Part shown: positions 1-64,000 of the stretch, piece by piece | Layout of the letters: the number at the start of each line of letters is the position of its first letter | How positions within the stretch are numbered: position 1 is the stretch's first letter | Assembly: GCA_000989515.1 (NCBI GenBank) | Contig: LBOM01000005.1 | Span: 2,709-66,708 of the forward strand | Origin: Candidatus Nomurabacteria bacterium GW2011_GWE1_32_28 | GTDB taxonomy: Bacteria > Patescibacteriota > Minisyncoccia > Phycocordibacterales > UBA9973 | Direction: 5' to 3' | DNA: 64,000 nucleotides | Translations under genes and position numbers: made by a program | The notes under the pieces: model-generated | The model's database searches: none | What the model saw: only the letters and a program-made list of their open reading frames with translations | What the model was told of the DNA's origin: nothing

Positions 1-1
1 T

Positions 2-865
2 TCTTTAGAATCTTTAGGGTTTCACGGTGAAGGGCTAGAACGAATTCATGATTCTTTAAAACAAAGAATAGGAATGGTGTTGGCTACTGGACCTACTGGT
101 TCTGGAAAGACAACGACACTTTATACGATGCTTGATATTTTAAATAGGCCAGAAGTTAATATTTCTACAGTAGAAGATCCTATTGAATATCAAATACAAC
201 GTGTAAATCAGACTCAAGTAAAGCCAGAGATTGGTCTTACTTTTGCAAATGGGCTTCGTTCTCTTTTGCGACAAGACCCTGATATTCTAATGGTAGGAGA
301 GATTCGTGATAACGAGACAGCAGGACTTGCAATCAATGCTTCTCTCACAGGACATCTTGTTTTGTCTACAATACATACCAATTCTGCATCAGGAGCTATT
401 CCAAGATTGATAGATATAGGAGTCTTGCCCTTTTTAATAATTTCAACTGTTAAAACTATTATTGCACAAAGGTTGGTAAGAAAACTTGTAGATAGTAAAG
501 AAAAATATTTTTTATCTACTAATGAAATAAAAAATTTAGGTAAGCTTGTTGATTTAGATCGCATGCTTTTAATACTTAAAAATGAAAAAATAATAGGACC
601 TGAGGATGAATGGAAAGAAGTTCCATTTTATAAACCAGTAAAAAATAATGAATCTGTAGATGGATATGCAGGTCGTATTGGAATACACGAAGTATTAAAA
701 GTTTCTTCTTCTATAAAAGAATTAATTATACGTGGAAGTTCTCAGGACGAGATAGAAGAACAAGCAAAAAAAGAGGGCATGATAACCATTTTAGAAGATG
801 GTGTTTTTAATGCTGTTTTGGGTCAAACAAGTCTAGAGGAAGTGTTTAGGGTTGTTAGTGAATAG
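2..865 (+). CDS. pilB: Type IV pilus / type II secretion assembly ATPase (PilB/GspE family), C-terminal part. The 5' end lies outside the window.
   Basis: The frame is open to the window edge ([10 protein letters not shown]...). Walker [18 protein letters not shown] and [12 protein letters not shown] boxes are present. pilC follows directly. Confidence 0.9.
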
Positions 866-882
866 TTGATCAGAATATATCT

Positions 883-2100
883 ATGCTTTTTACTTATAAA
901 GCAAAATTAAAAAATGGAGAAATTTTTGAAGGGATGATGGAAGCGACAGACCGTCTTTCTCTTTCTCGTGAGTTAAAATCTCGTGGAAATATTCCAATAT
1001 CTATATCAGAACATGACAATAATTCCTCTTATTTTTTGTCTTTATTTCAGCGTTTATTTTCAAGAATAAAAAATGAAGAATTAATTATTTTTACTAAAAA
1101 TTTGAGTGGGATGCTTAAAGCAGGACTTTCCTTGTTTAGAGCATTATCAGTTCTAAAAAAACAAACAAAAAATACTGAGTTAAATAAAATATTAACATCA
1201 TTGAGTGAGGAAATAAATGCTGGTGGAACTCTTTCTTCTGGTCTTGTAAAATTCCCTAATGTTTTTTCTAAACTTTTTATATCTATGACACGTGCAGGGG
1301 AAGAATCTGGTGATCTTGCTGGTGCTCTGACCGAAGTCGGTATGAATTTAGAAAAAGCACAGTCTTTGAGTAAAAAAGTTAAAGGTGCTCTTATTTACCC
1401 TGGTGTTATTTTATCTGCTATGATTTTGATAGGTGTATTAATGTTTGCTTTTGTTGTACCTACTCTTGCTAGAACATTTCAAGAGCTTGGTGTAGAGTTG
1501 CCCACATCTACAAAATTTATAATTTTGTTAGGTAATTTTTTCTCTGAATATTTATTATTATCATTTGTTTTAATAATAGGATCTGTCTTTAGTATTGTCT
1601 CTTTTTTGCGTGCTCCGTTTATGACTAAGTATGTTGATTTTGTGATTTTAAGGCTTCCTTTTGTTGGTAATTTATCGAAAGAATTAAATACTGCACGTAC
1701 TACGCGTACAATGTCTTCCCTTTTATTATCAGGAGTTTCTATTATTAGGGCATTAGATATAACAAAAGATGTTGTTCAAAATGTTTATTATAAAAAAGTG
1801 TTAATGCAAGCCAAGGAGGAAATAGAAAAAGGTGCTCCATTTTCAAAAGCTTTTGAAGAAAACTTAGATCTTTATCCAGTTATGATGACAGAAATGATAG
1901 AAGTAGGAGAGGAGACTGGTAAGTTGTCGGATATGTTGCTTCAGGTTTCTTCTTTTTATGAAGCAGAGATAGAAAATAAAACTAAAAATCTTTCTGTGGT
2001 TATTGAGCCTCTACTTATGATTTTTATTGGTGCTGCTGTCGGATTCTTTGCTATATCTATGATTTCACCTTTGTATTCAGTGCTGGACAATATTCAATAA
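883..2100 (+). CDS. pilC: Type IV pilus platform protein (PilC/GspF family)
   Basis: 405 aa with the duplicated GspF-type cytoplasmic domain and three hydrophobic spans. It sits immediately downstream of pilB. Confidence 0.85.
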   Translation: MLFTYKAKLKNGEIFEGMMEATDRLSLSRELKSRGNIPISISEHDNNSSYFLSLFQRLFSRIKNEELIIFTKNLSGMLKAGLSLFRALSVLKKQTKNTELNKILTSLSEEINAGGTLSSGLVKFPNVFSKLFISMTRAGEESGDLAGALTEVGMNLEKAQSLSKKVKGALIYPGVILSAMILIGVLMFAFVVPTLARTFQELGVELPTSTKFIILLGNFFSEYLLLSFVLIIGSVFSIVSFLRAPFMTKYVDFVILRLPFVGNLSKELNTARTTRTMSSLLLSGVSIIRALDITKDVVQNVYYKKVLMQAKEEIEKGAPFSKAFEENLDLYPVMMTEMIEVGEETGKLSDMLLQVSSFYEAEIENKTKNLSVVIEPLLMIFIGAAVGFFAISMISPLYSVLDNIQ

Positions 2101-2105
2101 AAAAT

Positions 2106-2573
2106 ATGAAAAAATTTTATCAAAAAGGAATAAGTGTTATAGAAATATTATTAGTTGTAGCGATAATAGGTATTTTATCTTTGATTGTATTTCCTCAATT
2201 TTCAAAAATAAAAGAAAATCAAATATTTAAAAATACAATAGAAGATGTCGTGTCTACTTTGCATAGTGCCCAGTCTCAAAGTTTGGCATCTGTTGATTCC
2301 TTCGAGTATGGTGTACATTTTGAATCTGATGAAATAATAATTTTTAAAGGAAATATTTTTTCTGAAAGTGCTTTAGATAATAAAATTATAAAAATAATTT
2401 CTCCAGCCAATATTTCTAATGTTACATTGGGAGGTGTCAGTTCTAGTTCTGGGGATGTTTATTTTGAACGTCTTTCTGGTGTGCCAAACAAGGTAGGCAC
2501 CATAACTGTTTCTGTTCCTTCTACCTCGAAGATTATTACGATTTATTCCACTGGAGCAGTTGGTGTAGATTAA
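2106..2573 (+). CDS. Type IV pilin / pseudopilin with a prepilin N-terminal motif
   Basis: N-terminus KG|ISVIE followed by a hydrophobic helix, giving Gly at -1 and Glu at +5. It lies in the pilus cluster. Confidence 0.75.
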   Translation: MKKFYQKGISVIEILLVVAIIGILSLIVFPQFSKIKENQIFKNTIEDVVSTLHSAQSQSLASVDSFEYGVHFESDEIIIFKGNIFSESALDNKIIKIISPANISNVTLGGVSSSSGDVYFERLSGVPNKVGTITVSVPSTSKIITIYSTGAVGVD

Positions 2574-2642
2574 AGTCAATTACGAATCAACAATTACGAA
2601 TTACGAATGAAAAAATTAGATTAGAAAATACGAAATAAAAAA

Positions 2643-3125
2643 ATGAAGAATTTTAAAAAAATTTCAGGCGGATTTATGATGGTAGAAGTAATAGTGGCAA
2701 TATCTATTATTGTTGTTTCTGTTTTGGCTGCAATGTCTGTTACCCAAAAATCTATTTTTGTTTCTCGTCAAGCACTTCATGTAAAAGAGGCTTCATTCTT
2801 ACTAGAAGAGGGTGCTGAGTCAATGCGGATTATTCGGGATAATTCATGGAATAATATTTCTACATTAAATATTGGTACTGATTATTATTTTACTTTTTCA
2901 GGTGGAACATGGACATTATCTAATATACCGTCTACTACTGGGATCTTTGTTAGAAAAGTAAATATATCAAATGTTAATCGTAATGTGTCTACCGATGATA
3001 TAGAAAGCCTGGGTATAGACGATCCTGGAACTAAATTAATTACTATTACTGTATCTTGGATTGATGGAGGAGAAACACTAAGTAAGACTTTATCTTTTTA
3101 TATTATGGATATTTTTTCAGAATAA
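2643..3125 (+). CDS. Pilin-like protein (prepilin-type N-terminus)
   Basis: GG|FMMVE followed by a hydrophobic helix. Confidence 0.65.
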   Translation: MKNFKKISGGFMMVEVIVAISIIVVSVLAAMSVTQKSIFVSRQALHVKEASFLLEEGAESMRIIRDNSWNNISTLNIGTDYYFTFSGGTWTLSNIPSTTGIFVRKVNISNVNRNVSTDDIESLGIDDPGTKLITITVSWIDGGETLSKTLSFYIMDIFSE

Positions 3126-3131
3126 AATCTT

Positions 3132-3668
3132 ATGAAAAATTTTTATACAACAAAAAAAGTAAATAAATCATTCTGTTTTAAGAGTAAACGAAATAGCGGA
3201 TATGCTCTTTTGGAAACTATTTTTTATATTCTTCTTTTTGCTATTCTTTCTATTGCTGTGATTAACTCTATGATTACTATGACAAAAGCTTTTAGTGAAA
3301 CCACAATACAAGCAGAATTAATGCAGGGAGGTAGTACACTAGAAAGAATCTCTCGAGAAATAAGAGGTGCTTATAGTATAAATTCAATAACTTCAAACAG
3401 TTTAAAACTTAATACAAAAGATGCAGAAGGGGTAAATAAAACCATAGAATTTTCATTGCTTGATTCTAATATTAGGCTGTTGGAGAATGATATATTTATT
3501 GGAAATTTGAATACATCAAATATTGTAGTAAACAACATTGTCTTTACACAAATAAATACAACTAAAAGTACGGCGATAAAAATAGTTTTAACTGTCAAGT
3601 CTGGTCATGATTTACAAGATCGTACTGAAGATTTTTATAATACAGTAGTTCTTCGTGGTGATTATTAA
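3132..3668 (+). CDS. Pilin-like protein (prepilin-type N-terminus)
   Basis: SG|YALLE followed by a hydrophobic helix. Confidence 0.6.
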   Translation: MKNFYTTKKVNKSFCFKSKRNSGYALLETIFYILLFAILSIAVINSMITMTKAFSETTIQAELMQGGSTLERISREIRGAYSINSITSNSLKLNTKDAEGVNKTIEFSLLDSNIRLLENDIFIGNLNTSNIVVNNIVFTQINTTKSTAIKIVLTVKSGHDLQDRTEDFYNTVVLRGDY

Positions 3669-3695
3669 GCAAATCACGAATTATAAATTTTAAAA

Positions 3696-5456
3696 ATGCA
3701 AAAACAAAAACAAAAAAAAGTTAATAATCAGTCAGGTGCTGCAATGTTGGTGTCTATTGTTTTTTTTCTTTTTATTTCTCTTGCTATAATTTCTGGTCTT
3801 GTTTCACCATCTATTCGTGAATTTAAAAATGCTAATGTTGATTTAAGTTCAAAGAGATCATTTTTCTTAGCTGAATCAGGTATTGAAGATGCATTTTATA
3901 GAATATTAAAAAATAAAATGATAGGAACAAATGAAAATATTACGCTCGATTCTAATTCGACCACGACTACTATTACAACTCTGGAAGGTGGTGAAAAGCA
4001 GATTATGTCACTTGGTGATGTTTCAAATTATGAAAGACAAATAGGTTTAAAACTTTCTACTGGCAGTGGTGTTTCTTTCAATTATGGAGTACAGGTAGGA
4101 CAAGGTGGTATTAATTTAGTTGGTAGTGGTACCGTAAACGGAAATATATATGCAAATGGTCCAATTACTGGAGATGGTTCTGCTATCATCACTGGTACAG
4201 CAATTTCAGCTAATAGTCCTGCTCTAGCTGCAGACCAAGAAAATGGAGTTGGAATTCCAGACTACAATGTTACATTTGGAAATACAAATAGTACTCAAGA
4301 TATTGCTCAAAGTTTTAAAGTTGGAACAGAAAGTCCATTAAATAAAATTCAAATTTATGTTAAAAAAGTTGGTAATCCAAGTAATGCTACTGTTAAGATA
4401 GTCAATGATGTAAATGGAAATCCTGGTACTACAATATATGCTAGTGGAACACTTTCTGCTTCTGCTGTTACTACTTCATATGGATGGTTAAATATTACTT
4501 TCTCGTCTAACCCGTTACTTGATGTTGCCACGACTTATTGGTTAATTCTTGATGCAAGTACTTCTAGTAGTAAATATTATGTTATTGGTGCATCAAATAA
4601 TGGATATTTAAATGGTGTTGGAAAGATTGGTCAATCAAGTGGGATCTGGAACAATACAACACCAGAAGGACTTGATTATTATTTTGGTATTTACCTTGGT
4701 GGTTTTAATGGACTTATACAAGGTAATTCTCTTAGTCAGTGGAATCAGCTTCATGTTGGTACTATATCTGGTTCTGCTCAGGCTCATACTGTAAATTATA
4801 CGAACGCTACTGGAAATATATATTGTCAAACAGGGACTGGTAACAACAAGCCTTGTATCTTGCAGACTGATCCGACTTATATAGATTTTCCTGTTTCAGA
4901 AGCAAATATTTTACAATGGAAAACAGAAGCAGAGGCAGGTGGAGTTTATAATGGTAATTATTCGGTGGGTTGGGCTGGTGCAACCCTGGGTCCTAAAAAG
5001 ATAATTGGAAATTTGACAGTCTCAGGTGGAGGTATCTTAAATGTTACTGGTAGACTATGGGTTACAGGAGAGATTACTCTTAATGGTGGTGGAACGATTA
5101 AACTTGATTCAAGTTATGGCTCAAATGATGAGGTAATTATTTCTGATGATGAAGTTTCTATTTCTGGAGGAGGTCATGCAAGCGGATCTGGTACTGAAGG
5201 AAGTTATATTATGATGTTTTCTACTTCTACTGAGAGTGATGCAATGTTGATTTCTGGTGGAGCTGGTGCTGTTATTGCATACGCTCCTTTTGGCACTATC
5301 ACTATCTCTGGTGGTGCTTCTCTAAAAGAAGCTACAGGATATAGAATAATTGTCTCTGGTGGATCTAGTATTACTTATGAATCTGGTTTGACTAATAATA
5401 ATTTTTCTAGTGGACCTTCTGGTTCATGGGTAGTAGAAGAATGGATGGAGAAATAA
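3696..5456 (+). CDS. Large pilus-associated protein with a PilX-like N-terminal anchor and a Gly/Ser/Thr-rich beta-rich body
   Basis: SG|AAMLV plus a hydrophobic helix, with no Glu at +5. It is the last gene of the pilin block. The function is an inference. Confidence 0.45.
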   Translation: MQKQKQKKVNNQSGAAMLVSIVFFLFISLAIISGLVSPSIREFKNANVDLSSKRSFFLAESGIEDAFYRILKNKMIGTNENITLDSNSTTTTITTLEGGEKQIMSLGDVSNYERQIGLKLSTGSGVSFNYGVQVGQGGINLVGSGTVNGNIYANGPITGDGSAIITGTAISANSPALAADQENGVGIPDYNVTFGNTNSTQDIAQSFKVGTESPLNKIQIYVKKVGNPSNATVKIVNDVNGNPGTTIYASGTLSASAVTTSYGWLNITFSSNPLLDVATTYWLILDASTSSSKYYVIGASNNGYLNGVGKIGQSSGIWNNTTPEGLDYYFGIYLGGFNGLIQGNSLSQWNQLHVGTISGSAQAHTVNYTNATGNIYCQTGTGNNKPCILQTDPTYIDFPVSEANILQWKTEAEAGGVYNGNYSVGWAGATLGPKKIIGNLTVSGGGILNVTGRLWVTGEITLNGGGTIKLDSSYGSNDEVIISDDEVSISGGGHASGSGTEGSYIMMFSTSTESDAMLISGGAGAVIAYAPFGTITISGGASLKEATGYRIIVSGGSSITYESGLTNNNFSSGPSGSWVVEEWMEK

Positions 5457-5484
5457 AATCTATATAATATGATACAATTGTTTT

Positions 5485-6270
5485 ATGTCTAAAAATACTG
5501 TAAATAAAATTACAAAAAAAATAGTATGTGGTAATTGGAAGATGAATCCGCGTTCTTCAGTAGAAGCAGAGAAATTATTTCTTGAAATCATAAAAGAACT
5601 TCCAAGTATTAAAAAAACTGATGTAGTTATTTGTCCTCCTTTTTTATATTTAGAAAAATTTAGAAAAATTTCTAAAAAGATAACATTGGGTGCACAAGAT
5701 GCCTTTATTGGAAATATTGGTGCTTATACTGGAGAGATCTCACCTGAAATGCTTTGTAGTATTGGTTGTAAATATGTTATTTTGGGTCACTCAGAAAGAC
5801 GCACATTAGGAGAAAATAATAATGATATAAATAAAAAAATAAAATCCACGCTTTCTTCTGGACTTGTTCCTGTTGTTTGTGTTGGAGAAAATATGAGAGA
5901 TGAAAATCATGAATATTTAAATTTTATAAAGACACAGATAGAAGAGTCTCTGGATAAAGTTTCCAGAAATTCTATCTCGAAGATTGTTATTGCTTATGAG
6001 CCAGTTTGGGCTATAGGCAAAGGGGCATTACCTGCAACCCCAGAAGAGTTTAGAGAAATGAATATTTTTATTAGGAAAGTTTTAAGTGATAAATTTGGAG
6101 TTAAGGATATTAAAAATATTAGGATTATTTACGGAGGATCAGTTGACGAAAAAAATACTGAAGAATTTATTAAAAATGGTCATGCAGATGGCTTTCTTCT
6201 AGGAAGAGCAAGCCTAGATCCAAAAAAGTTTTCTAAAATTATAAAAATATGCGAAGCATTAAACAAATAA
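5485..6270 (+). CDS. tpiA: Triosephosphate isomerase
   Basis: Motifs CGNWKMN, ILGHSERR, AYEPVWAIG and YGGS. Confidence 0.9.
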   Translation: MSKNTVNKITKKIVCGNWKMNPRSSVEAEKLFLEIIKELPSIKKTDVVICPPFLYLEKFRKISKKITLGAQDAFIGNIGAYTGEISPEMLCSIGCKYVILGHSERRTLGENNNDINKKIKSTLSSGLVPVVCVGENMRDENHEYLNFIKTQIEESLDKVSRNSISKIVIAYEPVWAIGKGALPATPEEFREMNIFIRKVLSDKFGVKDIKNIRIIYGGSVDEKNTEEFIKNGHADGFLLGRASLDPKKFSKIIKICEALNK

Positions 6271-7313
6271 AAAATTTAAAAAATAAAAAAGTATTAGTTC
6301 GTGTAGATTTTAATGTACCTATAAAAAATGGGATCATTTTAGATGATTTTAGAATCAAAAAATCTTTACCGACTATTAAATTCTTAATAAATAAAGGTGC
6401 AAACGTCTTACTCATGACACATTTAGGCAAGGATGGTAGTGAAAGTTTAGAGCCAATAATAAAACATTTTTTTAAAATTTCAAAAATCTCTAAAAATAGA
6501 GTTTCTTTTTTTGAAAACATAAGAAAATTTGAAGGAGAAACAAAAAATGATAAAAATTTTGCAAAAGAGATTTCAAAATTAGGAGATATATATGTAAATG
6601 ATGCTTTTTCTGTTTCTCATAGAAATCATGCATCTATATTATCTTTGCCGAAGTATTTACCAAGCTACGCTGGTTTTCAATTGGAAGAAGAAGTAAAAAG
6701 CTTATCAAGAGTTATAAAAAACATAAAACATCCATTTCTTTATATAACAGGTGGGGCCAAATTTTCAACGAAATTACCTTTGATAAAAAGATATATTAAA
6801 ACAGCAGATTATGTATTTGTAGGTGGTGCATTAGGGAATACTCTTTTGAAAAAGAAAGGATGCGAGACTGGAATTTCGTTAGTAGATTCTGAAAATTATG
6901 ATTTTAAAAATATTTTAAAAAGTAAAAAGATAATCTTACCTAAGGATGTTTTAGTAAGTTCAAATAATAAATTGATTGAGAAAAATTTAGAAAAAATAGA
7001 AAAAGGAGACAATATAATAGATATTGGAGAAAATACAGTTAAAGATTTAACTAGTTTAATTAAGAAATCTAAATTAATTCTTTGGAATGGACCATTGGGT
7101 GAATATGAGAAAGATGGGGGAGAGGCAACAAAAAAGATATTGAAAATAATTTCAAAAACTAATACAGAAAGTATAATAGGGGGAGGAGATATCGTCTCTT
7201 TGATTTCTAAATTAAAATTGGAAAAGAAGTTCACTTTTGTTTCTACAGGAGGAGGAGCTACCTTAGATTTTTTGTCTAATGGAACCCTCCCGGGAATAAA
7301 AGCACTTAAATAA
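6249..7313 (+). CDS. pgk: Phosphoglycerate kinase (short form, 354 aa)
   Basis: VLVRVDFNVP, NDAFSVSHR and C-terminal STGGGATLDFL. It overlaps the tpiA end by 22 nt. Confidence 0.9.
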   Translation: MRSIKQIKNLKNKKVLVRVDFNVPIKNGIILDDFRIKKSLPTIKFLINKGANVLLMTHLGKDGSESLEPIIKHFFKISKISKNRVSFFENIRKFEGETKNDKNFAKEISKLGDIYVNDAFSVSHRNHASILSLPKYLPSYAGFQLEEEVKSLSRVIKNIKHPFLYITGGAKFSTKLPLIKRYIKTADYVFVGGALGNTLLKKKGCETGISLVDSENYDFKNILKSKKIILPKDVLVSSNNKLIEKNLEKIEKGDNIIDIGENTVKDLTSLIKKSKLILWNGPLGEYEKDGGEATKKILKIISKTNTESIIGGGDIVSLISKLKLEKKFTFVSTGGGATLDFLSNGTLPGIKALK

Positions 7314-7701
7314 TTTCTTTTATTATTTTTTTTGTTACTTCTTCTATTTTTATTTCATTATATTTTTTTGTTGGCCAGTTTGAAAGTCCATCGTTAAAAT
7401 AACGTGGTATTAGATGTATATGAAAATGTGGTATATCTTTTCCACTTATTGCGAGCTGTACATAGTCGCAGTTGAAAGCTTTCTTTATAGCCAGCATTAG
7501 CTTCTTAGACAATTTGAATATTCCAGATATTGTATTATCATCAGCATCTTGCATCCAAATGATATGTTTTTTGGGGATTACTAAGATATGACCAAATGCT
7601 ACTGGTTCAATATCTACAAAAGATAAAAATTCTTCATCTTCATAAATCTTTTCACATGATATTTCTTTTTTAATTATTTTACAGAAGATACAATTTACCA
7701 T
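7306..7701 (-). CDS. HIT-family (histidine triad) nucleotide hydrolase
   Basis: C-terminal HFHIHLIP triad and the size expected for a HIT fold. Confidence 0.85.
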   Translation of the reverse strand: MVNCIFCKIIKKEISCEKIYEDEEFLSFVDIEPVAFGHILVIPKKHIIWMQDADDNTISGIFKLSKKLMLAIKKAFNCDYVQLAISGKDIPHFHIHLIPRYFNDGLSNWPTKKYNEIKIEEVTKKIIKEII

Positions 7702-7737
7702 GCGATTATTATATCAAATTATGTTAAAATTGCATTT

Positions 7738-9390
7738 ATGCAGAAATATTCTGAATTATTAAGGACAATTTTACAAAAAAGGGGAATAAAAGATCAAGCT
7801 TTAGCTGAAATTTTTTTAAATCCAGACTATGAAAGAGATTTACATGATCCATTTAAAATGAAAGATATGGAAAAAGCTTGTGTTAAACTTTTTGAGGTAA
7901 TAGAAAATAAAGAAAAAACTATTATTTATGCTGATTATGATTGTGACGGTATTCCTGGGGCAGTCGTTTTAGAGGATTTATTTAAAAAAATAGGTTATGA
8001 GAATTATAAGGTTTATATTCCTGGTAGAAATTCTGAAGGTTATGGTTTGAATTCTTCTGCCATAGAACAATTTGTCGAAAAAAAAGTGAAACTTTTAATT
8101 ACTATTGATCTTGGAATTACTGCAGTTTCTGAAATTGCTCAAGCAGAAGTACAAGGGATTGATGTCATTGTGACAGATCATCATTTACCACACACTACTT
8201 TGCCTCGCGCGTATGCCATATTAAATCCAAAAGTAGATGATTATCCAGAAAAAACATTGTGTGGAGCTGGAGTTGTTTTTAAATTAGTACAAGGATTTGT
8301 AAAAAAGTATGGTGAATTTTATAAGATAAATACTGGTTGGGAAAAATGGTTATTAGATATGGTTGGTATTGCTACACTTTCAGACCTCGTTCCTCTTTTA
8401 GGAGAGAATAGAGCTTTATCATATTTTGGAATGAAGGTTCTTAAAAAATCACCTCGTGTTGGTTTACAAAAACTTCTTTCTAAAATGAAAATTGACCAGA
8501 AATATTTAAATGAAGATGATGTTGGTTTTATGATAGCACCAAGACTAAATGCAGCATCACGAATGGATGATCCGATGAGAGCTTACGAAATTCTTTCTAC
8601 GGAGGATGAAGTTAATGCTGGTATTCTCGCAGATCATTTATCAAAAATTAATGATGATAGAAAAACAATGGTTGCGAGCATAATGCGTGAAGTAAATAAG
8701 AAATTTGAAAAACGCGAGATTAGAGAAGTTATAGTTGTAGGTAATCCTAAATGGCGCGTCGGTGTCCTTGGACTTGTGGCTAGTAAGATTGTAGATCAAT
8801 ACAAAAGACCTGTTTTTGTTTGGGGTAAAGATGAAAATGATTTAATAAAAGGATCTTGTAGGTCAGATGGTTCAGTATCTCTTGTTGAACTTATGACAGA
8901 AGCTAATGAATCTTTCTTGGAATTTGGTGGACATGAATTTGCTGGTGGTTTTACTGTTGATAATGAAAAGATTCACTCTTTAGAGGATGTTCTTTCTTTG
9001 TCTTTTGTTAAGGTTGCTCGTGATAAGATAGAAGAAAAATTAATCTATGATGTTGAATCTGATTTGAGTATTGTAAACATGAAAAGCTGGCGTGAACTAG
9101 AAAAACTTGCTCCATTTGGTTTTGATAATCCAAAACCTATTTTTTTATTTAAAAATATAAATATAGAAAATATAAAAAAGTTTGGAAAGAATGGTTCTCT
9201 AGAACATTTAGAAATTACTTTTTCTAATATTGGTAAAAATAAGATTAAAGCAATTTCTTTTTTTTCAGATAATGATTCTTTTAAAAAGACCATCAATGAA
9301 GGTGACAAAGCTGATTTATTGGCAACCTTTGATCTTTCTAGGTTTAGAGGAAGAGAAGAGCTAAGATTAAGAATAATTGATATAATATAA
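7738..9390 (+). CDS. recJ: Single-stranded-DNA-specific exonuclease RecJ
   Basis: DHH motifs (YADYDCDGI, VTDHH) and a DHHA1-like GGHEFAGG. Confidence 0.85.
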   Translation: MQKYSELLRTILQKRGIKDQALAEIFLNPDYERDLHDPFKMKDMEKACVKLFEVIENKEKTIIYADYDCDGIPGAVVLEDLFKKIGYENYKVYIPGRNSEGYGLNSSAIEQFVEKKVKLLITIDLGITAVSEIAQAEVQGIDVIVTDHHLPHTTLPRAYAILNPKVDDYPEKTLCGAGVVFKLVQGFVKKYGEFYKINTGWEKWLLDMVGIATLSDLVPLLGENRALSYFGMKVLKKSPRVGLQKLLSKMKIDQKYLNEDDVGFMIAPRLNAASRMDDPMRAYEILSTEDEVNAGILADHLSKINDDRKTMVASIMREVNKKFEKREIREVIVVGNPKWRVGVLGLVASKIVDQYKRPVFVWGKDENDLIKGSCRSDGSVSLVELMTEANESFLEFGGHEFAGGFTVDNEKIHSLEDVLSLSFVKVARDKIEEKLIYDVESDLSIVNMKSWRELEKLAPFGFDNPKPIFLFKNINIENIKKFGKNGSLEHLEITFSNIGKNKIKAISFFSDNDSFKKTINEGDKADLLATFDLSRFRGREELRLRIIDII

Positions 9391-9393
9391 AAA

Positions 9394-9894
9394 ATGAAAA
9401 AAGATAAAATAATAATTTATACAGATGGTGCTGCGAGAGGAAACCCAGGTAAGGCTGGATGGGCAGCTATTATAATCAATTACGAATTACGAATTACGAA
9501 TCCAAAAATAATAGAGCTTGGTGGTTCATCTAGTTATGCCACAAATAACCAAATGGAGCTTTCTGGGCCAATAGGAGCATTAAAATATCTACATTTAAAT
9601 TCCGCTAGGCAAGGCCTAGCGCATGATGTAGAAATTTTTTCTGATTCAAAATACGTTATATTGGGTATTACAGAATGGATTTTTAATTGGCAGAAGAATA
9701 ATTGGAGAAATGCAGCCAAAAAATCAGTTTTGAATAAAGAGCTTTGGGTGGAGCTTTATGAGCTTTCTAGAGAATTTAAGATTAAATGGACTTATGTAGA
9801 AGGTCATAGTGGTGATAAATATAATGAAAGAGCAGATGAAATAGCTACAAATTTTGCTGATGGCAATAAAATAGAATTAAAAAACGAAAGATAA
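9394..9894 (+). CDS. rnhA: Ribonuclease HI
   Basis: IYTDGAARGNPG, NNQMEL and the HSGDKYNERAD catalytic pattern. It contains the in-frame heptamer array at 9474-9503. Confidence 0.85.
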   Translation: MKKDKIIIYTDGAARGNPGKAGWAAIIINYELRITNPKIIELGGSSSYATNNQMELSGPIGALKYLHLNSARQGLAHDVEIFSDSKYVILGITEWIFNWQKNNWRNAAKKSVLNKELWVELYELSREFKIKWTYVEGHSGDKYNERADEIATNFADGNKIELKNER

Positions 9895-9923
9895 TTTTTT
9901 ATAATTTTAACCTTAAAATATAA

Positions 9924-11402
9924 ATGCAAGATAAAGTTTTTTATGCATCTTGTTTTGGTTTTATATTTGGAGTGCTGTTGCGCTCTTTTGTTTTTGTAGA
10001 TTTATATTTAGTTATTTTATTTATGTTAATTGCTTTGGCAATTATTTTGTTTTATTCCTTAATTTCAAAAAATAAATGGGGAATATTTGTAGGAATTTTT
10101 ATTTTAGTTTTCTCTTTAGGGATTTTTAGATTTAATATGGTTGATGTTTCTGCTCCTGCAGTTTTTGAATCAAGTCTTGGACAAAAAGCATTTTTCTCTG
10201 GAGAAATAATAGACGAACCGAGTATAGGAGATACTAATCAGAAATTTAGTGTAGAAATTAAGAATAATAAAGATAAAACAAAAGTTTTGTTGTCTGTAAA
10301 TTTAAATGAATATTTAAAATATGGTGATGAAATAAATTTTGAAGGAACACTAGAGAAACCAGAAAATTTTATCACAGATCAAGGAAAAGAATTTGACTAT
10401 ATAAATTATTTACGGAAAGATGGCATATTTTATGTTATGAGATATCCTACGATTGAAATTGTATCTCATGGGAATGGTAATTTTATAAAAAATGCTCTTT
10501 TTTATGTTAAAGAAATGTTTTTAAATAAAATGAATTTGGCTATAAGAGAACCAGAATCATTGCTCATGGGTGGACTTATTTTAGGAGAGAAAGCTTCATT
10601 TGATGAAAGTTTAAGGCAAAGTTTTGTAGATACTGGTACGATACATATTGTTGCACTTTCTGGGTACAATGTGACTATCGTTGCTGAGTGGATAATGAAA
10701 ATATTTTCTTCATTTCCTAAAAACATAGGTCTTGGTGCTGGTATATTTTCTATTCTTCTTTTTGTTTTGATGACTGGTGGGTCTTCTACTGCAGTACGAG
10801 CTGGAATAATGGCGAGTCTTGCACTTTTTGCACGTCTTATAGGAAGAAATTATGATGTTGCACGGGCACTAATACTTGCTGGTATTGTAATGGTTTTAAT
10901 AAATCCATTTGTTCTCGTTTTCGATGTTTCTTTTCAACTTTCTTTCATAGCGACTGTCGCTGTGATATTCTTTGCACCTAAAATTGAGAAATATTTTTTA
11001 TGGGTCACTACTCGTTTTGAATTACGAGATATTATTTCTGTAACATGTGCAGCTTATATTTTTGTTTTACCTTTTATACTTTATAAGATGGGCAATCTTT
11101 CATTGGTGGCATTGCCTGCGAATGTTTTGATATTACCATTTATTCCTTTTACTATGATTTTAGGTTTTCTGACTGGTTTTACAGGAATTATTTGGTATGT
11201 TTTTGCAATTCCTTTTGGTTCACTTTCTTTTGTTCTTCTTCATTATGAACTCTCTGTAATAAGTTTCTTTTCAAATTTGCCATTTGCTGCATTGTCTGTG
11301 CCAAATTTTCCATTTATTCTTACACTTTTAATTTATATCTATTTTATTTATAGACTTTTTGGAAGGAGCATCAAAAGTTTTTTTAAAGAAGCTTTAGAAT
11401 AG
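9924..11402 (+). CDS. comEC: ComEC/Rec2 competence channel, N-terminal OB/DUF4131 plus polytopic membrane domain only
   Basis: About 10 hydrophobic spans and the ComEC core pattern GLILGEK...VDTGTIHIVALSGYNV. No beta-lactamase domain is present in this ORF. Confidence 0.75.
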   Translation: MQDKVFYASCFGFIFGVLLRSFVFVDLYLVILFMLIALAIILFYSLISKNKWGIFVGIFILVFSLGIFRFNMVDVSAPAVFESSLGQKAFFSGEIIDEPSIGDTNQKFSVEIKNNKDKTKVLLSVNLNEYLKYGDEINFEGTLEKPENFITDQGKEFDYINYLRKDGIFYVMRYPTIEIVSHGNGNFIKNALFYVKEMFLNKMNLAIREPESLLMGGLILGEKASFDESLRQSFVDTGTIHIVALSGYNVTIVAEWIMKIFSSFPKNIGLGAGIFSILLFVLMTGGSSTAVRAGIMASLALFARLIGRNYDVARALILAGIVMVLINPFVLVFDVSFQLSFIATVAVIFFAPKIEKYFLWVTTRFELRDIISVTCAAYIFVLPFILYKMGNLSLVALPANVLILPFIPFTMILGFLTGFTGIIWYVFAIPFGSLSFVLLHYELSVISFFSNLPFAALSVPNFPFILTLLIYIYFIYRLFGRSIKSFFKEALE

Positions 11403-11493
11403 CTGCCTTTTCACAGCCCGCACTCGAACCTGAATGTGGTTTACGAATCTAATATTGCGTATGCTGAAAAAGGCACCATTCTAAAGCTTCTTT
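11385..11493. terminator. Long imperfect inverted repeat between the convergent comEC and SOD genes (probable bidirectional terminator)
   Basis: Perfect 16-bp arms AAAGAAGCTTTAGAAT (11385-11400) and ATTCTAAAGCTTCTTT (11478-11493). An inner pair is TGCCTTTT / AAAAGGCA. Confidence 0.5.
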
Positions 11494-12087
11494 TTATTTT
11501 ACCTTTTTGAAGTTTTCTTCTATCACTTCCCAATTTAGATTTTCAAAATAAGCATCAACGTATTTTTTCTTTTCTGAAGTTGCATAGTCGTATATAAAAG
11601 AATGTTCCCACATATCAATACACAAGATCCATTCAAAACCATTTAATTGTCCTATGTGTTGTTCATCTATCCAAATATTTAAGAGTTGTTTTGTTTGTTT
11701 GTCATAGCCTAACACAGCCCAACCTATTCCTCGTGTCATGGCGAGAGTTTTAAAATTAGATAGCCATACATCAAAAGAAGATATTTGTTTTTCTATTTCT
11801 TCTTTTAGTTTAGAATTTTCTGGAAGAGGTTTTGCTCCACCTTCTAAAGATTGAAAATAATACTCATGATTTCTTACACCATTAAATTCAAAACCCAACC
11901 TTCTTCGTAATTCACTTATTATGTATGTGTTCTTCTCAGGATCACTCATATATTCTTCTATCTTTTCTAAAATAAGATTTGTGTGTTTTACATATCCTGA
12001 ATAGAGTTTTAAATGCTCTTCTACGTTTTTAGTTGAGAGATCTTTTAATGGAGGTATATTAAATTTTAGTTCTTCGAATTTTTTCAT
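11494..12087 (-). CDS. Fe/Mn superoxide dismutase
   Basis: C-terminal DMWEHSFIYDY (the D-x-W-E-H-x-Y-Y class) and an N-terminal helical hairpin region. Confidence 0.8.
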   Translation of the reverse strand: MKKFEELKFNIPPLKDLSTKNVEEHLKLYSGYVKHTNLILEKIEEYMSDPEKNTYIISELRRRLGFEFNGVRNHEYYFQSLEGGAKPLPENSKLKEEIEKQISSFDVWLSNFKTLAMTRGIGWAVLGYDKQTKQLLNIWIDEQHIGQLNGFEWILCIDMWEHSFIYDYATSEKKKYVDAYFENLNWEVIEENFKKVK

Positions 12088-12196
12088 TTTGTTTTTAAAT
12101 TATATTTCTTTAGATCTTGTTTGAGATGAAAAGAAGTATAATTTTATATTAAATTAATAATTATCTAAGAGAGGTTTATCGTGTTAATATTATAAC

Positions 12197-13063
12197 ATGC
12201 TTTTGGACTACAAGAAATATTGGTTATTTTTACTTACATTTTTACTTTTAATAGCTAATATTTTTATTTTTTATTTTGATTGGAAAAGTTCTCATAAAAG
12301 TTTTATATTTGCGATGTTAGATGTAGGACAAGGAGATGCACTTTTTATAGAATCTCCAACTGGTACACAAATGTTAATAGATGGAGGTCCTCCAAAAAAG
12401 ATACTGAGTCAGCTTTCTAGCATAATGTCTCCATTTGATAGAAGTATAGATGCTATTTTTGTAACTAACCCAGACCAAGATCATATTGCTGGTTTTTTAG
12501 ATGTTTTAAAAGTTTATAAAGTAGATAAAATGTTTGAACCAGGTACGTTGACTGATTCTAAGGTCTATCAAAATTTAAAAGATGAAATAAAAAAAGATGG
12601 TATTCAGAATATTTTAGCAAAAAAGGGAATGAGATTAAACATGGGTGCTGGTGTGTTTGTTGATATTTTATTTCCAGATCGTGATGTATCCTCTTGGTCT
12701 ACAAATGATGGATCTTTGGTAGCTAGACTCACTTATGGAAATAACAAAATAATGCTTACTGGAGATGCATCAGTAAAGACAGAAAAAATAATTCTTGAAG
12801 AAAATCCTCAAGAACAATTAGAAAGTAATATTTTAAAGATTGGACACCACGGTTCACGTACTTCTACGTCCACTGAATTTTTAAAAGCTATAAATCCATC
12901 TTATGCATTTATTTCAGATGGAAAAGACAACAAATATGGTCATCCACACAAAGAAATATTAGACGAATTGAGTCAATTTGGTACTAAAATACTACGCACT
13001 GATATACTTGGAACAATAATTATGAAATGTGCTAAAATAGACAAATGCGAGATAAACAAATAG
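12197..13063 (+). CDS. Membrane-anchored metallo-beta-lactamase domain protein, corresponding to the C-terminal nuclease domain of ComEC
   Basis: N-terminal TM helix, then MLDVGQGDALFIE, NPDQDHIAG, LTGD and KIGHHGS, as in the ComEC MBL domain. Confidence 0.75.
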   Translation: MLLDYKKYWLFLLTFLLLIANIFIFYFDWKSSHKSFIFAMLDVGQGDALFIESPTGTQMLIDGGPPKKILSQLSSIMSPFDRSIDAIFVTNPDQDHIAGFLDVLKVYKVDKMFEPGTLTDSKVYQNLKDEIKKDGIQNILAKKGMRLNMGAGVFVDILFPDRDVSSWSTNDGSLVARLTYGNNKIMLTGDASVKTEKIILEENPQEQLESNILKIGHHGSRTSTSTEFLKAINPSYAFISDGKDNKYGHPHKEILDELSQFGTKILRTDILGTIIMKCAKIDKCEINK

Positions 13064-14289
13064 AAAAATTAATAAATTTAGAAAAGAAAAGACAAGCTGA
13101 AGGCTTGGAGCTTATTCCATCCGAAAATTATGTCTCAGAAGATGTTTTAAAGGCAAATGGCTCTATTTTTACTAATAAATATTCTGAAGGATACCCAGGA
13201 CGTAGATATTATGGTGGACAGGAATTTACTGATAAAGTAGAGCTTTTGGCGATAGAACGTGTGTGTAAATTGTTTAATTGTAAGTTTGCAAATGTTCAAC
13301 CACATTCTGGCGCTCCTGCAAATCTGGCCGTTTATGCTGCACTTTTGAATCCTGGAGATACTGTCCTTGGTATGGATTTGTCTCATGGTGGACATTTAAC
13401 CCATGGTCATCCAATGACTCTTCCTGCGAAGATTTATAAGTTTGTTACTTATAAAATGAAAGATCCTGAAACAGGAGAGATTGATTATGAAGACTTAAGA
13501 AGGCAAGCCATAGAATTTAAACCTAAAATAATTCTTGCTGGATTTTCTGCATATTCACGAACTCTTGATTATAAAAAATTTGTGGAAATTGCAAAGGAAG
13601 TTGGTGCTGTTACTATGGCAGACATGGCACATATTGCTGGAATGATAGCTGGTGGCGCACTTCGAAATCCTTTTGATGATGGTTTTGATATTATAACTTC
13701 CACTACTCACAAAACTCTACGAGGACCTAGGGGTGGAATAATCTTAACTCGTGAAAATGAAGAAATAGCAAAGAAGATTGATAAAGCAATTTTTCCAGGG
13801 ATACAAGGTGGTCCTCATATGCATACTATCGCTGCTAAAGCAGTGGCTTTTGGTGAAGCAATGACTCCAAAATATAAAAGATATGTTAAACAAATTTTAA
13901 AAAATGCAAAAGCTATGGAAAAAGTTTTACATAAAAATAATATTCGTATGATAGGTGGTGGTACAGACAATCATCTTATTTTGGCTGATGTTTTTGGTTC
14001 TTTGGGTGTGACAGGCAAAGAAGCTCAGACTGTACTCGATGAAGTAGGTATTACTTTAAATATGAATTCTATTGCAGGAGATACAAGGAAGCCATTAGAC
14101 CCTTCTGGTATAAGGTTTGGCACTCCAGCTATCACTACACGTGGTTTTAAGGAAAAAGAATGTGCTTATGTGGCAGGACTTATTATAAAAGTTTTAAAAA
14201 ATAAAGATGATAAGAAGTTAAAAGAATCGGTACATAAAGAAATTAAAAAATTAGCAAAAAAGTTTCCAATACCCAAAAGTTTTGTTTAA
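13045..14289 (+). CDS. glyA: Serine hydroxymethyltransferase
   Basis: LIPSENY, YPGRRYYGG and TSTTHKTLRGPRGG (the PLP lysine region). Confidence 0.95.
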   Translation: MRDKQIEKLINLEKKRQAEGLELIPSENYVSEDVLKANGSIFTNKYSEGYPGRRYYGGQEFTDKVELLAIERVCKLFNCKFANVQPHSGAPANLAVYAALLNPGDTVLGMDLSHGGHLTHGHPMTLPAKIYKFVTYKMKDPETGEIDYEDLRRQAIEFKPKIILAGFSAYSRTLDYKKFVEIAKEVGAVTMADMAHIAGMIAGGALRNPFDDGFDIITSTTHKTLRGPRGGIILTRENEEIAKKIDKAIFPGIQGGPHMHTIAAKAVAFGEAMTPKYKRYVKQILKNAKAMEKVLHKNNIRMIGGGTDNHLILADVFGSLGVTGKEAQTVLDEVGITLNMNSIAGDTRKPLDPSGIRFGTPAITTRGFKEKECAYVAGLIIKVLKNKDDKKLKESVHKEIKKLAKKFPIPKSFV

Positions 14290-14398
14290 AAATTAAATAA
14301 TTCTATGGACGAAAAAGATAAGATGAAAAAAGATTTTAGTAGTAGAATAAACATGAAATAGATTTTCAATTTGTGGCTTTTTTTGCTATATTTTCTAT

Positions 14399-15091
14399 AT
14401 GTCTAAAAAAGGAAAACTAATAGTAATAGATGGAACAGACGGAAGTGGAAAAGCAACACAGGTTGAGCTTTTAGCTAAAAGATTAAAAAAAGAAGGCAAG
14501 ACAGTTAAAATAATAGATTTTCCTGATTATTATTCTAATTTCTTTGGTAAATTTATTGGGCATTGTCTAACAGAACAATATTATAATTTTGTTAAAGTTC
14601 ATCCTAAAATAGCTTCAGTCTTGTATGCAGCAGATAGATTTGAATCAAAAATAAAAACAGAAGATTGGCTTAAGAGAGGGTATATAGTAATAGCAAATAG
14701 ATATGTTTCTGCAAACCAGATTCATCAAGGTGGTAAGATAGCTAATATAAAAAAAAGACAAGCTTTTATTAAATGGCTAGATGAAATGGAATATAAAGTT
14801 TTTAAAATTCCAAGGCCAAATGTTGTAATTTATCTAAATCTTTCTATCCCTTTTATATTAAGTCTTATAAAAGAAAGAAATAAAAAGAGTAATCGTTCTT
14901 ATGTTGGTAAAAAGAAAGATATTGTAGAAGGTGATATAAAATATCTTACAAATTCTCAAAAGAGCGCTGTTTGGTTAGCAAAAACACAATCAGAATTCGT
15001 GCAAATAAAATGTGTAAATAAAAATATATTACGAACTAGAGAAGATATTCATGAAGAAGTTTATGAAAAAGTTAAAAAAATTACTAGATAA
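14399..15091 (+). CDS. tmk: Thymidylate kinase-like nucleotide kinase
   Basis: P-loop IVIDGTDGSGKATQ, a DRF/DRY-like motif and a lid region. Confidence 0.7.
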   Translation: MSKKGKLIVIDGTDGSGKATQVELLAKRLKKEGKTVKIIDFPDYYSNFFGKFIGHCLTEQYYNFVKVHPKIASVLYAADRFESKIKTEDWLKRGYIVIANRYVSANQIHQGGKIANIKKRQAFIKWLDEMEYKVFKIPRPNVVIYLNLSIPFILSLIKERNKKSNRSYVGKKKDIVEGDIKYLTNSQKSAVWLAKTQSEFVQIKCVNKNILRTREDIHEEVYEKVKKITR

Positions 15092-15103
15092 TTTAATAAA
15101 TAT

Positions 15104-15436
15104 ATGGAATTAAAAGAATATCAAAAAAAAGCATTATTAACAGCATTTCATCCAGAAAAATATAAAATTATTTATCCAGCCTTAGGGCTTGGCAACGAAT
15201 CTGGAGAAGTAATGGGGAAGATAAAAAAATGGTTGCGTGGTGATGATAATGGAGAGACCATGAGCGAAGACAGGAAAGAAGCAATAAAAGGAGAATTGGG
15301 TGATGTGTTGTGGTATTTAGCAGTATTGGCTCACGATTTAGATCTATCTCTTGAAGATATTGCTAAATATAATTTAGATAAATTGCAATTGAGAAAAGAA
15401 AGAGGAACGTTAAAAGGCGATGGAGATACAAGATAG
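15104..15436 (+). CDS. MazG-like nucleotide pyrophosphohydrolase (single-domain)
   Basis: ESGEVMGKIKKW ... ELGDVLWYL helical EXXE pattern, in a 110-aa protein. Confidence 0.7.
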   Translation: MELKEYQKKALLTAFHPEKYKIIYPALGLGNESGEVMGKIKKWLRGDDNGETMSEDRKEAIKGELGDVLWYLAVLAHDLDLSLEDIAKYNLDKLQLRKERGTLKGDGDTR

Positions 15437-15443
15437 AATAATT

Positions 15444-17198
15444 ATGAAAGAGAAAATAGAAAATTTAATAAAAAATTCTTTAAAAGAATTTGATATAGAG
15501 ACTAACAATATTTTTTTAGAACATCCTGCAGATATAAAGATGGGAGATTATTCTACGAATGTAGCGATGGTTCTTGCTAAAGAAAATAAAACTAGTCCTA
15601 AAGAATTGGCGGAAAAGATAGCTGGAGAAATAAATAAAATGATCGCTATTTCTCTAGATTTAAGGTTGGATGTTGATAGAGTAGAGGCAAAAAATGGATT
15701 TATTAATTTTTATTTGTCTAAGAATTTTTTGATTGATTCTATTAAAGAAATTTTAGAAAATAAAAATTTTGGGAAAAATAATTATTTTGATGGTAAGAAG
15801 GTAATGATTGAATACACAGATCCAAATCCTTTTAAGCCTTTTCATATTGGACATTTGATGAGTAATGCAATAGGAGAATCTATTTCTCGTATTTTTGAAT
15901 TTTCTGGAGCAAAGGTAGTTCGTGCAAATTATCAAGGAGATGTCGGTCCTCATGTAGCAAAAGCTGTTTATCAAATGTTGGAAAATATAGATGATACAAA
16001 ATCTCTAATGATGGATAATGTTTCTTTGACTGAAAAGATTAATTATATTGGAAGTTCTTATTCAAAAGGAAATGATGTTTATGAAAATAAAGAAGAGTGT
16101 AAAAAAGAAATTGATGAAATAAATAAAAAAATTTACGAAAGAAGTGATAAAAAAATAAATGAGATTTATGATTGGGGAAGAGTTCTTACACTGGAAGCAT
16201 TTGAAGAGATTTATAAAAAATTAGGTACTAATTTTAATTATTATTTTTTTGAAAGTATAGTAGCGCCTATCGGTCTTAAGATAGTACACGAAAATTGTGA
16301 TGAAAATAAGTCTGATAATATTTTTGAGAAGAGTGATGGAGCAATAGTTTTTCATGCAGAAAAATATGATTCAAGGCTTCACACAAGAGTTTTTATTAAT
16401 TCTAAGGGTTTGCCTACATATGAGACTAAGGAGCTGGGGCTTACTCAAATGAAATTTGAAAAAGAAAAATTAGATTTATCTGTTGTAATAACAGCAAATG
16501 AACAAGAAGAATATATGAAAGTTGTCAGTAAGGCATTAGAAATAATAAATCCAGGTATTGTTCATAAGATGAAACATATAGTGCATGGCATGATGCGTCT
16601 TTCTTCTGGAAAGATGTCTTCTCGAAAGGGTAATGTTATAACAGGAGAGTCTCTGATAATAGAATCTTGTGATAAAATTTTAGAAAAAATAAAAGATAGA
16701 GATTTTACAGATGAAGAAAAAAAACAAATAAGTAATGATGTCGGTGTGGCCGCGCTTAAATATTCTATTTTAAGACAAGATATTAGTGGAAATATTATTT
16801 ATGACGCAGATAAATCTATTTCATTTGAAGGAGATTCTGGGCCATATTTACAATATTCATATGCTAGAGCTTTCTCTATTTTAGAAAAAGCTAAAGTAGA
16901 AAATATTTTACCAAGTTTTGTATTTTCAGAGATTGATGTTAATGTTTTTGAAATAGAAAAATTATTATATAGGTTTCCTGAAATAGTATTACGTGGAGCA
17001 CAAGAATTTGAGCCACATTATATTGCAAATTATTTAGTAGATATTGCTCGTGCGTTTAATGCTTTTTATGGGAATAATAAAATTATAGACAAAGATGATT
17101 CAATGTCGTCTTATAAAGTAGCTCTTACATTAGCTTTTTCTTATGTTATTAAAAATGGACTTTATCTATTGGGAATTAAGTCCCCCGAAAGAATGTAG
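15444..17198 (+). CDS. argS: Arginyl-tRNA synthetase
   Basis: PFHIGHLMSN (HIGH), MSSRKG (KMSKS-like) and a DALR-type C-terminus. An alternative ATG at 15420 overlaps the upstream gene. Confidence 0.9.
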   Translation: MKEKIENLIKNSLKEFDIETNNIFLEHPADIKMGDYSTNVAMVLAKENKTSPKELAEKIAGEINKMIAISLDLRLDVDRVEAKNGFINFYLSKNFLIDSIKEILENKNFGKNNYFDGKKVMIEYTDPNPFKPFHIGHLMSNAIGESISRIFEFSGAKVVRANYQGDVGPHVAKAVYQMLENIDDTKSLMMDNVSLTEKINYIGSSYSKGNDVYENKEECKKEIDEINKKIYERSDKKINEIYDWGRVLTLEAFEEIYKKLGTNFNYYFFESIVAPIGLKIVHENCDENKSDNIFEKSDGAIVFHAEKYDSRLHTRVFINSKGLPTYETKELGLTQMKFEKEKLDLSVVITANEQEEYMKVVSKALEIINPGIVHKMKHIVHGMMRLSSGKMSSRKGNVITGESLIIESCDKILEKIKDRDFTDEEKKQISNDVGVAALKYSILRQDISGNIIYDADKSISFEGDSGPYLQYSYARAFSILEKAKVENILPSFVFSEIDVNVFEIEKLLYRFPEIVLRGAQEFEPHYIANYLVDIARAFNAFYGNNKIIDKDDSMSSYKVALTLAFSYVIKNGLYLLGIKSPERM

Positions 17199-17233
17199 GA
17201 AAAAAGTAAATTTTTTGATAATATAGTCTCTAT

Positions 17234-20200
17234 ATGGATAAAGATATAAGTAAATCAGAAGCAGCGCTTCGAGAAGAGGCTGTTTTAGAATTTTGGAAAG
17301 AAAGTAAGATTTTTCAAAAGTCTCTAGAAAAAGAAGCACCAAAAGGTGAATTTATTTTTTATGAAGGTCCACCAACTGCAAATGGTAAACCTGGAATTCA
17401 TCATCTTGAAGCAAGAGCATTTAAAGATGCGATACCTAGATATAAAACAATGCGAGGGTATCATGTTCGCAGAAAAGGCGGATGGGATACACATGGTTTG
17501 CCTGTGGAGCTTCAGGTAGAAAAGAAACTAAATTTAGATTCAAAAATTGCAATTGAAAAATATGGAATTGCAAAGTTTAATCAAGGTTGCAAAGAAAGTG
17601 TTTGGGAATATACAGATCTTTGGAGTAAATTTACAGAACGTATTGGTTATTTTGTTGATCAAGAAAATGCTTATGTAACATATCATAATTCTTATATCGA
17701 GTCTGTCTGGGGTGTTCTTAAAAAAATAGATGAACAAAATTTACTTTATAAAGATTATAAAGTCGTACCTTGGTGTCCAAGATGTGGTACAGTTCTTTCT
17801 TCTCATGAGCTTGCTCAAGGATATGAAGATGTAAAAGATTTATCAGTGACAGTAAAATTTAAAATAAAAGGACAAGAAAATACTTATATTCTCGCTTGGA
17901 CGACGACACCTTGGACATTGCCTGGAAATGTTGCTTTGGCAGTAGGAGAGAAGATTGATTATGTAAAAGTTAGTTTAAATGGAGTTTTTTTAATTTTAGC
18001 AAAAGCACGTTTATCTATAATAGAAGGAGAATTTAAAATAATAGAAGAGATTAAAGGTAAAGACTTAATTGGATTAGAATATGAACCACTCTATCCTTTT
18101 TTAAAAGATACAATTTCTGAGAGCGAAAAACCTAAATTAAATAAAGCTTTTAAGATTTATGGAGCAGATTTTGTGACGACAGAAGATGGTACAGGTGTAG
18201 TACACACTGCTGTCATGTATGGACAAGATGATTTTGTATTGGGTACAGAGATTGGGTTACCAAAACATCATTTAGTTGGTCTTGATGGTGTCTTTTTAAA
18301 GGGTACAGGATTTCTAGAAGGTAGATTTGTTAAAGACGAAGAAGTTGCTATTGATATTATTAAAGATTTGGCGAATCGTTCAACTGATCCACTTTTATTT
18401 AAAAAAGAAAAATATGAGCACTCGTATCCTCATTGTTGGCGTTGTAAAACAGCTCTTATATATTATGCTCGTGACTCTTGGTATATCAAAATGTCTGATA
18501 AAAAAATAAAGGATAAAATGATACAAGAAAATAAAAGTATAAATTGGGAACCATCTCATATTCGTGATGGACGTTTTGGTGAATGGTTAAAAGATATTAA
18601 AGATTGGGCAATTTCTCGTGAACGTTATTGGGGGACACCTCTTCCTGTTTGGGAATGTGTTTCTTGTAAAAAAAGAGAAGTTCTTGGAAGTTTAGACGAA
18701 ATAAAAGAAAGAACAAAAAAATCTGGAAATAAATATTTTGTAATGAGACACGGTCAAGCAGAAAGTAATTTAAAAAATACAATAAGTTCTAAAGTTGAAG
18801 ATGTTGATCATTTAACTGAAAAAGGGAAAAAACAAGTTTTTGATTCTTTGTCTGAGTTAAAAAATAAAAAAATTGATTTTATAATCTCTTCTGATTTTAT
18901 GAGAACAAAAGAAACAGCAGAGATTATAAAAAAAGGACTAGGGATTTCTAATAATAATTTAATTTTTGATAAAAGAATTTGGGAATTATCTGCTGGGATA
19001 TTTGATGGTAATACATGGGATAATTTTTGGGAAGTCCGTGAGAACGGAGAAGGTTATTTTTACAAACCAGAGGGTGGTGAATCACACAAAGATCTCAAGT
19101 TGAGAGTTATTAGTTTTTTATATGATTTAGAAAAAAAATACAAAGATAAGAATATTTTAATCATAACTCATGAAGGACCAGCACGTCTTCTTATTGCTGG
19201 GTTAAAAGGTTTTAATGATATTAATACTATAGAATATTTAAAAGATAATATTGTAAAATTTGATAATGCTGAAATTAAAGAACTAGACTTTGTTTCTATT
19301 CCACATAATGAGAGTTATGAGCTTGATTTACATAGACCATATATTGATGATATAGAAATTGAATGTGAATGTGGTGGAGATCTAATAAGAACAAAAGAAG
19401 TCATGGATGTTTGGTTTGATTCTGGTGCGATGCCTTTTGCTCAAGATCATTATCCGTTTGAAAACAAAGAATGGGTAGATAAAAAAGGTTATCCTGCAGA
19501 TTTTATCTCTGAGGCAATAGATCAGACTCGTGGATGGTTTTATACATTACACGCTGTTGGTGTATTGATGGGACGTGGTAAGGCCTATAAAAACGTTATA
19601 TGTTTAGGTCATTTACTTGATTCAAAGGGTAAAAAGATGTCTAAATCTCTTGGTAACATTGTAGATCCTTGGTCTATGATCGAAAAATATGGAGTAGATA
19701 CATTGCGACTTTGGATGTATTCTGTAAATCAGCCTGGTGAATCAAAGAATTTTGATGAAAAAACCGTTATAGAACTTCATAGACAAGTTTTTGGTTTACT
19801 TTATAATGTTTTAGCTTTTTACGAACTTTATAGAGATATACAACTAGAAACTATTGAGTATAAAAAGTCAGAAAATATTTTAGATAAATGGATTTTAGCT
19901 AGACTTGATGAGTTAATAGATTTTACGACTAAACATCTAGATGATTATAAATTACTTGAACCGACTAGGGCGATAAGAGATTTTATTGGAGATCTTTCTA
20001 CCTGGTATTTGCGTCGCTCAAGAGATAGGATAAAAGATGGAGACAAAGAAGCAAAGCAGACCTTATATTTTGTTTTAAAAAATCTTTCAAAGATAATGGC
20101 ACCATTTACACCTTTTGCCGCTGATGATATATGGTTAAAACTTAAAAATGAAAAAGACATAGAAAGTATTCATTTAGCAGAATGGCCCAAATCATCAAAA

Positions 20201-20716
20201 ACAGTTTTTGATATTTTTAGTAATGGTAAAAATAAAATTTTAGAAGAAATGAAAAAAGTTCGTGAGATTGTTACATTAGGATTTGAAGCTCGACAAAAAG
20301 CAGGTATAAAGGTTCGTCAACCATTAGCGAAGATTCAAATCAAAAATCATACTCTTGATAAAGAGTATGATGAATTAATAAAAGATGAATTAAATATAAA
20401 AGAAATAAAAGAAAATAAAAATATTGAAAGAGGTGTTCTGCTTGATATAGAGATTACAGAAGAATTAAAAGAAGAAGGATGCTATCGTGAATTTGTAAGA
20501 AGCGTGCAGGATATGCGAAAAAATATTGGTCTTACTCCCAGCGATGTTATCTCTCTTTTTATTGAAACGAATGATAAAGGTAAAAAATTAATTCAAAAGT
20601 TTGAGATTGATTTACTTAAAGTAGTTCTAGCCTTAAAAGTAGAATTTAAAGAAAATGAAGGGGAATCTTTAGAGATTGATGAGTTAGTGTTTAAAATTCA
20701 AATAGAAAAAAGATAA
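17234..20716 (+). CDS. ileS: Isoleucyl-tRNA synthetase carrying an internal histidine-phosphatase (PGAM-like) domain insertion
   Basis: PPTANGKPGIHH (HIGH), CP1 editing region TTTPWTLPGN and KMSKSLGN. The insert at about 18722-19315 has RHGQAESN and ITHEGP motifs. Confidence 0.9.
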   Translation: MDKDISKSEAALREEAVLEFWKESKIFQKSLEKEAPKGEFIFYEGPPTANGKPGIHHLEARAFKDAIPRYKTMRGYHVRRKGGWDTHGLPVELQVEKKLNLDSKIAIEKYGIAKFNQGCKESVWEYTDLWSKFTERIGYFVDQENAYVTYHNSYIESVWGVLKKIDEQNLLYKDYKVVPWCPRCGTVLSSHELAQGYEDVKDLSVTVKFKIKGQENTYILAWTTTPWTLPGNVALAVGEKIDYVKVSLNGVFLILAKARLSIIEGEFKIIEEIKGKDLIGLEYEPLYPFLKDTISESEKPKLNKAFKIYGADFVTTEDGTGVVHTAVMYGQDDFVLGTEIGLPKHHLVGLDGVFLKGTGFLEGRFVKDEEVAIDIIKDLANRSTDPLLFKKEKYEHSYPHCWRCKTALIYYARDSWYIKMSDKKIKDKMIQENKSINWEPSHIRDGRFGEWLKDIKDWAISRERYWGTPLPVWECVSCKKREVLGSLDEIKERTKKSGNKYFVMRHGQAESNLKNTISSKVEDVDHLTEKGKKQVFDSLSELKNKKIDFIISSDFMRTKETAEIIKKGLGISNNNLIFDKRIWELSAGIFDGNTWDNFWEVRENGEGYFYKPEGGESHKDLKLRVISFLYDLEKKYKDKNILIITHEGPARLLIAGLKGFNDINTIEYLKDNIVKFDNAEIKELDFVSIPHNESYELDLHRPYIDDIEIECECGGDLIRTKEVMDVWFDSGAMPFAQDHYPFENKEWVDKKGYPADFISEAIDQTRGWFYTLHAVGVLMGRGKAYKNVICLGHLLDSKGKKMSKSLGNIVDPWSMIEKYGVDTLRLWMYSVNQPGESKNFDEKTVIELHRQVFGLLYNVLAFYELYRDIQLETIEYKKSENILDKWILARLDELIDFTTKHLDDYKLLEPTRAIRDFIGDLSTWYLRRSRDRIKDGDKEAKQTLYFVLKNLSKIMAPFTPFAADDIWLKLKNEKDIESIHLAEWPKSSKTVFDIFSNGKNKILEEMKKVREIVTLGFEARQKAGIKVRQPLAKIQIKNHTLDKEYDELIKDELNIKEIKENKNIERGVLLDIEITEELKEEGCYREFVRSVQDMRKNIGLTPSDVISLFIETNDKGKKLIQKFEIDLLKVVLALKVEFKENEGESLEIDELVFKIQIEKR

Positions 20717-20739
20717 TACGATATAAGTATTTTAATAAA

Positions 20740-20773
20740 GGTAGCAAACTCTGCTATAGCAGAGTTTGCTACC
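20740..20773 (+). terminator. Rho-independent terminator after ileS
   Basis: GGTAGCAAACTCTGC-TATA-GCAGAGTTTGCTACC, a 15-bp stem followed by a T-run. A near-identical hairpin is at 31646-31679. Confidence 0.8.
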
Positions 20774-20800
20774 TTTTGTCTTTTTCTATACAATAGACCT

Positions 20801-21277
20801 ATGTCCATTGTATTTGATATTTTAAAGGAATTAAACAATACGACGATTAATTATAAAGGAGGATGTGTTAGTTTGCTTGGGATACCAAAATTTTCTCATT
20901 ATAAATATGGTTCTCTTAAATCTGGGGTTAGTAAATTAAAGAAGAGACAATTAATTATAAAAGATGAATCCGGTTGGTTGTTAACCTCAAAGGGTAAAGA
21001 ATATATTTCCAAGAAACATGATTCTTTGGTTCAATTTGAGTCTCCGTTCAAAAAAAATGATTCTAAAAATTTACTTGTGATGTTTGATATTCCAGAAAAT
21101 AAAAAAGCAGAAAGGGAATGGCTTCGTTGGCATTTAAAGAAATTTAATTATGAAATGATTCAAAAAAGTGTTTGGCGGGGTCCTTCTCCTTTACCTAAAG
21201 AGTTTTTAAATTACATCAAAAAAATAAAAATTTATGATAATTTAAAAATGTTGAAAATATCAAAAATTATTAAATAA
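20801..21277 (+). CDS. PaaX-like protein (winged helix plus Cas2-like central domain). No CRISPR context.
   Basis: LLVMFDIPENKKAEREWLRWHLKKFNYEMIQKSVW matches the Cas2/PaaX-type beta-alpha-beta pattern. The assignment is made by motif only. Confidence 0.5.
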   Translation: MSIVFDILKELNNTTINYKGGCVSLLGIPKFSHYKYGSLKSGVSKLKKRQLIIKDESGWLLTSKGKEYISKKHDSLVQFESPFKKNDSKNLLVMFDIPENKKAEREWLRWHLKKFNYEMIQKSVWRGPSPLPKEFLNYIKKIKIYDNLKMLKISKIIK

Positions 21278-21351
21278 AAAAGGTACCTATTTCTGCTATC
21301 GCAGAAAGTGGTACTTTTTTTTTAATTAAAATTGTATAGTATAATTAAATT

Positions 21352-21495
21352 ATGAAGAAAGTATTTATTATTTATGGATCAGATGATCAAATAGTTTCTT
21401 CAGGGAAATTAAGAGAGATTTCGAAAAATTTAAATTGTGAATTGGTATTTGTTCCTGGAGGAAAATATTTAAATGGTTCTAGTCGTTTTTATTAA
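21352..21495 (+). pseudogene. 47-codon remnant resembling the C-terminus of an alpha/beta (YdeN-like) hydrolase
   Basis: MKKVFIIYGSDDQIVSS...LVFVPGGKYLNG resembles the Asp/His-bearing C-terminal strand pattern. It is too short to be a full enzyme. The call is weak. Confidence 0.25.
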
Positions 21496-21538
21496 GCTCC
21501 ACAGATTTTAGATTCTTTATAAAAAATTATTTTTTAAA

Positions 21539-22117
21539 ATGCACCATATTTATCACACAGAGGGAATAATATTGAGTAGTGGAGACCTCAAGGAAACAGC
21601 TAAATATTATTCTATTTTTACTCGTGATTTGGGAGTTATTTTTGCTTCTGCTCAAGGTGTACGAAAAATGTCTTCAAAATTACGTTTTGTTTTACAAGAT
21701 TTTTCTTATATAAAAATTGATTTAGTAAAAGGGAAAGATTTTTGGAGAGTTACAAGTGCTTCAAAGACAAATAAGCTTGAAGAATTATCTAAACCAGAAA
21801 TTTTTCAAGTTTTTGTAAATATTTTAAGACTTTTGAAACGTTTGCTTGCTGGAGAAGATCCAAATGAGGGTTTGTTTGTTGATTTGTTGAATGGATTGTA
21901 TATTTTAGAAAAATCTAAAACAGAAGAAGAATTACGAAACATCGAAGCTGTTATTGTTTTACGTATCCTTAATAATTTAGGATATATTGGTGGTAATGAA
22001 ATTTTGAAAGATTTTATTAAGTCACCATTTGAAGAAGATTTGATATTTAAAATTTCTAAAAATAGAGTAAAAATATTACATCAGATAAATAAGGCAATAA
22101 AAGAGACAGATTTATAA
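21539..22117 (+). CDS. recO: DNA repair protein RecO (short form)
   Basis: The N-terminal OB-like pattern EGIILS...YSIFTRDLGVIFASAQGVRK is typical of RecO. Confidence 0.7.
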   Translation: MHHIYHTEGIILSSGDLKETAKYYSIFTRDLGVIFASAQGVRKMSSKLRFVLQDFSYIKIDLVKGKDFWRVTSASKTNKLEELSKPEIFQVFVNILRLLKRLLAGEDPNEGLFVDLLNGLYILEKSKTEEELRNIEAVIVLRILNNLGYIGGNEILKDFIKSPFEEDLIFKISKNRVKILHQINKAIKETDL

Positions 22118-22174
22118 TAAATTCTATTTTAGCGAGAGATTCCTAAATTTTGTTTGGAATGTTATAATTAAAAG

Positions 22175-24106
22175 ATGGGACTTGATGATAAAGATAAACT
22201 AAATAGGATAGAAGAATTAAAAAGTAAACTTTTTAATAAAAATTATAAAATAAGAGTTGAACACCATGAGAGCTTCCCACATTTCCAACAAAGAGATGTA
22301 GTAGATTCTTGGGAAAACAAAGAAGAAAAAGAACATAATTCTAGTAATAAATTTTCTATGGAAACATCTTTTTTTAAAAAATTTTTTATATTTTCAATAA
22401 TCTTTTTTGTTTTATCTTTAGGTTATGCTTCTTACATTTACTTTGTTAAAGGTAATACTGTTTCTAATGATAATATAGATATTTCTTTGCTCAGTAATGC
22501 TTTTACTGCTGGTGGAGAGGAATATCCTCTTTTACTTGAAATAGTTAATAGAAATAATCTACCACTTGAATTAGTTGATCTTATAGTAGAATATCCAAAA
22601 AGTTCTCAAGACAGTTTGTCACAAGACAATGAACATATTCGTATATCACTTGGCACTATTCCTGCTGGTGGAATAAAAAATGAAAATATAAAAATTGTAT
22701 TGTTTGGAGAACAAGGAAGTACTCGTCAAATAAAAATTTCTCTTGAATATAGAGTAGAGGGATCAAATGCTATCTTTATAAAAGATAAATTAAGTGAAGT
22801 TTATATTAATTCTACTCCAATAGATCTTTCTATAAATGCCCCTGTAGAAATAAGTCAAAATCAGGATATTACTCTTGATGTAAAGGCGATATTGAATTCT
22901 ACTAAATCAGTTTCAAAGATGCTCATCAAGGTTGATTATCCGATTGGTTTTCAATTCATAAAAGCGACACCAGCACCATCTTCTGGTAATAATGTTTGGG
23001 ATATTGGGGATATTGCCCCCGGTGCAGAACGTAATATTTCCATATTTGGTAAAATGCTGGACGTTTATGATGGTGAAGAAAAGATATTCAGAGTGTGGAG
23101 CGGTTCTCAGTCTACTACAGATAAAACTGTGATAGGAGTTATCTTTAATTCCTCAGAACATCTTGTTTTAATAAAGAAGTCTTCTATTCAAGCCAAGCTT
23201 TTGATAAATGGTGTGTATGAAAGAGAATTTGCTGTAGACACCAAGACATCTATTCAAGGAGAAATACAATGGGTAAACAATCTAGACACAAAAATAAATG
23301 ATTTGGAAGTTCGTGCAAAAATTTCTGGTAATGCCGTTAATCGTAAAACAATATCAAGTAGTAAGGGTTTTTATGATTCAGCACAAGATTTAATTATTTG
23401 GAATAAAAATTCAGATCAAAAATTTTTAGAGATTAATCCTGGTGACTCTGGTTCTTTGTCTTTTTCGCTTTCTCCGCTTTCTCTGTTTTCTGCTTCATCT
23501 GGAATAATAATTTCTCCTACTATCAATGTAGATGTTTATATTTCAGGAAGACAAATACAAAATGGATCTGCTATTTTAGAATTAAGTAACTCAGAATCTA
23601 AAACTATAAAAATTATTTCTGATGTAGGGTTTCTTGCTAAAGGTTTCTATAGTTCTGGTCATTTTACAAATACTGGACCGATACCACCAAAAGTAGGACA
23701 AAAGACAACCTATACTATTGTTTGGTCTCTTTCTAATACATCAAACAATATTTCAAAAACAAAGATAAGTTCTATTTTACCAGATTGGGTTAAATTTGTT
23801 GGTACTTCGTATCCAGACACTGAAGATTTGGTTTATAATACCAACACTAGAGAAGTGACTTGGGATATTGGTACTCTTCCAAAAGGTGCTGGAATTACTG
23901 GTGAAGATAAAGAAGTTTCTTTTCAAATAGAATTTATTCCTTCACTTTCTCAGATTAACACGACACCTATTATCATAAATAGTGCAATTTTGACTGGACA
24001 TGATGATTTTGCTAATGTAGACATAAGAGTTACCAAGCCAGCATTAGGTACTCATCTTTTGAGTGATACTGGTTTTTCTTACTCTATGGGTAGGGTTATA
24101 GAGTAA
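22175..24106 (+). CDS. Hypothetical membrane-anchored protein with repeated beta-sandwich-like segments
   Basis: 643-aa ORF with an N-terminal coiled/charged region, one TM helix and a Ser/Thr/Ile/Asn-rich extracellular body. No catalytic motif was recognised. Confidence 0.6.
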   Translation: MGLDDKDKLNRIEELKSKLFNKNYKIRVEHHESFPHFQQRDVVDSWENKEEKEHNSSNKFSMETSFFKKFFIFSIIFFVLSLGYASYIYFVKGNTVSNDNIDISLLSNAFTAGGEEYPLLLEIVNRNNLPLELVDLIVEYPKSSQDSLSQDNEHIRISLGTIPAGGIKNENIKIVLFGEQGSTRQIKISLEYRVEGSNAIFIKDKLSEVYINSTPIDLSINAPVEISQNQDITLDVKAILNSTKSVSKMLIKVDYPIGFQFIKATPAPSSGNNVWDIGDIAPGAERNISIFGKMLDVYDGEEKIFRVWSGSQSTTDKTVIGVIFNSSEHLVLIKKSSIQAKLLINGVYEREFAVDTKTSIQGEIQWVNNLDTKINDLEVRAKISGNAVNRKTISSSKGFYDSAQDLIIWNKNSDQKFLEINPGDSGSLSFSLSPLSLFSASSGIIISPTINVDVYISGRQIQNGSAILELSNSESKTIKIISDVGFLAKGFYSSGHFTNTGPIPPKVGQKTTYTIVWSLSNTSNNISKTKISSILPDWVKFVGTSYPDTEDLVYNTNTREVTWDIGTLPKGAGITGEDKEVSFQIEFIPSLSQINTTPIIINSAILTGHDDFANVDIRVTKPALGTHLLSDTGFSYSMGRVIE

Positions 24107-24136
24107 TTAATTATAAATTTAAGCAAAAGAATAAAA

Positions 24137-25429
24137 ATGCAGAAAAAAGAAGATAATTTAATGGAAAAGATAGTTTCACTTTGCAAAAGAAGAGGTTTTA
24201 TATTTCAAGGTTCAGAAATTTATGGCGGACTTGCTGGTACTTATGATTATGGCCATTTTGGTTTAGCTCTTAAAAATAATATTAAGCAAAATTGGTGGAA
24301 GAAATTTGTAGACAATAGACATGATATGTATGGCATAGATGCTGCTATCTTGATGCGTCAAGAAGTTTGGCAAAATGCAGGACACGTAGCAAATTTTGCA
24401 GATCCCATGGTTGAATGTGAGAAATGTAAAGAAAAGTTTCGTACTGATCAGATTGAAGATAAAAATAAATGTTCTGTATGTTGTGGAAGGTTAGGTGAGG
24501 CAAAACAATTTAATATGATGTTTCAAACAAAAGTTGGAGCATCTGACGATTCTTCCGCTATATCATATCTACGCCCAGAAACAGCGCAAGGAATGTTTGT
24601 AAATTTTAAAAATACAGTAGACGCTTTTCACCCAAAGCTTCCTTTTGGTATGGCTCAGATAGGTAAAGCTTTTAGGAATGAGATTACTCCTAGAGATTTT
24701 ATTTTTCGTGTTCGTGAATTTGAACAGATGGAGATAGAATATTTTGTTAGAGAAGGAGATTGGGAAAAATATTTCAAATATTGGAAAGATGAAATGATTG
24801 AATGGATGGAAAGTATTGGTCTCGATATGAGCAAAGTTCATGAGCTTGAAGTAGAAGATGGAGATCGTGCACATTATTCTAAAAGAACAGTAGATTTTGA
24901 ATTTGATTATCCTTTTGGCAGGAAAGAACTTTTTGGTTTAGCTTATAGAACAGATTTTGATTTAAAGAACCATAAGCTGGATTACATTGATGAGGAAAAA
25001 GGAGAAAAAATAGTTCCACATGTCATAGAGCCTACATTTGGTGTTGATCGTGCAGTTCTTTCTTTGTTGCTTTCTGCTTATAATGAAGACGACATAGAAC
25101 GTCCATTTTTTAAATTTAATCCAAGTATTGCTCCAGTTATTTGTGCAGTTTCACCATTGCTTAAGAATAAACCAGAACTTGTAGAATATGCGAATACAAA
25201 AGTATTTGCTCCATTAAAAGCAGAGTTTGGGCGTGTAATTTGGGATGACAATGGTAACATAGGTAAGCGTTATCGTCGTCAGGACGAGATAGGTACACCA
25301 TATTGCATCGTAATAGATTTTGATACTTTGACAGACGATACTGTCACAGTACGAGATAGAGATACAGGAGAGCAGGAGAGAGTAAAAGTTGAAAATTTAA
25401 AAGAATATATACAAGAAAAAATTAATTAA
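24137..25429 (+). CDS. glyQS: Glycyl-tRNA synthetase (alpha2 type)
   Basis: RRGFIFQGSEIYGG, RPETAQG, FRNEITPR and a C-terminal anticodon-binding domain. An alternative start is at 24161. Confidence 0.9.
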   Translation: MQKKEDNLMEKIVSLCKRRGFIFQGSEIYGGLAGTYDYGHFGLALKNNIKQNWWKKFVDNRHDMYGIDAAILMRQEVWQNAGHVANFADPMVECEKCKEKFRTDQIEDKNKCSVCCGRLGEAKQFNMMFQTKVGASDDSSAISYLRPETAQGMFVNFKNTVDAFHPKLPFGMAQIGKAFRNEITPRDFIFRVREFEQMEIEYFVREGDWEKYFKYWKDEMIEWMESIGLDMSKVHELEVEDGDRAHYSKRTVDFEFDYPFGRKELFGLAYRTDFDLKNHKLDYIDEEKGEKIVPHVIEPTFGVDRAVLSLLLSAYNEDDIERPFFKFNPSIAPVICAVSPLLKNKPELVEYANTKVFAPLKAEFGRVIWDDNGNIGKRYRRQDEIGTPYCIVIDFDTLTDDTVTVRDRDTGEQERVKVENLKEYIQEKIN

Positions 25430-25435
25430 ATATAA

Positions 25436-26704
25436 ATGAAATTTACAAAAAAAGTTTTAGAGAATGGTTTACGTGTTATTACAGTACCCATGAAAGATAA
25501 TCCTACGGTTACTGTTTTAGTATTAGTAGAAGCTGGTTCTAAATATGAAACGAAGGATATAAATGGTCTATCTCATTTTTTAGAGCATATGTGTTTTAAA
25601 GGAACAACAAAAAGACCTAAAGCTATTGATATTTCGAAAGAATTAGACGCTATTGGTTCTCAATATAATGCTTTTACTGGGCAAGAATATACAGGATATT
25701 ATGCAAAGTCAGGTGCTAAGCATTTTAAAAAGATTTTTGATGTTGTATCAGATATTTATTTGAATTCTACTTTTCCTGAAATTGAAATGCACAGAGAAAA
25801 AGGTGTGATAATAGAAGAAATAAATATGTATGAAGACATGCCAAATAGGCATGTTCAAGATTTGATGATGGAGCTTTTATACGGCGATCAACCTGCGGGA
25901 TGGAATATCGCTGGTCAAAAGAAAAATATTTTAAACATGAAACGTGATGATTTTATAAAATATAAAAAAGCGCATTATCTACCAGAGGCTACTACTCTTG
26001 TTGTTTCAGGAAAAATAAATGAAAAAGATGTGATGAAAGAAGTTAATAAAATTTTTGGAAAAGTTTTATCTGGTAAAAAAGAAAAAAAGTTGAAAGTAAA
26101 AGAAGTACAAACAAAACCAGAAATATTAGTTAAGTTTAAAAAGACAGATCAGACACATTTTGTTTTAGGCATGCGTAGCTTCGATTTATTTAATAAAAAG
26201 AGTTCCATACTTGCTGTTTTAGGAGGAGTTTTAGGTGGGGGAATGAGCTCGAGACTTTTTCAAAAATTACGTGAAGAGATGGGTGTTGGATATTATGTCC
26301 GTGCTTATAATGACACATTTACAGATCATGGATTTTTTCAAGTTTCAGCTGGTGTTGATAATAAAAGAATAGATGAAGTTATTGTTGCTGTACTAGAAGA
26401 GTGTAAAAAGTTAAAAGAGAATTTAGTTGAAGAAGATGAATTAAATAAAGTAAAAGAATGTTTGATAGGGAATATGAAGCTTTCTTTAGAACCTAGTGAT
26501 GATATTGCTAATTTCTATGGTGGACAGGAACTTCTAAAACGTGAAATGAAAAGTGCAGAAGAGAAAGCTAGTGAAATACGCAAAGTCACAGCAAAACAAA
26601 TTAAAGATGTAGCAAATATTATTTTTACAAATGATAAACTTAACTTAGCACTTATTGGACCCTTTAAAGATAAGTCTAAATTTTCTAAAATATTAAAATT
26701 TTAA
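25436..26704 (+). CDS. M16-family zinc peptidase (pitrilysin-like)
   Basis: The inverted zinc motif HFLEHMCFKGT (HxxEH). Confidence 0.85.
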   Translation: MKFTKKVLENGLRVITVPMKDNPTVTVLVLVEAGSKYETKDINGLSHFLEHMCFKGTTKRPKAIDISKELDAIGSQYNAFTGQEYTGYYAKSGAKHFKKIFDVVSDIYLNSTFPEIEMHREKGVIIEEINMYEDMPNRHVQDLMMELLYGDQPAGWNIAGQKKNILNMKRDDFIKYKKAHYLPEATTLVVSGKINEKDVMKEVNKIFGKVLSGKKEKKLKVKEVQTKPEILVKFKKTDQTHFVLGMRSFDLFNKKSSILAVLGGVLGGGMSSRLFQKLREEMGVGYYVRAYNDTFTDHGFFQVSAGVDNKRIDEVIVAVLEECKKLKENLVEEDELNKVKECLIGNMKLSLEPSDDIANFYGGQELLKREMKSAEEKASEIRKVTAKQIKDVANIIFTNDKLNLALIGPFKDKSKFSKILKF

Positions 26705-26743
26705 GTATTTTAAAAGTTTGGTGCTTTGTGCTATTATATCTAT

Positions 26744-27817
26744 ATGTTAGAGAAAAATAATATTTCTTCTATCTATATATCAACTGGGACAATAATCCGG
26801 TTTTTCTTAGTTGCGTTAGGATTTTTTTTGGTCTGGTTTTTGAGGGATATACTTCTAGTTTTATTGACTGCTATCATTCTTGCTTCTTTTGTAGAATCAG
26901 CTATTCCTTATTTTAAAAAGTTTAAAATTAATCGAGTTTTTGGAGTAGTTATTATATATTTTTTTTCAATATCATCTTTGGCTCTTTTATTTTATCTTTT
27001 CGCACCACTTTTAATAACTGAACTTTATAATTTCTCTGTATTCTTGTCTACATATATGCCAGATTCTTCAATCGTGAATTATTTTAAAAATGATGCTTTT
27101 TCTGGTGCTAAAGATATTTTAGGAAATCTTTCTCATAGTTTATCACTGACGACTCTTTTGTCTTCATCTAGTGCTTTTATTACAAATCTTTCAGGTGGTT
27201 TCTTTCAGGTACTTTCTGTGGCATTTGGAAGTATTTTTAACGTTATTCTTATTGTTCTTATTTCTTTTTATCTTTCAATACAAGAAAAAGGGATTGAGAA
27301 TTTCTTGAGAATTATTTTACCAATAGAACACGAAGAGTATGCAGTAGATTTGTGGGTACGTTCACAAAGGAAAATAGCTCTGTGGATGAAAGGACAAATG
27401 CTTTTGGGTATTTTGATTGGTATTTTGACTTATCTTTTATTATCCCTTTTGGGAATTCAATACGCTCTTCTTTTGGCAATAATTGCAGGAATAATGGAAC
27501 TTGTTCCATATGGTATTCTTGTTGCTCTTATTCCCGCTATATCTTTTTCTTATATGTCTGGTGGGCTTTCAAGTGCTTTGATGGTTACTGGAGCTTATAC
27601 AATATTACATCAATTTGAGGTTTTTCTTTTTGCTCCTCTCATTATAAAAAGTGTTGTGGGTCTTTCACCTCTTGTGGTGATACTTGCTGCAGTGGTGGGT
27701 TTTGAATTAGGTGGATTTTGGGGATTAGTTTTAGCTATTCCAGTTGCTGTCTTTATTATGGAATTAATGAGTGATCTTGAGAAAAAAAAGATTTCTTTTA
27801 GGATAAATAAACAATAA
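26744..27817 (+). CDS. AI-2E family transporter (PerM-like permease)
   Basis: Polytopic membrane protein with the C-terminal ELVPYG-type motif (MELVPYGILVALIP). The ATG at 26744 is preferred over the TTG at 26726. Confidence 0.7.
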   Translation: MLEKNNISSIYISTGTIIRFFLVALGFFLVWFLRDILLVLLTAIILASFVESAIPYFKKFKINRVFGVVIIYFFSISSLALLFYLFAPLLITELYNFSVFLSTYMPDSSIVNYFKNDAFSGAKDILGNLSHSLSLTTLLSSSSAFITNLSGGFFQVLSVAFGSIFNVILIVLISFYLSIQEKGIENFLRIILPIEHEEYAVDLWVRSQRKIALWMKGQMLLGILIGILTYLLLSLLGIQYALLLAIIAGIMELVPYGILVALIPAISFSYMSGGLSSALMVTGAYTILHQFEVFLFAPLIIKSVVGLSPLVVILAAVVGFELGGFWGLVLAIPVAVFIMELMSDLEKKKISFRINKQ

Positions 27818-27820
27818 ACG

Positions 27821-29302
27821 ATGAAAAAAGAAAGTTTTTATATTACGACCACGCTACCTTATGTAAATGCACCTCTTCATATGGGGCATGCTCTTGAGCT
27901 CGTTCGTGCAGATGCTATCGCACGTTACAAGAAACTTATTGGATATGATGTATTTTTTAATACTGGTACAGATGAACATGGTATTAAAATATATCAAAAA
28001 GCTAAAGAAAATGAGATAGAAATACAAGATTTTGTTGACCAAGGTTTTGATACATTCAAAAAACAATTAAAAATGTTTGGAATGAGTGATGATATTCATT
28101 TTGTCCGTACTACAGACAAACACCACGAAGCTGCTGCACAAGAATTTTGGAAAAAAGTAAATGATAATGGCTATATTTATAAGAAAAATTATGAGACAAA
28201 ATACTGTATTGGTTGTGAAAGCGAAAAGACTGATTCTGAGCTAGAAGATGATGAATGTAGAGACCATCCTGGTATAAAAGTTTCTATAATTAATGAAGAG
28301 AATTATTTCTTCAAATACTCAGCATTTGGAGATAAGCTTTTAGGTTTTTATGAAAAGAATCCAGATTTTATAGTTCCAGATTTTCGTTTTAATGAAATAA
28401 AGGCTTTTGTAAAAAAAGGATTACAAGATTTTTCTATTTCAAGATTAAAATCAAAAATGCCTTGGGGTATAGCAGTACCAGGGGATGAAGATCATGTTAT
28501 GTATGTTTGGTTTGATGCACTAACAAACTATATTTCTACATTAGGTTGGCCAGAAGATACAGAACAATTTAAAAAATATTGGGAAAATGGAAACCCTACA
28601 CAATATTGCGGGAAAGATAACACACGTTTTCAGGGGGCGATGTGGCAAGCTATGCTCATAGCAGCAGATTTGCCGAATTCTCATCAAGTAGTAGTCGATG
28701 GGTTTATCACCGGGGAAGGAGGTGTAAGAATGTCAAAAACATTGGGTAATGTCGTTGATCCTAGAGAAATCGTATCTGAATATGGTACAGACGCATTACG
28801 ATATTTTCTTTTGAGAGAAGTTGGTAGTTTTGAAGATAGTCCATTTACTTTAGAGAGATTTAAAGATGCATATAATTCTGGTCTAGCAAATGGTTTAGGT
28901 AATTTATCTTCTAGAATAATGACTATGGCTGTTTCTAACAATATCACTATTAGTGAATTTCCTTCATTTGAAGATGTTTTAGAAATTTTTTCAGAAGATG
29001 AAGAAATTCAATTTCATAAATATATAGAAAAATTTGATATAAAAAAAGCAATTGATTTAGTTTGGTTTCAGGTTCAGTTACTTGATGGAATTATACAAAA
29101 ATCTCAGCCTTTTAAGTTAGTCAAAAGTGAGAATCTAGAAGACAGTGAAAAGGGTAAAAAACAAATTGAAGAATTAATTTTAGGTTTATATTATATAGCT
29201 AAACTTCTTGAGCCGATATTACCTGAAACTTCAAAAAAGATTCAACAACTAATTAAAGAAAATAAAAAGCCAGACGCACCTTTATTTTTAAGAAAAGAAT
29301 AA
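27821..29302 (+). CDS. metG: Methionyl-tRNA synthetase
   Basis: PYVNAPLHMGHALE (HIGH), the CxxC knuckle YCIGCESEK and RMSKTLGN. Confidence 0.9.
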   Translation: MKKESFYITTTLPYVNAPLHMGHALELVRADAIARYKKLIGYDVFFNTGTDEHGIKIYQKAKENEIEIQDFVDQGFDTFKKQLKMFGMSDDIHFVRTTDKHHEAAAQEFWKKVNDNGYIYKKNYETKYCIGCESEKTDSELEDDECRDHPGIKVSIINEENYFFKYSAFGDKLLGFYEKNPDFIVPDFRFNEIKAFVKKGLQDFSISRLKSKMPWGIAVPGDEDHVMYVWFDALTNYISTLGWPEDTEQFKKYWENGNPTQYCGKDNTRFQGAMWQAMLIAADLPNSHQVVVDGFITGEGGVRMSKTLGNVVDPREIVSEYGTDALRYFLLREVGSFEDSPFTLERFKDAYNSGLANGLGNLSSRIMTMAVSNNITISEFPSFEDVLEIFSEDEEIQFHKYIEKFDIKKAIDLVWFQVQLLDGIIQKSQPFKLVKSENLEDSEKGKKQIEELILGLYYIAKLLEPILPETSKKIQQLIKENKKPDAPLFLRKE

Positions 29303-29306
29303 CAAA

Positions 29307-30164
29307 ATGAGACCAAAATATATAGACATACATGCTCATGTAAATTTTAAAATCTTTGATAGAGATCATAATGCTGTCATTCGTAGAGCACTTGATAATG
29401 ATACTTGGTTTTTTAATGTTGGTACTCAGTTAGATACCTCTCGTGCTGCGATTAAATTAGCCCATAGATATCAAGAGGGAGTTTTTGCTGTTATTGGTTT
29501 GCATCCTATTCATACGAGCTCTTCACCACATGATGAAGATGAATTAGGGGAAGGTGTAAAAGAATTTATTTCTCGTGAAGAAATTTTTGATAAAAATGTT
29601 TATAGAAAACTTTTGAAAGACCCAAAAGTTGTAGCCATAGGTGAATGTGGTTTGGATTATTATCATCTAAATGTTGAATCTATAGAAAAACAAAAGAAAG
29701 CATTTATTGAACAGATTGAACTTGCAGATGAAGTAGGGAAACCATTAATGCTTCATATTCGTAATAATCCGCAAGATAAAACACATAATGCATATTTTGA
29801 TACTTGCGAATTATTAAAGAAATTTCCAAAAGTTAGAGGTGTTTCTCATTTCTTTGCAGGCAACGTGGAAGACATGAAAAGGTTTGTAAATCAAGGTATT
29901 TATATTTCTTTTGCAGGACCTATCACCTATAAACCCAAACCAGAGATTTGTGATTATGAGGCCGTAATACTAGAAACTCCACTTAATATGATATTGACAG
30001 ACACAGATAGCCCTTATGTGGCCCCAGTTCCTTATCGTGGTAAACGCAATGAGCCATCTTATGTAAAAGAAATTGTTAAAAAAATAGCTTTAATTAAAAA
30101 TTTACAAGAAGTAGAAGTAGCAAAAGCTATTGTAGAAAATACTGAAAGACTTTTTGACATTTAG
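29307..30164 (+). CDS. tatD: TatD-family metal-dependent hydrolase
   Basis: DIHAHVN, GECGLDYY, LHIR, HFF and TDSPY motifs. Confidence 0.85.
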   Translation: MRPKYIDIHAHVNFKIFDRDHNAVIRRALDNDTWFFNVGTQLDTSRAAIKLAHRYQEGVFAVIGLHPIHTSSSPHDEDELGEGVKEFISREEIFDKNVYRKLLKDPKVVAIGECGLDYYHLNVESIEKQKKAFIEQIELADEVGKPLMLHIRNNPQDKTHNAYFDTCELLKKFPKVRGVSHFFAGNVEDMKRFVNQGIYISFAGPITYKPKPEICDYEAVILETPLNMILTDTDSPYVAPVPYRGKRNEPSYVKEIVKKIALIKNLQEVEVAKAIVENTERLFDI

Positions 30165-30271
30165 AGATATAATTGCTATTGTGTATACATCTCATTTATT
30201 ACGACTATGAATTCGTAATACAAAGGTCCATAGTGAGATTTATTAAAAATAATTAATATATAGTTAGATAA

Positions 30272-30781
30272 ATGGAAAATACTAATGAAGAGGTAGAAGT
30301 GGCTCCTGGTGAAGAATCAGAAGTGAATTTAAGGGTTTATGAGCTTGGTTATCTTTTGATACCTACTATTTCAGAAGAGAATATACCAGTTGTTTATGGT
30401 AATTTAAAAGAGCTTGTTTCTAATTTGGGTGGAGAAATAATTTCAGATGAAATGCCTAAGATGATTTCTCTTGCTTATCAAATGCTTAAAGTTACACAAA
30501 ATGTACGAAGTAAGTTTAATACAGCTTATTTTGGTTGGATAAAGTTTGAAATGGGTTCGGATAAAATTTTAGAGTTGAAGAAAAAAGTAGATCTAGATCC
30601 AAATTTTATTAGATTCTTGATACTAAAAACAGTTAAAGAAAACACCATTGCCGCTAAAAGATTTACACGTAAAGATTTTAAGAGAAAAACTTCTACTAAA
30701 AAAGATGGTGAAAACGAAGAAGCTCTTCCAATCGATAAAGAGGAAATAGATAAAGAGATAGAAGCTATGATCGCAGATTAA
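30272..30781 (+). CDS. rpsF: Ribosomal protein S6 with a charged C-terminal extension
   Basis: YELGYLLIP-type N-terminus and the conserved rpsF-ssb-rpsR gene order. Confidence 0.75.
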   Translation: MENTNEEVEVAPGEESEVNLRVYELGYLLIPTISEENIPVVYGNLKELVSNLGGEIISDEMPKMISLAYQMLKVTQNVRSKFNTAYFGWIKFEMGSDKILELKKKVDLDPNFIRFLILKTVKENTIAAKRFTRKDFKRKTSTKKDGENEEALPIDKEEIDKEIEAMIAD

Positions 30782-30842
30782 ATTAGTTATAGAGTTTATA
30801 AAGTCGAAAAGTTTATAAAGTTAAATAATAGATAAAAAAACT

Positions 30843-31292
30843 ATGTACCTAAATAAAGCAATTGTAATAGGAAATCTTACTCGTGATCCAGAAATACGCT
30901 CTCTTCCTTCTGGAATAAAAGTTTGTTCATTTTCTTTGGCCACAAATCGTGTCTGGAAAGATAAAAATAATGCACGACAAGAATCTACAGACTATCACAA
31001 TGTTGTAGTCTTTGGACGACAAGCAGAAACAGTAGCACAATATATGAAGAAAGGTAGTTCTATTTTAATTGAAGGTAGAATGCAAACAAGAAGTTGGGAA
31101 GATAAAACAAGTGGAGAGAAAAAATATCGTACAGAAATAGTCGCAGATCGTACGCAATTTGGTCCTAAGGGTGGAAGTTCTGGAGCATCTACACCAAGTG
31201 CGGATTCTGAAAAAGTATCAGGCACAAAAGAAGAAATAGATACTATAGAATATCCAGAAGAGGATATTAATCCAGAAGATATTCCATTTTAA
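30843..31292 (+). CDS. ssb: Single-stranded DNA-binding protein
   Basis: OB fold pattern NKAIVIGNLTRDPEIR...VVVFGRQAE and an acidic tail ending in DIPF. Confidence 0.9.
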   Translation: MYLNKAIVIGNLTRDPEIRSLPSGIKVCSFSLATNRVWKDKNNARQESTDYHNVVVFGRQAETVAQYMKKGSSILIEGRMQTRSWEDKTSGEKKYRTEIVADRTQFGPKGGSSGASTPSADSEKVSGTKEEIDTIEYPEEDINPEDIPF

Positions 31293-31409
31293 TTCAATTA
31301 CGAATTATAAATTACGAATTACGAATTAAAATACAAAAGAAGGGAGAATCAATTATGAATTAACAATTACCTGCCTACCGGTAGGCAGGCGAATTACGAA
31401 TTAATAAAC

Positions 31410-31610
31410 ATGAAACAAGATTATTTTTCAGCAAACAATATAAAACATATCGACTATAAGGATGTTGAAATTCTAAGGAAATTCTTAAATCCTAATGGCA
31501 AGATTATGAATCATAAACGTACTGGAGTAACAGCAAAGAATCAACGCGCCTTAGCTGGTGCAGTTAAGAATGCTAGATTCTTAGGATTACTTCCTTTTGT
31601 AGCTAAATAA
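31410..31610 (+). CDS. rpsR: Ribosomal protein S18
   Basis: [13 protein letters not shown]...[34 protein letters not shown]. Confidence 0.9.
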
Positions 31611-31645
31611 AATTAAATATTAAAGTTAAATTAAAAAACAAAAAA

Positions 31646-31679
31646 GGTAGCAAACTCAGCGATAGCAGAGTTTGCTACC
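31646..31679. terminator. Bidirectional terminator between rpsR and efp
   Basis: GGTAGCAAACTCAGC-GATA-GCAGAGTTTGCTACC flanked by an A-run and a T-run. It is a sequence homolog of the hairpin at 20740-20773. Confidence 0.75.
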
Positions 31680-31683
31680 TTTT

Positions 31684-32262
31684 TTATACTCTTTCTACAT
31701 ACAATCCAGTTTCAGTATTTACACGTATTATATCTCCCTCTTCTATAAACATAGGAGTAGTTAATGTTGTTCCATTTTCTAATGTAATTATTTTATTTCC
31801 ACCTTGTGCTGTATTTCCTTTTACTGCAGGAGGAGCTTCTTTTACCTTGAATTCCATTTTTATTGGAAGAGTTATTTTAATTATCTTTTCTTCATCGTCG
31901 TCATCCCAGACTAGGGCAGTGACAAGACCATTTTCTTTAAAGAATTTACCAGAATCACCTACAAGAGATGAATTTAATTCAAATCTATTTTTGGGATCTT
32001 CGGGATCACAAAACCAATATTCTCCTTTATTTTGATAAAGAAATTTTATATCTTTTTTTTCTATATCTGCCTCCATCGCAGAGTCAGAAACATGAAAAGT
32101 CGCAGAGATTGTCTTACCAGAAATCAAACTTCTTAATTTTACTTGATTTTGAGGTTTTCTTTGTTGTGTACGTGCTACATGAGAATCTATTACTTCACAA
32201 GGTTCACCACTATAAATGATTATTTTCTTTTCTCTTATTTCGCTATATTGTAATTGTGACAT
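31684..32262 (-). CDS. efp: Elongation factor P
   Basis: The region GEPCEVIDSHVARTQQRKPQNQVKLRSLISGK and a three-domain length. Confidence 0.9.
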   Translation of the reverse strand: MSQLQYSEIREKKIIIYSGEPCEVIDSHVARTQQRKPQNQVKLRSLISGKTISATFHVSDSAMEADIEKKDIKFLYQNKGEYWFCDPEDPKNRFELNSSLVGDSGKFFKENGLVTALVWDDDDEEKIIKITLPIKMEFKVKEAPPAVKGNTAQGGNKIITLENGTTLTTPMFIEEGDIIRVNTETGLYVERV

Positions 32263-32366
32263 ATATTCTTATCTTACAGATTTTTAATAATATTTCTATA
32301 TTGACTTATTTATAATTTGTGATATTGTTTGGCTGGAATATTCTTTAATAAAAAAAGGTGGAAGAA

Positions 32367-33770
32367 ATGAAAAAATTACTTGTTTTGTTTGTTTTGTTAG
32401 CTATTCCTATATCTGCACAGTTTCTTTATAATTTTGGACCTGATAGTCCAAACGTTTTGAAAAAAACAACAGGATTTGGTGGATCTCTTGCATGTGAAAT
32501 CAATATTACATGTGATAATGGTTTCCTTCCTGTTTCAGATGGGGTCTTCTGGTTTAATGGATGTACGGCTTTCTTTTTAGCAAACACATCAGGTGATGGG
32601 CGTTTGTTGTTTATGACAGTCAATCACGTTTTCCCATCGAATGTAGCAATAGGGGGGACGACAACAATAGCTATAAAATTTAATTATCAATCTTCTTCAT
32701 GTTCAAACCCAATAATTGAACCATCTGATGGAGTTTTTTCATTAAATTTAACAGTTAGATTGCTTGTAAGAACTTCTTATGATCAAGTTCTCTGTGAGAT
32801 TGTTGATGATGGGTCTTTGCCTCCAATGAATATTACATTACTTGGTTGGGATACTCGCTATACAAGAACATCGTCTATTGAGATGGCTTTTATGGGTCAC
32901 CCTCAAGCAGATATCAAGAAAATTGCATACCCGACAGTTACGGGGAGTAACTCTTGGAATACTTGGACTAAAGTAATAAAAGGCAATGGTACTGTTGAAG
33001 TAGGATATTCTGGGGCTCCATTGTTGGGAAAAGATGACGATGGGATTCGTGTATATGGATTAGCAAGTGCTGGTTCAGTATATGGATGTAATAGTGATGT
33101 ACAATCATATATTACAGCTAAAAATATAGGAGCTGATTGGAATTTATTAGCTCCTTATTTAGATCCATTAAATTCTAATGCATTGTTTTGTAGTGGGGAA
33201 CCAGCAGCTCTTCCAGTTGAATTGATATTTTTCTCAGCTTTTGTTGATGAAAATTTTGTTGAGTTAAATTGGAAAACAGCAACAGAAGTAAACAATTATG
33301 GATTTGAAGTAGAAAGAAAAACTTTAGATTCTGGTTGGGAGACTATTGGTTTTGTTGAAGGACATGGTAATAGTAATTCGCCCAAAGAATATTTATTTTT
33401 TGATGCAGATGTAACTAATGGTGTCTATTCATATAGATTAAAGCAAATTGATAACAATGGTAAATTTGAATATTCTTCTATCTTAGAAGTAATTATAAAA
33501 ATACCAATTAATTTTGTTTTTTCCCAAAACTATCCAAATCCTTTTAATCCAGAAACTGTAATTAGTTATCAACTTCCCATAGATGATTTTGTAAACTTAA
33601 AAATTTACGATATTGTCGGTAGGGAAGTTTCAGAATTAGTTAACGAAGAAAAAAAAGCTGGGATTTATCAAATTAGATTTGATGGTTCCAATTTGTCTAG
33701 TGGGGTTTATTTTTATAGAATTACCACTGGTGATTTTTCTAAAATTAAAAAAATGATTCTTATAAAATAA
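32367..33770 (+). CDS. Secreted trypsin-like serine peptidase with a T9SS (Por) type-A C-terminal sorting domain
   Basis: Signal peptide MKKLLVLFVLLAIPISAQ, the GYSGAPLL serine-protease-like motif, and LPVELIFFSA...WKTATEVNNYGFEVER...YRLKQIDNNGK. The tail is QNYPNPFNPETVISYQLP...SGVYFYRI. Confidence 0.7.
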   Translation: MKKLLVLFVLLAIPISAQFLYNFGPDSPNVLKKTTGFGGSLACEINITCDNGFLPVSDGVFWFNGCTAFFLANTSGDGRLLFMTVNHVFPSNVAIGGTTTIAIKFNYQSSSCSNPIIEPSDGVFSLNLTVRLLVRTSYDQVLCEIVDDGSLPPMNITLLGWDTRYTRTSSIEMAFMGHPQADIKKIAYPTVTGSNSWNTWTKVIKGNGTVEVGYSGAPLLGKDDDGIRVYGLASAGSVYGCNSDVQSYITAKNIGADWNLLAPYLDPLNSNALFCSGEPAALPVELIFFSAFVDENFVELNWKTATEVNNYGFEVERKTLDSGWETIGFVEGHGNSNSPKEYLFFDADVTNGVYSYRLKQIDNNGKFEYSSILEVIIKIPINFVFSQNYPNPFNPETVISYQLPIDDFVNLKIYDIVGREVSELVNEEKKAGIYQIRFDGSNLSSGVYFYRITTGDFSKIKKMILIK

Positions 33771-33776
33771 TAAAAA

Positions 33777-33796
33777 CCCCCTTCGGAGGAAGGGGG
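33777..33796. terminator. GC-rich hairpin between the convergent 32367 gene and recA
   Basis: CCCCCTTC-GGAG-GAAGGGGG, flanked by A and T runs. Confidence 0.75.
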
Positions 33797-33810
33797 TTTT
33801 CTTATACCTT

Positions 33811-34851
33811 TTAAACTTCTTCTGTAAACTTTTTACGGATTTCTTTTAGTATCTGTTCAGCTATTTTTTTATTTTCCTTCAAGAATGTTCGAGTAGAATC
33901 ATAACCCACACCTAATTTCATCTTTTCTGCACCTGCGACACCCGATGTATAAAAATAAGAGTTACCAGCCTTTTCTACAATTTTAAATTTCTCGCCTAAT
34001 GCTATTATTTCACCTTCTTTAGATATTCCTTCATTGTAAATAATATCAAATTCTGTTTGTTTAAATGGTGCAGCGACTTTATTCTTTACTACTTTTACAC
34101 GAGTACGAGAGCCGACTATGTCTTCTCCTTTTTTAATCTGTGCTATTTTTCTTATATCAAGTCTTACAGAAGTATAGAATTTGAGTGCTTTTCCTCCTGT
34201 GGTTGTCTCAGGATTACCAAACATCACACCTATCTGCATTCTGATTTGATTTATGAATATTACGACAGTCTTACTTCTTGCTACGATGGCTGTGAGTTTA
34301 CGGAGTGCTTGAGACATTAGTCTTGCTTGTTTTCCTACATGATAAGCTCCCATGTCTCCCTCTATTTCATCTTTTGGTGTGAGTGCTGCTACAGAATCTA
34401 TCACTATCACATCGATTTTACCAGTTCGCACAAGACTCTCGACTATTTCAAGTGCTTGTTCTCCAGTGTCTGGTTGAGAGATGAGTAAGTTGTCGATATT
34501 TACTCCGAGTTTTTTAGTATAGTCAGGGTCCATCGCATGTTCAGCATCTATATATGCACATACTCCTCCGAGTTTTTGTGCTTCTGCTACTATATGTAAC
34601 GAGAGGGTAGTCTTTCCAGAAGATTCTGGTCCAAATATCTCAATGATTCTTCCACGAGGTATTCCTCCTACACCGAGTGCCATGTCGAGCCCGATAGATC
34701 CTGTTGGTATTGTGTTTACATCTACCTTTGGGGAGTCTCCTAGTTTCATGATAGATCCTTCTCCAAATTTTGCTTGGATGGCTTTTACTGTATCATTGAG
34801 TAACGATATTCCCATTGTTTTGTCTTCTTTTTTAATTTTTTTCTTTTGCAT
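33811..34851 (-). CDS. recA: Recombinase RecA
   Basis: [16 protein letters not shown] (Walker A), [10 protein letters not shown] and FINQIR. Confidence 0.95.
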
Positions 34852-35025
34852 AAATTTTCTTTAAAAAAATAAGAATAATGTTTTTAAGGGATTTTGAGGC
34901 TTTTATTCTTAGTTTTTTAAGTTTTTTTTAAAGAACTTATAAATAAAAATTTCAAGAGTCGTGTTGGTTCCCTGTCCTTATGTCTCCGATGGCGAAGGCT
35001 CAGAAATTTTTGATTTTTAAGTTCT

Positions 35026-35394
35026 TTAATACATTAATTTATAAATTTTCTCATCAGCATTTCCAAATTCATCTTTAGCTTCTATATTGATTGTATTATA
35101 TCCTGGTAGCAAAGCTATCGTTTCATTAAAATTTCCTTTTTGGTCTACTGATATTTCACGATTATTTAATATTAAGTTAATAGCATTTCTAGCATTTCCT
35201 GTTATTTTTATGATGTTGTTTACGACCTTTGTACCTTCTTGGATTGGCAATCCATCTACCGACATATTTACATCTTTTATTTTAACACCGAATATTACAT
35301 CTTTAGATGTAAAAAATCCAAAAACAATTATAAAAAGTAAAAGAAAAATAATAGAACCCATTTTTACTATTTTTTTTGCATCTGTGTTTGTCAT
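35026..35394 (-). CDS. Small membrane-anchored protein with an Ig-like ectodomain (hypothetical)
   Basis: 122-aa ORF with an N-terminal TM helix and a beta-rich C-terminus. No motif was recognised. Confidence 0.5.
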   Translation of the reverse strand: MTNTDAKKIVKMGSIIFLLLFIIVFGFFTSKDVIFGVKIKDVNMSVDGLPIQEGTKVVNNIIKITGNARNAINLILNNREISVDQKGNFNETIALLPGYNTINIEAKDEFGNADEKIYKLMY

Positions 35395-35513
35395 AGTTTA
35401 TTAAAATATTATATAGTTTGCTTTTTTGAGCTGGTCTGGCTGGGGGTCGGGGCCCCAGGGAACCGAGGACCCGAGAAAAAGTGAACTATGTCATATTTTT
35501 ATTTTTTAAATTG

Positions 35514-37775
35514 TTAATTGACTATGTTCTCTCCACTCTCTGTATGTTCTATTTTCTCCAAAACTTCTCTTGGTTTTGCACCATCACCAGCACTTATGAC
35601 TCCACGTTCTTGTAATGTATCCATCAGTCGTGCTGCACGAGCATATCCGAGTTTTAATTTTCTTTGAAGATATGACGTTGAAGCTTTTCCTGCTTCTATC
35701 ACACATTGTCTTGCTTCTTCATACATTTCATCTTCATCATCGTCTTTATCATCCAATGTACTTTCAAATATGCTTTTATCTGCAGAGATTGAACCACTAG
35801 TTAGTGATATTTCATCGGTTAATTCATCTTTGTATGCATCTACTAAATATTTAACAACTTTTTTAACTTCTGTTTCTGAAATAAATGCACTCTGTAGACG
35901 TTCTGGCTGAGCTTCTCCTGAGGAATATAGCATATCACCAGCTCCTAAGAGTTTCTCTGCCCCACCTGCATCGAGGATAGTACGCGAATCTATTTGTGAA
36001 GATACTTTGAGTGCCACGCGAGCAGGAATATTTGCTTTGATAAGTCCAGTAATGACATTTACTTCAGGGCGTTGCGTGGACAATATCAAATGTATTCCGA
36101 CAGCTCTAGACATTTGAGCTAGGCGGACGATTGCAGATTCTAGTTCTCTAGGGTAAGAGCTCATGATATCTGCTAATTCGTCTATGATGATGACTATATA
36201 AGGTAGGCGATCAGCATCTACTTCTGTTTTTGTTCCATCTTCGCCTGTCTTTGTTTTCTTTGGATTTTTACCAAATACATTAGTGTGGTAAGACTCTATA
36301 TCTCTCACAGATTCTGCTTCGAGTATATCATAACGGCGATCCATTTCTTTTGCTGCCCATTTTAATGCTAATATTGTCTTTTTTGCTTCAGTTATGACAG
36401 GGGTAAGTAGGTGTGGAATGTTGTTATAAAGAGTTAGCTCTACGCGTTTTGGATCTATCAAGATAAGTTTTAAATCATCTGGTCCATTTCTATATAATAG
36501 GGAAGTGATAATAGAATGTATTGTCACAGATTTTCCAGAGCCTGTAGTACCTGCGACAAGTGCATGTGGCATTTTTGCTAAGTTTCCAAACATAGCTTTT
36601 CCTGATATTCCTCGTCCTAGAGCTATGGTGAGAGGTTTTGGAGAATTTTGGAACTTACTATCTGAGAGAAGTGTTGCGAGGCCTACTATTGATTTTGATT
36701 TATTTGGGATCTCAATACCTACGAGAGATTTACCTGGGATAGGAGCTTCTATACGGATAGGGTGTGCAGCTAGAGAAAGTGCGAGGTCGTTTTGTAGACC
36801 GACTATGCGTGAGAGTTTTACACCTTCGGCTGGCTTCAATGCATAACGTGTGACGGTAGGTCCGACTGTTATCTCATCCATTTCGACTTCAATGCCGAAG
36901 TTTGCAAGTGTGCGTTTGATTATATTTGCATTTGCTTTTATGTCTCCAGTATTTGGCTTACCTTGATCTTCTTCGAGCAATGAGAGTGGGGGAGGGACAT
37001 AAGTAGAGACGAGGCCACCTTTTCTTTTTCTAATAGGCATCTCTTCTTCCTCTTCTTGTCCGTGTTTTATATCTAGAGCTTTTTTAATTTTCTCTACAGT
37101 AGAACTTTGTTCTTCTACTTCCTTTGTTGCTTTTTCTGAGGCAGGATTTTTGTCTATCATGTTTTCTTCTTTTTCGTTCAATGTGGAGACTGGTTGTTCT
37201 TTTTTTCTTGAAATCGATGCCCATAAATTTTTGAAAGTTAAAATGATGTTTAGCTTCACGTCAAACATCACTACGATAGATATCAATAGTAATGCACCGA
37301 GGAATATTATACTGGCATAGACATCAAATAAAGATACGAGGGGAGTCGAAAGAATTCTTCCCAAGAACCCTCCTCTATGTTCGAGAGAGACGACGTCTAT
37401 GATGCCGAGACTAGAGAGCAAAAACATGGTTCCACTCAATGCACGAGTGAGTCCGACATTTGGAGTTTCTGATTTCAAAAATGATGAGCCGAGTAATATA
37501 AAAAGAAGAGGGAGAAGTATGTATCCTATACCGAGTAAATAATTTAAAATTTCATAAATAAATTGACCAGCTACTCCAGCAATATCAAATATAGACATCA
37601 AAAGAAAAAGCGCTAAAACAAAAAATAAGATTGCCCAGATGCTGTGTATCGTTTCTGTTTTTAATTTGCTCATGGAATAAGAATTATTGTTGGAAGATTC
37701 TCTGTTGTTTTTCTGTTTATTATTTTTTGCCATATAGTACATTTTATCACTTTTTTTCATTTTAGTTAAATCCAC
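35514..37775 (-). CDS. ftsK: DNA translocase FtsK/SpoIIIE
   Basis: N-terminal TM helices, the motor domain GTTGSGKS and IIIDELAD, and the C-terminal gamma wHTH (TSYLQRKLKLGYARAARLMD). Confidence 0.9.
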   Translation of the reverse strand: MDLTKMKKSDKMYYMAKNNKQKNNRESSNNNSYSMSKLKTETIHSIWAILFFVLALFLLMSIFDIAGVAGQFIYEILNYLLGIGYILLPLLFILLGSSFLKSETPNVGLTRALSGTMFLLSSLGIIDVVSLEHRGGFLGRILSTPLVSLFDVYASIIFLGALLLISIVVMFDVKLNIILTFKNLWASISRKKEQPVSTLNEKEENMIDKNPASEKATKEVEEQSSTVEKIKKALDIKHGQEEEEEMPIRKRKGGLVSTYVPPPLSLLEEDQGKPNTGDIKANANIIKRTLANFGIEVEMDEITVGPTVTRYALKPAEGVKLSRIVGLQNDLALSLAAHPIRIEAPIPGKSLVGIEIPNKSKSIVGLATLLSDSKFQNSPKPLTIALGRGISGKAMFGNLAKMPHALVAGTTGSGKSVTIHSIITSLLYRNGPDDLKLILIDPKRVELTLYNNIPHLLTPVITEAKKTILALKWAAKEMDRRYDILEAESVRDIESYHTNVFGKNPKKTKTGEDGTKTEVDADRLPYIVIIIDELADIMSSYPRELESAIVRLAQMSRAVGIHLILSTQRPEVNVITGLIKANIPARVALKVSSQIDSRTILDAGGAEKLLGAGDMLYSSGEAQPERLQSAFISETEVKKVVKYLVDAYKDELTDEISLTSGSISADKSIFESTLDDKDDDEDEMYEEARQCVIEAGKASTSYLQRKLKLGYARAARLMDTLQERGVISAGDGAKPREVLEKIEHTESGENIVN

Positions 37776-37825
37776 TTATTAAGGATTTTTATAGGAACAA
37801 TTTTTAAAAACTATATAGATAAAAT

Positions 37826-38137
37826 CATAAATTAAAAGTCTCAAATTATCAAAAAGATTTTAGTAAGAATCAATTTTTATAAAGCAATCTATCTGGCGAA
37901 GCTTCGGGAGCGTTCTGCTCGTCACTCAAGAAAATAATAAATGGAATACCATTTTTATTTTCTAAGCTCCTGCGCAAGGCTTTCTAAAAACTATTCTTAC
38001 TAAAATCTTAAATTACTAAAGTCTTGAATTGTTGCTTTTAAAAAGCATTGCGCAGGCTGTCGAGCTGAGCATAGCAATTTTCTAGCAAGAAAATATGTGC
38101 GGTTTTTAAAAGTAATAATTTGAGACTTTTAATTTAT
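37826..38137 (+). other. Nested inverted-repeat element, a candidate structured leader or ncRNA (a MITE-like alternative is possible)
   Basis: A perfect 23-bp outer inverted repeat (37826-37848 / 38115-38137), an inner hairpin (37855-37869 / 37992-38006) and a 26-bp hairpin (38017-38042 / 38104-38129) with four G.U pairs on the + strand only. Confidence 0.4.
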
Positions 38138-38207
38138 CTTAATTCGTAATTCGTAATTGTTAATTCGTAATTGATTCCCCCTTGCATTTTTCTCTGTCCT
38201 ATATATA

Positions 38208-39107
38208 ATGGACAACATGATCTTAGGTGAAAATAAAAACCTAAAAGACACCTCTAAGGATTCTTTTAAAGACACCTTTTCTGTTCCTATCTCAACATCT
38301 AATAAACAAGAGCAATCTGTCTCTTTGGTTTCTTCTTGGCAAAATTATTCTGGTTCATATACTAAAACAAATAAGTTGGTTACCGCTTTATATATGGTAA
38401 CGGACATAATGGAAAAAGGAGAACCTATTCGTTTAAAATTAAGAACTCTAGGAGTAGAAATTCTATCAGACATTGCATTTCTAGAAAAAGGGACTTTTGG
38501 TAATATAAAGGACAAGGTTATTTCAATTTTGTCCTTTTTAAATATTGCTTCTGATTTAGGAATGATATCAGGAATGAACAGTACTATTTTAAAGAAAGAG
38601 TTTACTGGACTTAAGCAATCAATAGAAGAATTTACAAATAAAAACAATCTTTGGTTTGAAGAATTTATGAGTGATAATTCAAAAGAAGAATTAAATGATT
38701 CTGTTTCAAGTCCTTTAGTTTCTAAGATAGATTTTTCTATCGGACACTCTAAATTAAATGATAAAAAAGATGTGTCTTTTGCTAAAGGACAAAGTGTGAG
38801 AATAGGAGTTCAAAAAGGAAGTACATTACTCAAGGCCTTGAGTAATGTTAAGGGAAATTCCATTAACAAAAATGCTAGTTCAGAGGGCTTTGAAATGCTT
38901 AAAAAAGACAGAAGAGAATCAATAATAAAAATTACAAAAAGTATACCAAATGGGGTGAGTATAAAGGACATTGTTACAAGATTAGATAACACTGGAAAAA
39001 AGTATGGAGAGAAGACAATACAAAGAGAATTGGTATCTATGGTAAAGGACAATGTCCTTAAGAAAACTGGAGAGAAGAGATGGAGTAAATACTCAATTAA
39101 CAATTAG
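38208..39107 (+). CDS. Hypothetical protein with a C-terminal winged-helix-like region
   Basis: 299-aa ORF. The C-terminus IKDIVTRLDNTGKKYGEKTIQRELVSMVKDNVLKKTGEKRWSKY resembles a wHTH. Confidence 0.5.
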   Translation: MDNMILGENKNLKDTSKDSFKDTFSVPISTSNKQEQSVSLVSSWQNYSGSYTKTNKLVTALYMVTDIMEKGEPIRLKLRTLGVEILSDIAFLEKGTFGNIKDKVISILSFLNIASDLGMISGMNSTILKKEFTGLKQSIEEFTNKNNLWFEEFMSDNSKEELNDSVSSPLVSKIDFSIGHSKLNDKKDVSFAKGQSVRIGVQKGSTLLKALSNVKGNSINKNASSEGFEMLKKDRRESIIKITKSIPNGVSIKDIVTRLDNTGKKYGEKTIQRELVSMVKDNVLKKTGEKRWSKYSINN

Positions 39108-39189
39108 AAATTACGAATTACGAATTGGATTCAATTGACCTTTAAAAGGGCCCGCCTTCATAGTAATGAAAGTGGGCCCTTAATTTTTG

Positions 39190-39301
39190 TAATTCGTAAT
39201 TGATTAGTCTTCTTTTGAGCCTTTAAATTCGTAATTCATAATTGTTAATTCGTAATTGATTAGTCTTCTTTTGAGCCTTTAAATTCGTAATTCGTAATTC
39301 G
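39190..39301. repeat. Tandem duplication (2 x 56 bp) built on ATTCGTAATT heptamer units
   Basis: TAATTCGTAATTGATTAGTCTTCTTTTGAGCCTTTAAATTCGTAATTC occurs at 39190 and again at 39246. Confidence 0.85.
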
Positions 39302-39854
39302 TAATTTTTAATTGATTCTATAGTTGCTTTTTACCCAAAAATATGCGAAAATAGAGTTGTGGATATTTGGCCTCAAAAGCTATTGTTCTTTTATTAGACG
39401 AGTTATCCACATAATATATTGCTCTATCTTATAGCTATATATTATACTATCTAAAGTGTTCAGAGATTGCGCTTTTATTGAGTGTGTTCTGTGTTCACAA
39501 TTTATATTTGTTTTTGTTCATAATTTCGTCGAAAAAATTTTGAATAAAGGCAAGCCCAACAAAGGTCAAAAATTTGTTTGGGTAAAAGAAAGGTCATTGA
39601 AAACTGAATAAAAAATATCTTATAAAAAGTAAATTTTTTGTAAGAGATTTTGTTCAAGTTTTTAATCTCAATTGAAAAATAAAAAATATTAAAAACATTT
39701 TTTATCATCAATTGATGTTTAAAGAAATCTGTTCATTATTAAATTTTTTCGTCGCATTATTAATTTTTATAAGTTATAGACGAAGAAAAAATAATGATAG
39801 AAAAAATACGCTTTTGGTTTTGTCGAAACTAACTTAATGGCGTAGAAAAAAATT

Positions 39855-42800
39855 ATGAGTAAATTATTAAAATCAAAATTTTTTCTTGGAGTAGCAGTGT
39901 TCGCACTTGCATTCGTTGTCACAGCTTCAGCTATGGCAGCAGATGGTGTTATCACAAAAACTCTTAAGAAGGGAATGAAAGATGTTCAAGTTCAATATCT
40001 TCAACAGACTCTTAACGAAAAAGGTTTTACAGTATCATCAACAGGTGCTGGTTCAGCTGGTTCTGAAACAACATACTTTGGTCCTGCTACTGTAAATGCA
40101 GTAAAAGCTTTTCAAGCTGCTAAGAGTTTAGTAGCTGATGGTATATTTGGTGCAAAGTCACGTGCAGCTTTAGATAGTTCATCTACAGTTGGTGATCTTT
40201 GTCCAAATGGCATGACAATGGCAAGTAACTGTACTACTCTACCAAGTAGTACAACAGAAACTCTTTGTCCAAATGGCATGACATTAGCAAGTAACTGTTC
40301 AGTTGCTCCAGCTGGAAATTCAACTTCAACTGGTCCTATCGCAGTTTCTCTTGCTTATACAAATCCAGCTCCTGGAACATTAGTTACAGGTCAAGCAACA
40401 GCTGACCTTGCACACTTTAATTTCACAGGAACAGGAACAGTCACAGCTCTTACATTACAAAGAATCGGAGTTTCCGCTGACACAACACCTTCAAATATCT
40501 ATCTTTTTGATGGAGCAACACGTCTTACAGACGCAGCTTCTGTCACAAATACTGGTTTAGTTACTTTTGCAAACCCAGCTGGTTTGTTTGTAGGTGGCAA
40601 GACCATTTCTGTAAAGTCAGATATCTTGACAAATACATCAGGTCAAACTCTTGGAATGAAATTAGTATCTTACACAGTAGATGGAGTAGCTACAGCTGCT
40701 AACATTTCAGGAAATATACACAATATTGCTTCTGCAACATTGGCTGCAGTTTCTGCAGGTACAGTTACACCATCAGGTGCAACTATCAACCCAGCTGCTG
40801 CTGTAACACTATGGCAATCAACATTAACAGTCTCACAAAGAGATGTGTTGATGAAAAGATTAGCTCTACGTCAAGTAGGTTCAGCTCCAGCTTCAGCTTT
40901 CCAAAACTTTAAGCTCTATGTAAATGGAGTACAAGTAGGAACAGCTACAGGTCTTGATATCAACGGATATGTCACATTTGATTTAACTTCTGCTCCAGCT
41001 ACATTAGTAGCAGGATCAAGAGTTGTTAGAGTAGATGCAGATGTTGTATCTGGTGCTTCACGCACAGTTCAACTTTCTCTACGTCAAGCAGCAGATGTTG
41101 ATTTCGTAGATTCAAGCTTCGGTGTAAACATTACCCCAACTTCAACTCCATGGACAGGATCAGCAAGTACAATTTCTGGTACTTCAGGTGGATCATTGAC
41201 AGTTGAAAAGGATGTTACATCTCCTTCAACAAACTTAACTTTGTCTGGAACTGATGTAAATCTTGGAACATTCAAATTAACAGCTTATGGTGAATCAATC
41301 AAGGTTGAAACACTTACAGCTGGATTTACCTATACAGATACTTCAGCTGGTGGTAACACAGCTACATTGAGAAACGGACGTCTTTTGATTAACGGTGTTC
41401 AATATGGCTCTACAGCTACAATATTAGCTGCTGGAACTTCATTTACAACAAACTACACAGTAGTTCCTGGTACACCAGTACTAGTAGAAGTACATGCAGA
41501 TGTTTATGACAATGATGGTACTCTAGCAATCGAAGCTGCAGATACAATTGTTGCAACACTTAAGACAGGTTCTTCAAATGCTACACGTGTAGATTCAATG
41601 GGTTCGTTCAATGTTCCTAGTGCAGATGTCTCAGGAAATACATTGACAGTAGCTACAACATCTATCACATTATCAAAGAATGGAACATATGCTAACCAAA
41701 CAACAGTTCTTCCAGCAACTAATTTCAAAATTGGTTCATGGAATTTGACTGGTAGTTCAGTAGAAGATGTTCTTTTGACAACATTGTCATTTGATGCTGA
41801 TGAGGTAGTTGGTACAGAATTTGACGAAGGTGATATGACAAATATGTATGTAGTAGTAAAGAGTGGTTCAACAACAGTTGCTCAACCTTCACCACTAGGT
41901 ACAGTGTCAGCAGCCGACAACAATTTCTCAATCAATTACACTCTTCCTAAAAATGGAAGTGTAACAATTGAATTGTTTGCTAATCTTTCTGATGATGGTC
42001 TTGATTCTGCTATTGATGCAGCTGATTCATTCAAAACAGATCTTACTATAACAGGTACTTCTCTTGTTTCTGGTCAATCTGTCACAGCTACTTCAGCTGA
42101 TACAGATGGTCAAACAATTGCTTATGGTTCAGCTTCAATCACTGTCACAAAAGATGCTTCAACACCAGTTGCAGCTATCGTTTATGACAACCAAGAAGTA
42201 ACAACAGCAGCATTGAAATTTGCAGCTGTCACTTCAGGTTACAACGTAACAGATCTTACATTTACAGTTGATTCTACAACAGTAGCTAATACAGTCAATC
42301 TTTATGATGGTTCTACTTTGTTAGCATCACAAGCAGGTGGAGTATCTCCATTGACTTTCTCAGGATTGGCATGGAACATTCCAGCTAATACAAATAAAGT
42401 CCTTACTGTTAAATTAGTATTAGGTGAAGTTTCTGATTCAGGTGCTGGTAGTACAAACGGTGCTGCATTGTTAACAACATTGACATCCTTTACTGCAACT
42501 TCAACATCAACAGGTGTTTCAGCAGCGGGTACTATCACAAGTGGAGCAGGAAATGTAGCATACGTTTATGCAGCAGTTCCTTCTCTTGAAAATGTATCTT
42601 TGTCTTCTACTAATGTTACTGCAGGTACAAATGTATTTGCTAAATACAAAGTTACTTCAAATGGAGGTCCTACAGCATGGGAAAAAACAATCTTTACTAT
42701 TGCTCGTGCAACAACAGGTGCAGCAGTTGCAAATACCTTTACTCTTTGGGATGAAAACAATACCCAAGTAGCAGGTACAGCAACTCTAACCGATGCAGGT

Positions 42801-43145
42801 ACAGCAGATAACGATTGTGCTGATGCTCTTGATACTTCATGTACAGTTACATTTGTTGCAACTACAGAACAGCAAGTAAGTACTTCAAAGACATACTCAT
42901 TAAAGGGTTCAGTCTCTGGTACACTTACTGATGGAGATTACTTCTCTACTTCTATAGCTCAACCTTCAAGTTTTGTAGCAGCTGATGATTACACAGCAGT
43001 TGCTGCAACAGCAGCTACATTTGTATGGTCAGATATGACTGGTATTGGTCATGACATTACAAGTGAGACTGTTCTTGATTGGAACAATGGATATCTTGTA
43101 AAAATTCTTCCTCTTGATGCACAAACTTTGACTAGATCACTCTAG
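39855..43145 (+). CDS. Major cell-surface (S-layer-like) protein with an N-terminal peptidoglycan-binding domain
   Basis: Signal/anchor MSKLLKSKFFLGVAVFALAFVVTASAMA and a PG_binding_1-like segment (VQYLQQTLNEKGF...FGPATVNAVKAFQ). About 950 aa are Thr/Ser/Ala/Gly/Val-rich and beta-rich. The codon choice is distinct and visibly biased. Confidence 0.65.
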   Translation: MSKLLKSKFFLGVAVFALAFVVTASAMAADGVITKTLKKGMKDVQVQYLQQTLNEKGFTVSSTGAGSAGSETTYFGPATVNAVKAFQAAKSLVADGIFGAKSRAALDSSSTVGDLCPNGMTMASNCTTLPSSTTETLCPNGMTLASNCSVAPAGNSTSTGPIAVSLAYTNPAPGTLVTGQATADLAHFNFTGTGTVTALTLQRIGVSADTTPSNIYLFDGATRLTDAASVTNTGLVTFANPAGLFVGGKTISVKSDILTNTSGQTLGMKLVSYTVDGVATAANISGNIHNIASATLAAVSAGTVTPSGATINPAAAVTLWQSTLTVSQRDVLMKRLALRQVGSAPASAFQNFKLYVNGVQVGTATGLDINGYVTFDLTSAPATLVAGSRVVRVDADVVSGASRTVQLSLRQAADVDFVDSSFGVNITPTSTPWTGSASTISGTSGGSLTVEKDVTSPSTNLTLSGTDVNLGTFKLTAYGESIKVETLTAGFTYTDTSAGGNTATLRNGRLLINGVQYGSTATILAAGTSFTTNYTVVPGTPVLVEVHADVYDNDGTLAIEAADTIVATLKTGSSNATRVDSMGSFNVPSADVSGNTLTVATTSITLSKNGTYANQTTVLPATNFKIGSWNLTGSSVEDVLLTTLSFDADEVVGTEFDEGDMTNMYVVVKSGSTTVAQPSPLGTVSAADNNFSINYTLPKNGSVTIELFANLSDDGLDSAIDAADSFKTDLTITGTSLVSGQSVTATSADTDGQTIAYGSASITVTKDASTPVAAIVYDNQEVTTAALKFAAVTSGYNVTDLTFTVDSTTVANTVNLYDGSTLLASQAGGVSPLTFSGLAWNIPANTNKVLTVKLVLGEVSDSGAGSTNGAALLTTLTSFTATSTSTGVSAAGTITSGAGNVAYVYAAVPSLENVSLSSTNVTAGTNVFAKYKVTSNGGPTAWEKTIFTIARATTGAAVANTFTLWDENNTQVAGTATLTDAGTADNDCADALDTSCTVTFVATTEQQVSTSKTYSLKGSVSGTLTDGDYFSTSIAQPSSFVAADDYTAVAATAATFVWSDMTGIGHDITSETVLDWNNGYLVKILPLDAQTLTRSL

Positions 43146-43260
43146 TACTTAGTTTATGAAATCTAGTCGAGTCTTTTAAAAGATTAAACTAAAGTTTCAG
43201 TTAAGTAAGTTTTCCTAAACTATAAATTGGAAGTCTGATTGACTTAAATCATCAACAAAA

Positions 43261-43282
43261 AACCACCCTTAATTGGGTGGTT
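43261..43282 (+). terminator. Terminator after the surface-protein gene
   Basis: AACCACCC-TTAATT-GGGTGGTT followed by a T-run. Confidence 0.75.
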
Positions 43283-43494
43283 TTTTGTTTGCCAATTTTT
43301 TTATCCAAACCTAACCACCTCCAATTCTTCCACTTCACCTAATTTCCCACAAGTCCCACAAGTTGAACTTGTGGGAAATTAAATCTTAATTAAATAAGGG
43401 CCTTCTTTTCATAGTTATCCACAATTAGCTTTCCCCGAAACCAGGTTTCGGGGAAGGAGAAGGTGGGTTTGTTTTTGTTGTTCATTATATTATA

Positions 43495-44199
43495 ATGAAC
43501 ATTATGATGAATATAGATAAAAAATATATAAAAGTTTGGGTTATTATAGCTGTTGTTGTTATTTTATTAGGATTAGGTTTTTATTTTAAAACTGACATAC
43601 AAAAGAAGTTTTCAACCCAAGAACCTATTGTTGAAGACAAGGTTTTATTAGAAGATGAAGAAAATAATAATACTGAAGCTCCTTCAGAAATAGAAGTAGG
43701 AGTAGAGGAGACAAAAGAAAATGTAGATTTGAAAGCTAAATTTAACGAAGCATTAAAAAATGCACGTGAAGCTTTTGTAAAAAAAGAATATCAAAAATCT
43801 TTAGATTATTATAACGAATCACTAAAATATAAAAATTCTGATATAAGTTATGCTGGAATGTTTTCAGTGTATTCTGCAAAGGGGGAGACAGCAAAAGCAG
43901 TGGAAATGTTAGATAAAGCTATCAAATTAAATCCTGCATATACTGAATATTGGAATTGGAAACTAATCATCTTAGAAGAAAAGACGAGTGCATCTTTTGC
44001 TGATTTAAAAAAGATTTATGAAGATGGTTTAACCAAAGTAGATTATAGAACTAAAGTAAATTTAGTCACTTTCTTTGCAAATATTACGGAGAGGTTTAAT
44101 CAAAAAGAGGAGGCCATATCACTTTGGACTTATGCACAAGAACTCTATCCAGAAAATAAAGAAATTTATCAGAAAGAGATAGATAGATTAACTGAATAA
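43495..44199 (+). CDS. Membrane-anchored TPR-repeat protein
   Basis: N-terminal TM helix and TPR-like repeats (YQKSLDYYNESLKY..., AKAVEMLDKAIKLNP...). Confidence 0.65.
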   Translation: MNIMMNIDKKYIKVWVIIAVVVILLGLGFYFKTDIQKKFSTQEPIVEDKVLLEDEENNNTEAPSEIEVGVEETKENVDLKAKFNEALKNAREAFVKKEYQKSLDYYNESLKYKNSDISYAGMFSVYSAKGETAKAVEMLDKAIKLNPAYTEYWNWKLIILEEKTSASFADLKKIYEDGLTKVDYRTKVNLVTFFANITERFNQKEEAISLWTYAQELYPENKEIYQKEIDRLTE

Positions 44200-44364
44200 G
44201 TGGTCCCCACAAGTTCAACTTGTGGAAACACTAAAACCACCTGATGGTGGTTTTAGTGTTTATTTTATGGTATAATAACAATACGTAATATTTATACTCT
44301 TTTGGTCGATACAAAATCTCTTTTTATATTTATACGCATTATTATAATAATTTCTAAAAATTTT

Positions 44365-44877
44365 ATGGAAAATGAAAATAAAAACAATAAGGTTGTCTAT
44401 TATGTTATAGGTGTAGTTATCGTTGTTGTTTTAATTCTTTTAGTTGTTTTGAATATGCAAACTTCTAATGAAACAATTACTCCAAATACAGATGATGAGA
44501 CGGCACTCGAGTCTGATCTAACGGCTGAGGATATCACAAAAATCTCAGAAGATACTAGTGAGGGGAGTATAAATGTTGGTGCTAGTGTTTCTACGATTTC
44601 TTATGCAGATGCATTGATAAAATATGCAGACAAAAGAATTCAATTTGATACAGCATGTCAGACATTTCCAAATACTGTCACATATAAAGATAATACTGGT
44701 ATCATGCTTGACAATCGTTCATCAATATCTAGAACTATTAAAGTAGGAACCAATTACACAGTTAAACCTTGGAGTTTTAAAATTGTTGTTCTACCAAATA
44801 TTTATCTTCAATCAAAAACTATCCTAGTAGATTGTGATAAATCTCAAAACGTAGCAACCATTCTAGTCCAAGAATAA
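44365..44877 (+). CDS. Hypothetical membrane-anchored protein
   Basis: The ATG at 44365 precedes a TM helix (VVYYVIGVVIVVVLILLVV). The track's TTG start at 44302 is less likely. Confidence 0.5.
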   Translation: MENENKNNKVVYYVIGVVIVVVLILLVVLNMQTSNETITPNTDDETALESDLTAEDITKISEDTSEGSINVGASVSTISYADALIKYADKRIQFDTACQTFPNTVTYKDNTGIMLDNRSSISRTIKVGTNYTVKPWSFKIVVLPNIYLQSKTILVDCDKSQNVATILVQE

Positions 44878-44893
44878 AATTTAATAAATCTTA

Positions 44894-44912
44894 TCGGGTG
44901 TTGGACACCCGA
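44894..44912. repeat. REP-like palindrome, copy 1
   Basis: TCGGGTGTTGGACACCCGA. It begins a composite repeat of about 125 bp that is also found at 45789. Confidence 0.85.
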
Positions 44913-45085
44913 CAGAAAGAAAGTTTTTTCAAAACACTCACAAAATGTGGGTGTTTTTTATTATATTATGAGATAATGAGTAAGTTGTATTTTTATAATT
45001 TAATTTAAATATTTTTTTATACATTAAGTGTAAGGGGAATATTTTTTTACTAATGACGTATAGAAAAGTTCCACTTATATCTTCC

Positions 45086-45106
45086 GTCGGGTGTCCAACA
45101 CCCGAC
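45086..45106. repeat. REP-like palindrome, copy 2 (loop flipped)
   Basis: GTCGGGTGTCCAACACCCGAC. The central TGG/CCA is inverted relative to the other copies. Confidence 0.85.
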
Positions 45107-45177
45107 AGTTGAATAAATTTGAAGATTTTTTGTTGGTCTGTATACTTTTTTACTTTTTAAAAGTATATAATTAGATA

Positions 45178-45774
45178 ATGGATCAAAAACAACCATGGTT
45201 TATAAATTTGTTTTTAAATTTTAAAGGAAGACTTTTAATTATAGTTTTTATTACGATCTTTGTTACGTTAATTACAGTTATTCATTCTTTTGTATTGAGA
45301 TTAAATCCTTATTTAATCATAGAGTTAGTAATCACTGTTTCTTTTTTTGGTATGTATTTTTCTATTCCTCAATTGATTGCTACTCAAAAAAGTGAAAAAT
45401 TTAGAAAAAGATTATATCTTAAAAGTGGTAAAAAAATATTATCATTATTATCTTCGATTTCTTTCTATTTTATTTTATGTATTTTAATTGTTTTTTTATT
45501 TGGTATGGTTCTTGCTACTATATTTACTTCATCTGACAATGGAGAAATTTGGGCTTATTCTCTTTTTGGTTCTGGTTTATATGTTTTTATCTTTTGGTTA
45601 GCTTCTTTCTTAGTTGGTGTAATTTCTTTATTATTAAATTCTAATAAATCGGAAATTGTAATAGTTCAGGAAAGAACTCCTGTTAAAGTTTATTTTTCAT
45701 CTATTATTTTTATTTTTTTATCCGTACTTGTATTATTCTTTGTATTTATATTTACTGTAGAAAATTATTTATAA
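45178..45774 (+). CDS. Hypothetical polytopic membrane protein
   Basis: 198 aa with about 5 hydrophobic spans. Confidence 0.5.
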   Translation: MDQKQPWFINLFLNFKGRLLIIVFITIFVTLITVIHSFVLRLNPYLIIELVITVSFFGMYFSIPQLIATQKSEKFRKRLYLKSGKKILSLLSSISFYFILCILIVFLFGMVLATIFTSSDNGEIWAYSLFGSGLYVFIFWLASFLVGVISLLLNSNKSEIVIVQERTPVKVYFSSIIFIFLSVLVLFFVFIFTVENYL

Positions 45775-45788
45775 TTTTACTTTATTAT

Positions 45789-45815
45789 CTTGTCGGGTGT
45801 TGGACACCCGACAAG
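45789..45815. repeat. REP-like palindrome, copy 3
   Basis: CTTGTCGGGTGTTGGACACCCGACAAG. Confidence 0.85.
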
Positions 45816-45962
45816 ATAAGGAGTTTTTATAAAACACTCATATTTTACGGGTGTTTTATTTTGTGTTATGAGATAATAGTTATGGTTGTATTTATAATTT
45901 TATTTTAATAAAGATTTTTAAAAGATTTCCAGTTATTGGATTTCTGTAGATCTTAATTTTTT

Positions 45963-46622
45963 ATGAGAAAAAATCCTCTTGTAACTAATCAGTATTATCA
46001 TATTTATAATAGAGGAGTCGATAAAAGAGATATTTTTATGAATAAATCTGATTTAGATAGATTTATTTTGAGTGTAAAGGAATTTAATATAGTTAAACCT
46101 ATAGGTAGTATTAAAGAGCGATTAATAGAATTAAAAGCCCCGTCGGGTGTTGGACACCCGACGGGGCTTGTTTCTATTGTCTGTTATTGTTTTAATCCAA
46201 ATCATTTTCATTTTATTTTAAAACAAGAAGTAGATGGTGGAATTTCAGAATTTTTTAAGCGTTTACTTGGTGGATATACAAATTATTTTAATTTAATACA
46301 CAAGAGAAATGGGGCATTATTTCAAGGAAGATTTAAGTCTAATTTGGTTGACGATGAAGAATATTTTTTAAAAATTCGTCCTTATGTGCATTTAAATTAT
46401 TTAGTACATGATATTCCAAAAGAAAAAAAGTATTTAATATCATCAAGCAAGAAAGAATATGATACTAATAAATTTACTATTGTTTCAAAAAAAGAAGCAA
46501 AAGAACTTTTGGATTTTTATAATGGTAATCTAAATTATAAAAAAGAATGCTTAGATGTAATTTCTTTTATTCGAGAAGAAAGAGGATTAACTTCTTTGTT
46601 TGAAGAAGAATTATTACCATAA
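45963..46622 (+). CDS. REP-associated tyrosine transposase (RAYT; IS200/IS605 TnpA-like HUH Y1 enzyme)
   Basis: YYHIYNRGVDKRDIF, the HUH motif NPNHFHFIL, ALFQGRFKS and the Tyr motif RPYVHLNYL. REP palindromes flank it. Confidence 0.8.
   Translation: MRKNPLVTNQYYHIYNRGVDKRDIFMNKSDLDRFILSVKEFNIVKPIGSIKERLIELKAPSGVGHPTGLVSIVCYCFNPNHFHFILKQEVDGGISEFFKRLLGGYTNYFNLIHKRNGALFQGRFKSNLVDDEEYFLKIRPYVHLNYLVHDIPKEKKYLISSSKKEYDTNKFTIVSKKEAKELLDFYNGNLNYKKECLDVISFIREERGLTSLFEEELLP
46137..46167. repeat. REP-like palindrome, copy 4, inside the RAYT coding sequence
   Basis: GCCCCGTCGGGTGT-TGG-ACACCCGACGGGGC (14-bp stem). It is translated in frame as APSGVGHPTGL. Confidence 0.85.
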
Positions 46623-46635
46623 AAATTATCCCTTA

Positions 46636-46654
46636 TCGGGTGTTGGACACCCGA
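46636..46654. repeat. REP-like palindrome, copy 5
   Basis: TCGGGTGTTGGACACCCGA, 14 bp after the RAYT stop codon. Confidence 0.85.
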
Positions 46655-46723
46655 AATGGAAAGTTATACACCTTTTTGCTTTATTTTTGTTGTGTAATGT
46701 TTTCATTAGCATATACTTGAACA

Positions 46724-47374
46724 ATGGATAAAATAAAAATATTTTTTGGTGCTCACAAAATTTTGAAAATATTTATGTGGGCTTTTTTAATTCTACTTGG
46801 ATTGTATATTATTTTGGTTGCTTTTCGTGTTGTTAATCTTTTTAATTTAGATAAGACAAATGCACAAGTAGAAAAGATTCATAATACAAAACTTTCTATA
46901 GATGATGTGATGGGTGTAAATCTTCCTTCTGATCCTGGTGTTGAAGCTGATAAAACTGTGCAAGGTATCGATGCTAATGAAAATGGTATTCGTGATGATG
47001 TGGAGATAGCTATATTTAAAGAATATCCCAATTCTGCAAAAACTCGCGCAGTCCTTTTGCAGTATGCTTTAGCTTTGCAGATGGAAGTAATTCAACCTAT
47101 TGAGAATACAGTTACTGTGACAGAAATTATAACAGAACAAAGCAGGGCAGATACTTGTGTTGCCGATACTCTTGTACCCAGAGAAAGTCCTGAATCTTCA
47201 AGACATTATTCTGATGTGGAAAAAATTAACACTTTTATTAAATCTATTGAAGGTAAACAATTTAATACAGAGGTAAGAAAATCAAATCATCAAAATTTTA
47301 TGAAAAATCTTAGAAGTTTTGGAGAATCAACTAATGAAATTTGTGACATAGATATTTTGAAGTTAACAGATTAA
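46724..47374 (+). CDS. Hypothetical membrane-anchored protein
   Basis: 216-aa ORF with an N-terminal TM helix. Confidence 0.5.
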   Translation: MDKIKIFFGAHKILKIFMWAFLILLGLYIILVAFRVVNLFNLDKTNAQVEKIHNTKLSIDDVMGVNLPSDPGVEADKTVQGIDANENGIRDDVEIAIFKEYPNSAKTRAVLLQYALALQMEVIQPIENTVTVTEIITEQSRADTCVADTLVPRESPESSRHYSDVEKINTFIKSIEGKQFNTEVRKSNHQNFMKNLRSFGESTNEICDIDILKLTD

Positions 47375-47391
47375 AGTTTTTAATTTTTTAT

Positions 47392-48030
47392 ATGAAAAAT
47401 AGAATATTGTTTATTTTTATCTTGATCTCATTATTTTCATTAAGTTCTAGGGTTTTTGCAAGTGGATTATGTTCTCAGAATGGCTACACTATCGCAACTA
47501 TTAATGGAATATTTACTAATGAAGATGGTGCAAAAGAAAATAGAAATAATTTAAAAAAAGGTTTACCTCTAACTTATAACAACCAACCACTTACAGTAGA
47601 CTATCTATATAACCCAACGCATCTTGCTGGGCTAGGTGATGTTTTTGATGCTATTGCACAGGGGGCTTTCTTTCAAAGATCGGACTATGACCTTACAGAA
47701 ATGCTAAATGATGCAAGTCAGAAGATTGGAACCCAGAAACTTCTTTTAGTGGGTCATTCTCAAGGTAATTTTTATACAAATAATTTTTATGACAAAGTTT
47801 CATCACGTCCTGGTGGGATTCCTGGGAGATCTATCAGTGTGTATGGTGTAGCAAGCCCAGCGGGTTATGTGGATGGTGGAGGAAAATATTTAACTTCAAA
47901 TACAGATGAGGTTATAAATTTTGTTAGAGAAAAAAATACAATTGATGTCTTATCACCCAATATTCATATACCGTTGCAAGCAAGTGATGGCAATGGGCAT
48001 AGTTTCTCAGATGTATATTTGAAATACTAG
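47392..48030 (+). CDS. Secreted lipase/esterase-like alpha/beta hydrolase domain. It ends at a TAG that is in frame with the next ORF.
   Basis: Signal peptide, the nucleophile elbow LVGHSQGN and a late GNGHSF histidine. Confidence 0.6.
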   Translation: MKNRILFIFILISLFSLSSRVFASGLCSQNGYTIATINGIFTNEDGAKENRNNLKKGLPLTYNNQPLTVDYLYNPTHLAGLGDVFDAIAQGAFFQRSDYDLTEMLNDASQKIGTQKLLLVGHSQGNFYTNNFYDKVSSRPGGIPGRSISVYGVASPAGYVDGGGKYLTSNTDEVINFVREKNTIDVLSPNIHIPLQASDGNGHSFSDVYLKY

Positions 48031-51000
48031 GGTGATAGAATTGTTTCTGATATTAAATCATTGCTAAATAATTTAAAAGAAAATGATGAACAGGAAATAG
48101 GGGAGCCTTGTATTTCTCCACCAGAACTTTCTTTACTTCATAAAGTTCAGGGTGTTTTGTTTGCTGTAGCTGACCCGACTGCAGGAGTAGTGAAAGTCGG
48201 ATTAATTAGTTCTTATAATGCAGGTTCTTATATCGCTGATGGTGTGCATAATGCTGGATTAGCAGTAGGAAACGGGATACATGATACTAGCTTAAAAATA
48301 AATAATATGGTTTCAGGATTGTTGGCAAATGCTATTGGAAGTTTGCCTGATGCTGGTGTTATAGCTGCTGTTCCTTTTGGTGTATTAGATTCTGAAAATA
48401 TAGAAGCTGGGGCGGAGGAATTGCCTCCGCCTGCTTCGTCTGTAGAGAAAGAGACCGTCCTTCCACAAGAGATACCTGAGATAAAAGATGAAGTAACTAT
48501 TCCTACTGAACCTGAACCTATTTTAGTTGAGCCAGTTCCTGAAAAAGAAGAAGTTGTGGATGTTGTACCAGAGAAGATTGATCCTATCGTATCTAATACC
48601 ACATATTATGGTGGAGGTGGCGGAAGTAGTACACCTACAGATATAGTTGCTCCAGTTATTACAATTCTTGGAAATAATCCTGAGACAATTACAAAAGATT
48701 CTATTTATCTTGATGCAGGTGCGACAGCTTTGGACGATGTTGATGGTGTGATAGAAGTAGTTGTCACTGGTGTTGTGGATATTAGTGTCGTTGGTGTTTA
48801 TATTATTACTTATACTGCGACAGATCTTTCTAATAATATTGCGACAATGATACGTACTATCAACGTTGTTTTGCCTCCACCCCCACCACTTGCTACTTTT
48901 ACAATTGACTCTGATACTACATTAGTTGCTGGTGAATATAATTATGATAATTTAATTATTACAAATAATGCGGTACTTACCTTAGATAGCAATCGTGATT
49001 CACTAGACCCATTTAAGGGTGTAAAAATAAATGCAGTAAATATAACTATTGAAAATGGTTCATCTATTTCTGCTCAAAGTAAAGGATACGCGAATGGTCC
49101 AGGAACTTATGCAGAGAATAGTCCTGGTGCGAGTTATGGTGGAACAGGTGATAAAAATATTTCAACATCGATATATGGTAGTGCGACCAAGCCTATTGAT
49201 TTAGGTAGTGGGGGATATAATTATTTTCGTGATGGTGGAGCTATTCGTCTTGTCGTCACAGATACTCTCATAAATAATGGTATTGTTTCTTCGAATGGAG
49301 ATAGTACATCGAGTGGTGGAAGTATTTATGTAACAACAAAAAATTTGACTGGAAGTGGTTCATTTAGTGCAAATGGTGGAGGATTATACTCTACTTCCGT
49401 TATTCACGGTTCTGGTAGTGGAGGTAGAATTGCTATATATTATGAAGTTAATTCTTTTTCTGGAATAGTAGAAGCAAAAGGTGGATGTGGAAGTTATGAT
49501 GGATATTCTAGAACTTGTGCGATGGATGGAACAGTTGGATATTTTGATACAATAAATAATGATCTTTCTGTATATAATTCATGGCAATTTTTAAAAGTAG
49601 ATAGTCCATTTAATTATAATAAAATTATTTTAACAAATGGTTCGACAATAAGATCAGAAAAAGAAGTTAATATAACAGCAGACGATCTTCTTTTAGATAA
49701 GATTTCTAATTTTACATTAAACGAAGATCAGATTATAAATATTTCGTCAATTAGGTTAAATGAAAATTCTAGATTAACACTTTCTGGAAGTGAAATGATA
49801 ACTGCTGACAATTTAATTATTAGTGGCAATTCTGATGTCACTATAGTTATAGAGAAAATATTTTCTTTAACTATTCCGAACATTAATATTGAAAGTGGAT
49901 CTTCTATTTCAGCTGATACAAAAGGGTATTTTGGTGGTCCGGGTGCTCCTTTGGTATACAGGGCTGGTGCAAGCTATGGAGGAGCAGGCGAGGGAAGCGA
50001 TGATGCATTAACTTATGGTTCAGTTTTGGAACCTGTAGATTTTGGAAGTGGTGGAAATGGTGATCTACGTGGTGGTGGAGCTATTCGTCTTGTCGTCACA
50101 GATACTTTCATAAACAATGGTATTGTTTCTTCAAATGGAAACAGCACATCGAGTGGTGGAAGTATATATATAACAGTAAAGAATTTATCTGGAAGTGGAA
50201 AATTTAGTGCAAACGGAGGAGGGCTTTATTCTTCTTCTGTTATATTTGGTTCTGGTGGAGGTGGTAGAAATGCAATTTATTATGAGAGTAATCTTTTTAC
50301 TGGAACAGTGGAAGCAAAAGGTGGATGTGGAAGTTATGATGGATATTCTAGAGTCTGTGCAAAAGATGGAACAGTAAAAATGATTGATACTACAAAGAGT
50401 TCAGTAAAACAAATTACGACATTTGATTTTATGAGTTTGACACCAAACGTTGTTGGAATGATTGATGAAGTTAATCATGCTGTTTCTCTAACTGTTCCTT
50501 TTGGTACTGCTGTGACAGCTCTCGTCTCAACTATTACAATTTCAGAAAAAGCGATAATTAGTCCAGATACTAATGTAGCTCAAGATTTTACAAATGCTGT
50601 TACTTACACAGTGACTGCAGAGAATGGTTCTACTCAGGATTATATTGTCACAGTTTTGGTCGCTTCTGATCCAAATCCTCTACCTGATGATACGATACCT
50701 TCAATATTAAGCTCTTCATTAAATGGAATTGCTAGTGATGTGGCGACCAATCCTGTCGTAGACCTTGTTTCTATTGCTTTTATTGCAAATGAAAATGTAG
50801 ATTGGGTTTCTATAAAAATTGAGAAAGAAGACGATGAAACTGTTTACAAATATTTTTATCCAGGGATTGATTGTGATGGGCAGGATGCTTGTACTAAATC
50901 ATGGAATGGTTTATTAGCGGGAGATTCAATAGCACCAATCGGTGTATATAAGATAAGGGTTCGTATTCGAGATCTGATTAGCCTAGAAGAATATGATTTT

Positions 51001-51039
51001 TCCCATTTATATAAAATTACAGTAGATACTTCTCTATAA
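48031..51039 (+). CDS. Large beta-helix / Ig-like surface protein, possibly the continuation of 47392-48030 across the in-frame TAG
   Basis: It has no signal peptide of its own and no in-frame ATG near its start. A DUF5011-like Ig domain is present (APVITILGNNPETITKDSIYLDAGATALDDVDG...). Two long Gly/Ser-rich beta-helix repeats are nearly identical. Confidence 0.55.
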   Translation, partial: GDRIVSDIKSLLNNLKENDEQEIGEPCISPPELSLLHKVQGVLFAVADPTAGVVKVGLISSYNAGSYIADGVHNAGLAVGNGIHDTSLKINNMVSGLLANAIGSLPDAGVIAAVPFGVLDSENIEAGAEELPPPASSVEKETVLPQEIPEIKDEVTIPTEPEPILVEPVPEKEEVVDVVPEKIDPIVSNTTYYGGGGGSSTPTDIVAPVITILGNNPETITKDSIYLDAGATALDDVDGVIEVVVTGVVDISVVGVYIITYTATDLSNNIATMIRTINVVLPPPPPLATFTIDSDTTLVAGEYNYDNLIITNNAVLTLDSNRDSLDPFKGVKINAVNITIENGSSISAQSKGYANGPGTYAENSPGASYGGTGDKNISTSIYGSATKPIDLGSGGYNYFRDGGAIRLVVTDTLINNGIVSSNGDSTSSGGSIYVTTKNLTGSGSFSANGGGLYSTSVIHGSGSGGRIAIYYEVNSFSGIVEAKGGCGSYDGYSRTCAMDGTVGYFDTINNDLSVYNSWQFLKVDSPFNYNKIILTNGSTIRSEKEVNITADDLLLDKISNFTLNEDQIINISSIRLNENSRLTLSGSEMITADNLIISGNSDVTIVIEKIFSLTIPNINIESGSSISADTKGYFGGPGAPLVYRAGASYGGAGEGSDDALTYGSVLEPVDFGSGGNGDLRGGGAIRLVVTDTFINNGIVSSNGNSTSSGGSIYITVKNLSGSGKFSANGGGLYSSSVIFGSGGGGRNAIYYESNLFTGTVEAKGGCGSYDGYSRVCAKDGTVKMIDTTKSSVKQITTFDFMSLTPNVVGMIDEVNHAVSLTVPFGTAVTALVSTITISEKAIISPDTNVAQDFTNAVTYTVTAENGSTQDYIVTVLVASDPNPLPDDTIPSILSSSLNGIASDVATNPVVDLVSIAFIANENVDWVSIKIEKEDDETVYKYFYPGIDCDGQDACTKSWNGLLAGDSIAPIGVYKIRVRIRDLISLEEYDFSHLYKITVDTSL

Positions 51040-51160
51040 TTTTCCACAAGTTCAACTTGTGGGGGAAGGGGGAGATTGAGTTGTTTGAAGGTTGTTATTA
51101 TTATTAGGAGTAGTATTATTAGTAAGGAATAATTCTTTAACAAATCTTAGAGGTATTGTT

Positions 51161-51370
51161 ATGGAACAAAATTGTTGTGTTGCTTATTTGGGTCAATGTG
51201 ACTTTAAAATTCTTTCTCGTATAGACGGTCATTATAAAGAATTTTTTTATGTTTGTATGAACTGTGGAAGAGAAAAGATTTTAGATAGAATTTCTCTTAA
51301 TCATAAAAATCATAAGTATTCAGAAGGAGATCAAATAAAAATGGAAGAGCTATCTTTACAGGGCAAGTAG
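51161..51370 (+). CDS. Small Cys-rich (zinc-ribbon-like) protein
   Basis: MEQNCCVAYLGQC...CMNCG. The hairpin CAAGTAGATTATT...AATAATCTACTTG plus a T-run follows. Confidence 0.45.
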   Translation: MEQNCCVAYLGQCDFKILSRIDGHYKEFFYVCMNCGREKILDRISLNHKNHKYSEGDQIKMEELSLQGK

Positions 51371-51420
51371 ATTATTTATAAATAATCTACTTGCCTCTTT
51401 TTTTATGTTATAATAAAATT

Positions 51421-51564
51421 ATGGTGAAACATTTTTTAAAGACTTTATCTATTTTTATTTTTATGATAATTTTAGGACTCATAGGAGTTTATCTAGTAGG
51501 TTATTTTGATAATAATGAAGAATCAGCTAATGTTTTAAATAATCAAGCGGAAGTAGCAATATAA
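51421..51564 (+). CDS. 47-aa single-pass membrane peptide (hypothetical, not in the ORF track)
   Basis: ATG..TAA ORF MVKHFLKTLSIFIFMIILGLIGVYLVGYFDNNEESANVLNNQAEVAI. Confidence 0.3.
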   Translation: MVKHFLKTLSIFIFMIILGLIGVYLVGYFDNNEESANVLNNQAEVAI

Positions 51565-51599
51565 GGATATAAAATATATTGCTTTAGTTTAAAAGTTGT

Positions 51600-51802
51600 G
51601 ATATTATACAAATACCGCAAAGAAAATAGGCGTAATCAATTAACAATTAAGAATTACGAGTTAACAATTTGAAATTCGTAATTAAAAATTCGTAATTGAA
51701 TGTAAGTCCTATTTAGTGGGTCGATATTTGCCAAACAGGCGAAAAAGATTTGCGGCGAAAGCCGTTTTTTTTGTTTTTAAAAAATAAAAAGGTAATAAAA
51801 TT
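51600..51802 (+). promoter_or_regulatory. Structured leader upstream of rplJ (candidate L10-leader-type autoregulatory attenuator)
   Basis: Paired heptamer arrays (51631-51701) and the GC hairpin GCGGCGAAAGCCG plus T8 (about 51752-51775) lie just before the rplJ start. Confidence 0.35.
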
Positions 51803-52282
51803 ATGTTACAAAAATCAAAAAAAGAAGAAATAATAAAGAGTCTTGAAAAAGCAATCAAAGAATCTTTATCTGTTGTATTTGTTAATTTTCATGGTATGAA
51901 CGTTGGCGATGAGACTGTTCTTCGTAGAGAACTTAGAGACAAAGGAGTAGATTATAAAGTATCTAGAAAAACTTTATTAAAGAGAGCATTGACCAAAAAA
52001 GCAGAAGGGGATATTCCTGAGCTTTCAGGCGAAGTTGCTATAGCATATTCAAAAGATGAAGTTGCTTCTTCTCGTGAAATTTATAATTTTCAAAAAACCC
52101 ATAAAGGTGTCTTGAATATTTTAGGTGGAATTTTTGAAGGTAAATTTATAGGCAAGGAAAGAATGATGGAGATAGCTGTAATACCTTCTAGAGAGGTACT
52201 TCTCTCCAAAATTGCATTTTTGCTTAAATCTCCAATACAACGTTTGGCTATTACAGTCAATGAAGTTGCAAAAAAGAAATAA
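51803..52282 (+). CDS. rplJ: Ribosomal protein L10
   Basis: The pattern VVFVNFHGMNVGDETVLRRELRDKGVDYKVSRKTL and its position upstream of rplL. Confidence 0.9.
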   Translation: MLQKSKKEEIIKSLEKAIKESLSVVFVNFHGMNVGDETVLRRELRDKGVDYKVSRKTLLKRALTKKAEGDIPELSGEVAIAYSKDEVASSREIYNFQKTHKGVLNILGGIFEGKFIGKERMMEIAVIPSREVLLSKIAFLLKSPIQRLAITVNEVAKKK

Positions 52283-52304
52283 TTATTAAATAATAAAAAA
52301 TATT

Positions 52305-52673
52305 ATGTCAAAATTTGATTCATTTATGAAAGACCTTGAGAGCGCATCAGTTTTAGAATTGAATGATCTCGTAAAGGCAATAGAAGAAAAGTTTGGAGTT
52401 TCCGCCGCCGCTGTCGCAGCTGCCGGTCCTGCTGCAGGTGCTGCAGAAGCCGCTGAAGAAAAAGATTCATTTACATTAGTACTTACATCTGCTGGTGAAC
52501 AAAAAATAGCTATCATGAAAGTTGTAAAAGAAGTTTTGAGTCTTGGACTTAAAGAGGCTAAAGATCTAGTCGATGCTGTCCCTTCTACATTAAAAGAAGG
52601 TATGAAGAAAGCTGAAGCTGATGAACTTAAGAAAAAGATTGAAGAAGCAGGTGGAAAAGTAGAATTAAAATAA
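52305..52673 (+). CDS. rplL: Ribosomal protein L7/L12
   Basis: An Ala-rich hinge ([19 protein letters not shown]) and the C-terminal [19 protein letters not shown]... Confidence 0.95.
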
Positions 52674-52681
52674 TAGAAGAA

Positions 52682-52754
52682 AGAGCGAATACAAAAGTTT
52701 TCTGGCGGACAAAAGAACAAAGTGCCCGCAGGCGAAAACTTTTGTATTCGCTCT
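52682..52754 (+). terminator. Long-stem terminator after rplL
   Basis: Perfect 21-bp stem AGAGCGAATACAAAAGTTTTC / GAAAACTTTTGTATTCGCTCT with a 31-nt loop, followed by a T-run. Confidence 0.7.
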
Positions 52755-52794
52755 TTTTTATTGTTTTTTATAAAAAGGGTGGTATTATATATAT

Positions 52795-53376
52795 ATGGAA
52801 ATTCTGGGAAAAATATTAGGGAGTGGAGCTCGGGTAAAAATAATGCGTCTTTTTTTGTTGAATTCTAAGAGTGGATTTAGTAAAAAAGATATAGTAAAAA
52901 GAAGTCGTGTAAGTTCTAGTATCGCAGGTAAAGAAATAAAACTTTTATCTTCTTTGGATTTTATTAAAAAACATAATATAAATTGGTTTTTTAATCCACT
53001 TTTTAAATACGGGAAAGAATTTGAGAGACTTTTAATAGGGTCTGAGACATTAGACAACAAGATAATTGCTGATACTTTTAAAAAAGTTGGACGAGTAAAA
53101 CTTCTATTAGTTTCTGGTATTTTTATTAAAAATAAAGACACTAGAATTGATCTTCTCATTGTTGGAGATAAAATGAAAAAAAATAAAATTGAAGAAGGGA
53201 TACATAAGTTAGAAGCTGAAATAGGTACTGAACTCGTTTATGCTATTTTTGATACAAAAGAGTTTATATATAGATTAAATATGTATGATAAACTCGTACG
53301 GGACATACTTGATTTTCCTCACAAGATTATTTTTCAAGCTAAAGAGTTATCCACACAAGCTTTAAAAAAATCCTAA
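52795..53376 (+). CDS. Hypothetical protein with an N-terminal wHTH-like region
   Basis: 193-aa ORF. ARVKIMRLFLLNSKSGFSKKDIVKRSRVSSSIAGKEIKLL resembles a wHTH. Confidence 0.5.
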   Translation: MEILGKILGSGARVKIMRLFLLNSKSGFSKKDIVKRSRVSSSIAGKEIKLLSSLDFIKKHNINWFFNPLFKYGKEFERLLIGSETLDNKIIADTFKKVGRVKLLLVSGIFIKNKDTRIDLLIVGDKMKKNKIEEGIHKLEAEIGTELVYAIFDTKEFIYRLNMYDKLVRDILDFPHKIIFQAKELSTQALKKS

Positions 53377-53485
53377 AAATTGTTATAATAAAATATAGAA
53401 CTTTACAAGGTCGAAACTTTATAAGTTTTTATTAGTTAATTTTTTAGCTTAATGCTGATCCGTTTTTAGCGGAAATTATAAATTT

Positions 53486-54181
53486 ATGAGTAATATTTGG
53501 ATGACATGGGGTGATGTTTTTAATGTTTCATTGCAAAGTTTGTGGTGGGCTTTTATTCAATTTGCTCCAAGACTTATTTTAGCGATTATTTTATTTGTTG
53601 TTGGTTGGGTATTGGGTTCTCTTGTTGCTAAAGCATTTGAACAAGTTTTTGGTACTTTAAAAATTGATAATATTTTTAAATCTATTGGTGTAGATGATTT
53701 TTTTAGAAAGGCAGGAATGAATCTTAATTCTGGTCATTTCGTTGGAGAAGTAATGAAATGGTTTATAATTATTATTTTCTTGCTCCCTTCACTTAATTTG
53801 ATTGGGTTGGATTCAATTGCATATTTCTTAAAAGATGATGTGCTTGGATTTTTGCCTAAGGTTATAATTGCTGCTTTTGTATTAATAATTGCGACAATCT
53901 TGGCAGAATTTCTTTCAAAAACAGCTTATGCTTCAGCTCGTGCAATGAATCTTAAATCTGCACATATGTTGAGTTCACTTGTAAAATATACAGTTTGGGC
54001 CTTTGCATTTATTATTGCATTAGGTCAGCTTGGAGTAGCAGAAGGGTATATGAATACTCTTTTCGCTGGAATAGTTGGAATGCTTGCTCTTGGTGGTGCT
54101 CTTGCTTTTGGCTTGGGTGCTAAAGATGCAGCAGGAAGATTGATTTCAAAACTTGGAGAAGAAATGTCTCACAAAGAATAA
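53486..54181 (+). CDS. Membrane protein with conserved-TM-helix repeats (small mechanosensitive-channel-like)
   Basis: 231 aa with 4-5 hydrophobic spans. The family call is by pattern only. Confidence 0.45.
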   Translation: MSNIWMTWGDVFNVSLQSLWWAFIQFAPRLILAIILFVVGWVLGSLVAKAFEQVFGTLKIDNIFKSIGVDDFFRKAGMNLNSGHFVGEVMKWFIIIIFLLPSLNLIGLDSIAYFLKDDVLGFLPKVIIAAFVLIIATILAEFLSKTAYASARAMNLKSAHMLSSLVKYTVWAFAFIIALGQLGVAEGYMNTLFAGIVGMLALGGALAFGLGAKDAAGRLISKLGEEMSHKE

Positions 54182-55082
54182 TAAATACTTTATAGAAATA
54201 GAAAAAAGATGTCCACACTTTCCCCATTGGGGCTTAGGTTGACATCTTTTTTCGTTTAATATATACTCTTTCAATCAGTATGATTACATTAAGAAACAAG
54301 TTTAAAAGGCGGTTTTAAGCAGACTTTCTTTTGTCTGTTGACCGCTTAAAAAGCGGTTTTTTATTTGGTAAGTATGGCTTGAAAATTGACAACTTAAATC
54401 CTATCCTAGTATTCTTGGACAACTTGCAAAAGTGTGTCCGGCATGCAGCCTGTATGCTTAGGGTCTTTTCAAAGCTAGAGATAGGAAATTGTTTAAATAA
54501 TTTTGAATGCCGAGCGGTCGGACTAGATTTTATTATAAGCATTGTTTTATCCTTATGTAATGTAAGGATTGTGATTTATAAATTTCTTAACAGGAAATTT
54601 AAGGGCGTATGGTGGATGCCTTGACTTTAAGAGGCGATGAAGGACGTGGCGTTGCTGCGATAAGCTTCGGGGAGGTGCTTAGCTACCTTTGATCCGGAGA
54701 TTTCCGAATGGGGAAACCCTATCAAGTAAACCTTGATAACTTTTATCTTTATGATAAAAGAGCATACCCTGGGAAGTGAAACATCTCAGTACCAGGAGGA
54801 ATAGAGACAAATATGTATTTCCTTAGTAGCGGCGAGCGAAAAGGAAGAAGCCCAAACCGTTCTCGCAAGAGGGCGGGGTTGTAAGATGACAATGTAGTTT
54901 ACTAGGAGAGTTAAAAAATAAATTATTAGTTGAAGTTGCTGGAAAGCGACACCGTAGGGGGTGATAGTCCCGTAAACGAAAATAATTTATCTCTTTTATT
55001 GTTATTCTTGAGTACCCCAGGACATGAATGGCCGGGGGGAATCTAGCGGAACTAACCGCTAAGGCTAAATACTCTTAAAGAT

Positions 55083-55119
<37 letters not shown>

Positions 55120-56332
55120 CAGCCCGATTAGGGCGGTGAAATAGACCTGAAACCATATGTCTACAAGGAGTCGGAGCAGGTATTTATATCTGCAACGGCG
55201 TGCCTATTGAAGAATGAGCCAACGAGTTTATTCATACTGCAAGGCTAAGCTGGCTAAAACAGCAGAGCCGAAGGGAAACCGAGTGTTAATAGCGCGAATG
55301 AGTAGTATGCATAAGACCCGAAGCCAGGTGAGCTTGCCATGAGCAGGTTGAAGTTTGTCGAAAGACAAATGGAGGACCGAACCGGTAGATCGTACAACGT
55401 CTTCGGATGACTTGTGGTAAGGAGTGAAAAGCTAATCGAACCTGGTAATAGCTGGTTCTCTCCGAAATAGCTTTAGGGCTAGCGTCACTGGAAGGTTTCG
55501 ACAGGGAGCAATCTCGCGAAACCTATCAAACTCCGAATACCAGAAACCATAGCTTGGCAGTTAGGCCATGGGGGCGAAGCTCCATTGGCCAAAAGGGAAA
55601 CAGCCCAGATCTCAAAATAAGGTCCCTAAATTTATGCTAAGTGTAAGATAAGAAGGTGGAATTTCTCTGACAATGAGGAGGTTGGCTTAGAAGCAGCCAT
55701 CCTTTAAAGATAGCGTAACAGCTCACTCATCTAGAGATTTTGCGTCGACATAGTACCGAATTTGAGGATTTCGTTTTTCTTCGGAAGAACGGAGTGGTAG
55801 GAGAGTGTTCCAATCTGCTGTGAAGTAGGACTCGTGAGAGCCTATGGAGCGTTTGGAAGTAAGAATGTTGGCACAAGTAACCGCAATGAGGGTGAGATCC
55901 CCTCACGTCGAAAGATCAAGGTTTCCTTGGTAATGTCAATCAGCCAAGGGTTAGTCGGGCCTAAGGGAATGGAGAAATCCGTACTCGATGGACATAGGGT
56001 TAATATTCCCTGACTTCTGTATTTTGTGATGGGACGACGGAGTGTAGTATGTATTGCTCATTATTGGATTTGAAGTTTGTTTACTAAAGATGAGGTGTAG
56101 GAAAATCCGCACACTGCTTTCAATGGCAAATCTAAGGTAAATGAAAAGTCTTAAGCCTCGGTTTAGGACAATAATACAAAGCACGCTTCCAAGAAAAATC
56201 TCTAAACTTAAAAATATAGAATCCGTACCGCAAACCGACACAGGTGATCAGGTCGAGTAGACCAAGACGAACGAGTGAGTGGTCCCCAAGGAACTCGGCA
56301 AAAAAGCAGCCGTAACTTCGGGATAAGGCTTG

Positions 56333-56486
56333 CCCCCACCACTTTGGATATTTCTAAATATTTGAGAGTGTTGGGAGAGTAAGATTTAAGTATCGAGCAA
56401 AAAGAGACAATGAGGAATTAAATTAAAGCTCTTCATCATTTTTTATTTCACAGAATTTTTTTGTGAAGTATCTAAAGTGGTGGGGG
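56333..56486 (+). other. AT-rich expansion / intervening-sequence-like insertion in the helix-63 region of the 23S
   Basis: A closing stem CCCCCACCACTTT / AAAGTGGTGGGGG encloses about 128 nt of AT-rich sequence, where E. coli has a much shorter helix. Confidence 0.6.
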
Positions 56487-56640
56487 CCGCAGCGAAAGTT
56501 TCTCTGGCAACTGTTTACCAAAAACACAGCTCCCTGCGAACTCGTAAGAGGATGTATAGGGGGTGACACCTGACCAATGCCAGAAGGTCAAATATCGGCG
56601 GTGTATGTCGCAAGATGTATGCAGACTGATATAAGCCCTG

Positions 56641-56683
<43 letters not shown>

Positions 56684-57301
56684 ACCTTGTCGGGTAAGTT
56701 CCGACGCGCACGAATGGTGTAATGACTGGAGAACTGTCTCGGGGACCAGCTCGGTGAAAATACAATGCCGGTGAAGATGCCGGCTAAGTGCAGTTAGACG
56801 AAAAGACCCTAGAAGCTTTACTATAACTTGATATTGAGCATGTTTTTAAACTGCGTAGAATAGATGGGAGAGGTTTGAAGTGTACGGTTTCGGCTGTATT
56901 CTACTCGTCAGTGAAATACCATTCTTTTTGAAGGCATGTTCTAACCAATACGGCAAAAACGTATTGAGACAGTATCTGGTGGATAGTTTTACTGGGGCTG
57001 TACCCTCCTAAAAAGTAAAGGAGGGGTTTAAAGGTTAGCTAGGCGCGAATGGAAACCGTGCCGATAGTGTAATGGCACAAGCTAGCTTGACTGTAAGAGG
57101 TACATCTCAAGCAGGTGGGAAACCAGAACATAGTGATCCGACCATACGCATTAGACGCGGTGGAAGCTCAACGGATAAAAGCTACTCTAGGGATAACAGG
57201 CTAGTTCCGCCTAAGAGTTCATATCGACGGCGGAGTTCGGCACCTCGATGTCGGCTCACCTTAGCGCGGCGGTGGAGAAGCTGCCAAGCGTTTCAGACCG
57301 T

Positions 57302-57643
57302 TCTTCAGTCAATTATTAAATTGACTTCAGAACAGTCTGGATCCTCAGAGGAATAGTGAACGAAAGTGAACTACTGTTTTAATCGAAATTAACCATATTG
57401 CTGTTTGCAATATCACGGCGGTCGCGTTAAATTTATATTAACAAATCACGCGATGAAGTCGGGGTTTTCGGTGGAATCCTATCACATTTATGTGAGGACA
57501 ATACCGAGAAGAAAATTTATTTTTTCTTTGTAGAGACTACAAACCGACCCCCTTAAATTGGGGAATGTATAGTCCAATCCCATAAGTAATTATGGAAATT
57601 GCTAAAGCCTAAGGCCTAATGCCTAAAGCCTAGCATGTAGATG
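57302..57643 (+). mobile_element. ORF-less group-I-like intron at the position equivalent to E. coli 23S U2593 (boundaries provisional)
   Basis: The 3' flank resumes exactly at CGTGAGACAG. The 5' flank ends in U and the insert ends in G. A core can be drawn: GTCGG/CCGAC, TTCGGTG/TACCGAG, GACTAC/GTATAGTC, CCCC/GGGG, and an S-like AATGTATAGTCC at 57564-57575. Confidence 0.55.
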
Positions 57644-57706
57644 CGTGAGACAGGTTGGTCTCCTATCTACTGCACTCGTTGATTCTTGAGAAGATTTGCT
57701 CCTAGT

Positions 57707-58526
57707 AGGCCCGGAAGGGCTTTGCTACTTCACGAAGAAATTTGTGATGAAAAAGTGGCTAATAACGGTGAAGTCTTCATTGATGTTTCTGATTTGAGAA
57801 AAATAATATCATTCGATCCTTGATATTATGATTCGCTTGAGGACCAGAAATATGATAAGATAATACCGTGGGAAGTCGATTTAAAATTATGAAAGAAATT
57901 GAGAAAGCTTATATTGCTGGTTTTCTTGATGGAGATGGTAGTCTAATGCTTCAAATTAAAAAAAGAAGTGATAGTAAACGAGGAATTCGTTTTATGACAA
58001 CCATTTGTTTCTATCAAGACACTAGACATGAAAAGACTTTATATTGGATGAAAAAGATTTTAGGTATTGGTTATATTTCCAGAAGAAATGATGGAATGAC
58101 TGAACTTAGAATAAATGGATATGTGCAGATTGCAAAAATTCTTAAAGATTTATTGCCTTTTGTAAAATTCAAAAAAATACAAGCTAATATTTTATACAAA
58201 GCTTGTAATCTTTTATCTAAAACAAAGTTTAGTAATCTCTCGGAAAAACAATTAATTAAGCTCGTTGATTTAATTTTAGTTATTCAAGGTGAAAACTATG
58301 TTACTAAAAAGAAAAAAACCAAAAATGAATTGTTTAAAATTTTAAATTTGACCCCGTAACGACTTGTTTCCGACTTTATGTCGGAACGGACTTACATAAC
58401 ACTGGAAAGTTCTAATATATTTAATATATGAGAACAGGTTTATGTTTGTAATACGCCAACGCCTTAACTTTAATTAAAGAAAGGCGAAGATATAGTCTGC
58501 ACTCCTAGAAATAGGGGAGATATGTG
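57707..58526 (+). mobile_element. Group I intron inserted inside the sarcin-ricin loop of the 23S, carrying a LAGLIDADG homing-endonuclease gene
   Basis: GCTCCTAGT|...|ACGAGAGGACCGGAGTG. The 5' exon ends in U and the insert ends in G. The conserved J8/7-P7 element AAGATATAGTC lies at 58487-58497. Confidence 0.8.
57889..58359 (+). CDS. LAGLIDADG homing endonuclease (single-motif, I-CreI-like)
   Basis: MKEIEKAYIAGFLDGDGSLMLQIKK..., 156 aa from the ATG at 57889, located inside the intron. Confidence 0.9.
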   Translation: MKEIEKAYIAGFLDGDGSLMLQIKKRSDSKRGIRFMTTICFYQDTRHEKTLYWMKKILGIGYISRRNDGMTELRINGYVQIAKILKDLLPFVKFKKIQANILYKACNLLSKTKFSNLSEKQLIKLVDLILVIQGENYVTKKKKTKNELFKILNLTP

Positions 58527-58793
58527 ACGAGAGGACCGGAGTGAACTGACCTCTGGTGTACGAGCTCTATTGCCAAATGGACTGCTCGGTAGCTATGTCG
58601 GGATTGGATAACCTCTGAAAGCATCTAAGAGGGAAGCCAGCTTCAAGATTAGGAATCGTTAAGAACCGTGAGAGATGATCACGTTGATAGGCTTTAAGTG
58701 TAAGCGAGAAGTACTAATGTTTCGATTCCTGTTAAGAAATTTGTAAATCACAATTAAAAAAATAAAAAAATTCATATTAATATTCATTATTAT

Positions 58794-58902
<109 letters not shown>

Positions 58903-59036
58903 ATAGTAATGAATTTTTTTATTTAAATTTGTCGCAGGATGCCCCGTCTTACAGGCACAGTACACCTTTTGGATTTTTTCATTCACGTTGTTCTGAAAAA
59001 TTCTCAAAAGCTCTTGCACTTGGGTCCCAAACCAAA

Positions 59037-59119
<83 letters not shown>

Positions 59120-59143
59120 CACTGAGTATTTGATTCTTTTAAA

Positions 59144-59167
59144 AACCTAATAAATTAATATTAGGTT
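59144..59167 (+). terminator. Terminator 1 after the rRNA locus
   Basis: AACCTAATA-AATTAA-TATTAGGTT followed by a T-run. Confidence 0.7.
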
Positions 59168-59198
59168 TTTTATATATTTATTTGTTTAAAAAATAAAA

Positions 59199-59216
59199 CC
59201 CTTGAATATTCAAGGG
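59199..59216 (+). terminator. Terminator 2 after the rRNA locus
   Basis: CCCTTGAATATTCAAGGG followed by a T-run. Confidence 0.7.
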
Positions 59217-59361
59217 TTTTTTGGGTTTTTAAAAGAGTTAAAAAAAAGATATTACTTACAATACATCATGCAATGGCTTTGGCCATTTGTTGCTGTTTTG
59301 CATTAATTATCAAATTTTTCAATTTGATTAATTCAGTCTTTTGACTGTTGATTCCAAGATT

Positions 59362-59436
59362 TTAAAGAACAATTTTGAAGCTTCTCGAATTTAAATTTAA
59401 GGGTGATGAATGGTTGCGAACCATCAGTGTTTCCAT
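59362..59436 (-). CDS. Possible 24-aa micro-ORF with a strong Shine-Dalgarno sequence (speculative)
   Basis: On the minus strand, GGAGGT then 4 nt then ATG. The product is METLMVRNHSSPLNLNSRSFKIVL. There is no other support. Confidence 0.2.
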   Translation of the reverse strand: METLMVRNHSSPLNLNSRSFKIVL

Positions 59437-59625
59437 GCTAACCTCCAAATTAATTGATCATCTTTGAATTTATCTTTCCCTAAGAATTTAGGGGGAATAT
59501 ATCTTAAGAACAAACTAGATTCATATAAATGATACATCAAATTTTAGATTAATCAATAGGAAATGTGGAAAAACACAAAAGAAAGGATTTTATAGAAAAC
59601 GCTGTTTTATATATTATTTTGATAC

Positions 59626-59654
59626 TTGACATATTCATTTTTAACTTGTAGTAT
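59626..59654 (+). promoter_or_regulatory. Near-consensus sigma70-type promoter for the 59720-62713 operon
   Basis: TTGACA (59626-59631), a 17-nt spacer, then TAGTAT (59649-59654). The leader has a GCCAAAATATTTTTGGC hairpin, and AAGGAGG precedes the ATG. Confidence 0.5.
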
Positions 59655-59719
59655 CAAATTAAGTATGTGCGCCAAAATATTTTTGGCTTTGATAACTTAA
59701 TAAAAGGAGGTACCACGTT

Positions 59720-59989
59720 ATGGCTACAGAAAGATCAGTAGTTGAAGTCAAAGCACGGTGTAAACCACTCTTAGGTCAATTACCACTAGTTGAGTTTGTT
59801 CAACAAAGTGGTAGTCCTACAGCTGCTTATACTATTATTTTTTCTGAAACTAATAGTAAAGAATTAGCAAAGGCGGGACGATGGCTTGCTGTTTTAAAGC
59901 GAGACTTTCCGCAAGAGTATAATTCTGTCATTTTTTCACTTAAATTAAGCCATGCTAATGAAGCAAGGTTAAAAGGAGAATCATCATGA
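59720..59989 (+). CDS. 89-aa protein of unknown function, first gene of the aaRS/rSAM operon
   Basis: AAGGAGG lies 7 nt upstream. Its stop overlaps the next start (ATGA at 59986-59989). No motif was recognised. Confidence 0.6.
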   Translation: MATERSVVEVKARCKPLLGQLPLVEFVQQSGSPTAAYTIIFSETNSKELAKAGRWLAVLKRDFPQEYNSVIFSLKLSHANEARLKGESS

Positions 59990-61305
59990 AAACTGTTTCT
60001 GCAAATCAACATCTCAATGTCCATGCTTGTTCTTTAAATGAATACGATAGACAAAAAATAACCATAAGCGGAGCGATTTACAGAATTCGCAAGTTAGGAG
60101 GAGGGTTATTTTTTATCGTTATTCGCGACGGAGAATCTTTGATTCAATGTAAACTTGAATCAAACGAGAGTATAATTTCTATAGAAGAATATTCTGAAGG
60201 AGATTATGTTTCTATTACGGGTATTTGTCAAAAAGAAAATCGTGCTCCACATGGAGCTGAAATTAAAGTTCAAAGTATAGAAATTTTATCAAAATCAACA
60301 GAAGAGATGCCTTTTTCTATAAATCAAAAGCTCTTTGAAGTTGGTCTAGATAGTAATCTTAACTTTCGTCCAATTAGTTTACGACATCCAAAACAGCGTG
60401 CAATTTTTGCTATTCAATCAGCAATTTCAATGCTTTTCAGGCAGGGATTAAGCTTGATTGATTTTACAGAAATTCACACTCCAAAATTAGTTTTTGCTGG
60501 CGCCGAAGGTGGAGCCAATGTATTCAAGGTAAAATACTTTGAAAGAGAACTTTTTTTGGCCCAATCACCTCAGTTTTATAAACAAATGATGGTTGGAGTT
60601 TTTGGTAAGGTAATGGAGGTGGGTCCAGTATTTAGAGCGGAACCACATGAAACTTCTCGACACCTAAATGAATATACTTCAATGGATCTCGAGGTAGGAC
60701 CAATCAAAAGTTTCGAAGATATAATGGAAATTGAAACTTATCTTCTTAGATATATTTTTGAAGAACTTCCAAAATTCTGTTCAGCAGAATTAAAATTATT
60801 AGAGGTTTCCATGCCACAGATTAATAATATTCCTATTATTAAAATGTCTGAAGCATTGGAAATCATTAGTAAAAATCGTAAAATAAAAGATAGGAGTGAT
60901 CTTGATCCTCAAGGAGAACAGATTATTTGCCAATACATTTTTAAAGAAACTGGTAGCGAATTTGTTTTTGTTACTCACTATCCGACAATTAAACGTCCTG
61001 TATATGCAATGGAAGATCCTGAAAATAATGAAGTTACATTAAGCTTTGATCTACTTTTTCGTGGATTAGAAATCACGACTGGAGGGCAAAGAATCCATGA
61101 CTACAAGATGCAAGTTGAAAAAATGAAACGTCTTGGTTATAATCCAGATGATTTTGTATCTTATCTTCAAATCCATAAATATGGTATGCCACCTCACGGT
61201 GGATTTGGTTTGGGTTTAGAGAGACTAACAATGCAACTTCTTAATCTTTCAAGTATTAAAGAAGCTTGTCTATTTCCAAGAACTATAAATAGGATAACAC
61301 CATGA
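59986..61305 (+). CDS. aspS: Class IIb aminoacyl-tRNA synthetase, archaeal/eukaryal-type aspartyl-tRNA synthetase homolog (full length, with the OB anticodon-binding domain)
   Basis: OB domain ISGAIYRIRKLGGGLFFIVIRDG, QSPQFYKQ, motif 2 VFRAEPHETSRHLNEYTSMDLE, GGQRIHDY, and motif 3 PPHGGFGLGLERL...FPRTINRITP. Confidence 0.85.
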   Translation: MKTVSANQHLNVHACSLNEYDRQKITISGAIYRIRKLGGGLFFIVIRDGESLIQCKLESNESIISIEEYSEGDYVSITGICQKENRAPHGAEIKVQSIEILSKSTEEMPFSINQKLFEVGLDSNLNFRPISLRHPKQRAIFAIQSAISMLFRQGLSLIDFTEIHTPKLVFAGAEGGANVFKVKYFERELFLAQSPQFYKQMMVGVFGKVMEVGPVFRAEPHETSRHLNEYTSMDLEVGPIKSFEDIMEIETYLLRYIFEELPKFCSAELKLLEVSMPQINNIPIIKMSEALEIISKNRKIKDRSDLDPQGEQIICQYIFKETGSEFVFVTHYPTIKRPVYAMEDPENNEVTLSFDLLFRGLEITTGGQRIHDYKMQVEKMKRLGYNPDDFVSYLQIHKYGMPPHGGFGLGLERLTMQLLNLSSIKEACLFPRTINRITP

Positions 61306-62603
61306 AAAACTCAGAATATAAAACAAGGCTTTTCCATGGTTTGCCTGCAGTTTTTTGCAATAACCATTGGGTAGTAATATCTCCTTACGCTGGAGAACTG
61401 GTTCGTATTGATGATGATAAATTTGATAGTCAGGAAACAAAAATAGAGCTAGAAAAGAAAGGATTCTTTGGACATCCATCAGAAAAAGGACCTGGTGCTT
61501 TAAGTGATTACCTTCAGTTGACCTTAATTACAAACAGTGATTGCAATTTAAAATGTAGTTATTGTTTTGCTAACGCTGGAGAAACTAAGATTGTTATGGA
61601 AGAGAATGTGGCTTTTGCTGCGGTTCGTTATTCTGTTAAAAAAGCAAAAAGCAGAGATTTATTAATTTCATTCTTTGGTGGTGAACCTTCTTTAACCCAG
61701 TCATTGATTAAAAAAGTTGTTGCTTATGCAAAGCAATCAATAATCGGTACTGAAGTTAAAAAAGTACGTTTTAATATTACCACTAATGGAGTAATGAGTA
61801 AGTCTTTCTTAAACTTTTTAATTGATAATGATTTTTTTCTTACAATTTCAATGGATGGATTACCTATTGTTCAAAACCATCAAAGACCACTAAGATATCC
61901 ATCAAAAGGAAGCTTTGACTCTTCTCCAATTTTGGAAAGAACAGTTAAAACGTTAGTTGCTAAAAAGCATGAATTTATGATCAGAGCTACAGTTACTGAT
62001 TTTTCTGTAAAATATCTTGTGCAAACAATTCAGTATTTAGATAATCTTGGAGTGACTCAATTTCACTGTGAAGTTATAAATCTTGCTGGTAGAGCCATAA
62101 TTAAAACTAAAGGACAACCAATGAAACGTCCGGCAGTAGATGATTTTATAGAAAATCTTAAAGCTTCTATCTTAGAAGCTGGTAAACTAGGAATGGGAAT
62201 TTTAAACTCATCTTACATGAATCTTCTTCAACCATCAGTGCATTTCTGTGATGGTGTGGGAGGAAATAGAATTTCTGTTTCTTATACCGGTGAAGTAACT
62301 ACTTGTCTTGAAGTACAAGGTGGTTGTCATCCAACAGCTGATAATTTTATTATCGGTGCTTATAATAAAGAAACAGGTGATATAGATATTAGTTCTTTAA
62401 AGCAGCTAAAAATTTGCAGTAATCCAATTACTAGTCAAAATTCTTGCTGTAAGGATTGTTTCGCTATTTACATTTGTGGTGGCGGATGTCCAATTCGTAA
62501 CTATCACATGACAGGTGATCAAAATAAAGTAGATCTTTTTCGTTGTCAGGTTATTAAATCAATTTTACCATTTATCTTTGATCTTTTTGACCAAAGCAGT
62601 TAA
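61302..62603 (+). CDS. Radical SAM enzyme with a C-terminal SPASM domain (peptide-maturase-like)
   Basis: CNLKCSYC (CX3CX2C), GGEPSL and the SPASM motif CKDCFAIYICGGGC (CX2CX5CX3C). An extension of about 80 aa precedes the cluster. Its start overlaps the aspS-like stop (ATGA). Confidence 0.85.
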   Translation: MKNSEYKTRLFHGLPAVFCNNHWVVISPYAGELVRIDDDKFDSQETKIELEKKGFFGHPSEKGPGALSDYLQLTLITNSDCNLKCSYCFANAGETKIVMEENVAFAAVRYSVKKAKSRDLLISFFGGEPSLTQSLIKKVVAYAKQSIIGTEVKKVRFNITTNGVMSKSFLNFLIDNDFFLTISMDGLPIVQNHQRPLRYPSKGSFDSSPILERTVKTLVAKKHEFMIRATVTDFSVKYLVQTIQYLDNLGVTQFHCEVINLAGRAIIKTKGQPMKRPAVDDFIENLKASILEAGKLGMGILNSSYMNLLQPSVHFCDGVGGNRISVSYTGEVTTCLEVQGGCHPTADNFIIGAYNKETGDIDISSLKQLKICSNPITSQNSCCKDCFAIYICGGGCPIRNYHMTGDQNKVDLFRCQVIKSILPFIFDLFDQSS

Positions 62604-62638
62604 ATAGATTAAAATGAATAAGAAGGAGGTGATAAAAG

Positions 62639-62713
62639 ATGAAGACTTATAAACTTATAATTCCAAAAGGAATTATCGTTAAACAAGGTCGCGTTGCTTC
62701 TTGTGACGATTAA
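62639..62713 (+). CDS. Unannotated 24-aa peptide, the candidate precursor or substrate peptide
   Basis: AAGGAGG, then 7 nt, then ATG. The product is MKTYKLIIPKGIIVKQGRVASCDD. It lies 35 nt after the rSAM stop and directly before the terminator. Confidence 0.45.
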   Translation: MKTYKLIIPKGIIVKQGRVASCDD

Positions 62714-62741
62714 ATTCAAGCCAGTTATTCTGGCACATCAA

Positions 62742-62769
62742 GGGATAGAAAAATTAATTTTTCTATCCC
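62742..62769 (+). terminator. Operon terminator
   Basis: GGGATAGAAAAA-TTAA-TTTTTCTATCCC followed by TTTTATT. Confidence 0.75.
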
Positions 62770-62841
62770 TTTTATTATTTTACATCATTGTAAATTTATT
62801 TTAATAATTGTAATATAAATGAGTTCCCTAGTTAAATATTT

Positions 62842-63243
62842 ATGTATAAAAAAGAACAAGAAATAGAAATTAAAAACTTATCACTTTTACCTAAGAATAT
62901 TTTTCATTTAGTTCCTGAAGAACTATTTAATAAGTTTATTAATAAAAATGGTGATTATGATTGTAGATATAAAAAAGTATGGGGAAATAATTCTCCTTTT
63001 ATACATACTACACCCACAAAAAAGCAATTAAAAAAAAGAGTCGCTGATGTTAATTGGTCAAAATATCCAATAAAAAAGAATTTTTTATTATTAAAAATAG
63101 ACACAAGAAAAATTAACAGCAAGGTGACCTATTCAATCTTTGAAAATAATATTTACCACCACATCTGGGGAAAATTACTAAAAGAATCTTTTCAGATAAT
63201 AGATGTCGTTCGTGACAAAAATGGTAAATTTTTATTTTTATAA
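62842..63243 (+). CDS. DUF952-like small protein
   Basis: The pattern SPFIHTTPTKKQL...LLLLKID...YHHIWGKL resembles DUF952 (FIH...Q...LLxID...PHxYG). Confidence 0.5.
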   Translation: MYKKEQEIEIKNLSLLPKNIFHLVPEELFNKFINKNGDYDCRYKKVWGNNSPFIHTTPTKKQLKKRVADVNWSKYPIKKNFLLLKIDTRKINSKVTYSIFENNIYHHIWGKLLKESFQIIDVVRDKNGKFLFL

Positions 63244-63342
63244 GTTTTTTAAGACGATAAGTAGTTTTGTGTAAATATTATTTTGTAATTTATTAAATAA
63301 AAAGAGTATTCACTACATTGAAGTTGTAAATACTCTTTTGGA

Positions 63343-64000
63343 TTAAAATTTAAAAAATGTTTTAGCATTTTTATAAAAAACTTTCTCTTTTATTCTTTCT
63401 CTCTCTGGAGCTGTAAATGTATTTATGGCTGATCTAATAGCATTCATTGATAACCAATGAGAATGTATTACCCCACTAGCTAAATGAGAATATAAACGAT
63501 GATTTTCTTCGTCAACCCAGTGGTATAAATATTCTGTAATAAGCCATTGACCTTTTTTAGGATGTATAAATACTTGAGACCTAATAAGATATAATGGTTC
63601 ATCACTACCAAACATTATTCTATCTTCACCAAATATATCTAGTGCTAGTTTAACTATTTCTGGAGACGGATTAAGGGCGGTATCTAAAAAAATATTTTCA
63701 TACGTTGTAAACTCTTTAAAGACACTTTTGAGTTGAGGAATCAAAACTTTTAAAGATCCGAGGTGTGCAATTGAAATTTTCAAGTTTGGAAAATCTTTTA
63801 AAACTTGTTTTAAGTCTCCCTTACTTTCGGTTATAATTTTTGGTAAATGAAGAATAATTGGAATACCAAGTGTTTGAGCTTCTTCTAATATTTTTGGTTT
63901 GAAAAACTCATAGATTTTTGTAGCTGTAGGTTCTACATAAGAGTAATACATTTTCAAAGCTGAAACTCTTGGATTACTTAACATTGATATTGTATATTCT
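63343..64000 (-). CDS. Amidohydrolase-2 / TIM-barrel metal-dependent hydrolase. The N-terminus lies outside the window.
   Basis: The frame stays open upstream of the ATG at 63984 to the window edge. ILHLP...IAHLG...MFGSDEP is typical of the ACMSD-like amidohydrolase family. Confidence 0.6.
   Translation of the reverse strand, partial: EYTISMLSNPRVSALKMYYSYVEPTATKIYEFFKPKILEEAQTLGIPIILHLPKIITESKGDLKQVLKDFPNLKISIAHLGSLKVLIPQLKSVFKEFTTYENIFLDTALNPSPEIVKLALDIFGEDRIMFGSDEPLYLIRSQVFIHPKKGQWLITEYLYHWVDEENHRLYSHLASGVIHSHWLSMNAIRSAINTFTAPERERIKEKVFYKNAKTFFKF

Follow-up and report, generated by a model that had tools for sequence, protein, structure and literature searches.

REPtrons, in which a RAYT (TnpA_REP; RayT/YafM in E. 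coli, PDB entry 4ER8) is paired with REP/BIME or REPIN sequences, are the described systems closest to the locus reported here. Both have a Y1 HUH fold with HUH and Tyr motifs, an apparently single-copy gene with conserved neighbors, and short GC-rich hairpins of their own on either side. In both, the hairpin type is specific to each paralog, and single copies and inverted doublets of that hairpin are scattered through genomes (in our case, related ones); some sister clades of our locus also share GTAG at the stem foot. The locus differs from known REPtrons in its host, a member of the CPR/Paceibacterota, and in a palindrome copy number that looks low. Its stems are perfect palindromes, so orientation is visible only in the loop. 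Its enzyme has an α1-β2 link of ~26 amino acids that is specific to the family, and the sequence found in the window (the 64-kb stretch of DNA analyzed here) scores under the NCBIfam RAYT cutoff. One or two conserved sites within the open reading frame (ORF) hold cognate hairpins in frame, and the gene, which is of leaderless type, has a copy overlapping its promoter. What sets this REP/RAYT module apart from known ones is its conserved, co-evolving intragenic REP copies. Literature searches combining RAYTs with CPR, Patescibacteria, Parcubacteria, or Nomurabacteria found no paper, and REPs inside RAYT genes are not mentioned by Nunvar (2010).

Palindromic repeats in frame inside functional genes have been described as encoding short extra peptides (Di Nocera et al. 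2013, PMC3733652), and that paper also cites the Rickettsia palindromic elements (Ogata et al. 2000). In the sections of PMC3733652 drawn on here, REP termini provide stop codons, and some tyrosine-transposase genes have a REP overlapping their 5′ or 3′ end. Copies in CPR relatives of our genome resemble these elements in lying in frame in housekeeping genes. Unlike the intragenic REPs in those sections, the hairpin is carried by the transposase gene itself, in the middle of the ORF, at a site that is conserved family-wide and with a sequence that covaries with the flanking copies; none of these three features is described there. IS200/IS605 TnpA elements (IS608, ISDra2, and IS200) share with the locus the catalytic fold, subterminal hairpins on both sides of a ~0.7-kb unit, and, presumably, recognition of single-strand hairpins. 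Unlike in these elements, there is no sign here of multiple copies or of mobility of the unit, the end and internal hairpins are identical perfect palindromes, and solo hairpins are dispersed without the gene.

A RAYT-type gene among copies of one short hairpin

The window contains exactly five copies of the palindrome TCGGGTGT-NNN-ACACCCGA, all between positions 44894 and 46654, with cores starting at 44894, 45087, 45793, 46143, and 46636. A pattern scan of the window for TCGGGTGTNNNACACCCGA, with ≤3 mismatches permitted, returned five matches, each of them perfect, against 0.02 expected after dinucleotide shuffling; the remaining 59 kb of the window gave no match. The cluster surrounds and enters a 219-amino-acid Y1 HUH gene, and the clustering noted originally was confirmed. 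In the window the palindrome is not dispersed; in related CPR genomes it is (see below).

REP1 (44894 to 44912, + strand, loop TGG) is at the start of the first copy of a composite intergenic module. REP2 (45086 to 45106, 9-bp stem) lies 5′ of a predicted membrane ORF and is in the opposite orientation (− strand), since its loop reads CCA on the + strand. REP3, the upstream copy (45785 to 45819, + strand, 16-bp stem, core 45793 to 45811, loop TGG), is ~170 nucleotides (nt) 5′ of the RAYT ATG, and REP5, the downstream copy (46636 to 46654, + strand, loop TGG), begins 14 nt past the stop codon. The internal copy, I1 (46135 to 46169, + strand, core 46143 to 46161, loop TGG), has a perfect stem of 16 bp rather than the 14 bp originally reported. 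It is the most stable hairpin in the window (single-stranded DNA ΔG of −23.6 kcal/mol; z = −10). Its core matches all four external copies exactly, and it is a genuine copy, read in frame, of the hairpin that flanks the gene. Three independent assemblies show 100% identity at the locus over 6.6 kb, and among them we found no strain polymorphism in the hairpins, and 24 contigs have the protein; the hairpin locus is therefore not an assembly artifact.

The 219-amino-acid ORF (45963 to 46622, + strand), which is intact despite I1, was assigned as a RAYT-like Y1 HUH transposase gene from Pfam, an AF2 model, Foldseek, and invariant motifs. Its HUH motif, H81-F82-H83, is encoded at 46203 to 46211 and the catalytic Tyr141 at 46383 to 46385 (both + strand); H81, H83, and Y141 were invariant in family alignments of 74 and 131 sequences. 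The Pfam Y1_Tnp model (PF01797) matched the window protein with 23.3 bits (cutoff, 23), and precomputed PF01797 matches exist for most homologs. The NCBIfam model REP_Tyr_transpos (NF047646) gave 23.9 bits against a cutoff of 80, with residues 70 to 150 alone aligning; as judged from its sequence, the protein belongs to a distant subfamily and is not an equivalog as curated in NF047646. PDB sequence searches with family profiles returned no relative, and fold comparison alone found one. The AF2 model built from a 131-sequence alignment spanning three clades had a pLDDT of 88 (a model from the shallow alignment of close homologs, A1, reached 37 and was discarded), and its best Foldseek match was 4ER8_A (E = 1.2e-5; TMt = 0.64), followed by IS608 and ISDra2 TnpA. 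4ER8 is the E. coli RAYT (RayT/YafM) bound to a REP hairpin. These results establish the gene as encoding a RAYT-type Y1 HUH enzyme set among copies of one short GC-rich hairpin. The top fold match and the cognate hairpins flanking the gene also uphold the proposal of a REP/RAYT-type system in a CPR genome and extend REP/RAYT biology to the Candidate Phyla Radiation.

Hairpin sites, peptides, and stems across the family

The family has 3052 relatives at E ≤ 0.001 and 3190 cluster representatives at E ≤ 1e-10. We surveyed 74 non-redundant homologous loci from Nomurabacteria, Giovannonibacteria, and other Paceibacterota (40 to 85% amino acid identity). An upstream hairpin (U) with a locus-specific stem is present in 61 loci, positioned at the promoter just 5′ of a −10 box ending 6 nt before the ATG, and a downstream hairpin (D), likewise with a locus-specific stem, is found at or just past the stop codon in 60. 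A −10-like hexamer whose end lies exactly 6 nt 5′ of the ATG was seen in 30 of 53 loci, with the U hairpin ending 1 to 22 nt 5′ of that hexamer. Comparing homologs for the internal hairpin, as the original prediction had proposed, we found a perfect palindrome at the I1 site (in frame, about +180 nt, in the α1-β2 link) in 52 of the 74 loci and homologs without it. A further site, I2 (in one subclade; in frame, about +450, after the catalytic-Tyr helix), is occupied by a palindrome in 14 of the 74. All 29 homologs in A1 (68 to 85% identity) have the I1 segment. Occupancy of I1 and I2 is patchy in clade C; certain intact genes carry U and D alone, and L175 shows a natural truncation at I1. The density of GC-containing perfect hairpins is 3.8 per kb in the surroundings of the gene and 0.30 per kb in the rest of these loci, with peaks at −60 to −30, +150 to +200, +450, and +660, and the density of cognate stems is 1.61 per kb within ORFs versus 0.021 per kb in distal flanks (77-fold). 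The window itself is a slightly eroded member of the family: I1, D, and a distal U remain, two extra copies lie nearby, and its proximal promoter hairpin and the associated −10 box have been lost.

In the window protein, I1 is translated in frame as K58-APSGVGHPTG-L69, in agreement with the peptide APSGVGHPTGL read originally. Residues 59 to 65 are the only internal low-confidence stretch of the AF2 model (pLDDT, <50). The original prediction had placed about 25 unexpected residues here. This stood in comparison with E. coli RayT, whose α1-to-β2 link is ~3 amino acids against ~26 in the window protein (from a weak hhalign match and the model), and only about 6 to 11 of those residues are hairpin coded. 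The segment measures 12 to 15 amino acids in loci lacking I1 (L166, L176, L179, L180, L189, and L191) versus 15 to 30 in those with it. Among homologs the I1 peptide varies (SGVGHP, SGVQHP, SDVQRP, QIAPKALS, and LGGLTAK) and the pairing is kept, the opposite of a protein segment conserved in palindrome-free homologs, which would have spoken against an insertion. Flipping of the loop yields residue G or Q. In clade B the I1 loop is always TAA, read out of frame; the flipped loop, TTA, would give an in-frame TAG. I1 thus has the properties of an in-frame intragenic REP or RPE-type insertion. The internal copies are translated into a variable surface loop that is probably disordered. A protein-level motif as the reason for the palindrome was rejected because the peptide varies and is modeled with low confidence.

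The 52 loci bearing I1 contain 31 stem variants. The inner 7 bp were identical in 88 of 102 comparisons within loci but in 40 of 1326 between loci; in L001, for example, each of the four copies reads TCGGACGT...ACGTCCGA. Since each locus has one stem and stems differ between loci, the family has evolved in concert, and homogenization is incomplete, given the 14 of 102 within-locus comparisons that were not identical. In a covariation set chosen for at least 7 perfect pairs, changes had occurred on both sides in 11 of 12 stem pairs, and the G:C pair fifth from the loop was invariant in 37 distinct I1 hairpins. The window stem starts with (G)TCGG and has no GTAG-type tetranucleotide at its 5′ foot; GTAG occurs within the stem in the sister loci L154, L158, L161, and L170, and TTAG or TTGG occurs in others. 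Because promoter, in-frame, and terminal hairpins change together in what amounts to many natural replicates, specificity determinants can be read from covariation, examples being the G:C pair that never varies and the exchanges at stem positions 5 and 6. That all copies change together across a large gene family also identifies the internal hairpin as an old built-in feature and not a chance insertion.

The identical palindrome is dispersed in related CPR genomes: an exact-match scan, whose counts are lower bounds, found at least 9 copies on 7 contigs in CAZXCD01 and at least 7 in MFTF01. Related genomes have it on at least 4 to 7 different contigs, and the counts are low compared with classical REPs. 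The dispersed copies include solo hairpins without the gene, both singles and inverted doublets. Some are in frame in topA, leuS, lepA, gatA, purL, Mur ligase genes, and an iscS-like gene, persisting at fixed sites of these unrelated housekeeping genes, and in other genes the palindrome is read in other frames. In these tightly packed CPR genomes, essential genes thus often harbor REPs that add residues to loops, and this bears on protein annotation and modeling.

Origin and role of the intragenic copies

The conserved site, matching stems, variable peptide, and dispersal lead us to interpret the locus as a vertically inherited REP/RAYT module ("REPtron") of Paceibacterota (CPR) with co-evolving intragenic REP copies and a mainly cis-acting enzyme, to which we assign a probability of roughly 0.6. 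The enzyme would recognize the hairpin extruded from single-stranded DNA, by analogy with E. coli RAYT and IS608 TnpA. It would work mainly in cis, near its site of synthesis, and would place hairpin copies inside its own gene and in the flanking DNA, with existing copies repeatedly overwritten or converted to the current master sequence. Within the ORF, copies would survive selection only at two permissive loops and in a stop-free frame and orientation. We infer this cis-acting copy-or-convert step from the pattern of the sequences; the very high I1 occupancy over deep divergence could equally reflect positive selection for function. We suggest tentatively, as a possibility that we consider somewhat doubtful, that the hairpins in the ORF and promoter are a built-in self-targeting device that throttles the gene's own expression or marks the gene as the master template for REPs. 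If so, the hairpins at the promoter, in frame, and at the gene's end, which change in lockstep, would be a direct in vivo footprint of RAYT activity. Comparison of sister loci could then map the exact unit replaced by the enzyme, because in-frame copies must remain translatable, and so help with the old problem of how REPs are spread and maintained by RAYTs.

In a rival account, a selected autoregulatory circuit maintains the internal copies for feedback, and they are more than tolerated passengers: the enzyme would bind or nick its own U, I1, I2, and D hairpins and so limit its own synthesis. A hairpin over a leaderless-type promoter suggests just such a simple autoregulatory design, with U placed like an operator 1 to 22 nt 5′ of the −10 box in those 30 of 53 loci. 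The persistence of I1 down to ~40% identity, always with the locus's own stem, the 77-fold enrichment of cognate copies in the ORF, and the standing of I1 as the window's most stable hairpin point the same way. However, the patchiness of I1 and I2 in clade C, the intact genes with U and D alone, and the window's loss of its proximal U hairpin along with the −10 box fit poorly. Nor is persistence by itself a sign of regulation, given that unrelated housekeeping genes likewise retain in-frame copies at fixed sites. We therefore regard a selected circuit as rather unlikely; the internal hairpin may affect expression, as was suggested originally. Purely RNA-level elements (mRNA stabilizers, attenuators, or RNase sites), or a palindrome that is the by-product of a selected peptide, are very improbable. 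I1 of the window does score as terminator-like on both strands, and D lies past the stop codon as REP mRNA stabilizers do, but U is not in the gene's mRNA, being 5′ of the −10 box in most loci. I1, I2, and D are not generally followed by T-rich tails (means of 2.2 to 3.2 T in 10 nt); after I1 the mean is 2.2, and 4% of loci have ≥6 T, so an intragenic intrinsic terminator was rejected as a general mechanism. A structural RNA role needs no sequence shared among all copies, and an Rfam search yielded no family at the gathering threshold, its sub-threshold matches being chance hairpin matches; as for the peptide, its residues vary and are predicted to be disordered.

The gene might instead belong to an autonomous IS200-type insertion sequence, with a mobile U-to-D unit of ~730 bp whose end hairpins are alike by chance. 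In favor are the compactness of the unit, its hairpin boundaries, and its IS200-like size, together with a fold that also matches IS608 and ISDra2 TnpA and a genomic context that differs between major clades. Nevertheless, the 24 contigs that carry the window protein represent one neighborhood (3 read as identical and 21 filtered as similar) rather than several near-identical whole-element copies at different sites. Downstream neighbors are common to the window and L001 (76% identity) and are conserved within subclades, the best structural match is a domesticated RAYT, and gene-less solo hairpins are dispersed. The window's 64 kb holds no second RAYT-like match, and the three loci with two RAYT-like genes per contig (L135, L186, and L197) have second copies that are 41 to 44% identical, each paralog with its own, different stems. 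An autonomous element is thus improbable. The original prediction offered a recent self-insertion into this genome's RAYT gene, a snapshot of REP spread; the identity of the internal core with the four external copies speaks in its favor. The sharing of the I1 site by 52 of 74 loci at identities as low as ~40%, the 31 stem sequences, each matching the flanking hairpins of its own locus, and the segment's presence in 29 of 29 A1 homologs refute this proposal, to which we give next to no weight.

The composite module and promoter region

The composite repeat noted originally was recovered as two alignable copies (44890 to 45008 and 45789 to 45908), in each of which a REP part of 32 nt (81% identity) is joined to a second part of 87 nt (70% identity). 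The 87-nt part of copy 1 (44922 to 45008, + strand) has an AGTTTT..ACAC motif, a terminator-like hairpin at 44931 to 44957, and a TTATGAGATAAT box at 44966 to 44977. Copy 2 (45822 to 45908, + strand) has the same motif, the hairpin at about 45829 to 45859, and the TTATGAGATAAT box at 45866 to 45877. It lies directly 5′ of the RAYT gene and is the probable RAYT promoter region in the window's clade; the module is kept 5′ of RAYT in L001, L120, L121, and L075. Between the two module copies, and between REP2 and REP3, is the predicted membrane ORF of 198 amino acids (45178 to 45774, + strand), for which a family search returned no match. A DnaA box beside the REPs was considered, as AGTTWTCCACA fits TTWTNCACA, and was rejected because the window shows no enrichment (9 found versus 11.3 expected). 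We now read AGTTWTCCACA as a general promoter-associated motif that belongs to the next gene's promoter and is not part of the REP. An AGTTWTCCACA-type motif ~30 nt 5′ of the −10 box recurs at other, unrelated genes of the window.

A REP/RAYT module in the window

The ORF at 45963-46622 encodes a RAYT-like protein (REP-associated tyrosine transposase, a Y1 HUH enzyme) of 219 amino acids. It matched Pfam Y1_Tnp at 23.3 bits, barely meeting the threshold of 23, and scored 23.9 against the curated NCBIfam RAYT model, far under the cutoff of 80; a hypothetical protein of Candidatus Nomurabacteria bacterium GW2011_GWE1_32_2... has the same sequence (100% identity). An AlphaFold2 model based on a 131-sequence alignment of three clades reached a pLDDT of 88, and its best Foldseek match in the PDB was 4ER8, the E. 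coli RAYT with bound REP hairpin (E = 1.2e-5), followed by IS608 TnpA and ISDra2 TnpA. Residues H81, H83, and Y141 are invariant in family alignments.

The window has a GC content of ~30%. With ≤3 mismatches allowed, the REP palindrome TCGGGTGT-NNN-ACACCCGA has just five copies in 64 kb, all of them perfect and within 44894-46654, versus 0.02 expected from shuffles. The loop is TGG in four copies and CCA, the reverse orientation, in the copy at 45087 (REP2, 45086-45106). The copy inside the RAYT ORF, I1 (46135-46169), has a 16-bp perfect stem and, as single-stranded DNA, is more stable than the other four hairpins (-23.6 kcal/mol, z = -10). The three assemblies read agree exactly at this locus, and the RAYT protein is present on 24 contigs; an assembly artefact was therefore excluded.

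The system is thus a REP/RAYT module, known in kind, in a new host group, and is of interest to workers on RAYTs, REPINs, and HUH enzymes; our literature search found no paper linking RAYTs with CPR. A previous study (Di Nocera 2013, PMC3733652) describes REPs inside genes, stop codons supplied by REPs, and REPs over RAYT gene ends. A feature of this family is a conserved, coevolving intragenic copy of the RAYT's own hairpin; in the literature searched, we found no description of a conserved mid-ORF REP copy in the RAYT itself.

The internal hairpin across the family

The original prediction placed about 25 extra residues ahead of the HUH motif, and it was right: in a weak alignment guided largely by the secondary structure of the model, the catalytic cores of E. 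coli RayT and the window RAYT align (46-136 with 68-162), and the α1-β2 link has ~26 residues in the window protein versus ~3 in E. coli RayT. The start of this link, PIGSIK, is conserved protein, and only its last 6 to 11 residues are hairpin coded.

A segment at the I1 position was present in 29/29 homologs of an alignment of close relatives (68 to 85% identity), with the peptide variants SGVGHP, SGVQHP, SDVQRP, and SDVGRP. A loop flip from TGG to CCA changes G to Q, and the compensating stem change GT/AC to AC/GT converts G,H to D,R. In one relative, L001, whose RAYT is 76% identical to the window's and has the same downstream neighbors, the palindrome is TCGGACGT-NNN-ACGTCCGA. Two copies lie upstream of the RAYT gene, one after the stop codon, and one, with a 20-bp stem, at the same in-frame I1 site; no further copies were found in 20 kb.

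Across 80 metagenome loci (40 to 85% identity), perfect GC-containing hairpins numbered 3.8 per kb around the RAYT gene versus 0.30 per kb elsewhere, with sharp peaks at -60 to -30 (U, the promoter hairpin), +150 to +200 (I1), +450 (I2, a second in-frame hairpin), and +660 (D, at or after the stop codon). Occupancy among 74 nonredundant loci was 61 for U, 52 for I1, 14 for I2, and 60 for D, all lower bounds, as the count overlooked clade B hairpins in which a 6-bp outer stem encloses a mismatched inner part. The segment at the I1 site spans 12 to 15 amino acids in members without I1 versus 15 to 30 in those with it, and at I1 or I2 more distant representatives carry inserts that are expanded and repetitive. 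At L188:10187-10230, L190:2457-2504, and L196:2277-2320, the I1 site holds a palindrome of palindromes: two inverted hairpins, REPIN-like, with an overall stem of 20 to 22 bp, read in frame.

Stem evolution and constraint at I1

The hairpins show concerted evolution. The 52 I1 hairpins have 31 different inner stems. Within a locus, the I1 stem was identical to the remaining hairpins in 88/102 comparisons; between loci, I1 stems agreed in 40/1326. Stems track the protein tree (clade A, TCGG(GT/AC)GT; clade B, AGATAGnGnn-TAA; clade C, cTTGGCGGT and relatives), adjacent variants differ by single base pairs, and paralogous RAYTs sharing a contig each have their own stems. Among 38 I1 hairpins with 3-nt loops, 11/12 stem pairs changed on both sides and the fifth pair from the loop, G:C, never varied; because this set was picked for ≥7 perfect pairs, percentage paired is not independent evidence. 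Cognate stems numbered 1.61 per kb inside RAYT ORFs versus 0.021 per kb in flanks past -300/+150, a 77-fold difference, and 7 of the 11 flank copies lay within 1.6 kb of the RAYT gene.

It is the nucleic acid rather than the protein that is constrained at I1. Hairpin-coded residues 59 to 65 are the sole internal stretch of the model with pLDDT <50. All clade B I1 hairpins have the loop TAA, which is out of frame and translated as CCT AAG, and the flipped loop, TTA, would create an in-frame TAG; unlike I1, the clade B promoter copy is found in both orientations. At 18 clade B loci, the TAA loop of D is the RAYT stop codon and the left arm codes the last residues. This overlap of D with the end of the RAYT ORF was seen among L131 to L156 (for example, at L138:10640-10680), the arm supplying the last 3 to 4 residues (...P-D-R-A-stop).

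Promoter context, dispersal, and mechanism

At 30/53 loci, exactly 6 nt separate the RAYT ATG from the end of a -10-like hexamer, the spacing expected of a leaderless transcript. U ends 1 to 22 nt upstream of this hexamer and hence covers the spacer and -35 zone, outside the RAYT mRNA. The window RAYT has lost the proximal U copy and the hexamer; it retains a distal copy (REP3, 45785-45819), followed by a clade-conserved module with a motif of the AGTTTTCCACA type, a hairpin, and TTATGAGATAAT. The composite repeat of the original prediction proved real (44890-45008 matches 45789-45908). Because other window genes also have a motif of this type ~30 nt ahead of their -10 boxes, the repeat consists of a REP joined to a promoter module of the ordinary kind. 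Repeat copy 1, along with REP2 and a 198-amino-acid ORF, resembles a local duplication or insertion.

The gene after RAYT has AGTTATACAC at 46662 and TATACT at 46712-46717, 6 nt before its ATG at 46724, a spacing seen at several genes. An intergenic, DnaA-box-like motif, AGTTWTCCACA, recurs ~30 to 40 nt upstream of -10-like boxes (window 39401-39411, 43413-43423, 46662-46671, and 53345-53355; also L001, L075, L120, L124, and others). This recurrence and the 6-nt spacing suggest that these genomes share a promoter element and that leaderless starts are widespread in them.

Among the matches listed (one genome per species), the identical 19-mer palindrome occurred on several contigs in a number of CPR genomes, as singles and back-to-back inverted doublets. 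Long open frames contained 27/62 listed copies, six of them in the RAYT's own ORF; 21/56 listed non-RAYT copies lay inside other genes. In-frame copies in long ORFs of other genes occurred in GTDB CPR genomes at L017, L027, L030, L032, L033, L045, L048, L053-L056, L059, L062, L071, L073, L081, L099, L102, and L109. The usual reading was SGVGHPT or SGVQHPT, with at least three frames seen. Eight of nine host ORFs scanned matched Pfam families (topoisomerase I, LeuRS, LepA, GatA-type amidase, PurL-type, two Mur ligases, and class-V aminotransferase) and one had no match; different genomes had, in several cases, a copy at the same site of the same gene. Two stem variants, TCGGGTGT and TCGGACGT, can occur in a single genome: at L062:6595-6640 both hairpins adjoin inside the class-V aminotransferase (IscS-like) gene, and the L001 genome, with RAYT stem TCGGACGT, has a solo TCGGGTGT copy at L087:898, on the same contig as L001.

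The observation behind the original prediction was confirmed, and its interpretation was supported in part. To the observed architecture, covariation, and peptide tolerance of the module we would add a mechanism in which the RAYT recognizes the extruded hairpin, acts mainly in cis, and seeds copies at and within its own gene. It would then overwrite these with the current master sequence, and selection would retain copies only if they are free of stops and lie in one of two permissive loops. In the main rival reading, the copies are selected as an autoregulatory circuit, which is favored by U's operator-like position and by how often I1 is occupied; against it, I1 and I2 are patchy, the window's locus has eroded, and in-frame copies persist in unrelated genes. 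The unit is unlikely to be an active IS, since the 24 contigs with the window's protein all collapse to one conserved neighborhood. A sense-strand terminator role for the hairpins was not general across loci.

At L175:1516-2253, a RAYT homolog is cut exactly at I1, leaving residues 69 to 219 and an intact D hairpin. Before residue 69 lies a 70-codon fragment of an unrelated ORF, in a different frame and starting after the locus's own upstream hairpin. The truncation may reflect rearrangement at the internal hairpin, and this one natural case hints that I1 can be recombinogenic.

Other palindromes were seen in the window. A perfect 18-bp palindrome of unrelated sequence (AAAGGTAGCAAACTCTGC-tata-GCAGAGTTTGCTACCTTT, 20737-20776) lies inside a 186-codon open frame on the + strand, with a T-rich tail after it, and may be either a gene-end terminator or a further intragenic hairpin. 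A second family, (TC)CCACAAGT-TCA/TGA-ACTTGTGG(GA), has three intergenic copies (43354-43376, 44207-44225, and 51044-51062), with no second RAYT-like gene in the window to go with it. It is also present in L076 and L124 and is similar to the stems of an L085 RAYT paralog (CCACATGT-cag-ACATGTGG).

Follow-up and report, generated by a model that had tools for sequence, protein, structure and literature searches.

The 23S rRNA gene in the analysed stretch of DNA (64,000 nucleotides, hereafter the window) lacks four short internal segments, one of which is a 37-nt piece carrying the A-loop. These losses are very probably a defect of the sequence record (arising in assembly, curation or processing), and the organism itself would have canonical helices 90–93 and one 342-nt group I intron after U2593. 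Had the A-loop truly been lost or moved, the case would have been extraordinary; here, though, its absence appears to be a defect of one sequence copy, and the biological weight of the case is small, as the anomaly that prompted interest would not be a real feature of the organism. In practical terms, the 23S sequence of this record, with its four internal losses, is unfit as it stands for work on rRNA structure or phylogeny.

The 23S rRNA gene and its missing segments

The 23S rRNA gene (54589..58725, plus strand; identified by Rfam LSU_rRNA_bacteria matches and blastn against the E. coli 23S) is accompanied by a 5S gene at 58796–58901 (Rfam); the exons, introns and intron elements described below lie on the same strand. 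The window has a G+C content of 32%, and its proteins were found on groundwater metagenome contigs (ENA ANAN16-1 scaffold_12, NCBI GCA_000989365.1 and others). The nearest 23S gene in the genome collection belongs to a 'Candidatus Saccharibacteria' MAG (L004). The AT-rich host is accordingly assigned to the CPR/Patescibacteria type, a group known for insertions in its rRNA genes (PMC11270868). The exon blocks are colinear with the E. coli gene (blastn, Rfam), with sequence added at ~56330–56506, 57302–57643 and 57707–58526. The first of these additions contains an expansion at about 56336–56483 (blastn against the E. coli 23S), i.e. ~148 nt more than in L004 in the region of E. coli 1700–1766. 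Folding closes it into a single extended stem (−62 kcal/mol, z = −6.3), and by this predicted structure it resembles not so much an intron as an expansion segment or an intervening sequence of the RNase III type.

Several features of the surroundings were also recorded. No 16S gene stands ahead of the 23S–5S pair, whose upstream neighbours are rplJ-rplL and two other genes. A second copy of 5S, at 59019–59121, diverges at its 5' end and reaches 37 bits, where the gathering score is 38; it shares 93% identity over 102 nt with the true 5S gene and is considered real because the sister assembly L002 (ANAN16-1 scaffold_12) carries it too. No tRNA genes were found by ARAGORN in the whole 64 kb.

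Within the window, helix 91 (...GCTGCCAAGCGT, ending at 57291) is joined directly to TTCAGACCGT (57292–57301); neither the A-loop nor the 3' strand of helix 90 follows it, and the exon restarts only at 57644. The first-pass annotation, made from the letters of the window alone, had counted 43 nt between GGCTCA and the splice site and had seen a helix-91-like hairpin there. Both observations hold, since GGCTCA lies at 57253–57258 and the splice site at 57301|57302, the equivalent distance in E. coli being 80 nt, and the hairpin is present. Its report that the A-loop and the helix-90 3' strand could not be found colinearly is also true of the window: the in-silico spliced sequence aligns with the E. 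coli 23S with a single 37-nt gap, which corresponds to E. coli 2547–2583. The 10 nt that follow the gap, U2584–U2593 (57292..57301, the helix-93 5' strand, ending in U), are the last of the 5' exon according to the alignment with E. coli, and they are identical in 14/14 homologous loci.

Neither a canonical A-loop nor the GAGCTGGGTT segment was found anywhere in the 64-kb window. When at most 2 mismatches were allowed, GGCTGTTCGCC matched at 3 unrelated places in the 64 kb (2.35 are expected by chance); GAGCTGGGTTYAGAMCGT, with at most 3 mismatches, had no match. The idea that the A-loop or the GAGCUGGGUU segment is encoded elsewhere, as in a fragmented or scrambled rRNA, was rejected, there being nothing above chance in the whole window. 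The region 57412–57470 (AGUCGGGGUUUU...) was considered as the site of the missing helix-90 3' strand and was likewise discarded; no helix-93 5' strand stands next to it, and the segment is P3/P4 of the intron.

Other assemblies of the locus were retrieved by looking up the window's own proteins. The 37-nt segment ATGGCTGTTCGCCATTTAAAAAGGTACGCGAGCTGGG, which comprises helix 92 (the A-loop) and the helix-90 3' strand (E. coli 2547–2583), is absent from the window only; in five further public assemblies, from this organism or one nearly identical to it, the segment lies exactly between 57291 and 57292. These are: ANAN16-1 scaffold_12 (L002/L026), LBOG01000007.1 (L003), the MEGAHIT contig ERZ27254733 (L027), a 95%-identical relative (L028) and ERZ909592 (L030), the last of which matches the window at 100% identity on both sides of the missing segment (377 and 1414 nt). 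A chimeric Logan contig (L029) has a variant canonical segment, TTGGCTGTTCGCCAATTAAAAAGGTACGCGAGCTGGG, at 57291|57292. An assembly problem, one of four explanations offered at first pass, is therefore the one favoured, as the 37 nt are present in five other assemblies.

With the 37 nt restored, the alignment to E. coli is free of gaps and helices 90–93 are canonical. The restored AAGGU pairs with the window's lineage-specific helix-90 5' strand ACCUU (AUCAC/GUGGU in E. coli), and so the missing piece belongs to this very gene. The Rfam LSU model recovers helices 90, 91 and 92 without non-canonical pairs on L002 7060–7349 (208 bits), while on the window helix 90 is broken and the score drops to 95 bits over a shorter stretch. 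The covariance-model check proposed beforehand thus gave intact helices 90–93 and a single clean intron on this sister assembly. Every distinct homologous locus with enough upstream sequence (14/14) shares this architecture: the A-loop lies 11 nt past helix 91, the exon ends 42 nt past helix 91 and a single intron of 297–428 nt follows. In every homologue the exon upstream of the intron is canonical, i.e. it has the A-loop, the helix-90 strand and then GGGTTCAGACCGT.

Three further segments of the 23S gene are present in the other assemblies and absent from the window only: 24 nt at 55485..55486 (CAAGTGTTTTTTCTGGGGGTAGAG), 17 nt at 55748..55749 (AAATAATTGGGGCTAAG) and 18 nt at 58705..58706 (ACAGTAATGTGTTGAGCT). 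Positions 1–51145 of the window are 100.000% identical to scaffold_12, and all 10 differences in 50082–64000 (6 substitutions and 4 losses) fall within the 23S gene, the other flanks being without a difference. There are thus four clean losses in one 4.1-kb gene and none in ~60 kb of flanking sequence, and none of the four junctions is present in any of the five other assemblies, which makes a defect of the record in the rRNA region the most economical reading.

It is very improbable, by comparison, that the four losses are real and that the 23S gene here is decaying and without function in some strain or subpopulation. The clean junction and the flanks, which are otherwise perfect copies of those in sister assemblies, are compatible with such a strain. 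Loss of the A-loop (G2553) and of G2581–G2583 would, however, remove parts of the peptidyl-transferase centre, yet Rfam reveals no second 23S gene within the 64 kb. Moreover, the gene has no other sign of decay, its 6 substitutions being those of the intact copies L003 and L030, and four independent losses would have to have accumulated in it against 0 differences in 51 kb of flank, with junctions that recur in 0/5 other assemblies. As regards the origin of the presumed record defect, no direct repeats or microhomology (as slippage or k-mer collapse would suggest) were found at the borders of the four losses, and the lack of flanking repeats is atypical of de Bruijn-graph collapse. The possibility that the losses are the longest exact matches to E. 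coli was ruled out, since the window keeps GGCACCTCGATGTCGGCTCA, a 20-nt stretch that matches E. coli exactly.

The intron after U2593

Judged by its sequence, the insert at 57302..57643 (342 nt) is a single clean group I intron, predicted to be self-splicing. Its boundaries are unambiguous, as both E. coli and 14 homologues place the last exon base at U57301 and the last intron base, the omega-G, at G57643; no ORF is present within the intron. The first-pass annotation had placed an intron with a group I core after the U2593 equivalent, and the boundaries together with covarying helices P2–P9 in the homologues bear this out. Its two exon observations were also correct: the exon restarts at 57644 with CGTGAGACAGGTTGG, and the alignment reveals a compensatory helix-93 pairing, GACC/GGUU here and GAAC/GUUC in E. 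coli. The position after U2593 is the classical I-CreI-type site. Of the 14 homologues, L004 is a genome contig and the other 13 are distinct contigs from metagenomes; their inserts measure 297–428 nt and sit at the same point.

The core helices P3–P8 occur in canonical order, including the P3/P7 pseudoknot, and are supported by covariation. The P2 hairpin (57422..57453, TCGCG ... CGCGA) precedes them and has a different, yet self-complementary, sequence in every homologue. P3 (57458..57548) is formed by GTCGG (57458–57462) and CCGAC (57544–57548), and five different complementary strand pairs are found among the homologues (GUCGG/CCGAC, (G)CUAAC/GUUAG(C), GCUGAC/GUCAGC, GUUAAC/GUUAAC and CUUGC/GCAAG). 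P4 (57468–57472/57503–57507), P5 (57477–57479/57496–57498) and P6 (57508–57529) covary. P7 consists of the 5' strand GAGACTA (57533–57539), which is enclosed by P3, and the 3' strand TAGTCC (57570–57575). It contains the guanosine-site sequence AGACUA/UAGUC with a bulged A (G33-A34-G35-A36-C37-U38-A39 with UAGUCC), invariant save for one covarying pair, in which A-U is replaced by G-C in 5 sequences; this guanosine site presumably resembles that of the Tetrahymena P7. P8 (57549–57563) has compensatory changes in 5/5 pairs and is followed by J8/7 (57564–57569). The R and S elements of the core are GUAGAGACUA (57530–57539) and AUAGUCC (57569–57575), respectively. P9 (57580–57595) has a GUAA loop and compensatory changes in 4/6 pairs.

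A lineage-specific extension of P9 with GCCTAA-type repeats (57596–57635) is missing from L004, L008, L019 and L022. It holds a repeat module of ~27 nt (AGCCTAAGGCCTAATGCCTAAAGCCTA, 57606–57632) that occurs once in the window. The GCCTAA-type module lies in the P9 extension here and in three homologues (L012, L014 and L017) and inside P8 of L022 (379–404), a distribution that suggests a small mobile unit passing from one peripheral loop to another.

Covariation was quantified in the 14-sequence alignment with RNAalifold and a pair count covering the exon–intron hairpin (described below), P4, P5, P6, P7, P8 and P9. Altogether, the 43 pairs considered were paired in 96.3% of cases and 23 of them had a compensatory change; with the pairs slid along the alignment only 30–44% were paired, and 0/500 shuffles reached the observed values. 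P3 was scored separately, by a per-sequence search, as the MAFFT alignment places its 5' strand inconsistently.

The Rfam group I model RF00028 gave no match to this intron at E ≤ 10, either within 1.6 kb or in 355 nt alone, while it does match the neighbouring intron at 2656 (27 bits). This absence is read as a limit of the model's sensitivity and not as exclusion from group I. The only Rfam matches to the intron alone (SAM-II, mir-1286 and PK-BYV) were dismissed as noise (E > 1). The missing RF00028 match, together with the stable long hairpin that folding predicts at the 5' end, could also be taken to mean that the insert is an RNase III-type intervening sequence, cut at that hairpin to give a fragmented 23S rRNA, and such sequences are known at other sites of CPR 23S genes (PMC11270868). 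This is, nevertheless, highly improbable, because the hairpin accounts for 46 of the 342 nt and is partly exon, and the rest is a covarying P2–P9 core that includes the P3/P7 pseudoknot, together with a guide sequence and a G at the end. With the insert regarded as a group I intron, an ORF-less intron family at a known CPR site escapes RF00028, and the number of group I introns among CPR rRNA insertions is therefore probably underestimated by censuses that rely on Rfam.

Guide sequence and hairpins of the 5' region

Immediately 5' of P2 is a putative internal guide sequence, UCACG followed by GCGG (57413..57421), which does not vary among the homologues. The 3' exon begins with CGUGA, to which UCACG is complementary, as in P10; the 5' exon ends with CCGU, to which GCGG is complementary with a U2593–G57418 wobble, as in P1. 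Guide sequences of group I introns are canonically arranged in this way. The role assigned to CACGGCGG (57414–57421) is one that we infer from its invariance, position and exon complementarity, since the invariant exons allow no covariation. The catalytic P1, as assigned, would have only 4–5 bp and would involve a guide ~113 nt away from the splice site.

The 5' splice site itself lies within a second structure. The first-pass annotation had noted a near-palindrome over this site, which is indeed present (57294..57339) and can now be identified as an exon–intron hairpin, with arms at 57294–57314 and 57319–57339 and the loop ATTA. The hairpin is conserved in the 14 homologues, with compensatory changes in its intron part, and is predicted by folding of L002. 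At the cleavage position there is a U-A pair, not U-G, and the hairpin is therefore more likely to be an anchor for the exon, or an alternative fold, than the catalytic P1. Its intron arm overlaps a 13-nt element, ACAGTCTGGATCC (57332..57344; consensus ACAGTYTGAACCC, ACAGUYUGAACCC), present in 14/14 distinct homologues and complementary to the last 13 exon nucleotides, GGGTTCAGACCGT (G2581–U2593), with 11–12 of the 13 positions pairing in the 14 homologues. This element probably anchors the 5' exon or temporarily sequesters it. In a separate observation, the Rfam LSU model placed CAGAACAGUCUGGAUCCUCAGAGGA of the intron (57326–57350) on positions 2603–2651 of the 3' exon (compare 57650–57670 of the window); in part, the exon-binding element imitates the 3' strand of helix 93 and the sequence after it.

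Between these elements is the hairpin ATATTGC-TGTTT-GCAATAT (57395..57413), which had been described as A-loop-like. Its stem covaries and its loop is not conserved: the homologues have different loops (UUAAAU, UGUG, UAA and others), and the hairpin is missing in 4/14 of them (L010, L013, L020 and L021). The 11-nt A-loop consensus is matched with 3 mismatches, and even at 2 mismatches chance yields ~2 matches per window; the likeness is coincidental. ATTGCTGTTTGCAAT and ATCACGGCGGTCGCG do lie at 57397–57426, as had been noted, but the idea that ATTGCTGTTTGCAAT/CACGGCGGTCGCG represent the A-loop and the strand of helix 90 out of place finds no support, the hairpin being a helix of the intron.

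These data also bear on the proposals that the locus holds nested or adjacent introns (a twintron-like arrangement), or scrambled exons, with the A-loop and the helix-90 strand at 57397–57426 put in place by unusual splicing. The resemblance of ATTGCTGTTTGCAAT to an A-loop hairpin, and a loose one of CACGGCGGTCGCG to the segment that comes after the A-loop, speak for them. The homologues, however, keep the true A-loop in the upstream exon and have unrelated loops, or none, at the position of the hairpin; on inspection of the sequence, the 5' strand of helix 90 in the window offers no partner for GGCGG, and no GAGCUGGG comes after the hairpin. There is, in addition, a single set of group I core helices (P2–P9), the homologues have colinear exons and one insert, and CACGGCGG is complementary to both exon ends, as expected of a guide sequence. 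Both nested insertions and a misread exon order have, in consequence, next to no probability.

The following course of splicing may be proposed for the single group I intron. The guide UCACG|GCGG would pair with the end of the 5' exon and the start of the 3' exon, the P3–P9 core with its AGACUA/UAGUC guanosine site would perform the two transesterifications (the intron ends in G), and the 13-nt element would pair with G2581–U2593 to give the long hairpin over the 5' splice site. It is conceivable, though we regard it as doubtful, that small L2593 introns of the kind invisible to Rfam hold their 5' exon in an unusual manner, with the 13-nt element on G2581–U2593 and the true guide ~70–190 nt downstream, the two acting as a switch between a sequestering hairpin and a short P1 or the former as a second exon anchor. 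The pairing to G2581–U2593 covers the peptidyl-transferase nucleotides G2583–U2585 and, if the proposal is true, this way of holding the 5' exon could link splicing with the assembly of ribosomes in CPR bacteria.

Neighbouring introns and known systems

The green-algal chloroplast Cr.LSU intron, which encodes I-CreI, presumably shares the U2593 site, a short P5 and a short P2 with the intron described here and has a LAGLIDADG gene and P7.1/P7.2. Group I introns at position 2593 have been published both for CPR bacteria (PMC11270868) and for cyanobacteria (PMC1995217). The cyanobacterial L2593 introns (Synechococcus C1/C9 and Thermosynechococcus; Haugen et al. 2007, PMC1995217) are likewise similar in site, short P5 and short P2. 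They are, in contrast, ~745 nt long, with a LAGLIDADG gene and P7.1/P7.2 (PMC1995217), whereas the intron here has 342 nt and no ORF, lacks P7.1/7.2, since P3' abuts P8 directly, and has ~113 nt with two or three hairpins between the splice site and the guide.

In the census of CPR rRNA genes, 2593 and 2657 are among the recurrent insertion sites (PMC11270868). The site 23IS12 (Tsurumaki et al. 2024, PMC11270868) is comparable with the present case in host group, in the 2593 position and in the clustering of introns round the peptidyl-transferase centre. The intron here differs from the 23IS12 entries of the census in having no endonuclease gene and in being missed by the Rfam model that the census used, and because of the latter it would probably count there as an unclassified insertion.

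A second intron is located close downstream. The two introns are separated by a 63-nt exon, C2594–U2656 (57644..57706), which is 100% identical to that of L004, a relative without the intron that follows it here. This intron (57707–58526, 820 nt, of group I; RF00028 matches its 3' part with 27 bits) lies after U2656 in the sarcin-ricin loop (CCUAGU|ACGAGAGG) and contains a LAGLIDADG_1 gene (57889–58359). Its site, 2656/2657, is also listed by Tsurumaki et al. 2024, where 2657 is given as a CPR insertion site and said to be unreported in other bacteria (PMC11270868). L004 (reverse strand) has in turn an extra insert of ~208 nt at TAAGGT|AGCGAA, an L1931-type site, equivalent to 56675|56676 of the window, which is without it. 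With the 208-nt insert present and the 2656 intron absent in L004, the intron content of 23S genes differs between relatives that are 87% identical.

Two closely spaced group I introns in domain V/VI have also been described in the 23S gene of Coxiella burnetii (Raghavan et al. 2007, as far as it is reported in PMC11270868). According to that account, the exon between them has 34 bp, against 63 nt here (57644–57706), the introns occupy sites other than those found here (L1917/L1951) and the exons are complete (PMC11270868), as are those of the present gene once the 37 nt are restored. By its sequence, the small L2593 intron, which has neither an ORF nor P7.1/7.2, joins the group I introns already described at position 2593.

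Follow-up and report, generated by a model that had tools for sequence, protein, structure and literature searches.

In a survey of 348 23S rRNA genes from CPR bacteria, Tsurumaki et al. (2024, J Bacteriol, PMC11270868) described 14 frequent insertion sites, with LAGLIDADG_1 reading frames predominating at positions 1917, 1931, 1952, 2593, 2604 and 2657 (23IS6-8 and 23IS12-14) and with group I introns at 23IS9-11, 23IS13 and 23IS14 that were previously unreported in other bacteria. According to the same study, CPR genomes usually possess one rRNA operon and, as cited there from Brown et al., CPR rRNA insertions are removed from the transcripts. The enzyme I-ShaI, which is encoded at 23IS7 in Ca. 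Shapirobacteria and is 42% identical to I-CeuI, was reported to cut the DNA of its own insertion site and to dimerise. For 23IS14, the paper presents neither a structure nor splice boundaries nor an enzyme test. A literature search on 'L2656' or 'position 2656/2657' returned nothing relevant beyond this work, and a survey of archaeal group I introns (Nawrocki 2018) gives the sites 2593, 2500, 1931 and 1923, with no site in the sarcin-ricin loop.

A further point of comparison is provided by the chloroplast 23S introns with I-CreI, I-MsoI and I-CvuI, which are single-motif, homodimeric LAGLIDADG enzymes. We take these to be the enzymes of introns at position 2593, and the introns at this position presumably belong to subgroup IA3. 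For the archaeal 2593 introns, the basis of the IA3 assignment is the survey by Nawrocki (2018).

The locus described here lies in a 64-kb stretch of DNA, the whole of which was analysed and is referred to as the window; all features are located on its forward strand. An 820-nt insert (57707-58526) separates the 5' flank GCTCCTAGT, which extends up to 57706, from the 3' flank ACGAGAGGACC, which starts at 58527 (longer flanks: ...TTTGCTCCTAGT and ACGAGAGGACCGGAGTG, respectively). It sits inside the sarcin-ricin loop (SRL; helix 95) of the 23S rRNA gene, adjoining the bulged G2655. Positions were assigned by global alignment with the annotated E. coli 23S gene (L001:928-3832, 2905 nt, index +1 here), renumbered such that the first A of GAGA corresponds to A2660, which is the ricin site in the established numbering. 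In this alignment, positions 57693-57706 equal E. coli 2643-2656 and the sequence from 58527 onward equals 2657 onward, with the end of the 5' exon (57698-57706) comprising E. coli 2648-2656 and the start of the 3' exon spanning 58527-58543. From the sequence alone, the boundary is ambiguous by one base (2656 or 2657), because the intron and the 3' exon both begin with A; it was set at U2656|A2657, the only choice in which the exon ends in U and the intron in G. The first-pass annotation had described the conserved loop sequence as broken between 57706 and 58527 by 820 nt, with the insertion after E. coli U2656, an upstream exon ending in U and an insert ending in G. Flanks and length were re-read identically, the global alignment agrees with the placement, and both U57706 and G58526 were observed.

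We conclude, with a probability of roughly 0.9, that the segment 57707-58526 represents a mobile IA-type group I intron, which is inserted between U2656 and A2657 of a patescibacterial 23S rRNA gene and carries a LAGLIDADG gene in its loop L6. It shares with 23IS14 ('position 2657' in PMC11270868) the gene, the site, the host group, a group-I-like insert and a single-domain LAGLIDADG_1 reading frame; the one-base gap between 2657 and 2656/2657 corresponds to the A/A alignment ambiguity, and nothing of substance sets the two apart. The window intron is one more instance and a typical member of this published class, the existence and frequency of the site being already known. In the first-pass annotation, the site was not counted among the standard ones, which is correct for the classical sites in the historical sense but no longer applies now that the position has been catalogued as 23IS14 and is frequent in CPR bacteria. 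The information added beyond Tsurumaki et al. (2024) is modest and consists of the boundaries U2656|A2657, the IA-type core and an L6 reading frame bounded by a GTG in the core and a TAA in J6/7.

Relatives were collected by searching one genome per species for G followed by ACGAGAGGACCGGAGTG, a pattern that catches inserts at this site ending in G and was chosen because the uninterrupted sequence universally reads U followed by ACGAGAGGACC. The pattern was present in 62 genome contigs. In 49 of them, an insert of 286-1040 nt that is homologous to the window intron lies directly between GCTCCTAGT and ACGAGAGG; of the remaining contigs, about seven were cut by the contig end and five were unrelated chance matches. 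Given a homologous insert at the same site in 49 other contigs, the interruption is not due to chance. Almost all of these carriers are labelled Patescibacteria (Nomurabacteria, Paceibacterota, Zambryskibacteria, Saccharibacteria and others), and a few bear the labels Chloroflexia, Anaerolineaceae, Pseudomonadales or Proteobacteria, which are record labels only. The nearest match to the 23S exons was found in a Ca. Nomurabacteria MAG (L060; 93.7% identity), and the window intron is about 80% identical to the introns of L060 and L005. Judged by its sequence, the host is a member of the Patescibacteria (CPR) related to Nomurabacteria.

The group I identity of the insert was assessed with Rfam and with a family-specific profile. 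The Rfam model Intron_gpI (RF00028, gathering score 50 bits) remained without a match in a scan of the whole window and, up to E = 1, in a scan of 5.2 kb. When a 1.3-kb segment was scanned, the 3' part of the insert (58415-58518) was detected with 27.3 bits (E 1.2e-4, threshold 50), in an alignment that places P8, GAAGAUAUAGUCU and P9 correctly; taken by itself, this sub-threshold match is suggestive only. In the window intron, the match to the model is split by the reading frame. At the same site, the ORF-less relative L054 was recognised above the threshold (51.4 bits, E 2.8e-10), with P1, P2, P3, P4-P6, P8 and P9 assigned and a 47-nt insert between P7 and P3', and the other six ORF-less relatives reached 44 (L003), 41.5 (L029), 31.1 (L009), 30.7 (L061), 30.1 (L012) and 26.1 bits (L020). 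In all seven, the match coincides exactly with the insert. The comparison with Intron_gpI that the first-pass annotation had proposed yielded only 27.3 bits for the window itself, but a score above threshold for its same-site relative L054. A profile HMM was then built from the seven ORF-less members, leaving out the window. Searched against the 64-kb window, it matched two segments and nothing else: 57720-57883 (E 5.4e-31) and 58338-58527 (E 9.1e-22). The gap between them falls in loop L6. Since the two halves flank L6, the window intron is the same RNA as its ORF-less relatives with a gene inserted in this loop. The assignment of the window insert to group I rests on these same-site homologues and on the covariation described below, and the original call of a group I intron stands on the same grounds.

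A full group I core is present, spanning P1 to P9 and including the P3/P7 pseudoknot. P1 is formed by the internal guide sequence TTGCTA (57722-57727), which pairs with the last four bases of the 5' exon (TAGT; UAGU in the RNA) and the intron bases AG, with U57706 standing opposite G57724; this splice-site U·G is T-G in 48 of 48 family members. The guide is preceded by a P1 extension hairpin (57709-57720, GCCC GGAA GGGC) that is limited to the sub-lineage of the window, and followed by the P2 hairpin with its GNRA loop (57730-57747, TCACGAA GAAA TTTGTGA). The 5' strand of P3 (GTGGC, 57755-57759) and its partner GCCAA (58455-58459) form four canonical pairs and an outermost G·A mismatch. The alignment of the family places the 5' strand of P4 (CGGTG), J4/5 (AA) and the 5' strand of P5 (GTCTT) at 57766-57777, and the 3' strand of P5 (AAGAT), J5/4 (AA) and the 3' strand of P4 (TACCG) at 57857-57868. 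Between them, a branched stem-loop (57778-57856) extends P5 at the periphery; its structure is taken from an MFE fold only, and it contains a conserved loop of the CGGTCC/CGATCC type and a conserved CTTGAGGACCAGAAA strand. P6 consists of GGG AA GTCG (57870-57878), which doubles as codons 1-4 of the reading frame, and TGAC CCC (58349-58355), which doubles as its last codons (Leu-Thr-Pro). Then follow, again by family alignment, J6/7 (GTAAC, with the stop codon) and the 5' strand of P7 (GACT) at 58356-58364. The 3' strand of P3 continues into the P8 hairpin (CGCCTT ... AAGGCG, 58460-58486), both together covering 58455-58486. J8/7 and the 3' strand of P7 (AAGATAT AGTC) occupy 58487-58497; this is the conserved 'S' element of group I introns, and AAGATATAGTC was found exactly where the conserved core element had been marked at the outset. 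The P9 hairpin with its GNRA loop (58502-58517, CTCCTA GAAA TAGGGG) precedes the terminal (omega) G at G58526, which is informative for the window only, as the terminal G of the relatives was imposed by the search pattern. For P10, no convincing candidate pairing of the window intron with the 3' exon was found.

Two hairpins between P7 and P3' (58368-58386 and 58394-58445, together 58368-58445) occupy the place of P7.1 and P7.2. Introns of subgroup IA carry extra helices, P7.1 and P7.2, in this interval. On the basis of these P7.1/P7.2-like hairpins, the window intron is classified as IA type and may be IA3-like. Strings of the core also resemble those of the chloroplast 2593 introns (CGGTG...AATACCG.GGGAAG, GTA.AGACT and A.G.TATAGTC), which also belong to group I and lie in the 3' part of the 23S gene. 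Several helices of an earlier, hand-drawn core were rejected once the relatives had been aligned: P7 was moved from CGGACT at 58388 to 58361-58364, P6 from the hairpin 58368-58386 to 57870-57878/58349-58355, and P5 was corrected from GTCTTCA/TGAGGAC to GTCTT/AAGAT.

For the covariation count, the variable loops were removed from 48 distinct members, the remainder was aligned, and pairs were scored for the structure drawn on the window sequence. Canonical pairs made up 95.8% of the cells in P1-P9, compared to 36-41% when the 3' partner was shifted by 1-2 columns. Several compensatory pair types each were observed in P2, P3, P5, P6, P8 and P9, including three to five canonical types for every one of the six inner P2 positions, whereas P4 and P7 did not vary across the 48 sequences and are uninformative in this respect. 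The first pair of P5 is G·U in 31 sequences and A·C in 17, an alternation that is a signature of conserved wobble geometry.

The reading frame in loop L6 extends from 57868 to 58359, with the stop codon TAA at 58357-58359, and encodes 163 aa when started from GTG 57868 or 156 aa when started from ATG 57889. It contains the motif IAGFLDGDGS, with a single motif per chain, and matches Pfam LAGLIDADG_1 in one stretch (43.1 bits, cut-off 23.1; E 8.7e-11). The best matches among proteins of solved structure are I-CvuI (E 1e-15), I-MsoI (E 1e-13) and I-CreI (E 1e-11), all of them full-length and, like the window protein, single-motif enzymes. The motif Asp is kept, as are the Q and K at the positions of I-CreI Q47 and K98, and an H takes the place of R51. 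Identity to the chloroplast enzymes is nevertheless low (E 1e-11 to 1e-15), and the site differs (2656 instead of 2593), which implies another DNA target. Like I-ShaI, the protein is a putative single-domain LAGLIDADG_1 enzyme encoded in a group-I-like insert of a CPR 23S gene; it differs from I-ShaI, whose cleavage activity is known, in site (23IS14 versus 23IS7) and in enzyme branch.

Intact orthologous reading frames of 158-163 codons were found in 24 cases, in which GFLDGDGS is invariant. In these relatives, the frame is open from the GTG in ACC-GTG-GGA-AGT-CG, at the end of P4 and the start of P6, to the TAA in TTG-ACC-CCG-TAA-CGACT, at the end of P6 and in J6/7, and most of them lack an ATG ahead of the LAGLIDADG helix. 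The start codon of the family was therefore placed at the core GTG (57868 in the window), the ATG at 57889 being particular to the window sequence. Accordingly, the single-motif LAGLIDADG protein that had been annotated is borne out by Pfam, but its length of 156 aa gives way to the family length of 163 aa. The differences between the window and L016 frames are distributed over the three codon positions as 26/22/56, with 44 synonymous and 35 non-synonymous codons, and this third-position bias across the reading frame indicates that the gene has been under purifying selection. In other members, the frame is frameshifted or truncated (L002, L008, L010, L015, L030 and L044) or deleted, and same-site introns free of any reading frame occur in L003, L009, L012, L020, L029, L033 and L054. 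Such a mix of intact, decayed and absent reading frames is what the gain-decay-loss cycle of homing endonuclease genes would be expected to produce.

The LAGLIDADG protein could alternatively act, mainly or additionally, as a maturase in the folding or splicing of the intron and not, or not only, as a homing nuclease. LAGLIDADG maturases are established for organellar group I introns. The purifying selection on the reading frame in 24 genomes would also suit such a role, and the possibility is mentioned by Tsurumaki et al. (2024, PMC11270868). We consider it improbable, because same-site introns with no reading frame or a decayed one persist in many genomes at an essential site, which implies that splicing and the persistence of the RNA are independent of the protein, and because the catalytic Asp and other active-site positions are kept. 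Far less probable still, to the point of being barely credible, is that the insert represents an intervening sequence that RNase III cuts out with no joining of the ends, such that the 23S rRNA remains fragmented. Elements of this kind occur in bacterial 23S genes, probably also at other sites in CPR bacteria, but the insert contains a complete group I core with covariation and no simple long stem, and a break within the 12-nt SRL would be expected to destroy the loop. In addition, Tsurumaki et al. (2024, PMC11270868) tie such elements to 23IS2 and 23IS4, which are distinct from the group I sites located at the gene's 3' end (23IS6-14).

The state of the host gene has to be weighed along with the self-splicing homing intron favoured here. 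A scan of the whole window with Rfam identified a bacterial LSU rRNA at 54589-57407 (1948 bits) and a 5S rRNA at 58796-58901. The same 23S gene contains a second, ORF-less group I intron (57302-57643), located at U2593|C2594, 63 nt upstream of the SRL intron; its guide sequence GCGGTC (57418-57423) pairs with the exon sequence GACCGT, and it has blocks of 91-96% identity in common with its L060 counterpart at the same site. Just upstream of this 2593 intron, the window reads GCCAAGCGTT|TCAGACCGT, which is 37 bases fewer than in L002, L060 and L026. The 37 nt that are present in these three relatives and absent at 57292/57293 (TGGCTGTTCGCCAATTAAAAAGGTACGCGAGCTGGGT) correspond to E. coli ~2548-2584. 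They comprise helix 92 including the A loop, together with the 3' strand of helix 90 and two residues of the peptidyl-transferase centre, G2582 and G2583. It is due to this gap that the Rfam LSU match ends at 57407. Three pieces within 57398-57466 (TTGCTGTTTGCAA, ATTAACAAATCACGCGA and TCGGGGTT) were considered as remnants of helices 92/90, in the sense of a diverged exon interrupted by short insertions. Two findings speak against this: the 5' strand of helix 90 is unchanged, and the pieces are unable to pair with it; and when set beside L060 and L026, they prove to belong to the 2593 intron, as a peripheral hairpin (57393-57411) and as its P2 and P3. As written, the 23S rRNA of the window should not work, and the gap reflects either an error in the sequence or assembly or a gene copy that is dead.

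That the insert is a selfish element, itself structurally intact, whose surrounding gene is dead or whose surrounding sequence is faulty appears unlikely, though less so than the maturase role. In favour of it, the missing piece contains two conserved motifs, which 16 of 17 and 17 of 17 relatives retain, respectively; a DNA search found no copy of the piece elsewhere in the 64-kb window, and a degenerate second 5S copy lies downstream. Among 21 matches to the deletion junction (CCAAGCGTTTCAGACCGT) in a metagenome collection, all were unrelated and protein-coding, with none in an rRNA context, so that they favour neither reading. On the other side, the rest of the 23S gene is highly conserved (1948 bits), and both introns and the reading frame are intact; a single 37-nt deletion also looks like a local sequence or assembly error. 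CPR genomes, moreover, usually have only one rRNA operon (Tsurumaki et al. 2024, PMC11270868). If the host gene were dead, splicing of the SRL intron at this locus might be of no consequence, while the identity of the insert would be unaffected. A more speculative scenario, which we regard as quite doubtful, is that the loss is real and that a decaying 23S copy serves as a reservoir in which two homing-type introns, structurally intact and one of them with an undamaged endonuclease gene, outlive their host gene, and that the start and stop codons in P6 and J6/7 make translation and folding exclusive by design.

In the proposed mechanism of the mobile SRL intron, guanosine-initiated self-splicing would remove the intron from the pre-rRNA and ligate the exons, restoring AGUACGAGAGGACC, such that the ligated junction would read CUCCUAGU-ACGAGAGG. 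Removal is expected because an 820-nt insert left in the loop would abolish the contact with EF-G and EF-Tu. General support for splicing and cleavage comes, by analogy, from the reported absence of CPR rRNA insertions from transcripts and from I-ShaI at another site (Tsurumaki et al. 2024). The encoded protein, acting as a homodimer, would cut intron-less SRL DNA within a stretch of about 22 bp around GCTCCTAGT|ACGAGAGGACC, whose central GTAC is palindromic, and repair of the cut would copy the intron into the target (homing). Read as an inverted repeat, the 11 bp on either side of the insertion point agree in 5 of 11 positions, and this partial repeat with its GTAC centre would fit a homodimeric enzyme; we reasonably infer that the enzyme may recognise the SRL DNA. 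Since the ends of the reading frame form part of the P6 helix, its translation and the folding of the ribozyme would be mutually exclusive on one RNA molecule.

Few known RNA sequences are as conserved or as critical to function as the SRL. A mobile element residing there depends on exact removal, and the target of its nuclease has to be DNA that shows hardly any variation among bacteria. The window adds an example and anatomical detail to this picture, not a new phenomenon, as the site has already been published for CPR bacteria (PMC11270868). With at least 24 intact orthologues, the enzymes of the SRL site are candidates for a natural meganuclease family with a near-universal bacterial target, and the introns at this site may offer a clean system in which to study the ordering of rRNA folding, intron splicing and intron-encoded translation.

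The open reading frame of the LAGLIDADG endonuclease, carried by the group I intron that interrupts the sarcin-ricin loop (SRL) of the 23S rRNA gene between U2656 and A2657 (window positions 57707-58526), is composed of ribozyme core sequence at both of its ends (57868-57878 and 58349-58359). Its conserved GTG start codon is formed by the final base of P4 and the beginning of P6, and its last three codons, together with the stop codon, make up the 3' strand of P6 and J6/7. The same arrangement was found in all 24 intact orthologues, i.e. the SRL-site endonuclease reading frames of 158-163 codons.

Two further elements of the ribozyme were compared among 48 family members, defined as distinct aligned sequences with an intron at the same site. 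In the P9 hairpin (58502-58517), the 5' arm, CTCCTAG, echoes the end of the 5' exon, GCTCCTAG (57698-57705). This repeat is exact in 27 members, or in 35 when A/G is permitted at one position; in the remaining members, covariation carries the hairpin away from the sequence of the exon, so it is the hairpin that is conserved. Only two combinations occur at the first pair of P5 (57773/57861), which adjoins J4/5: G·U, in 31 members, and A·C, in 17, an alternation characteristic of a conserved wobble geometry.

The 23S gene contains a further group I intron without an open reading frame (57302-57643), located at E. coli U2593|C2594, the I-CreI site. Its 5' exon ends in ...TCAGACCGT at 57301, its terminal G lies at 57643 and its guide sequence, GCGGTC, at 57418-57423. 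The intron was not detected by Rfam (score of just 12.7 bits) and is homologous to introns at the same place in L026 and in L060, the Ca. Nomurabacteria locus with the closest 23S exon match. At 57292/57293, a 37-nt stretch of universally conserved exon sequence, TGGCTGTTCGCCAATTAAAAAGGTACGCGAGCTGGGT, is absent from the gene; it corresponds to E. coli positions ~2548-2584 and comprises helix 92 with the A loop, the 3' strand of helix 90 and G2582/G2583. The absent piece, which has GTT at each end, is retained in the relatives L002, L060 and L026, and does not occur elsewhere in the 64 kb. The gap is due either to an error in the sequence or to this copy of the gene being dead. Elsewhere in the gene (56329-56507), there are ~110 bases more than in E. 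coli between positions 1703 and 1769. An additional 5S-like copy (59019-59121; 37.2 bits against a threshold of 38), located 118 nt downstream of the real 5S gene (58796-58901), has a core identical to that of the latter, but in helices I and II its 5' strands are replaced; it looks like a tandem duplicate that has degenerated.

A distinct intron subtype (CGAGGGAAGA...), whose reading frame starts with ATG and is out of frame with the core, occupies the same SRL site in L038, L043, L051 and L055, on contigs titled Chloroflexia, Anaerolineaceae, Pseudomonadales and Proteobacteria. The same RNA subtype was found in L054, on a Paceibacterota contig. If the binning of the former four contigs is right, the SRL site is in use beyond Patescibacteria.

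What the first reader, a model, noticed from the sequence alone, without database searches (positions are those of the whole stretch)
59626..62769. Self-contained operon coupling an AspRS homolog, a radical SAM/SPASM enzyme and a 24-aa peptide ending in Cys-Asp-Asp: candidate undescribed aaRS-linked peptide-modification system
Seen in sequence:
- The unit begins at a near-consensus promoter (TTGACA-17-TAGTAT) and ends at a strong terminator (62742-62769).
- It contains four ORFs: an 89-aa protein, a full-length archaeal-type AspRS homolog, a radical SAM enzyme and a 24-aa peptide.
- The AspRS homolog keeps its OB anticodon-binding domain and motifs 1-3.
- The radical SAM enzyme has CX3CX2C, a canonical SPASM CX2CX5CX3C motif and about 80 extra N-terminal residues.
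- The peptide is an unannotated ORF with its own AAGGAGG: MKTYKLIIPKGIIVKQGRVASCDD.
- The first three genes are joined by ATGA start/stop overlaps (59986-59989 and 61302-61305), which implies translational coupling.
- The block looks slightly GC-richer than its AT-rich flanks, and it sits between the rRNA locus and unrelated genes.

Established knowledge:
- SPASM radical SAM enzymes are typical maturases of small peptides (sactipeptides, ranthipeptides, PqqE, MftC).
- They often carry an N-terminal peptide-recognition (RRE) domain.
- The ranthipeptide enzyme PapB makes thioethers between Cys sulfur and the Asp beta-carbon.
- Extra aaRS copies inside biosynthetic clusters are classic self-resistance genes.
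- Microcin C is a peptide prodrug whose warhead mimics aspartyl-adenylate and poisons AspRS.
- Some aaRS paralogs modify proteins or carrier proteins instead of tRNA (EpmA/PoxA, aa:carrier-protein ligases).

Inference, three competing models:
1. A RiPP with a Cys-to-Asp crosslink or C-terminal processing, with the AspRS copy acting as immunity.
2. The AspRS homolog supplies or attaches Asp (note the C-terminal Asp-Asp), or recognises the Asp tail.
3. It is the housekeeping aspS, merely co-transcribed.

I do not know of a described system with this four-gene architecture.
Basis: partly seen in the sequence, partly recalled or inferred. Interest (0 to 1): 0.9.

Follow-up and report, generated by a model that had tools for sequence, protein, structure and literature searches.

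The report
Radical-SAM peptide system linked to AspRS
A tiny-genome (CPR) bacterium carries an undescribed peptide-modification system: a radical SAM enzyme plus a 24-residue peptide ending in Cys-Asp-Asp, which in many relatives stays next to an aspartyl-tRNA synthetase gene, and this suggests (unproven) that its product acts on that enzyme.

Summary

The 24-aa ORF is a real gene. It lies next to the rSAM gene (usually directly downstream) in about 18 CPR loci, always ending C-D-D or, in two loci, C-F-D. Its codon-substitution pattern is that of a coding sequence. More distant rSAM relatives in other phyla have partner peptides or 68-76-aa proteins ending C-x-D, so C-x-Asp-COOH is the family signature.

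The rSAM is a CteB/PapB-like SPASM enzyme that reaches no curated family cut-off. The most likely reaction is a Cys-to-Asp thioether at the C-terminus.

The AspRS is a canonical archaeal-type "AspRS2". It is not part of the wider family's core. In the CPR C-D-D subtype it stays beside the rSAM gene through at least four gene orders and two AspRS clades.

Other recurring neighbours:
- a DUF952/Tpt1-like ADP-ribosyltransferase-fold protein (window 62842-63243)
- an Asp-type S51 peptidase
- a RimL/MccE-like acetyltransferase

Best reading, about 0.4: an aspartate-derived product aimed at AspRS, with the AspRS copy as self-protection. I could not test whether this genome has a second AspRS.

The parts
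59195..59220 (.). Bidirectional terminator-like hairpin after the 5S rRNA; upstream boundary of the unit
   Evidence: 11-pair stem with T-runs on both strands; 5S rRNA at 58796-58901.
59626..59654 (+). Promoter-like TTGACA-17-TAGTAT
   Evidence: 10 of 12 positions match. Such matches are not above shuffled expectation in this AT-rich DNA, so this is only a candidate.
59720..59989 (+). p89: small all-helical protein of unknown function, translationally coupled to the AspRS gene (ATGA overlap)
59986..61305 (+). Archaeal-type (AspRS2-like) aspartyl-tRNA synthetase with an OB anticodon-binding domain and a class II core
   Evidence: NF003483 523 bits (cut-off 353), TIGR00458 386 (368), PF01336 and PF00152. 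Best solved relative is T. thermophilus AspRS2 1N9W, E 2.8e-97, with QSPQ, FRAE and GLGLERL conserved. It belongs to a clade of about 47 clusters that is sister to Firmicutes AspRS2.
61302..62603 (+). Radical SAM/SPASM peptide maturase (CteB/PapB-like) with a family-specific N-terminal ~75-residue domain
   Evidence: PF04055. Best NCBIfam hits are PapB at 155.6 bits (cut-off 340) and the SCIFF maturase at 128.7 (cut-off 425), so none passes. Best PDB hit is CteB 5WGG, E 2.7e-43. CX3CX2C and the seven SPASM cysteines are invariant. The family has about 45 clusters, followed by a gap to E 1e-30.
62587..62615 (+). Promoter-like TTGACC-17-TAAAAT just upstream of the peptide gene; a possible extra precursor promoter
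   Evidence: 10 of 12 positions match, which is not above chance. Inference only.
62623..62713 (+). Shine-Dalgarno AAGGAGG plus the 24-aa precursor peptide MKTYKLIIPKGIIVKQGRVASCDD (ATG at 62639)
   Evidence: Orthologous ORFs with a Shine-Dalgarno sequence lie next to the rSAM gene in L004-L007, L013, L016, L083-L088, L113, L169, L171, L172 and L176-L178. Substitutions are enriched at the third codon position (721/506/1181). The Cys, Asp and Asp codons vary synonymously and all three stop codons are used.
62740..62771 (+). Intrinsic terminator-like hairpin after the peptide gene
   Evidence: 14 pairs followed by TTATTATTTT.
62842..63243 (+). p133: DUF952/Tpt1-like ADP-ribosyltransferase-fold protein, a conserved downstream partner of the rSAM-peptide pair

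Best explanation
The core is a new family of radical SAM/SPASM peptide-modification systems. Their substrate is a short peptide, or in distant branches a 68-76-aa protein, with the invariant C-terminus Cys-X-Asp-COOH.

Proposed steps:
1. The rSAM enzyme is CteB/PapB-like. It most likely abstracts a hydrogen from the terminal Asp and joins its carbon to the Cys sulfur, making a small C-terminal thioether ring (-2 Da). This step is inferred.
2. In the CPR 'C-D-D' subtype seen in this window, the modified tail is probably processed further. The candidates are an Asp-type S51 peptidase and a DUF952/Tpt1-like ADP-ribosyltransferase-fold protein (p133). The result would be an aspartate-derived product. 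This step is inferred.
3. That product interferes with aspartyl-tRNA synthetase. The AspRS2-type gene with its p89 partner is co-transcribed here and kept adjacent in relatives. It would serve as an insensitive or extra target copy. The RimL/MccE-like acetyltransferase and the S66/S51 peptidases found in relatives would be alternative self-protection devices. This step is inferred.

What is shown:
- the gene content
- the conservation of the peptide and its C-x-D tail
- the enzyme class
- the conserved linkage
- the fold of p133

Rough probabilities:
- genuine rSAM-peptide pair: 0.9
- Cys-Asp thioether: 0.55
- functional AspRS link of some kind: 0.75
- immunity or target relationship specifically: 0.4
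For: Peptide:
- Peptide orthologues lie next to the rSAM gene in about 18 CPR loci. They share a [KA]G[IV] leader motif and the tail G-R-[LV]-[GA]-[NS]-C-D-D.
- The codon-position substitution pattern is that of a coding sequence.
- Relatives at 30-39% identity in Alphaproteobacteria, Lachnospiraceae, Nitrospirae, Chlorobiales, archaea and metagenomes have partners ending CHD, CFD, CED, CND, CKD, CVD or CRD.

Enzyme class:
- Best NCBIfam matches are the thioether formers PapB, the SCIFF maturase and QhpD.
- Best solved structure is CteB. The seven-Cys SPASM motif is invariant.
- PapB makes Cys-Asp thioethers and fully converts CX1D substrates in vitro (PMC9413430).

AspRS linkage, seen in at least four arrangements:
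- p89-AspRS-rSAM-peptide: window, L004, L083, L085, L086/L177, L101
- rSAM-peptide-p133-GNAT(-)-p89-AspRS: L013
- divergent: L005, L176
- clade-B AspRS upstream: L169 colinear, L007 as a tandem pair

Further points on the AspRS:
- At least 17 of the ~47 clade-A AspRS clusters share contig lengths with rSAM-family clusters.
- Two complete AspRS genes lie in one locus in L007 and in L165. Duplicated aaRS genes are unexpected in minimal genomes.
- The two CPR loci with a C-F-D tail (L172, L178) lack a full AspRS and carry a methyltransferase instead.

Asp-directed or immunity-type neighbours:
- S51 peptidase (PepE/cyanophycinase family): window genome L001, L005, L084, L085, L086/L177, L113, L171 and L176, plus non-CPR L021
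- PF13302 RimL-type GNAT: L006, L007, L013, L169, L176 and L177
- S66 peptidase (the family that holds MccF): L004, and next to clade-A AspRS in L165 and L167

Precedents:
- MccE-CTD (a GNAT) and MccF (an S66 peptidase) protect microcin C producers, and microcin C targets AspRS (PMC12250964).
- AspRS genes inside actinobacterial mcc-like clusters, and AgnB2 and AbmK, are described as self-resistance aaRS copies (PMC8323819).
Against: - No chemistry was tested. The thioether is inferred by analogy, and the rSAM scores far below every curated family cut-off.
- The locus has no exporter and no obvious leader protease, which a secreted toxin would usually need.
- The AspRS looks entirely canonical, with all motifs intact and high HMM scores. 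Nothing marks it as 'resistant'.
- In other genomes clade-A AspRS sits in housekeeping surroundings (dnaG-rpoD, gyrA-ruvB) without the rSAM. In the NJ tree the rSAM-linked and unlinked members are interleaved. This is compatible with a working AspRS of a CPR sub-lineage.
- I could not check whether the window's genome has another AspRS. None lies in the 64 kb.
- Six CPR C-D-D loci show no AspRS in the sequence available (L006, L016, L084, L087, L088, L171). Most of those contigs are short.
- GNAT, S66 and S51 are large families, and the similarity to RimL, MccF and PepE is weak.
Confidence: 0.4

Rival explanations
1. The AspRS is simply the organism's working synthetase, either its only AspRS or a non-discriminating AspRS2 used with GatCAB to make Asn-tRNA. 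The rSAM-peptide cassette sits beside it for expression or for historical reasons. The peptide system then has an unrelated role, such as a signalling or structural RiPP like SCIFF.
For: - Canonical AspRS2 by HMM scores and active-site motifs.
- The location, directly after the rRNA genes, is a housekeeping one.
- Clade-A AspRS also occurs without the rSAM, next to dnaG-rpoD or gyrA-ruvB, and such members are interleaved with rSAM-linked ones in the tree.
- The wider rSAM family functions without any AspRS neighbour.
- No second AspRS lies in the 64 kb.
Against: - Adjacency survives at least four different gene orders and involves two AspRS clades that are only 34-40% identical. That is hard to explain without selection.
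- The clade is small, about 47 clusters among 5.8 billion proteins, and at least 17 of them share contigs with the rSAM.
- Tandem or paired full AspRS genes occur in L007 and L165.
- The C-D-D versus C-F-D tail correlates with presence or absence of AspRS.
Confidence: 0.27
2. The AspRS has a biosynthetic role. It would supply Asp-tRNA to a tRNA-dependent transferase, or activate Asp itself, so that aspartate is added to or exchanged on the peptide. This would resemble PEARL enzymes or VlmL/VlmA logic.
For: - The C-D-D tail is specific to AspRS-linked loci.
- GNAT-fold proteins recur nearby.
- AsnA-like tRNA-synt_2 cores without an anticodon domain occur in related neighbourhoods, L167 and L178.
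- A DUF2156/LPG_synthase_C gene lies three genes downstream in this genome.
Against: - Both Asp residues are gene-encoded in every orthologue, so nothing needs to be added.
- The GNAT is a PF13302 acetyl-CoA-type N-acetyltransferase, not a Fem, L/F or DUF2156 transferase.
- The DUF2156 gene is not conserved in other loci.
- The AspRS keeps a normal anticodon-binding domain.
Confidence: 0.1
3. The modified peptide is an intracellular ligand, regulator or cofactor of AspRS, possibly acting through p89. It would tune Asp/Asn-tRNA charging rather than poison a competitor.
For: - No exporter or protease lies in the operon.
- p89 is translationally coupled to AspRS and travels with it even without the rSAM.
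- The peptide's Asp-Asp tail could occupy the Asp site.
Against: - The same peptide family works without AspRS in other phyla.
- The detoxification-type neighbours (GNAT, S66, S51) are better explained by a harmful intermediate.
- There is no direct evidence of binding.
Confidence: 0.1

Closest known systems
PapB/PapA ranthipeptide system (freyrasin), NCBIfam NF047865
   Same: SPASM radical SAM enzyme and the best-scoring curated family. It joins Cys sulfur to the Asp beta-carbon and accepts a one-residue spacer (CX1D) in vitro (PMC9413430).
   Different: The score of 155.6 bits is far below the 340 cut-off. The natural PapA has six CX3D motifs, whereas here there is one C-x-D at the extreme C-terminus. 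The N-terminal domain, the leader motif and the neighbours (AspRS, DUF952-like protein, S51) also differ.
CteB/SCIFF thioether maturase (PDB 5WGG, TIGR03974)
   Same: Closest solved structure by sequence (E 2.7e-43). Same seven-Cys SPASM layout and an N-terminal extra domain. It is often a two-gene system without an exporter.
   Different: The TIGR03974 score of 128.7 is below the 425 cut-off. SCIFF precursors have six cysteines in about 45 residues, whereas this peptide has one Cys.
Mycofactocin (MftA/MftC/MftE) and PQQ (PqqA/PqqE)
   Same: A SPASM rSAM acts on the last residues of a small scaffold peptide, and a dedicated peptidase then releases a small molecule. The S51 peptidase could play the MftE role.
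   Different: Different residues (Val-Tyr, or Glu and Tyr). A separate RRE protein (MftB, PqqD) is present there and not detected here. No link to an aaRS.
Microcin C and McC-like peptidyl-nucleotides
   Same: A ribosomal peptide whose C-terminal Asp-type residue becomes an AspRS poison. Immunity comes from a RimL-like GNAT (MccE-CTD) and an S66 peptidase (MccF). Some actinobacterial clusters carry an AspRS gene as putative immunity (PMC12250964, PMC8323819).
   Different: There is no MccB/ThiF enzyme here. The precursor ends in Asp, not Asn, and the tailoring enzyme is a radical SAM protein. Targeting of AspRS is only inferred.
Self-resistance aaRS copies in biosynthetic clusters (AgnB2 LeuRS, AbmK SerRS, MupM IleRS)
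   Same: A complete, functional-looking aaRS gene is embedded in and co-inherited with biosynthetic genes.
   Different: A second housekeeping copy and insensitivity to the product are not shown for this genome. The host is a minimal CPR genome and the product is a RiPP.
Thermus/Deinococcus AspRS2 (archaeal-type non-discriminating AspRS, PDB 1N9W)
   Same: Best solved relative of the AspRS. It is a second AspRS found in bacteria that also have a bacterial-type AspRS.
   Different: AspRS2 there serves Asn-tRNA synthesis and is not linked to peptide-modification genes.

Membership tests
Radical SAM/SPASM RiPP maturase (general class) | CX3CX2C radical SAM cluster motif | tested here: met
   C81, C85 and C88 are invariant in 25 homologues. 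PF04055 scores 36.3 bits against a cut-off of 29.5.
Radical SAM/SPASM RiPP maturase (general class) | C-terminal SPASM domain with seven cysteines for two auxiliary clusters | tested here: met
   C316, C335, C383, C386, C392, C396 and C415 are invariant. They align with the SPASM region of CteB and anSME.
Radical SAM/SPASM RiPP maturase (general class) | Conserved short precursor gene next to the enzyme gene | tested here: met
   About 18 CPR loci and many distant loci have a partner ending C-x-D. The substitution pattern is that of a coding sequence.
Radical SAM/SPASM RiPP maturase (general class) | RiPP recognition element (PqqD-like) domain or partner | tested here: inconclusive
   The N-terminal ~75 residues are conserved within the family. 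There is no PqqD or RRE hit in Pfam or in PDB sequences. The fold was not modelled.
PapB-family ranthipeptide maturase (NF047865) | Score at or above the curated cut-off (340 bits) | tested here: not met
   155.6 bits. The distant relative in L008 scores 170.2.
PapB-family ranthipeptide maturase (NF047865) | Thioether from Cys sulfur to a non-alpha carbon of Asp or Glu | not testable with these tools
   Only the Cys and the terminal Asp are invariant in the substrates. Confirmation needs MS and NMR.
SCIFF maturase (TIGR03974) with SCIFF precursor | Score at or above 425 bits, and a six-Cys precursor | tested here: not met
   128.7 bits. The peptide has a single Cys.
Archaeal-type non-discriminating AspRS (NF003483 / TIGR00458) | Scores above the curated cut-offs; OB anticodon-binding domain plus class II core | tested here: met
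   523.1 against 353 and 385.9 against 368.4. PF01336 and PF00152. 1N9W at E 2.8e-97 with the motifs conserved.
Archaeal-type non-discriminating AspRS (NF003483 / TIGR00458) | Charges both tRNA-Asp and tRNA-Asn | not testable with these tools
   Needs aminoacylation assays. The tRNA, asnS and gatCAB content of the genome is not available (no tRNA genes in the window).
Cluster-embedded self-resistance aaRS (AgnB2/AbmK type) | aaRS gene conserved within or adjacent to the biosynthetic genes | tested here: met
   Adjacent in 10 or more CPR loci, in at least four arrangements.
Cluster-embedded self-resistance aaRS (AgnB2/AbmK type) | A separate housekeeping copy of the same aaRS in the genome | tested here: inconclusive
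Related loci L007 and L165 do hold two full AspRS genes.
Cluster-embedded self-resistance aaRS (AgnB2/AbmK type) | Reduced sensitivity to the cluster's product | not testable with these tools
   Biochemical.
Microcin C-like peptidyl-nucleotide cluster | MccB (ThiF-type) nucleotidyltransferase and a precursor ending in Asn | tested here: not met
   No ThiF homologue in the window, and the precursor ends in Asp-Asp. The ThiF genes next to clade-A AspRS in L163, L174 and L175 have no Asn-ending short ORF beside them.
DUF952 / Tpt1-like ADP-ribosyltransferase fold (for p133) | PF06108 at or above its gathering score (23.7 bits) | tested here: not met
   20.7 bits for the window protein. All 7 orthologues hit the family weakly, best E 9.3e-6.
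DUF952 / Tpt1-like ADP-ribosyltransferase fold (for p133) | ART fold and the H-H-h / HX[S/T] motif | tested here: met

The most novel reading that the evidence does not exclude
CPR bacteria make an AspRS-directed 'Trojan horse' by a route unrelated to microcin C. A radical SAM enzyme crosslinks the C-terminal Cys-Asp-Asp of a 24-aa scaffold. A Tpt1/DUF952-like ART-fold enzyme then attaches an NAD-derived ADP-ribosyl group to the terminal aspartate carboxylate, giving an aspartyl-adenylate mimic. Alternatively an S51 peptidase releases a thio-bridged aspartate antimetabolite. The producer survives through a dedicated AspRS2 with its p89 partner, a RimL-like acetyltransferase and Asp-specific peptidases. 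This would be both a new RiPP class and the first aaRS-targeting weapon described in CPR episymbionts.
Probability: 0.15. Interest if true: 0.9.

Novelty: new variant of a known kind. Interest (0 to 1): 0.72.

Why it matters
- It would define a new, phylogenetically widespread rSAM/SPASM RiPP family that is recognisable by a simple signature (C-x-Asp at the C-terminus).
- CPR/Patescibacteria have tiny genomes and are thought to carry very little secondary metabolism. A conserved multi-gene peptide-modification cassette there is unexpected.
- Its persistent pairing with an aminoacyl-tRNA synthetase gives a concrete, testable lead to the product's target (AspRS). Target-directed genome mining exists to find exactly this kind of lead.
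- If the AspRS link is immunity, this is a second, chemically unrelated natural route to AspRS inhibition besides microcin C.
- It would also assign a first biological context to DUF952-type ART-fold proteins and to the p89 family.
- If the AspRS link is not immunity, the conserved coupling of a housekeeping synthetase to a peptide maturase still needs explaining.

Tried and rejected
- **Compositional island / recent transfer.** Rejected: block GC is 0.33 against 0.31 +/- 0.035 for the window's ORFs.
- **rSAM N-terminus as a PqqD-type RRE.** Not detectable by sequence.
- **ThiF genes beside clade-A AspRS (L163/L164, L174, L175) as classic microcin C clusters.** No short ORF ending in Asn is present. 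A conserved 56-57-aa ORF ending ...ACDG lies there instead.
- **Known anti-phage defence system.** PADLOC gives only generic viperin-core and E1 similarity.
- **Curated family for the peptide or for the 68-76-aa precursors.** None in NCBIfam r20 or Pfam.
- **Literature.** Searches for rSAM + AspRS + RiPP, ranthipeptides in CPR, and RiPPs in Patescibacteria found no description of this system.
- **Handing locus-derived p133 orthologues to structure prediction.** Solved by a composite p89+p133 homologue search, which returned only p133 relatives.

Full report
**1. What is in the window**

ORF listing and direct reading confirm the anatomy.
- An 89-aa ORF lies at 59720-59989.
- A 439-aa ORF at 59986-61305 overlaps it by ATGA.
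- A 433-aa ORF at 61302-62603 again overlaps by ATGA.
- After 35 nt comes a 24-aa ORF (62639-62713, MKTYKLIIPKGIIVKQGRVASCDD). AAGGAGG precedes it at 62623-62629.
- A 14-pair hairpin with a T-run follows at 62740-62771. A bidirectional hairpin at 59195-59220 closes the preceding 23S-5S rRNA unit.
- The TTGACA-17-TAGTAT match at 59626-59654 exists. Promoter-like matches are at chance level in this AT-rich DNA (26 found against 20.9 expected).
- The block's GC content (0.33) is ordinary for the window's ORFs (0.31 +/- 0.035).
- The source is Candidatus Nomurabacteria GW2011_GWE1_32_28, a CPR bacterium, on a 410-kb contig.

**2. The proteins**

AspRS:
- It passes both curated models for archaeal-type aspartate-tRNA(Asn) ligase (523 against 353 bits; 386 against 368). 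It has the OB anticodon-binding domain.
- Its best solved relative is Thermus thermophilus AspRS2 (1N9W, E 2.8e-97), and the QSPQ, FRAE and GLGLERL motifs are intact.

Radical SAM enzyme:
- It has CX3CX2C and a seven-Cys SPASM domain, all invariant in 25 homologues.
- Its best curated matches are thioether-forming peptide maturases: PapB 155.6 bits, the SCIFF maturase 128.7, and also QhpD. None reaches its cut-off (340, 425 and so on).
- The closest solved structure by sequence is the SCIFF maturase CteB (E 2.7e-43).
- The homologue list shows a discrete family of about 45 clusters (E below 1e-59), followed by a gap to E 1e-30.
- The N-terminal ~75 residues are conserved in the family but give no RRE/PqqD signal by sequence.

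p89:
- It has no family or PDB match. Its confident all-helical model has no fold neighbour.
- An exhaustive search finds only 30 small relatives among 1.84 billion representatives.

**3. The peptide is real, and its tail defines the family**

Scans of a genome collection and a metagenome collection with the rSAM alignment, plus look-ups of encoding contigs, gave about 20 CPR loci and about 35 more distant full-length relatives.
- Every CPR locus with enough sequence has a 24-29-aa ORF with a Shine-Dalgarno sequence next to the rSAM gene. It is usually directly downstream; in L007 it lies about 750 nt downstream, beyond a GNAT gene.
- These ORFs share a P-K-G-I-like leader motif and the tail G-R-[LV]-[GA]-[NS]-C-D-D.
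- Two loci (L172, L178) end in ...S-C-F-D.
- Across 13 orthologues, substitutions concentrate at third codon positions (721/506/1181). The Cys, Asp and Asp codons vary synonymously, and all three stop codons are used.
- Relatives at 30-39% identity occur in Alphaproteobacteria, Lachnospiraceae, Nitrospirae, Chlorobiales, archaea and metagenomes. Some have short downstream peptides (...ANERCHD...TEKCFD...RLECVD...YQPCRD). Others have 68-76-aa proteins immediately upstream that end ...AEEMCED...MVCKD or ...EQICND.

The invariant feature of the substrate is therefore Cys-X-Asp at the free C-terminus. Neither NCBIfam r20 nor Pfam has a model for any of these precursors. Literature searches found no description of the system.

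**4. Likely reaction**

The nearest characterised enzymes join Cys sulfur to a carbon of another residue. PapB does this between Cys and Asp and fully converts a CX1D substrate in vitro (PMC9413430). The most economical prediction is a Cys-S to Asp-C thioether that closes a small ring at the C-terminus. This is inference, and the enzyme is not a member of the PapB or SCIFF families by their own cut-offs.

**5. The AspRS link**

AspRS is absent from all non-CPR loci within about 6 kb, so it is not part of the family core. Within CPR it is adjacent in the following orders:
- window, L004, L083, L085, L086/L177 and L101: p89-AspRS-rSAM-peptide
- L013: rSAM-peptide-p133-GNAT(-)-p89-AspRS
- L005 and L176: divergent
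- L169 and L007: a different AspRS clade, and in L007 two tandem copies

The linked synthetases fall into two clades:
- Clade A members are 54-100% identical to the window's AspRS.
- Clade B members are 34-40% identical to clade A.

Further observations on clade A:
- It has about 47 clusters and is sister to Firmicutes AspRS2 in an NJ tree.
- At least 17 of its clusters share contig lengths with rSAM clusters.
- L007 and L165 each hold two complete AspRS genes, all passing the curated cut-off.
- The two C-F-D loci lack a full AspRS and carry a TehB-like methyltransferase instead.

Against a special role:
- Clade-A AspRS also occurs without the rSAM in housekeeping surroundings.
- Linked and unlinked members are interleaved in the tree.
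- Six C-D-D loci, mostly on short contigs, show no AspRS in the available sequence.
- I could not examine the rest of this genome for a second AspRS. None lies in the window.

From memory only: most CPR genomes carry a bacterial-type aspS, which would make this archaeal-type enzyme an extra copy. That was not tested here.

**6. Other conserved partners**

All-against-all clustering of the neighbourhoods and tblastn show the following.

(a) p133, the ORF just after the terminator (62842-63243):
- It follows the peptide gene in six further loci, and its family has only 27 clusters.
- The H...H-x-[ST] motif of that clade is conserved (PMC7955679, PMC8120803).
- A NUDIX gene follows it in L004.
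- A 2H-phosphoesterase gene overlaps the rSAM start in L172.
- Both of these enzyme classes handle ADP-ribose-type metabolites.

(b) An S51 peptidase of the PepE/cyanophycinase family, whose characterised members cleave at aspartate:
- It lies downstream in this genome (L001, just beyond the window) and in L005, L084, L085, L086/L177, L113, L171 and L176.
- It also occurs in the proteobacterial locus L021.

(c) A PF13302 RimL-type GNAT, in L006, L007, L013, L169, L176 and L177.

(d) An S66 peptidase, in L004 and beside clade-A AspRS in L165 and L167.

The MccE GNAT domain and the S66 peptidase MccF are the classic self-immunity proteins against processed microcin C, which inhibits AspRS (PMC12250964). 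AspRS genes in actinobacterial mcc-like clusters, and AgnB2 and AbmK, are described as resistance copies (PMC8323819).

**7. Synthesis**

The best-supported picture is a new rSAM/SPASM system acting on a C-terminal Cys-X-Asp.
- Its CPR C-D-D subtype has acquired, and keeps, an AspRS2 (with p89), an ART-fold protein, an Asp-type peptidase and a RimL-like acetyltransferase.
- This set fits an aspartate-derived product that is dangerous to AspRS, with the linked genes providing tailoring and self-protection.
- It differs from microcin C in having no ThiF enzyme and no Asn terminus.
- The immunity step is inference, at about 0.4.
- The main rival is that the AspRS is a normal working enzyme. A whole-genome aspS count and an inhibition assay would separate the two.

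**8. Verdict**

- The AspRS is an accessory specific to the CPR C-D-D subtype rather than a defining component.
- I rate it a new variant of known kinds (SPASM RiPP maturation; cluster-embedded aaRS), with interest 0.72.

Noticed in passing
L174 8726-8899 (+); L175 9229-9399 (-); L163/L164 10229-10399 (-): Clade-A AspRS genes that lack the rSAM neighbour are followed by a 251-252-aa ThiF/MoeB-like gene. Beside it lies a conserved, unannotated 56-57-aa ORF ending ...ISGF[AC]ACDG. It is 56-58% identical between loci, its orientation varies, and it has no Pfam hit. This may be a second kind of Cys-Asp-tailed peptide system tied to the same AspRS clade.
   Followed up: partly
L165 2188-7849 (- strand): A second full archaeal-type AspRS (427 aa, 523 bits) is the last gene of an operon. 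The operon also holds a 499-aa Fer4_12 rSAM-like protein, a methyltransferase, a 278-aa radical SAM protein and a 391-aa unknown. It runs divergently from a clade-A AspRS followed by GrpB, an S66 peptidase, CYTH and a pyrophosphatase-like gene.
   Followed up: partly
L167 8001-14062; L178 785-3815: A recurring module consists of an AsnRS/AsnA-like tRNA-synt_2 core without an anticodon domain (369-371 aa), an S66 peptidase and a methyltransferase, plus AdoMet decarboxylase in L167. In L167 it sits beside a clade-A AspRS and a third, divergent AspRS-like gene. In L178 it lies 4 kb upstream of the C-F-D-type rSAM.
   Followed up: partly
L007 2989-5799 (- strand): Two tandem full-length archaeal-type AspRS genes, 46% identical to each other and both above the NF003483 cut-off, lie directly upstream of and divergent from the rSAM gene.
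   Followed up: partly
window 57868-58359: A LAGLIDADG-type ORF (PF00961 in the source's own gene calls) sits in the 1.4-kb stretch between the end of the 23S rRNA match (57407) and the 5S rRNA (58796). I did not resolve whether it is an rRNA intron or a spacer insertion.
   Followed up: no
window 54589-58901 and the whole window: The 23S and 5S rRNA genes are present, but the 64 kb holds no 16S rRNA gene and no tRNA gene. The rRNA operon therefore appears to be split.
   Followed up: no
L001 14099-15001 (about 1.4 kb beyond the window's end): A stand-alone LPG_synthase_C (DUF2156) gene, from an aminoacyl-tRNA-dependent transferase family, lies three genes downstream of p133 in this genome. 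It is not conserved in the other loci. From memory only: fungal ErdS fuses AspRS to this domain.
   Followed up: partly
L004 7216-7602; L172 7463-8008: A NUDIX hydrolase directly follows the DUF952-like gene in L004. A 2H-phosphoesterase (2'-5' RNA ligase superfamily) gene overlaps the rSAM start in L172, which lacks p133. Both enzyme classes act on ADP-ribose-type or cyclic-phosphate metabolites.
   Followed up: partly
L008 5698-5904; L094 5376-5606; also L011, L017, L089, L091, L096, L099: Distant rSAM relatives (Nitrospirae, Chlorobiales, metagenomes) have 68-76-aa proteins directly upstream. These carry a conserved ...DLP[IL][KR]V... segment and end in ...AEEMCED, ...MVCKD or ...EQICND. 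They have no Pfam or NCBIfam model.
   Followed up: partly
L163/L164 4579-5988: A diversity-generating-retroelement-like pair (bAvd plus a reverse transcriptase) lies about 2 kb upstream of the p90-AspRS-ThiF genes.
   Followed up: no
L005 3236-4451; L176 3249-4574: A roughly 441-aa protein with no Pfam match lies between the peptide gene and the S51 peptidase gene in two loci. It is fragmented into three ORFs in L005. It may be a further member of the gene set.
   Followed up: no
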